64,000 bases of DNA from Eledone cirrhosa (Eukaryota), in the NCBI GenBank assembly GCA_964016885.1, contig OZ024760.1:23002001-23066000 (forward strand), given 5' to 3'. This document shows positions 1 to 64,000 of this stretch, in pieces. Positions within the stretch are counted from its first letter, which is position 1. The number at the start of each line of letters is the position of its first letter. Made by a program: the position numbers and the translations under genes. Below the pieces are notes generated by a model. That model was not told the origin of the DNA, did no database searches, and saw nothing but the letters and a program-made list of their open reading frames with translations.

Positions 1-18413: not shown

Positions 18414-18871
18414 TACACACACACACACACACACATGCATAGAGGAAATAGAAACTTGATTTGTAAAGATGTTCTAGAATTTACTACTTCTTCGTTTTGC
18501 GAAATATCACGACATTGCAATGTCTCCATCCAAAAATATATTTTGGGTAACACCGCCATCTTTTTTGTCTATATTTTGTGATTATTTTTTCCTTTGTTTG
18601 TGTTTGTTTGTATTTCTTAGCATAATACGCGCTGCTGCTATAGTTGTTGTTGTTGTGAAAATTGATGTTGTTGTTATTCTTGTTGTAGTTGCTGTTGTTG
18701 TGGCTGAATGTAAGTTTTCTCCTCTCGATTTCTAAAAGCCATTCTTCAAAGTCTGAATATTTGAGACGTCAAAATAAAAACACACGCAAATACAAAAAAT
18801 AAAATGAAAAATTCAAACACACACACATATAAGTGGACATATATGGTGAAGAAAACAACACATTTAAGAAC

Positions 18872-18991
<120 letters not shown>

Positions 18992-19039
18992 AATATATAT
19001 ATATATATAAGATAAAAAGATGGTTAAAAGAGTTCCAAG

Positions 19040-19110
19040 TATTTTATTATGCGCATTTCAAAAACAAATACATTCACGAGATGATATCTGCGTGTTCATC
19101 AGATAAAATA
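19040..19110 (-). ncRNA. Type I hammerhead ribozyme motif
   Basis: tattttat CTGATGA acacgcagatat...gtatttgttttt GAAA tgcgca TA ataaaata. Confidence 0.75.
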
Positions 19111-19228
19111 GGGATACATGATATGAAGGTTAAAACACACTTGTAAATAGTGCAGTTTTAAGTCAATATATGTTGATTTAAAACTGCACTATTCACAAGT
19201 GTGTTTTAACCTTCATATCATGTCTCCC

Positions 19229-19299
19229 TATTTTATCTGACGAAAACGCAAATGTTATTGCATGATGATATTTGTTTTTGAAATGCACATAATAAAATA
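19229..19299 (+). ncRNA. Type I hammerhead ribozyme motif
   Basis: tattttat CTGACGA aaacgcaaatgttatt-gcat-gatgatatttgttttt GAAA tgcaca TA ataaaata; 8-bp stem I and long stem II. Confidence 0.8.
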
Positions 19300-19329
19300 C
19301 ATGGAACTCTTTTAACCATCTTTTGATCT

Positions 19330-19369
<40 letters not shown>

Positions 19370-19390
19370 TGACGTATTCATATATGTATT

Positions 19391-19445
<55 letters not shown>

Positions 19446-19737
19446 ATATACATATATATATATATACACAATGAGCCTCTGTTCACATGTAGCTGCCTTC
19501 TTCTGTGTTATTACCTCTGCCCCCGGCCCCTCCTTTCTCTATTCTCTACTACTTATGTGGCTTGCCAAATTATATTTAATTAATCTGTTCTTCATTTAAC
19601 ACCTATTCTAGAAAGATGTCGACTTGCCAGTTTTTGATCTCCCCCCCCCCCTAAAATACCGCCAACACCACCGACACCCTCATTAAATAAACAGCAGTAG
19701 CAACAACAGCATCACTTTCCCAACACCTCCGTAAAAC

Positions 19738-21705
19738 AACCGCCATCACTAGGTTACCATTGATACACCACCAACACCACCATCTCTAGGTTTCCATTGA
19801 ATCACCACCAACACCACAAACACTACCATCTCTAGGTTACCATTGAAACACCACCAACACCGCCATCACTAGGTTACCATTGAAACACCACCAACACCAC
19901 CATCACTAAGTTACCATTGAAACACCACCAACACCACCATCTCTAGGTTACCGTTGAAACACCACCAACACCACCAACACCACCATCTCTAGGTTACCAT
20001 TGAAACACCACCAACACCGCCATCACTAGGTTACCATTGAAACACCACCAACACCACCATCACTAAGTTACCATTGAAACACCACCAACACCACCATTCT
20101 CGGTTACCATTGATACACCACCAACACCACCAACACCACCATCTCTAGGTTACCATTGAAACACCACCAACACCACCAACACCACCATCTCTAGGTTACC
20201 ATTGAAACACCACCAACACCACCAACACCACCATCACTAGGTTACCATTGAAACACCACCAACACCACCATCACTAGGTTACCATTGAAACACCACCAAC
20301 ACCACCAACACCACAACCATCACTAGGTTACCGTTGAAACACCACCAACACCACCAACACCACCATTCTAGGTTACCATTGAAACACCACCAACACCACC
20401 ATCTCTAGGTTACCGTTGAAACACCACCAACACCACCATCTCTAGGTTACCATTGAAACACCACCAACACCGCCATCACTAGGTTACCATTGAAACACCA
20501 CCAACACCACCATCACTAAGTTACCATTGAAACACCACCAACACCACCAACACCACCATCTCTAGGTTACCATAGAAACACCACCAACACCACCATTCTA
20601 GGTTACCATTGAAACACCACCAACACCACCATTCTCGGTTACCATTGATACACCACCAACACCACCAACACCACCATCTCTAGGTTACCATTGATACACC
20701 ACCAACACCACCAACACCACCAACGCCAGCAACACCACCATCACTAGGTTACCATTGAAACACCACCAACACCACCATCACTAGGTTACCATTGAAACAC
20801 CACCACCACCACCACCACCACCACCACCACCACCACCACCACAACCACCAACACCACCATCTCTAGGTAACCATTGAAACACCACCAACACCACCGACAC
20901 CAACATCACTAGGTTACCATTGAAACACCACCAACACCACCATCACTAGGTTACCATTGAAACACCACCAACACAACCAACACCACCAACACCACCATCA
21001 CTAGGTTACCATTGAAACACCACCACCACCACCACCACCACCGACACCACCACCACCACCACCAACACCAACACCAACACCACCATCTCTAGGTTACCAT
21101 TGAAACACCACCAACACCACCATCACTAGGTTACCATTGAAACACCACCAACACCACCATCACTATGTTACCATTGAAACACCACCACCACCACCACCAA
21201 CACCACCATCTCTAGGTTACCTTTGAAACACAACCTCCACCACCACCACCACCACCAACACCACCAACACCACCATCACTAGGTTACCATTGAAACACCA
21301 CCAACACCACCATCTCTAGGTTACCATTGAAACACCAGCAACACAACCAACACCACCAACACCACCATCACTAGGTTACCATTGAAACACCACCACCACC
21401 ACCACCACCAACACCAACACCAACACCACCATCTCTAGGTTACCATTGAAACACCACCAACACCACCATCACTAGGTTACCATTGAAACACCACCAACAC
21501 CACCATCACTATGTTACCATTGAAACACCACCACCACCAACACCACCATCTCTAGGTTACCCTTGAAACACAACCACCACCACCACCACCACCACCACCA
21601 CCAACACCACCAACACCACCATCACTAGGTTACCATTGAAACACCATCAACACCACCAACACCACCATCACTAGGTTACCATTGAAACACCACCAACACC
21701 ACCAC
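19738..21705. repeat. Minisatellite, 39-bp basic unit with 9-bp (accaccaac) length variants
   Basis: More than 35 copies of accatc(a/t)ctaggttaccattgaaacaccaccaacacc. Confidence 0.95.
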
Positions 21706-22716
21706 CTCACACACCCACCTCCACAACCACTACAACCACCAGCACCATTCCCCACCACAGCACCACCACTAACACCACCACCACCACCACCACCACCAAT
21801 ACCACCACACCACACACCCACCTCCACAACCACTACAACCACCAGCACCATCCCCCACCACAGCACCGCCGCCACCCCAATCACACAACCACCGCCACCA
21901 CCACCACCACCACCACCACCAATACCACTACACCACACCACACACTCACCACCACAACCTCTACAGCCACCAGCACCATCCCCCACCACAGCACCACCAC
22001 CACAACCACCACCACCACCACCAACTCCACCACCACCACCAATACCACCACACCATACACCCACCTCCACAACCACTACAGCCAACGGCACTCCCCCATA
22101 CTACCCCCCACACCCCACCTACACAATCACCACCACCATCACCACTACACATACACACACCACCTCCACCACCACCACCACCACCACCAATACCACCACA
22201 CCATACACCCACCTCCACAACCACTACATCCACCAGCCCCCCCTACCCCCCACACATTCACCACCACCATCACCATCACCACTACACACACACACACACC
22301 AACTCCAACACCACCACCACCAATACCACCACACCATATACCCACCTCCACAACCACTACAGCCACCAGCAACCACCATCACCATCACCACTACACACAC
22401 ACTACACCACCTCCACCACCACTGCACACACACACACACCACCTGCACCATCACCACTACACACACACACCACCTCCACCACCATCACCACCACCACCAC
22501 CACCACCACCACCACCTCCACCACCACCACCACCACCACCACCACCACCACCACCACCACCACTGCACACACACACCACCTCCACCACCACCACCACCAC
22601 CACCACCACCACCACCACCACCACCACCACCTCCACTACCACCACCACCACCACCACCTCCACCACCACTGCACACACACACCACCTTCACCACCACCAC
22701 CACCACCACCACCACC
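21706..22716. repeat. (ACC)n-rich low-complexity tract
   Basis: Degenerate ACC/CAC trinucleotide repeats. Confidence 0.9.
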
Positions 22717-22944
22717 AGAGAAGCAGAACCCTCTTCAGCTACACAACAAAACCCAACTACCTCTACCACCACAAAACCTTTCACTATACACATCATAAAG
22801 AATAACAATAACAGCGCCAACGGCAATAACCACCCCCAACACGAATACCATTATATGCCAACAGGGGGAGCTGCTATGGGGTCGTATGAACTTTACTAGA
22901 TATAGCTGCCAATTCCCCCTCAGCATGCTTCTATAGTCTTATAC

Positions 22945-24135
22945 CAAGGTTTCTGGTTTAGGCCCAAAGCCAACTATTTTTAGGGATGGCTGAAAAGTTG
23001 ATTAAATCGGCCCCAGTACATTACTGATACTTTATTTTATTGACACGGTGAAGACGAAAGTTATAGGATAAGTTGACATTGACGGGGTTTGAAATAAGAA
23101 CATTAAAGGGCCGCACCTCTGCCGCACGTCATGGTGCCTGACGCTCTAGCGACACTGCTCTCGATAATAATTGTTTCGAGTTTTGGCACCATTTTCCAGT
23201 ACATTACTGGTATGGTACTTTATTTTATCGATCCCGTAAGGGTGAAAGGCAAAGTTAACCTCGGCGGGATTTGAACTCAGATCATAAAGGGAGGTAACTC
23301 TATGCCTCAAAGCATGGCGTCCGACCCTCTACCGATACTGGCAATCGACTCACCATAATAAATGCCATCTCAATAATAATAATAATAATTGTTTCTACTT
23401 TTGGCACAAGGCCAGCAATTACCCAATGCATTACTGGTACTTTATTCTATCGACCCTGGAAGGATGAAAGGCAAAGTTAACCTCGGCGGGATTTCAACTC
23501 AGATCATACAGGGAGGTAACTCTATGCTTCAATACTAATAATAATAATTGTTTCTACTTCAGGCATGAGGCCAGCAATTACACAGTGCATTACTGGTACT
23601 TTATTTTATCGACCCCGTAAGGATGAAAGGCAAAGTCAAACTCGGCGGGATTTGAACTCAGATCGTAAAGGGACGTAACTAATAATACTACTAATAATAA
23701 TAATGGTTTCTGATTTAGGCACAAGGCCAGAAAATGTTTTTGGGTAGCGGAAAGTCGATTAAATCGACCCCAGTACGTTACTGGTCCTTAATTTTATCGA
23801 CTCTGTAAGGATAAAAGGCAGAACTGACATTGGCAAGATTTGAAATAAGGACGTAAAGAGACACAACTCTATGCCACAAATGAAGGTGACCGACGCTCTA
23901 CCGATGCTAATAATCCACCACTCTCAGTAATAACTATTTCTACTATAGACACCCGGACGAGGGAGGGGAAAATCAATTAAATCGATTCCAGCGCCTTACT
24001 GGGGCTCTATTTTATCGATCCCTTAGGTATATAAGGCAAAACTAAGCGCGGCGGTATTTGAACACAAATGTAAAGGGAAGTACCTATATGGCGAAAGCAT
24101 TGTCCAGGGTTCTAATGATACTGCCAATCAACTGC
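22945..24135 (-). mobile_element. Cluster of about six head-to-tail SINE family A copies
   Basis: Core ttttatcgaccccgtaaggatgaaaggcaaag recurs at about 23035, 23225, 23445, 23605, 23795 and 24012, separated by (AAT)n. Confidence 0.9.
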
Positions 24136-24475
24136 TTCCATATACTGAAATGAATACAAACAAAATCGTATTAAAAGGGGCAATGTTGAATGTACAAATG
24201 AAGAACGTGTGAGCCAACACTGTACGACCTCTGACCAGAGGTCAGTTCATCTCAACGCTGATCTTTTAGTTAACGAAAACTAATTATATCATAAGGTTTT
24301 TCCCCAGCAAGGTTAGAATAACCAGATAGTAAGAGAAGAGACCTAAACGCAATGTAGTTAATTTTTCCTGTTTTCTGCGTCAAAACACACTGGTCGACCT
24401 TACCATTCATTTTCATATAATGTGGATGTGTGTGTGTATGTACTCGATAATAGGGAAAGTAGGATATATATGATA

Positions 24476-24528
<53 letters not shown>

Positions 24529-24575
24529 TCTGTCTGTCAAAACGACCGGAGCTCAGCCGTCGGGATCCTGAATCT

Positions 24576-24655
<80 letters not shown>

Positions 24656-24662
24656 TTTATAG

Positions 24663-25020
24663 ATAACAATCAAAGTACGTTTACAACGTTTAATGACTTA
24701 CGATCGTTTCATCCTATCACAAGGCTGGATTCATCAGTGTATATAATAAAGGTTGAAACACAAATATAACAGCAGCAGTTTGTCATTTATATGCTCATAT
24801 TTTTCATATGCTTCTTCCGCATTTGCTATCTTTCTTTTTTTTATATAATTGTTGACACTTATGCTTACTCCCATATTGTGTATCCTCCTAATGTTCTTAT
24901 GACAAACATCTGATATATTTGTGTTCAAACCTCTATTATATAATCCGATGAAATCGACCATGTTCTAGGGTGAAACGATCGTAAGAGATTAAATGTTTTA
25001 AACACACTTTGATTGCTATT
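24663..25020. mobile_element. Diverged fold-back element with HHR motifs on both arms ('cgatcg' family)
   Basis: 24663-24770 is inverted at about 24915-25020. Confidence 0.7.
24694..24742 (-). ncRNA. Minimal hammerhead motif
   Basis: CTGATGA atcc...ggat GAAA cgatcg TA, with weak stem I. The plus-strand partner at 24945-24983 has CCGATGA...GAAA cgatcg TA. Confidence 0.6.
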
Positions 25021-25116
25021 TCGAAAGTATTTCGTTTCGGCTCTATAATATAATAATTGTCCTTTTACATTGAGCTATTCTCATACTTGTAATTGTATAA
25101 TATTTAATATTACCCA

Positions 25117-25204
<88 letters not shown>

Positions 25205-25586
25205 CTGATGTTTGAAACTATTAAAACAATTGAAAAACTGTGTCGGATGTTAAAATGTCGATTAATGTTTTTCGATTCGTTTTATTTTCTTAAATATACC
25301 GCCGTAAGCTATATACGTAAGATTATAAATGTCCCCCGCAGTCCACCATTGATCTATACACTCGTTTAACGTCAGAATACCGCAGATAAGAATAATACTG
25401 CAATTGACGTATATTCATCACTCTTAATATTATTCAATTCTGTGATTAGTTGTCGTTGATATAATGTTTGGTGGTGGGGAGACGGCTGCGATGGTTATGA
25501 GTACTCAACTTCCCAAAATATTATCAGAAACAACCGCCGGATTAAAAGAAGGGAAGTGAGTAATACACACACACAAACACACACGA

Positions 25587-26290
25587 TCAGAGAATCTCTA
25601 CACGTAGAGCCACTACTTCTCCGAATTGAGAGATCAAAGATCCGATACTAGGTACATGTGGTTAGAATGACTCAAAATAGAATCTCTGGATCGATTTGTT
25701 GCTCTGAAATCCGAAAGTCACTCCAGGCAGAACCGCTACTCCTCCGAATTGAGAAATCACACATAAAATATTATGGGTATCTTGTTAGAATGACTCAAAA
25801 AAGAATCTCTGGATAGATTTGTAGCTCTAAGATCCGAGAGTCACTCCAGGCAGAACCGCTATTTCTCTGAATTGAGAGATCAAAGATCCGATACTAGGGG
25901 TATGTGGTTAGAATGTCTCACAAAAGTATCGCTGGATAGATTTGTAGCTAAAAATCCGAGAGTCACTCCAGGCAGAACCGCTACTTCTCCGATTTGAGAG
26001 ATCAAGGCTCTGATATAATGGTGATGTGGTGAGAATGTCTGAGGAAAGGATCACTGGAGGTATTTCACGTGTAAAAGCAACTGACAGGAGAGCCAAGGGA
26101 GACCCATCCACAGCAAGATGGTTAGATAACATCCATGAGCTTGGCTGGTCGCCATTGGGAATGCAGTCGAGTCAGTTGTAGACGGTTCCATCTGACAGGA
26201 CTCGCTGAAAGGAATGTTTGAGTACTTTGACACCTCCTTCACTCCAAGTACCCTCTCGGGTATTAATGGGCGAACAAGAAGAATAAGAAT
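25587..26290 (+). mobile_element. RTE-clade LINE 3' end whose 123-bp coding segment is tandemly amplified four times
   Basis: Units encode IRESLQAEPLLLRIERS..Y.GHVVRM. The last unit continues into ...RRAKGDPSTARWLDNI. Anchor ctccaggcagaaccgct occurs at 25721, 25844 and 25966. Confidence 0.75.
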
Positions 26291-26349
26291 ATGAAAAGAT
26301 GATATGATGAAAATTTGAAAAAGAAGAAGCTAAAGAAGATGGTATTGAA

Positions 26350-26661
26350 CAGGGGTGTGCAACATATTCCATTGGCGGGCTACTTTTGAACATTTGAATA
26401 ACTATTAGGGCCATAAATATTTATTAAGCACTATTCCAAAGATTCACCTAAACTTCTTTCCATAACATGGAACTGGGAAGTTATAACACACATAGCCATG
26501 TCAGTGAAGCCCTTTAGTATAGGTCAAATAACAGAAAATAGGGTTACGAAAAAATTCTAAATACGCCTACAAGGTCAAAATTAAAAACGGTCATGGCGGG
26601 CCACTCCATCTGATTTGGCTGGCCGGATTGTGGCCCGCAAGCCACCTGTTGCACGCTCCTG
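26350..26661. mobile_element. hAT-like MITE
   Basis: TIRs caggggtgtgcaac / gttgcacgctcctg (12/14 match); 8-bp flanks gtattgaa / ctatagaa; subterminal gcgggc/gcccgc motifs. Confidence 0.7.
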
Positions 26662-27016
26662 CTATAGAAGATGTAAAAGTGAGAGAAGATACTTGACTGT
26701 TGTTCGACCTACTATGTTGTTGTCTGTGTTGAAGTTAGAAATTATGTTATGTTATGTTATGTTAAAAATTATGTGAAATGTTTGGTTTAGGTTTTGTTTC
26801 TCTTCATTTTGGTTATCTGTTTTTTCGAGTCTTTAAAGAAATAAAAGAAAGACATTATAGAAGTTATTGTATAGGAAAGAAATATAATTAGAAATACCAG
26901 TCACATGATATCACTCTGTTGCTTGGCTGATCAAATTATTTAAGAAATTAGAAACAACTTTTCATTTGCGATGTTTCCAGCCATCTTGAGTACAACAGAA
27001 AACGAAATAACAGAAA

Positions 27017-28456
27017 ACTCACACTCACGCACGCAAACACACACACACACGCAGACTCACACACACACAGATGTACGCAGACACTCGCACACGCTATCTC
27101 TCTCGCTCTCCCTCTCCCTCTCTGTCTCAACACACACACGTTATCTCTGTCTCTTTCGCTCTCTCTCTCTCTCTCTCTGAACATAGACACATACGCACAC
27201 ACACGCAGACACATGCACACGCTCTCTCTCTCTCTAGCTCTTTCTCTCTCAACATACACACACGCACACAAAATCATGTTCTCTCTCTCACCACACTCAC
27301 ATACACACACATGTTCTCTCTCTAAACACACACATACACACAGACACGTACTCTCTCGACACTCACATACACACACACACACGTTCTTTCTCTCTCTCAT
27401 CACACACATACACACACACATTCTCTCTTTCACCACACACACATACACACTCACGTTCACCACACACACATACACACTCACGTTCTCTCTCTCACCACAC
27501 ACACATACACACACACGTTCTCTCTCTATCACCACACACGTACACACACCATCTCTCTCTCAACAGTCACATACACACTCACGTTTTCTCTCTCAACACA
27601 CACACATACACACACACGTTCTCTCTCTAAACACACATATACACACACACGTTCTCTCTCTCACCACACAGACACACATGTCATCTCTCTAAACACGCAC
27701 ATACACACACACACGTTCTCTCTCTAAACACACACATATACACACACACGTTCTCTCTCTCAACACATACACACTCACGTTCTCTCTCTCAACACACACA
27801 TACACACACACACGTTCTCTCTCTCAACACATACACACTTACGTTCTCTCTCTCAACACACACATACACACACACACGTTCTCTCTCTAAACACACACAT
27901 ACACACACACGTACTCTCTTTCTCAACACGCTCACATACACACACATGTTCTCTCTCTAAACACATACATACACACGTTCTCTCTCAACACTCACATACA
28001 CACACACGTTCTCTCTCTCACCACACACATACACACACACAAGTTCTCTCTCAACACTCACATACACACACACGTTCTCTCTCTTACCACACACATACAC
28101 AAACACGTTCGTTCTCTCAACACACACATACACACAGTGAAACAGAAACATGTTCTCTCTCTCAACACACACACACACACACACATACAAACACACACAC
28201 ACAGTCAAATAAATCCAGGTTCTCTCTCCCTCTCAACACACAGGCACACGCACACACGGAGTGAAATAGAAACATGTTCTCTCTTTCTCTCTCCCTCTCT
28301 CTCTCAACACACACACACACAGACACACACACAAACACACAGAGTGAAATAGATACATGTTCTCTCTCTCTCCCTCTCTCTCTCAACACACACACACACA
28401 CACAAACACACAGAGTGAAATAGAAACATGTTCTCTCTCTCTCCCTCTCTCTCTCA

Positions 28457-28488
<32 letters not shown>

Positions 28489-28680
28489 AGAGTGAAATAG
28501 AAACATGTTCTCTCTCTCTCTCTCACTCTCTCTCTCTCAACACACACACACACAAACAAACAGAGTCAAATAAAACCAGCTTCTCTCTCTCTCTCTCTCC
28601 CTCTCTCTCTCAACACACACACACACACAAACACACAGAGTCAAATAAAACCAGCTTCTCTCTCTCTCTCAACACACACG
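27017..28680. repeat. Compound (CA)n/(CT)n minisatellite
   Basis: Units cacacacgttctctctctcaa, later with agagtgaaatagaaacatgttc spacers. Confidence 0.9.
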
Positions 28681-29399
28681 AACCAGGAATCATATAACAG
28701 CGGGAGGTGGCTAAACAATTATTTAATAACTCTAGAAAAGAGTAAAATGTAAAATAGTAATTCTGAAAAAAAATACCTCCGCATAAAATATTTATTGAAT
28801 ATAAGAAGAATTTATTTCAAATTACTTTCAAACTTTCATGGGACGATTCTATAGAATTCTATTGGAATTCTATAGAAACAAATGTTTAAAAAAAAATAAG
28901 AAACAAGATTCTAATGAACGATTTAACAGAATTTCAATTAACTTGGTGCTACTTCTGTGATAAATATAACCAAAATTTACAAAACCTGAACAAAAATTTA
29001 AAAATATTAAAGATTAATATTTTTTTTTTTCTAAGCGTATTTGGTCAAATTTGAGAGAATTTGGTCTTGAATGGCTGTGACTCTTAGTGTGGGCTTGCGT
29101 ATGTTTCTCGAGAGTCGTGTGTTGAATATAAAAACAAACACAAGACGAAAAAATACATATACGTGTTGATGTTCAAAAGATTAAAAAAATGTCAATGTGA
29201 AACTAAAAAGTATAAAATAAATGTGTTTTGGTGTCATTTTTACTTTTTCTGTATTCAATCTGAATGACTTGTTAATTTCGACATTAGCATTTTGATTTAA
29301 ATTCAGTCATTGTTGCGTAAAAGAGAATAATGTCAATGAGAGATAGACCAGAAGATGATGATGGGATTTTTTTGGTGTGTGTGTATGTATGTATGTATG

Positions 29400-29437
<38 letters not shown>

Positions 29438-29686
29438 GACTGCGTGTCTATGACAGTGTGTATGCGCGTGGATGTATATATTTATATATATATATACATG
29501 TGTGTATGTACAGTATGTATGACGGTGTATGTGTGTGTGTATATATATATGTGTGTGTGGGACTGTGTGTATGCGCATAGATGTGTGTGTGTGTGTGACT
29601 ATGAATGCGCGTAGATGTGTGTTTATATATATATACACATGTGTGTATGTATGTATGTGTGTGTGTGTATACAAGTAGATGTGTGT

Positions 29687-29733
<47 letters not shown>

Positions 29734-29751
29734 CATGTGTGTATGTATGTA

Positions 29752-29783
<32 letters not shown>

Positions 29784-30010
29784 CATGTGTGTGTGATCTT
29801 CTTACTGAGCACGTGACCACATAACACACCACAGAATGATATCAAGTAGAGCTGAATTAAAATTCCCTGCACTGTATTATGTCTCACGATATTAAAAAAA
29901 ATAAAAAAAAACAAACAAGAAAAAACAAAAACAGAATTTTAATGTAGTAGTCTGAATAATTATGAAACACGTGGAATCTAGATAGTAGACTCGGCTGAGA
30001 ATGAGTACCA

Positions 30011-30572
30011 GCTGTAACTAGAAATTTAATTCTTCGATGGATGGTGTCGAGTCAAGTGGGATGTCTTGAACTAACAGTGTCTTAACCCTTTAGTGTTCAA
30101 ACCGGCCAAAACCGGCCAGAATGTTTTACCACTTTCTGTTGAAACTGGCTGTAACTAGAAATTTAATCCTTCGATGGATGGTGTCGAGTCAAGTGGGATG
30201 TCTTGAACTAACAGTGTCTTAACCCTTTAGTGTTCAAACCGGCCAAAACCGGCCAGAATGTTTTACCACTTTCTGTTGAAACTGGCTGTAACTAGAAATT
30301 TAATCCTTCGATGGACTGGTGTGGAGTCATGTGAGGTATCTTGAGCCACCAGTGTCTTAACCCTTTAGTGTGCAAACCGGCCAAATCCGGCCAGAATTCT
30401 CTCACCACTTCCTGTTGAAACTGGATGTGTAACTAGAAATGTAATCCTTCGATGGACTAGTGTCGAGTCAAGTGGGATGTCTTGAACGACCAGTGGCTTA
30501 ACCCTTTAGTTTCCAAACCGGCCAAAACCGGCCAGAATTATCTACCTCTTTATCTTGAAACTGGCTGTAACT
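30011..30572. repeat. Four-copy tandem repeat of about 137-141 bp spanning a SINE-like/MITE junction
   Basis: ttaaccctttag at 30082, 30219, 30357 and 30498; units bounded by gctgtaact. Confidence 0.9.
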
Positions 30573-30722
30573 GGTCGCTCATACTTATGTTAAGGTATTG
30601 TTCTCAAAATAAATACTTTCAAAATATCATAGATTCGATATTATGTGAGATAATTATGTGAGGTAAATCCTTTCCCATGAAAATATAATAGTATATATAA
30701 AATAATGTGAATGCTAATAGGG
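30502..30722. mobile_element. piggyBac-like MITE with TTAA target-site duplication
   Basis: TTAA-ccctttag ... ctaataggg-TTAA (30723-30726). Confidence 0.65.
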
Positions 30723-31096
30723 TTAAGACCAAGGAAACTCTGATATACAACTGTCTTATGAGGCACGAAGTTTGAATATAGATTTAATATTTTGACTTTG
30801 TAATAATGGTTGGGGTTTAATGAAAAGTGAAATGTTAATATCTGTATTTGAACTAACGGCCTGGTTAGAATTCATGAGGGGATAAGAATTAATGGAAGGA
30901 ATAAAACTGACAGTAGTTTTGCAGGCGTATCTGAAGAATTATGCATCGTGTTCGATATGTATTGGGGTTGTTTACACAATATAATGCTTAACATAGGACA
31001 TTATTGCTCATATCCCAGGACCCTATTTTTCGTCGGATTTTGCATAATCCCTTCCATATGCTGTACCGATTGTGTTGTTATTTCTGTTTACCTTTT

Positions 31097-31831
<735 letters not shown>

Positions 31832-32072
31832 TTGGTTGTTTGTTGTATGTGCATGTGTGTTTTCATTTTGTCCAAAATGAAAACACACACGCGCATAGAA
31901 CAATCAACCAACCAGTAACATGTAAATAAACAAATAAATAAACGAATATAAACTCACACAGACACCCTTATGTAACACATGCGCAAACTAAGCACACAAC
32001 ACACACAAAAACAAGATGGCGTAGGACAGAACAAGGGAGAGGCACAAAAAAAAACAAAGAAAAGAACCCCTA

Positions 32073-32115
32073 GTAACTGAAGAGGTCACAGAATGTGTGA
32101 TGAAAGAACTTTGAC
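32073..32115 (+). ncRNA. Degenerate minimal hammerhead motif ('gaac' family)
   Basis: gtaa CTGAAGA g gtcac...gtgat GAAA gaac TT tgac; homologue of 37626-37668. Confidence 0.5.
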
Positions 32116-32310
32116 AATATATAAACAACCATCTGGTTGTGGAACCAACCAACCAACCGGAAATTTATCAATTTATTATAATCTATTGAAGGTAAAGCGA
32201 CTGTTGCGTGTGTTTCTTATTGGCAAGATGACCCTCCCAAAGTATAACAATAACGGTTTCAACACACGTTTTCAGATAAAGAATCTTGCTAAACAAATTC
32301 AGAAACGAAA

Positions 32311-32352
<42 letters not shown>

Positions 32353-32475
32353 CGTGTGTTTGTGTGTGTGTGTGTAGGTATATATATATATATAAATATA
32401 TATATACTATACATGTGTATGCATATCTATATAATATATATGCAATATATATAATGCATACACACACACACACAT

Positions 32476-32539
<64 letters not shown>

Positions 32540-32569
32540 CATATAATATATATATATATATTGCCATTG

Positions 32570-32680
32570 TGAGTTCAAATCCCGCCGAGGTTAACTTTGC
32601 CTTTCATCCCTACGGGGTCGATAAAATAAAGTACCAGTAATGCACTGAGTAATTGCTGGCCTTGTGCCTAACGTAGAAAC

Positions 32681-32684
<4 letters not shown>
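32570..32684 (+). mobile_element. SINE family A, 5'-truncated
   Basis: B-box gagttcaaatccc plus core and tail. Confidence 0.9.
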
Positions 32685-32733
<49 letters not shown>

Positions 32734-32813
32734 GCATATATATATATAGATATATAGATAGATATATATATATTATATGTACATATATATATAATATATA
32801 TATGGACATATAC

Positions 32814-32863
<50 letters not shown>

Positions 32864-33394
32864 TATACATATATGGGTGTGTATGTGTGTATACATAAGT
32901 ATAGGTATATGCTATGTACGTGTCTACGTAGACATGTATCTGCCTGTAGCGTGTCTTTGACCCGCCTCTGAAACTCTTGGCAAAATGTCAAACAGTTTGT
33001 TTTTAATCTCCTATTTGAATTATTTTTAGCCTTTTCCTCGCAACTATACTAATTGCCTTGGCACTAACATCAGTGCACCGCCTGCAGGTAACGGTGCATG
33101 GTAGGTTAGGTGCAGTAGTGGGTGCGTATGCATTCCCCCTATTTTTCTTTCTTTCTTCTTTCGCTCTGTTTCGATTATTTCCTTTCTTTCTTAATTTCTT
33201 TCGTCCATTTTTTTTTTCACTTCACATATATGTATTCCGCCTTAAGGGGTTGTATTTTAATTAGACGTCTCCCGCACTGATTACCACTTAGCCACCACAA
33301 CCAACACTGTAGTCATCACTGTAAAGACCACCATCACGAATATGAGTCCTGCTATCATGCCTACTAACTCTACCTTCACCAATACCAATGCTAC

Positions 33395-35586
33395 TATCAC
33401 CTGTATTAAACTCCATCACCAGTACTAACACTGTCATCACCAGTACTAACTCCACCATCACCTGTACTAACTCCATCATCACCAGTACTAACACTGTCAT
33501 CACCAGTACTAACTCCATCACCAGTACTAACACCGTCATCACCAGTACTAACACCACCATCACCTGTACTAACTCCATCATCACCAGTACTAACACCACC
33601 ATCACCAGTACTAACACCACCATCACCAGTACTAACACCACCATCACCTGTACTAACTCCATCACCAGTACCAACACAACCATCACCAGTACTAACACCA
33701 CCATCACCTGTACTAACACCACCATCACCAGTACTAACACCACCATCACCAGTACTAACACCACCATCACCAGTACTAACACCACCATCACCAGTACTAA
33801 CACCACCATCACCAGTACTAACACCACCATCACCAGTACTAACACCACCATCACCAGTACTAACACCACCATCACCAATACCGACACCACCATCACCAGT
33901 ACTAACACCACCATCACCAGTACTAACTCCGTCATCACCAGTACTAACACCACCATCACCTGTACTAACTCCATCCCCAGTACTAACACCACCATCACCA
34001 GTACCAACACCACCATCACCAGTACTAACACCACCATCACCAGTACCAACACCACCATCACCAGTACTAACACCACCATCACCAGTACTAACACCACCAT
34101 CACCAGTACTAACACCACCATCACCAGTACTAACACCACCATCACCAGTACTAACACCACCATCACCAGTACTAACACCACCATCACCAGTACTAACACC
34201 ACCATCACCAATACCAACACCACCATCACCAATACCAACACCACCACCATCACCAATACCAACACCACCATCACCAATACCAACACCACCATCACCAATA
34301 CCAACACCACCATCACCAATACCAACACCACCATCACCAATACCAACACCACCATCACCAATACCAACACCACCATCACCAGTACCAACACCACCATCAC
34401 CAGTACCAACACCACCATCACCAGTACTAACACCACCATCACCAGTACTAAACCACCATCACCAGTACTAACACCACCATCACCAGTACCAACACCACCA
34501 TCACCAGTACTAACACCACCATCACCAGTACCAACACCACCATCACCAGTACTAACACCACCATCACCAGTACTAACACCACCATCACCAGTACTAACAC
34601 CACCATCACCAATACCAACACCACCATCACCAATACCAACACCACCACCATCACCAATACCAACACCACCATCACCAATACCAACACCACCATCACCAAT
34701 ACCAACACCACCATCACCAATACCAACACCACCATCACCAATACCAACACCACCATCACCAATACCAACACCACCATCACCAGTACCAACACCACCATCA
34801 CCAGTACCAACACCACCATCACCAGTACTAACACCACCATCACCAGTACTAAACCACCATCACCAGTACTAACACCACCATCACCAGTACCAACACCACC
34901 ATCACCAGTACTAACACCACCATCACCAGTACCAACACCACCATCACCAGTACTAACACCACCATCACCAGTACTAACACCACCATCACCAGTACTAACA
35001 CCACCATCACCAATACCAACACCACCATCACCAATACCAACACCACCACCATCACCAATACCAACACCACCACCATCACCAATACCAACACCACCATCAC
35101 CAATACCAACACCACCATCACCAATACCAACACCACCATCACCAATACCAACACCACCATCACCAATACCAACACCACCATCACCAATACCAACACCACC
35201 ATCACCAGTACCAACACCACCATCACCAGTACCAACACCACCATCACCAGTACTAACACCACCATCACCAGTACTAAACCACCATCACCAGTACTAACAC
35301 CACCATCACCAGTACCAACACCACCATCACCAGTACTAACACCACCATCACCTGTACTAACACCACCATCACCAATACCAACATCACCATCACCAGTACC
35401 AACACCACCACCACCTGTACTAACACCACCATCACCAATACCAACACCACCATCACCTGTACTAACACCACCATCACCAGTACTAAACCACCATCACCAG
35501 TACTAAACCACCATCACCAGTACTAACACCACCATCACCAGTACTAAACCACCATCACCTGTACTAACACCACCATCACCAGTACC
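33395..35586. repeat. 21-bp minisatellite (accatcaccagtactaacacc)n with a higher-order duplication of about 400 bp
   Basis: About 100 copies. The variant unit ...gtactaaacc recurs at about 34450, 34851 and 35276. Confidence 0.95.
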
Positions 35587-37410
35587 ATTGCTACTTTCAC
35601 CATTAACAATATATTATCACCACTACCAATGATACTCTCACCACTACCAATACTATTATCACCACTACCAATACTATTATCACCACTACCAATACTATTA
35701 TCACCACTACCAATACTATTATCACCACTACCAATACTATTATCACCACAACCAACACCACCCACACCAACACTTACACCACCATCAGGGTAACCAACAC
35801 CACCATCACCACAACCAACACCACCATCACCACAACCAACAAAACCATCACCGCTGCAAACACCATCCGCAGCACTACCAACAACACCATCACCACTTCC
35901 AACACCACCCTCACCGCTGCCAACACCACCCTCACCTATACCAACACCACACTCACCACTGCTAACACAACCACCACCGCTGCTAACACCACCCTCATCT
36001 ATACCAACATCATCACCACTACCAACACCACCCTCAGCACTGCCAACACCACCCTCACCTCTGCCAACACCACTCTCACCACTGCCAACACCACCCTCAC
36101 CTCTGCCAACACCACTCTCACCACTGCCAACACCACCCTCACCGCTGCTAACACCATCACCACTACCACACTCACAAATATTCACAATCACTATTCCCAA
36201 CACCATCACAACCACCAACACCACTACCAACACCACCATCAACACTACCATCACCACTACCAACACCACCATCACCACTACCAACACCACCATCACCACT
36301 ACCAACACCACTATCAACACCACCATCACCACTACCAACACCACCAACACCACTATCAACACCACCATCACCACTACCAACACTACCAACACCACTACCA
36401 ACACCACCAACACCACTATCAACACCACCATCACCACTACCAACACCACCAACACCCCTATCAACACCACCATCACCACTACAAACACCACCAACACCAC
36501 TACCAACACCACCATCACCACTACCAACACCAGCAACACCACTATCAACACCACCAACACCACTATCAACACCACCATCACCACTACCAACACCACCAAC
36601 ACCACTACAAACACCACCAACACCACTACCAACACCACCATCACCACTACCAACACCACCAACACCACTATCAACACCACCAACACCACTATCAACACCA
36701 CCATCACCACTACCAACACCACCAACACCACTACCAACACCACCATCACCACTATCAACACCACCATCACCACTACCAACACCACCAACACCACTACCAA
36801 CACCACCATCACCACTACCAACACCACCAACACCACTATCAACACCACCATCACCACTACCAACACCACCAACACCACTATCAACACCACCATCACCACT
36901 ACCATCACCACTACCAACACCACCATCACCACTACCAACACCACCATCAACACCACCATCACCACCATCACCACTACCATCACCACTATCAACACCACCA
37001 TCACCACCATCAACACTACCATCACCACTACCACCACTACCATCACCACTATCAACACCACCATCACCACTATCAACACCACCATCACCACCATCAACAC
37101 TACCATCACCACTATCAACACCACCATCACCACTACCAACACCACCATCACCACTACCATCACCACTACCAACACCACTATCAACACCACCATCACCACT
37201 ACCATCACCACCATCAACACTACCATCACCACCATCACCACTATCAACACCACCATCACCACTACCATCACGACCATCAACACTACCATCACCACTATCA
37301 ACACCACCATCACCACTACCAACACCACCATCACCACTACCATCACCACCATCAACACTACCATCACCACTATCAACACCACCATCACCACTACCAACAC
37401 CACTATCATG
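35587..37410. repeat. Degenerate ACC/ATC/ACT/AAC trinucleotide-based minisatellite
   Basis: Continuation of the 21-bp array with diverged units. Confidence 0.9.
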
Positions 37411-37625
37411 ATTACTAAATGCCGCAAACCAGTTTATCGGACGCTCTAACGATTCTGCCAGTGCACCAGTAAAACAATATAGGGATAATCAAATATATAA
37501 TTTATTTTTGAATTTGTTTTGCGAGATTTTATATCTGAAAGCGTGTGTTGAAACAGATATACACATATATACAAAAACAAGAGGGTGTAGGGCAGAACAA
37601 AGGAGGGACATAAAATAAGAACCTA

Positions 37626-37668
37626 ATCACTGAGGAGGTCACAGAATATTTGACGAAAGAACTTTGAT
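37626..37668 (+). ncRNA. Minimal hammerhead motif ('gaac' family)
   Basis: atca CTGAGGA g gtca...tgac GAAA gaac TT tgat; stems I and II pair. Confidence 0.6.
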
Positions 37669-38402
37669 AATATATAAGCAACCATCATTAACTACCCTAT
37701 TAACCACCAATTAACTAGGTCACTAACTAACTAATTAACTCGGTCCTTAACAACCCTATTAACCACCATCCACTTATCGAACCAACAAAATAACAAACCG
37801 GGAACTTATAATAGATTGAAGTGAAAAACCCATCAAATGCATGTGTTTTTATTGGCAGCATGGCCGTCCCAAAATATAACAACAAATATATAATTATTTC
37901 CAGGAATAATCCCTTAACAAAGATGTTATCCCTTCCATTTGTTGCTTTTTTTCATGAGGAGTTGGGTAGCGCCTTGTAAGAGAAGTTGGCTATGTTAGAT
38001 ATACAGAACATGGGGCCACGTGACCGTTCCCTAGATGTCTCAGAAGAAGGGTTATTTGGTTTATTAAGCGGATATGGTGTATGCAAATAGAAACAAAAAT
38101 AATATACACGACACTTTGTTTGGTTTCTTAGAGAAGCACCATATAACCTCAGGCAAAAAAGCGCAACGGAGCACAGTTAAAAAATATGAAAACAAACAAT
38201 GTTAATGGATTTTGAATATAGTTGTACTTAATTCAACTCAGTTAAGAGTAGGGATATGTTTGAGTTATTTTCCAGTAATTTTGGAGTAACTGTATGTCTT
38301 TTTTTTATGCATCTGTCATGTTTGTATGTGTATGTATGTGTATAAATACGCGTACAATATATATATGTGCTCACGCACAGTGATATATATATGTATAAAT
38401 AT

Positions 38403-38433
<31 letters not shown>

Positions 38434-38557
38434 AATATATATACATATATAAATATATATACATATATATATACATATATAAATATATATATAATACGTG
38501 TACAATATATACATTTGCTCACGCACAGTGATATATATATATATAAATATATAAAAA

Positions 38558-38597
<40 letters not shown>

Positions 38598-38744
38598 CAT
38601 ATATAAATATATATAAATATATATACATATATATATATACATATATAAATATATATACATATATATAGATATATAAATATATATATAATACGTGTACAAT
38701 ATATAAATTTGCTCACGCACAGTGATATATATATATATAAATAT

Positions 38745-38791
<47 letters not shown>

Positions 38792-38851
38792 AATATATAT
38801 ACATATATAAACATATATACATATATATATACATATATATATATATATACG

Positions 38852-38884
<33 letters not shown>

Positions 38885-38889
<5 letters not shown>

Positions 38890-39302
38890 AGTATGCATGT
38901 ATACGTACATACATATATGTATACAGACGTACAGTAGCATGCACATATATATATATATATACATATATATATACATATGCATACAGGTACACATACATAT
39001 ATGCACGTATCAGTTTAGCGGCGCTTACGTCGCTTTGTTCGTTTGTAAACAAACTGAACAGCCTGAATTTATGCCATACGGTGTTAAGGCAACCACGTCA
39101 CCTTTTTGTTCAACACTGACACAGGAACGATGTACTAGTTTCAAACGAACAAAGCGACGTTAGCGCCGCTAAACTGATACGTGCATATATGTATGTGTAC
39201 CTGTATGCATATGTATATATATATGTATATATATATATATATGTGCATGCTACTGTACGTCTGTATACATATATGTATGTACGTATACATGCATACTTAC
39301 AT
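38885..39302. repeat. Near-perfect inverted repeat with 161-bp arms and a 96-bp spacer
   Basis: 38885-39045 versus 39142-39302, one visible mismatch. Confidence 0.9.
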
Positions 39303-39358
39303 TTAAGTAAGTGCCATACTAAGAGTGAGAAATGAAATTTCGTTTTCATTTTGTTTCA

Positions 39359-39406
<48 letters not shown>

Positions 39407-39410
<4 letters not shown>

Positions 39411-39571
39411 GTTTCTATTTTAGGCACAAGGCCAACGAATTAACCAGTACATTACTGGTACTTTATTTTATCGACCCCGTAAGGATGAAAGGCAAAGTTA
39501 ACCTCGACGGGATTTGAACTCAGATCATAATGGGACGTAACTCTATGCTTCAAAGCATGGTGTCCGACTCT
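39407..39571 (-). mobile_element. SINE family A
   Basis: Tail, core and B-box in reverse orientation. Confidence 0.9.
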
Positions 39572-39582
39572 CAGTAACACCC

Positions 39583-39791
39583 AGACGGCTGAGCTCAAGC
39601 CGTTTCGACGGCTAATTCTGGACTAATTTTTTTTTTTTTTTTTCTTTTTTTTAGTCCCTAATTAGCCGTCGAAACGGCTTGAGCTCAGCCGTCGGGGTCT
39701 TACTCGTTCCTATTACCCACTCTACTACCCTAAGTATTGAGTACTTTGGTGCGTTATGGTCCACCTGGTTCCTTACCACATTTCCTTCGTT
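39583..39791 (+). mobile_element. Fold-back element, 'gagctc' family, with a poly-T loop
   Basis: gacggctgagctcaagccgtttcgacggctaatt is inverted around a T-run at 39627-39652. Confidence 0.8.
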
Positions 39792-40174
39792 ATATATATA
39801 TATATATAATGTATGCACACACACACACACGTCTCTCTGTCTCTGTCTCTCTCTATATATACATATATATATATATGAATACATAAATAAGTATGTGTGG
39901 TGTGGCAGTGAGAATGTGGAATATGGTTCAATATGAAAACATATGTAAATGTACAATGACTATACAAACAACTGTCTATGGAAGTTATAAACTGCAAGCA
40001 TATTACAATAGTCCTGTCAGCAGCCGTTGAGAATGCCATACACGTGTTTCTGAAGTTTTTATCTATTTTTCATGGTGTTCATTCACTCTAGGTCCTGAGG
40101 CAAGAATAAGCAACACTTGTATGTGTACACGCACGCACAAACATCCACACACACACACACACCCACACACCCAT

Positions 40175-40211
<37 letters not shown>

Positions 40212-40286
40212 CCTATATGTATGTATATATATATATATAAACAGAGAGAGAGAGAGAGTGAGAGAGAGAGAGAGAGAAAGCGTGAG

Positions 40287-40745
40287 ATATGGAAAATCCT
40301 GGAGGGACTAGCGCCAAACTTTGGCATTGAGAGCTGGACAAACCCCGAACAGTACACCACTCTGTAGGGCCAAAAGGCCCGTCTTTCACATCTAGAAGGG
40401 CCAAAGGGCCAAAGATCCCATCTTTCATATCTAGAATAAGGAGCAGATATTGCAATAGCCTGGGGTTCCAGGTCCCTCAACTCGCCAATCATCTGCCAGG
40501 AAATTTGAGAGATCTGTATGGTGTGGAGGTGGCTGTTTTCAATAAACATCTCGACACTCTCTCTCTCCATAGTCCCAGATGAGCCGACATCACGTTACGA
40601 AGTTAACCCTAGGGGCAGCAGCAACAGACTCCCTCTTACAAAAATGGCCAGCCAACACAGGCTGGAGATAGAATGTGTAGCAACAAGTGTGGTGCCCCAG
40701 CATGGCCTCAGGCGGATGGCTGAGACAGGTAAAAGAGTAAAAGCG
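40287..40745 (+). mobile_element. CR1/L2-like LINE, degenerate 3' end
   Basis: IWKILEGLAPNFGIESWTN...SRIRSRYCNSLGFQVPQLANHLPGNLRDLYGVEVAVFNKHLD...VPDEP across frameshifts, then a 3' UTR ending gtaaaagagtaaaag. Confidence 0.75.
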
Positions 40746-41064
40746 TATATATAGTTAGTAAGGTGCAACACATTATTTAATTACAATTGCTTTACAACGG
40801 CAGCCGGATTCGACGATGATTGTTTTGAGTGAAACAGTTCTAGTTCTGTAAAACCCATTTCTATATTAAGTATATATATACTTATTCATATATATATGTA
40901 TATATATGTATATATGAATATGTATATGTATATATATCGGTATGTTGCTTATATGCTCATATTCATAAATATACAAATCTCTCTCCCTCCTCTCTCTCTC
41001 TCGTTTAGCTCTCTCTCTCCATCCCCCTCACTCCCTCTCTCGTTTAGCTCTCTCTCTCTCCCTC

Positions 41065-41182
<118 letters not shown>

Positions 41183-41186
41183 TATG

Positions 41187-41351
<165 letters not shown>

Positions 41352-41408
41352 GTATATATATATGTATATATATATATGTATATATATATATGTATATACA
41401 TATATATG

Positions 41409-41439
<31 letters not shown>

Positions 41440-41452
41440 GTATATATATATG

Positions 41453-41584
<132 letters not shown>

Positions 41585-41681
41585 AACACGAATGTGTGTA
41601 TTACCGTATGAGTGCGTTTTTGCGCGTGTATGTACATAATGTATGTGTTTATCTTTTAACGTGTGAAAGTACATACATATA

Positions 41682-41714
<33 letters not shown>

Positions 41715-42182
41715 TAATGTTTGCATGTATATATATATATATAATATTTATGATTGCATGTATGTATATATATATATATATATATATGTGCTTCGTCAAT
41801 TCAATCTGCTTTCCATGAATACATATTTGCAGGTATAACATCAACGTAAAAATAGCAGGGAAATTGTCTGATTCTCTTCAAACACAATTTTATATTCTAC
41901 GCTCATCTATAATTTTCCTAAAACATTTGTAAATATATAGCACATAATTTTCTTTCAAAATATATGTTGCTATATAATTTATAATCGATCTATCAAACCA
42001 TACATGTATCTATATACAAATCTATAAACCAGCTTACTTGATCTCTCTTTACCTATGTGTGTTTGCGTGTGTGTGTGGGTAAGAGTGTATATATATACGT
42101 ATATATATATATATATAAATATATGGATAGATATATATATATGTTTTTGTGTGCTTGTGCGTGCATGAGTGTATGTGCGCGC

Positions 42183-42238
<56 letters not shown>

Positions 42239-42276
42239 GTATATATATATATATATATAAATATATATATATATAC

Positions 42277-42326
<50 letters not shown>

Positions 42327-42374
42327 TGGTAAGAGTGTATATATATACGTATATATATATATATATAAATATAT

Positions 42375-42436
<62 letters not shown>

Positions 42437-42547
42437 GTGTGTAAAAATATGTATATATATATATGTATATATATGTATATATATATATATGTATCTATAT
42501 ATACATATATATATGCATATATATAATAATATTTTAATTCTTATATA

Positions 42548-42623
<76 letters not shown>

Positions 42624-42715
42624 ATTATTAATAATAATAAATTTCAAGACTAAAATCCAAAGAGGGCTCAATAAGGATAAATATATATCAAATATATAAA
42701 AACCGTAGAGCAAAT

Positions 42716-42935
42716 ATTTATTAAAATAACAGATTAAAGTTTAAGCAAAGAATCGCTGCTTTCACCCTTAACGGGATCTTCTGAAACTAACAAAGTCAAT
42801 CTGTAAACGCAGAACTGGATATTTCAAAAAACGTTGCAACCGGAGGAAGACGGAAGACGATACTTTGTTAGTTTCAGAAGATCCTGTTAAGCGTGAAAGC
42901 AGCGATTCTTTGTTTAATCTGTTATTTTAATAAAT
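42716..42935. mobile_element. Fold-back element, 'cccttaacggg' family
   Basis: 42716-42796 is inverted at 42862-42935. Other copies at about 7724, 44468, 45037 and 49490. Confidence 0.75.
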
Positions 42936-42991
42936 ATATATATATATATATATAATATATAAGATCAAAAGATGGTTAAAGGAGTTCCATG

Positions 42992-43062
42992 TATTTTATT
43001 ATGCGCATTTCAAAAACAAACATCATCATGCAATAATATTTGTGTTTTCATCAGATAAAACA
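42992..43062 (-). ncRNA. Type I hammerhead ribozyme motif in PLE terminal repeat
   Basis: tgttttat CTGATGA aaacacaaatattatt-gcat-gatgatgtttgttttt GAAA tgcgca TA ataaaata; all core positions canonical. Confidence 0.85.
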
Positions 43063-43869
43063 GGAGGACATGATATGAAGGCTAAAAAACACTTGTGGAT
43101 AGTGCAGTTTTAAATCAGCATATGAGAAGTAATTTTAGATTGATGTGTGATATTGGGAAAAATATTTTATTTAGAGAGGGGGGGGGGGGTGGAAAGGATG
43201 AACAAAAGGGGAGGAGATGAGAGTGAAGTTGGAGAGGGAGAGATGGGTGATAGAGAGAAAGAGATAGTTTTTATAACTGAGAAAAGATATATTGTTTTAC
43301 GTAGAGAGGTTGAAAACCGTTGGAAGATAATGTATAAATTAAAAGAATTTGAAAATTAACGAAGGGAAAAATATGTACGAAGAAGGAGAGGGAGTTAATA
43401 TGTATTGAGATTAAAAAAGTTTGATGATAGAGTGAATAGAATAATAAGTTGCGGATGAATATTCTAACGTCAAAAAAATGTGTGTATGTTTACAAGTATT
43501 ATGGAAATTTGAAAAGTAACGAAGAGAAAAAAATTAAGGTTTGTGTATTGAAGGATTTGAGAAAAATAATGTGACGTTAAGGTTTGTATGTGGAAGGAAT
43601 TGATAATATGTGCGAAGAAAGAGTTAATATGTATTAAGAATGAGTTAGATGATGGGGAGAAAAATAATAAATTAAGGATGAATAATCTGGCGTCAAAACA
43701 AATGTATATGTTACGAAGGATTTTACAAGGTGAAGATAGAGTGAGGGTAATGAGTAAACAAGTATTATAGAGTGTATAATACCCTTTGAAGTAAGGTAGG
43801 AAGATGGGTATATTTTAAAAGAGGTGTATGTATATGTGCCTTTGAGAAAAGATTCTAAATTGATAAATA

Positions 43870-44136
43870 TTAGCTGTATACTTTGTGAAATGTCTTATGG
43901 AATTTATGCAAGCAGATAGAAAACAAATCTGTACGTCTATTTATTATAGAATCTAGATTAGAGATAATGGTACATTTTTCATTTAGGCAGATATTACAGA
44001 TTTTAGATAGAGAGCTGTTCAAGTATAAGGACGCAGAAGAAACCTTCTTCCAAAATATGGTATATTTAATGTTTTTGTCTTTCAAGGACCATATGAGTTC
44101 TGAGAGAGCCGTGTTGGTTCTTTTAAGTTTGTACTT
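43870..44136 (-). pseudogene. PLE GIY-YIG endonuclease C-terminal fragment with CxxC...CxH motif
   Basis: ORF 43870-44085 extended upstream in frame, as translated in the element entry above. Confidence 0.75.
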
Positions 44137-44166
44137 TATTGTACTACAGTAAAACTCACCTCCTAC

Positions 44167-44213
<47 letters not shown>

Positions 44214-44246
44214 ATATATATATACATATAGCTATTTATATATATT

Positions 44247-44458
<212 letters not shown>

Positions 44459-44953
44459 AATATATCCTTGCTTTCACCCTTAACGGGATCTTCTGAAACT
44501 AACAAGGTCAATCTGTAAACACAGAACTGGATATTTCAAAAAACGTTGCAACCGGAGGAAGACAGAAAGACGATACTTTGGTTCGTGGTAACGTTCTCTG
44601 GCAAGAACGGGAAAAAACGAATAATACGTCATTAATAGGAGCGGTGAAAAACAATTACGCGCAAAGACAAAACCACGTTTATGGTATAAAAGAGGTCGTA
44701 GACTAATGTTCTCTTAGGTGGTGCATAGAAACGTTCTCTGGCAATGAACGAAAAAACGAAGATAATAAGTCATATGTGGAGCGTAGAGAACAATAGCACG
44801 CAAAGACAAAACCACGTAAATGGTATAGCAGAAATCGTAGACTAAAATTCTAACTAGGAGACGAAATGAATCTCCGCTACGGTTCTTATATATTTGATAT
44901 ATATTTTCCTTGTCGAGCCCTCTTTGGATTTTAGTCTTCAATATTATTATTAT

Positions 44954-45041
<88 letters not shown>

Positions 45042-45117
45042 TAAGATAACAGATTAAACAAAGAATCGCTGCTTTCACCCTTAACGGGATCTTCTGAAAC
45101 TAACAAAGTATCGTCTA

Positions 45118-45191
<74 letters not shown>

Positions 45192-45218
45192 TATATATAT
45201 ACACATCTATATATATAT

Positions 45219-45251
<33 letters not shown>

Positions 45252-45258
45252 CATATAG

Positions 45259-45299
<41 letters not shown>

Positions 45300-45300
45300 G

Positions 45301-45341
<41 letters not shown>

Positions 45342-45356
45342 GATATATACATATAG

Positions 45357-45400
<44 letters not shown>

Positions 45401-45426
45401 ATATATACATATAGATATATACATAT

Positions 45427-45517
<91 letters not shown>

Positions 45518-45637
45518 CATTCATATATATATATATATATACATATAAATGAAAGGTATAGAAATTGTTGTAGCGAGAACTTAACAGTATTCCATAACAT
45601 ATATATATATATATATTGATATATATATTTATATATA

Positions 45638-45699
<62 letters not shown>

Positions 45700-45705
45700 T
45701 ATACA

Positions 45706-45811
<106 letters not shown>

Positions 45812-45881
45812 CATATATATGTATATATACATATATATGTATATATACATATATATACGACATATATATATATATACATTC

Positions 45882-45912
<31 letters not shown>

Positions 45913-45974
45913 CATATATATGTATATATATATACATATATATATATACATATATATGTATATATATATATACA

Positions 45975-46026
<52 letters not shown>

Positions 46027-46612
46027 CATATATATGTATATATGCATATATATATACATATATCTATAAATATATACATTCATATATATATCTATATATA
46101 TATATATATACATATGTATGTATATATCATTGTGTGAGTGCGTATGTTTGTATATGTATCCCAAATCATAATTATAATTGGTGACAATATTTACTGCGTA
46201 TATACTAAACACATATTTACCCACTCTATATATCCCTTGATCTACATTCTTGTAACATATACGTATACATCCATGCTGTCAGGCATATTAATATATAATT
46301 ATTATATATATGTATATATATACCATACCCAAGCCTTCGTACGTATATACGTGTCTGAACACATAAGTGTGTGTGCGTGTGTGAATTAATGTTTATATTT
46401 ATATTTAATTATGGGTTTGTATGTATATATAAATGTATGTATGTATGTATGTATGCATGTGTATATGAATTATCGTATGTACGCTCGTATGATTGGATAT
46501 ATATATTTGATATATATTTGCATATATGTATGTACATAGATTGATAGAAAGATAAACCTCTCTTTCTGATTTACTGGTCCCATCCCATTAAAGAATATAT
46601 ACACAATGTATT

Positions 46613-46699
<87 letters not shown>

Positions 46700-46754
46700 T
46701 TATATACATGTATATATACTTATGTATGTATACATTTACATATCTCTCTCTCTG

Positions 46755-46800
<46 letters not shown>

Positions 46801-46825
46801 AGTATATATATATATATATACATAA

Positions 46826-46888
<63 letters not shown>

Positions 46889-46889
46889 A

Positions 46890-46928
<39 letters not shown>

Positions 46929-46929
46929 A

Positions 46930-46962
<33 letters not shown>

Positions 46963-47015
46963 TATATATATATATATATATATATATAAGTATATATATA
47001 TATATATATACATAA

Positions 47016-47064
<49 letters not shown>

Positions 47065-47065
47065 A

Positions 47066-47104
<39 letters not shown>

Positions 47105-47190
47105 TATATATATATATATATATATAAGTATATATATATATATATATATATACATATATATATAAGTTTTTATATAAATATATATATAAG

Positions 47191-47296
<106 letters not shown>

Positions 47297-47560
47297 AGCA
47301 CACATGCCCACCACCAGTCACACGTAATATTCCATTTTCCTTTTGAACTCTATATATATCTGAACATTTTTCATAGTCCTATATTAACGTCAGCGTTTAC
47401 TCAACCAACAGAGATAACGACAATTAATAGTAAAAAGGTCACGATCTAATAATGACAGTTTATATATATATATATATATATAAAAAAGAAAATATATATA
47501 TATACACAAATATATATATATAAATATAAATAAATATATATAAATATAAAAAAAATATAA

Positions 47561-47625
<65 letters not shown>

Positions 47626-47627
<2 letters not shown>

Positions 47628-47828
47628 ATATAGAAAAGGCTTCTACAGACCTAGAACTGTTTCATTCGGGAGAAATCATCTGCAAATAATCATCGTTCCC
47701 GATGATTTCTTCCGAATGGAACAGATCTAGTCCTGTAGAAGCCTTTCTATATTAAATATTTATACTCTGGTTTGTATTGAGCACCTTACTTACTGTGGTT
47801 ACCCCCGATTGAACCCGGGATAAACTTA
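47626..47828. mobile_element. Fold-back element, 'cagttctag' family
   Basis: taatatagaaaaggcttctacag...aaatcatc is inverted as gatgatttc...ctgtagaagcctttctatatta. Confidence 0.7.
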
Positions 47829-47865
47829 TATATATATATATATATATATAAAGGGCCCCGTCAGG

Positions 47866-48186
<321 letters not shown>

Positions 48187-48425
48187 AAGATTAATATAAA
48201 ATGAAAGTGCTTTTATAAAGGAATTTATTAGGTATTGACATATGTTTCTGTAACAGACGGAATACCTATGTATCGCTGCTTGCATAATCATATAATGTTA
48301 GCAAGTATTCGATAGCAAATGTATAAACAGTTGTCACTTCTTCAAAGATATTGGATTAATTGGAAAAAAAACAGAAAAATTAAAGTATTTATATTAGTTG
48401 TAAGAAAGGAAGAAGAGAACGGATA

Positions 48426-48495
<70 letters not shown>

Positions 48496-48867
48496 ATATT
48501 TGGGGAGGGTCATATTTGCGTAAATATTGCCAGAATTAATATATTATATATATATATATATATATATGAATGGCTTTTACAGGACGAGAACTGTTTCATT
48601 CGGGAAAAATCAAGAGAAAGCCGATTGTATAAATAATCGTTTCTTGGTGATGGTTAAAAGAGTCACAGTAAGTGCTATAATATATGTTTATCCCGGGTTC
48701 AATCGGGGGCAACCATTGTATGTAACGTGCTCAACATATAGCAGAGTATAAATATTCAATAAATAAATGGCTTCTACAGGACTAGAAATGTTTCATCCGG
48801 AAGAAATTACTGTTGTGACCCCCGATTATTAGCTGTCATCAACAACGTATACCTTCCTGTAGGTATA

Positions 48868-48908
48868 CGGTGTTGATGACAGCTAATAAGCTAGAAACTA
48901 TTTCATCG
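48868..48908 (+). ncRNA. Degenerate minimal hammerhead motif ('ctag' family) within hairpin 48826-48888
   Basis: cggtg TTGATGA c agct-aata-agct a GAAA ctat TT catcg. The homologue at 39128-39142 (minus) reads GAAA ctag TA catcg. Confidence 0.5.
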
Positions 48909-49031
48909 TTCCTTTGTCAGTGTTGAACAAATAGGGCAGCGACGGTTGCCGTGCAGTGTACGGCTAATAATTCGGAAAGTCTGTTTGCATATAAACCGAG
49001 CATTATAATAAATGTTCGGTCAACCTATACG

Positions 49032-49065
<34 letters not shown>

Positions 49066-49137
49066 CATGTATGTATATATATACATACTACTGTACGTTT
49101 GTATTCATATATGTATGTACGTATACATACTTACATT

Positions 49138-49191
<54 letters not shown>

Positions 49192-49450
49192 GTAAGTATA
49201 TGTATATATATATAAATGTGTATATATACATATACATATTACCTTTTGTAACTTGTACTTATGCGTTGTTGTTTTTTACTTTACGATATATGTATACTGG
49301 CAGAATGGCCCGCATTGCTCGGGATTTGCTCTTGGGTTCTTATATATTTGATATATATTTATCCTTATCGAGCCTCGTGAAATAAATACTTTTGTTTATA
49401 TCTTGATATTGTGTATGTAAAATTATCTGTACACGAATATATAATTATAT

Positions 49451-49488
<38 letters not shown>

Positions 49489-61599: not shown

Positions 61600-62469
61600 C
61601 GAGGTGGGTCAGAAAAGTTCCAGGACTGATGTCACAAAAGATTTATTTCAAACCCAAACTTCACACTAAGAGTGTTCTCCTTCAAAGTAATCCCCCTGGA
61701 GTCTAATTTCTGCCACGCTTGCATACACTCCTGGAAGGATTCTTCCGGGATCCTCCGCAGTTCCGTCGTCACGGCTTTTTTGATGTCGTCTACGTCTTCC
61801 AAACGGGTCCCCTCCGGGTCGTACTCGAAGATCCATGACTCATCATCGGTGATGACTGCCCTAGCAAATGTGGTTCGGTTTCAAGACGCTGGAGGATGTC
61901 CAGGCACACTTGCATGCGTCGACCCTTCTGGTCATCGTTCAGCAGTTCTGGCACCATCTTCGCGCAGACTTTCCGTATGTCCAAATCTTCAGTGAGAATC
62001 TTCCAGACTCTGTCCCGATTCATGCCCAGCTCATTTACCATCAGTCGAACAGTCAGCCGACGATCGCTACGCACCATCTGCCTGAAGCGCTCAACGTTGA
62101 CCTCGGGCCTGGTTGTTGAGGGCCTTCGGATCCTGGGGCCGTATTGCACCACACAAAAACACGCGAACGTGACATCGTCTCATCTCCATACACTTGCTGC
62201 AGCAATTCCATTTTTTTCTGACGAAGTTTTCCCCAACCGTACCAGAAACTTCGAGTTTGTTCGTAGCTCTGTGCTCATTGCTTGACGACCTGAAACAGAG
62301 GACATGTATATGAAATTATGTAGAAAAATGTTTGATCGCTGCAGAGAGCTAAGATTACGGTTAGATACTCTAGGGGGATTACTTTGAAGGAGAAAACTGT
62401 TCGTGTGAAGTTTGGACTTGAAATAAATCTTTCGTGACATCAGTCGTGGAACTTTTCTGACACACCTCG
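61600..62469 (-). mobile_element. Internally deleted mariner-like transposon with TA target-site duplication and inverted ends of about 100 bp
   Basis: TA-cgaggtgggtcagaaaagttcc ... ggaacttttctgacacacctcg-TA. Transposase remnants on the minus strand: MSTELRTNSKFLVRLGK..., RPST...DRRLTVR...RKVCAKMVPELL, then VITDDESWIFEYDPE joined to RLEDVDDIKKAVTTEL; most of the catalytic domain is deleted. Confidence 0.92.
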
Positions 62470-62630
62470 TATATAAATATATATATATATATATTTATTT
62501 TGGCTTGAGGGCGGCCGACCGGGGTAGAAGCTGTTAAATATTCGGTCGCCGTCATGTCTCTGATTTTCAGCCCCATCAATTTTGTCTATTATATTCCTTT
62601 GTTATTTTGAATACCTGATGATGTCACCGA

Positions 62631-62679
62631 ATACCTGATGATGTCATACTGAACCCGGTCATTGAAATGATCATAGTAT
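62631..62679 (+). ncRNA. Minimal hammerhead motif ('tgatca' family) with a duplicated 5' core
   Basis: atac CTGATGA tgtc...gtcatt GAAA tgatca TA gtat; gaatacctgatgatgtca is duplicated 20 bp upstream. Confidence 0.55.
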
Positions 62680-63098
62680 AATAAACCTTTTCAAGGAATT
62701 ACACCAGTCAAGCATCCTGTTATTTTATAATATAATATATATATATATATATAAATATATGCAAAGGTTTTATTTAAAATTGTTTGGTTACAACGAGTAA
62801 ATATTTTATAACTGATATAAAAGTACTCAACAAGTTTTGGAGTATTTTACGATATTCATTTTTCATCTCCTCAATATTTCTCTCTCCCATATCTATCTCT
62901 CTTTATTCTTTACATACATCTCTTCATTTTCTTCGTCTTCCTCTCTAACTGTCCTTAGCACTATACACTTTCTTTCTTTTTTCTCTTCGTCTTTCTTTCT
63001 AACTGTCCTTAACATTTTCACTACCAAAACAACATTTTAAATGGAAGTTGTAAAGTTTAAGGTATGTCAAATTTATTTATAAAACTGTTTATATATTG

Positions 63099-63163
63099 TA
63101 TTTTGTCTGAAGAGGGCACACCATATTTTAATATGATATCCCTGAAATATATATAATGAAATA
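63099..63163 (+). ncRNA. Minimal hammerhead motif ('tatata' family, diverged)
   Basis: tattttgt CTGAAGA ggg...ccct GAAA tatata TA atgaaata. Confidence 0.6.
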
Positions 63164-63203
63164 AATATGGTTTTATAAATGTAGTTTCCATTTGTTTAAT
63201 ATC

Positions 63204-63241
<38 letters not shown>

Positions 63242-63335
63242 GTGGAACACTGGAAGTTAATATCCGTAGTGGTAGAGCACTCAGTCCAAGGGACGAGTTA
63301 GGTAGAAGTGGTTACACAACAGTTAGTTCACCATA

Positions 63336-63375
63336 CCGAGAACAATTGTTTCACCTTAGTGGATCTTCAGCTTGG
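63336..63375 (-). ncRNA. Minimal hammerhead motif
   Basis: ccaag CTGAAGA tccactaaggt GAAA caattg TT ctcgg. Confidence 0.6.
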
Positions 63376-63415
63376 GATGTTCATGGTTATAGGCATGGCT
63401 ATAACCATGAACATC

Positions 63416-63455
63416 CCGAGCTGAAGATCCGCTAAGGTGAAACAATTGTTCTCGG
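63416..63455 (+). ncRNA. Minimal type I hammerhead ribozyme motif
   Basis: ccgag CTGAAGA tccgctaaggt GAAA caattg TT ctcgg; perfect 5-bp stem I. Confidence 0.7.
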
Positions 63456-63483
63456 TATGATGAACTAACTGTTGTGTAACCAC

Positions 63484-63564
<81 letters not shown>

Positions 63565-63567
<3 letters not shown>

Positions 63568-63707
63568 GGAACGAGTAGGAACGTCGAAACGGCTTGAGCT
63601 CAGCCGTCGGGGTCCTACTCGTTCCTACTACCCAATCTACTACTCTAAGTATTGAGTAATTTGGTGCGTTATGGTCCATCTGGTTCCTTACCACATTTCC
63701 TTCGTTA
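63565..63707 (+). mobile_element. 'gagctc' family element with a short inverted 5' end
   Basis: gtaggaacgagtagga is inverted as tcctactcgttcctac; family tail ...ttccttcgt followed by (TA)n. Confidence 0.75.
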
Positions 63708-64000
63708 TATATATATATATATATAATTATCATTTATTTTAGGCTGTCTACCAGTGGATAGAACTGGTGGTTCGTGTTGGAAAAAGATATTGCAGTAAAT
63801 TAATTAAATCACTCGACGATATGCAAATCATTCATTGTAGATGTGTTGCCCCGTGACTGGTGCAGAAACGGAGTTTAGTATTCATTTAAACAGCAGAAAG
63901 ACGAACTGGATATTTAATTTAGAATGTTATTTCCACCAAAACACTATACATCTTTCTATGGCACTGCTTATCATCCGATAACGTTGCAAGACTGTTATTT

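Follow-up and report, generated by a model that had tools for sequence, protein, structure and literature searches.

A probably Hydra-type Penelope-like insertion in Eledone cirrhosa, truncated at its 5' end and joined there to part of its own 3' tail in inverted orientation

The 43-kb region of a 64,000-nucleotide stretch of Eledone cirrhosa DNA (contig OZ024760.1, the window hereafter) holds what is most likely a 5'-truncated insertion of a Penelope-like element (PLE) of the Hydra clade, capped by an inverted piece of the element's own tail and probably primed on both strands of a nicked (TA)n target. In this insertion and in others of the window, the arms have outward-facing 3' ends, terminate at two recurring sites (A and B), and meet at short junction homologies. 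The 43-kb copy, a member of what we call family A, contains the following parts.

42953 to 42962, minus strand: site A, the end of the hammerhead arm, a TA-like stretch running into the (TA)n target
42992 to 43062, minus strand: type I hammerhead motif, a predicted ribozyme (descriptor and stems)
43063 to 43869, minus strand: 3' UTR, 807 nt and pyrimidine-rich, from the stop codon to hammerhead stem I
43120 to 43124, minus strand: 5'-end hot spot of short copies, a CATATG palindrome 123 nt upstream of the cleavage site
43870 to 44136, minus strand: C-terminus of a Hydra-type GIY-YIG endonuclease, last 88 codons (protein homologues and by-eye match to Fig. S7 of Craig et al. 2021)
44134 to 44168, plus strand: inverted 3' tail piece, the ~35 nt before site B, head-to-head with the endonuclease remnant (95% match to 55264-55302)

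A sequence-only reading of this region had described an intact minus-strand frame with characteristic C-terminal motifs and assigned it to a PLE endonuclease. The frame is indeed open for 99 codons (44169-43870) and ends in those motifs, but only its last 88 codons encode endonuclease, and the first 11 derive from the inverted tail piece. The 88-residue remnant carries CxxC-E and N-CxH motifs; the GIY-YIG motif, the linker, and the reverse transcriptase (RT) are missing through 5' truncation. A phmmer search with the peptide returned 1281 homologues at E<=1e-3, and among the best 150 of these CxxC..E[KR] is present in 143 and CxH in 142. The CxxC/CxH-type endonuclease motifs are invariant across an alignment of 16 sequences. 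One 716-aa homologue (P0153) aligns with the peptide at its C-terminus (38% identity, E 2e-15) and by eye has RWR, DKT, FYPSI-like, FRDDG, and CxC-x4-C motifs, as in the Hydra alignment. The four best structural matches to the predicted C-terminal domain of this protein are GIY-YIG nucleases, with Z scores of 7.7, 6.9, 5.9, and 5.5 (all below 8; rmsd 3.0-3.8 over 83-100 aligned residues), in a model whose RT portion is of low confidence. Weak Pfam GIY-YIG matches occur in 2 of 15 scanned homologues, and a CxC..C linker pattern, from a region missing in the 43-kb copy, is found in 12 of the 22 homologues of at least 200 aa. By eye, about 32 of 69 positions are common to the peptide and Hydra-2_Amil, and the Penelope/Poseidon, Nematis, and Neptune rows of Fig. 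S7 are without the CxxC/CxH motifs. Other family A copies read CNLC and EKF, nearer to Hydra than the 43-kb copy. The homologues, the motifs of P0153, and the structural matches support the PLE origin and the tentative Hydra-type assignment of the endonuclease end that had been proposed earlier.

Other searches were less productive. Pfam had no match for the 88-aa peptide or for P0153, PDB sequence searches gave no match, Foldseek returned nothing at E<=0.001, and the ESM Atlas yielded only NUMOD matches below 0.9, which were disregarded. Word-indexed protein searches found no match; one of them spanned only 911-2600 aa and was blind to ORFs of ~700 aa. Within the window no RT or GIY-YIG motif of family A and no second endonuclease remnant were seen; a single HMM match (E 0.002) falls in a frame starting at 14328. 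Viral, metagenome, and prokaryote collections contained no related loci and no full-length copy was found, three 20-mer matches in viral contigs being taken as chance, and none of the contigs listed from sequencing runs extends the endonuclease upstream, with 259 loose ends and 8 joints outside the listing. No RT of family A was recovered, so that its place in the Hydra clade is judged from three features: endonuclease end, hammerhead, and target.

The 3' UTR is somewhat longer than the 750 bp or so first estimated, and contains a decayed duplication (43712-43605 versus 43490-43370, 74%). The hammerhead lies at exactly the coordinates that had been reported, 43062-42992, and consists of an 8-bp stem I, a CUGAUGA core at 43054, a long stem II, and a short palindromic stem III. 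It is without the usual G10.1-C11.1 pair; the cleavage triplet is AUA, with the predicted cleavage base at 43000. In the window, 11 hammerhead cores (10 cleavage sites) match the descriptor, compared with a mean of 0.06 in shuffled sequence (one match in 3 of 50 shuffles). Rfam reported no hammerhead family among the best 150 of 226 entries or the 6 entries of a second scan, the free-folding z-score is only -0.61, and two-sided covariation is absent in four copies, so the hammerhead call rests on core motifs and stems.

The last ~165 nt of the 43-kb copy match 19168-19336 on the plus strand (92%, E 5e-67), 19172-19003 on the minus strand (85%, E 3e-51), and 55338-55491 on the plus strand (89%, E 2e-59), in agreement with the earlier observation that the terminal ~160 bp recur in both arms of a palindrome and at 55338. 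The 19-kb palindrome of that reading is a fold-back 320 bp in length that lies at 19 kb. The arms of these two insertions are as follows.

19010 to 19171, minus strand: left arm of the 320-bp fold-back, 162 nt of hammerhead end reaching site A; stem II is a variant
19168 to 19329, plus strand: right arm, likewise 162 nt of hammerhead end reaching site A; stem III has lost its palindromic form
55268 to 55341, minus strand: 74-nt piece of the 3' tail in inverted orientation, with its end at site B, in (TA)n
55338 to 55485, plus strand: arm with the hammerhead, reaching site A; its catalytic core is broken by a 12-nt deletion

Between the two 19-kb arms there are 18 differences over 162 positions. 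Ten of them lie in the 36-nt stem II (Fisher p=0.001), most of whose pairs are kept. The clustering of differences in stem II points to two template variants. At 55 kb, the tail piece and the hammerhead arm have TGT in common at their junction. Scoring of the flanks bears out the (TA)n target, with all six outer ends of the three family A insertions in (TA)n at alternation scores of 0.73-1.0, against a background in which 21% of window 30-mers reach 0.7 and 18% reach 0.8.

The terminus at (TA)n on the hammerhead side is a real end of the element, but it is only one of two. Site A lies 38 nt past the cleavage site and is the endpoint of all four family A hammerhead arms, and site B lies about 100 nt beyond it, past a CTC...GAG hairpin. 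Elsewhere, the sequence at 44134-44168 continues inward as in the 55-kb copy and not into endonuclease, in 31 contigs of sequencing run X1 and in one contig each of X4, X5, and X6 (four runs from three studies). The reverse complement of 55268-55341 aligns with the tail of family B, another hammerhead-bearing family of the window in which the tail is contiguous and downstream of the hammerhead; shuffles reached this alignment in 0/1000 and 1/1000 cases for two copies and in 37/1000 for a third. The forward strand fails to align (411-883 of 1000 shuffles). In addition, one low-depth X6 contig extends beyond site A by 22 letters and has a 7-nt overlap with the tail piece at 55 kb. Continuity from site A to the tail in family A is read from this one low-depth contig, which bears a different organism label, together with the cross-family similarity. 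The orientation test and the X6 contig indicate that 44134-44168 belongs to the 3' extension of the element itself and is inverted here. They speak against a reading of the first 37 nt as the true 5' end of the element, with the 55-kb copy as an internal-deletion derivative. A reading of the same nucleotides as the start of an intron (they contain AGGTGAGT) is likewise rejected, as both results put them downstream of the hammerhead on the opposite strand.

Upstream, many short copies end at one place. The centre of the 19-kb fold-back and the start of the 55-kb arm at 55338 both fall at 43120-43123, and 7 of the 15 joints listed in X1 fall at the 43120-43124 hot spot, where depth also drops. 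Summed contig depth in X1, a relative profile and not a copy number, is 1.26-1.84 million over 42950-43117, 0.40 million just upstream, and 0.009-0.098 million over 43370-44125, and its shape is the same in X4 and X5.

Four further hammerhead families in the window also have two ends each, about 68-90 nt apart. Since no coding sequence of theirs is present here, their clade is judged from hammerhead, hairpin, and target. Among 15 hand-picked two-armed insertions, 10 are A+B, 3 are A+A, none are B+B, and 2 are unclear; among the 13 that can be classified, A+B is in excess without reaching significance (P=0.055), which is suggestive only. A tail piece joined to a non-overlapping arm is found at 43, 55, and 62.8 kb and in 7 of the 15 joints listed in X1.

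Family B includes a perfect 326-bp palindrome at 57817-58142 (163/163 positions) with a type I hammerhead on each arm. Tail pieces lie past microsatellites on both of its sides (57608-57656 and 58352-58452), and another repeat is inserted at 58143. Two more family B insertions, at 4892-5327 and 62761-63202, are, respectively, an A+B fold-back and a tail piece with a UTR-hammerhead arm laid out like the 43-kb copy. In family C (3384-3520, 40814-40872, 47623-47826, 48568-48807, and 2569-2624), stem III of the hammerhead is longer, and a GC-rich hairpin immediately precedes site B. Family D (42634-42935, 44469-44950, 45035-45109, 49487-49608, 7723-7768, and 9179-9229) has a hammerhead-like motif with a CAGAAGA core variant (U4 as A) in 4 of 4 copies listed, and two of its copies flank the 43-kb insertion, forming a nested (TA)n hot spot. 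Family E is represented by seven fold-backs (1018-1175, 39572-39791, 47852-48044, 50346-50544, 57480-57580, 58468-58561, and 63560-63706), which retain only the 3' half of the hammerhead and are centred in or near the stem II hairpin. Two type I hammerhead motifs, at 58845-58891 and 62611-62679, belong to further families, and the second has a duplicated core.

The structure of these insertions suggests how they may have formed. The RT-endonuclease of the element would nick both strands of a (TA)n target, and on an uncleaved RNA one target end would prime at site B and the other at site A. Each cDNA would end prematurely, in many cases at 43120-43123, and the two would then pair via a few common bases. 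One RNA would suffice for a tail piece with a long arm, as at 43 and 55 kb; the 19-kb palindrome (A+A, with unlike arms) would likely take two RNAs, joined via the self-complementary CATATG. The three A+A cases would need a second RNA or a later loss of the tail. Where the tail piece does not overlap its partner arm, two priming events are indicated, since neither can have arisen by folding back and copying its partner. A more specific form of this model assigns the two strands to two RNA start sites that bracket a clade-conserved hairpin, with site A pairing with the (TA)n primer and site B not, and with most cDNAs running off a transcript start ~125 nt upstream of the cleavage site, so that ribozyme-bearing fold-backs would be mass-produced. 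We regard this joint reading as possible and put it forward tentatively.

The same element could instead have acquired its inverted arm by self-priming, in which a single cDNA folds back and is then copied. Arkhipova et al. (2013, PMC3846280) proposed this for Penelope and, in the accessible portion of that paper, read palindromes at inverted junctions in this way. Identical arms are what this predicts, and the 57.9-kb palindrome (163/163) and the 50.4-kb palindrome (55 of 56 arm positions) come close to it; the family E centres in the stem II hairpin fit self-priming too. However, self-priming cannot yield a tail piece without overlap to the partner arm, which is the arrangement at 43, 55, and 62.8 kb and in seven joints, and it predicts scattered decay, whereas the 19-kb differences are clustered. 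We consider it unlikely as the general explanation, and it may lie behind a subset, for example, the near-perfect 57.9-kb and 50.4-kb palindromes. About equally improbable is a non-autonomous unit, SINE- or retrozyme-like, that consists of the ~160-nt hammerhead end, has its transcript start at about 43123, and is mobilised in trans; the palindromes would be its copies. The sharp fall in X1 depth upstream of 43117, with X4 and X5 alike, would fit such a unit, as would the fixed 5' boundary of family B, 128 nt from its cleavage site versus 123 nt in family A; however, run-off at the start of a parent transcript would give the same boundary. The copies are dispersed and head-to-head, not tandem, their junctions vary, and a unit of this kind would alter the template and not the insertion chemistry.

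The inverted terminal repeats in (TA)n and the lack of an Rfam or Pfam match to the element might also recall a MITE, that is, a DNA transposon, or an artefact of assembly, with the peptide and hammerhead arising by chance. This is very improbable given 11 descriptor matches against 0.06 by chance, homologues of the peptide, differences at 18 of 162 positions between the 19-kb arms, and presence of the element in contigs from four runs of three studies. Unlike in a MITE, neither the junctions nor the partner arms are constant from copy to copy, and what is repeated is the 3' end of an element that codes for an endonuclease. Of the two origins offered by the sequence-only reading for the fold-backs, truncated or inverted products fit better and non-autonomous passengers less well, given the variety of junctions and the two element-defined sites at which arms end. 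Priming on both strands remains our preferred explanation for the 43-kb copy.

The published Hydra clade consists of PLEs with a C-terminal endonuclease (EN+), a canonical hammerhead near the 3' end, and insertion into (TA)n (Craig et al. 2021, PMC8557442; available parts). The 43-kb copy is like it in the CxxC and CxH motifs around conserved E and N, in the type I hammerhead motif near the 3' end, and in the (TA)n target. Further traits given there for the clade are RWK and DKT motifs in the RT, a CxCX5C linker, no CCHH finger, a length of <3 kb, and a single ORF (PMC8557442); the RT, linker, and CCHH region are missing from the 43-kb copy. By eye, the CTC...GAG hairpin after the family A hammerhead resembles the consensus ends of Hydra-1_Crog, Hydra-2_Amil, and Hydra-2_Ajap, and the 3' UTR of the 43-kb copy is longer than in the six novel Hydra consensus sequences available from that study. 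Hydra-1_Obim, a 2507-bp element of Octopus bimaculoides (PMC8557442), has the same clade motifs and (TA)n preference as family A. The two are distinct by eye in the endonuclease end and the hammerhead stems, and the 3' UTR of Hydra-1_Obim is only about 100 nt.

Inverted, 5'-truncated PLE copies with a one-sided tail of 30-40 bp are described in the accessible sections of PMC8557442 and PMC3846280, and hammerhead pairs on opposite strands 100-700 bp apart in those of PMC4209133. The insertions described here are similar in their head-to-head arms, outward 3' ends, one-sided tail, and junctions with microhomology or a palindrome. Unlike the tails in those sources, the stretch from A to B measures about 68-100 nt in five families and has a conserved hairpin, and the inverted arm can be the tail alone. 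The Poseidon element PAc of Anolis nicks and extends both strands and has two internal RNA start sites that bound a tail (Frangieh et al. 2024, PMC11167929). The two-strand model resembles PAc in having two start sites downstream of the hammerhead, an uncleaved RNA, and an AT-rich target. In vitro, the PAc start sites showed no difference between the strands (PMC11167929), and they are reported as non-homologous to the target, whereas site A of family A is itself TA-like and could pair with a (TA)n primer. Non-LTR retrozymes are short non-coding units derived from PLE ends, with a type I hammerhead and a tandem head-to-tail arrangement (bioRxiv 10.64898/2026.07.22.740005, accessible text). Family A, in contrast, is found as three dispersed insertions with head-to-head arms and no tandem arrangement.

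Inverted truncated copies, one-sided tails, opposite-strand hammerhead pairs, Hydra elements, the (TA)n preference, and an octopus Hydra family are therefore already in print, to judge from the available parts of these sources. What the sequences analysed here appear to add is a new Hydra-type family, a longer hairpin-bearing tail (about 68-100 nt), and junctions that favour priming on two strands. A literature search, with most subscription journals outside its coverage, found nothing on octopus Hydra fold-backs or on strand-specific two-site priming, and palindromes, ribozymes, and Hydra are absent from the accessible text of an O. vulgaris repeat paper (PMC13282606).

Several other repeats are present in the window. 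Further fold-backs or segments bounded by inverted repeats lie at 63321-63470, 2643-2751, 48826-48889, 24655-25027, and 54328-54873. A segment at 61600-62469 has inverted ends of ~100 bp and broken frames without a Pfam match, which we presume to recall a mariner transposase. A short frame at 13109-13372, also without a Pfam match, recalls what we take to be the C-terminal restriction-like endonuclease of an R4/Dong-type non-LTR element. A dispersed SINE-like repeat of ~120-190 bp is present in at least seven copies (1-92, 1580-1695, 23165-23349, 32564-32679, 39412-39572, 56204-56394, and 58143-58261) and adjoins two fold-backs.

The 43-kb locus itself is ordinary retroelement debris. Its wider meaning is that many small (TA)n-flanked palindromes in the Eledone cirrhosa genome are Penelope-like ends and not MITEs, and that the window is a natural data set for how the inverted repeats and tails of PLEs form. 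Five families within 64 kb have two fixed arm ends, and their non-overlapping joints of tail and arm discriminate two-strand priming from self-priming. If the assignment of strands to start sites is true, it would differ from the non-homologous initiation of Poseidon, and the inverted repeats of PLEs would be traced to it in place of self-priming.
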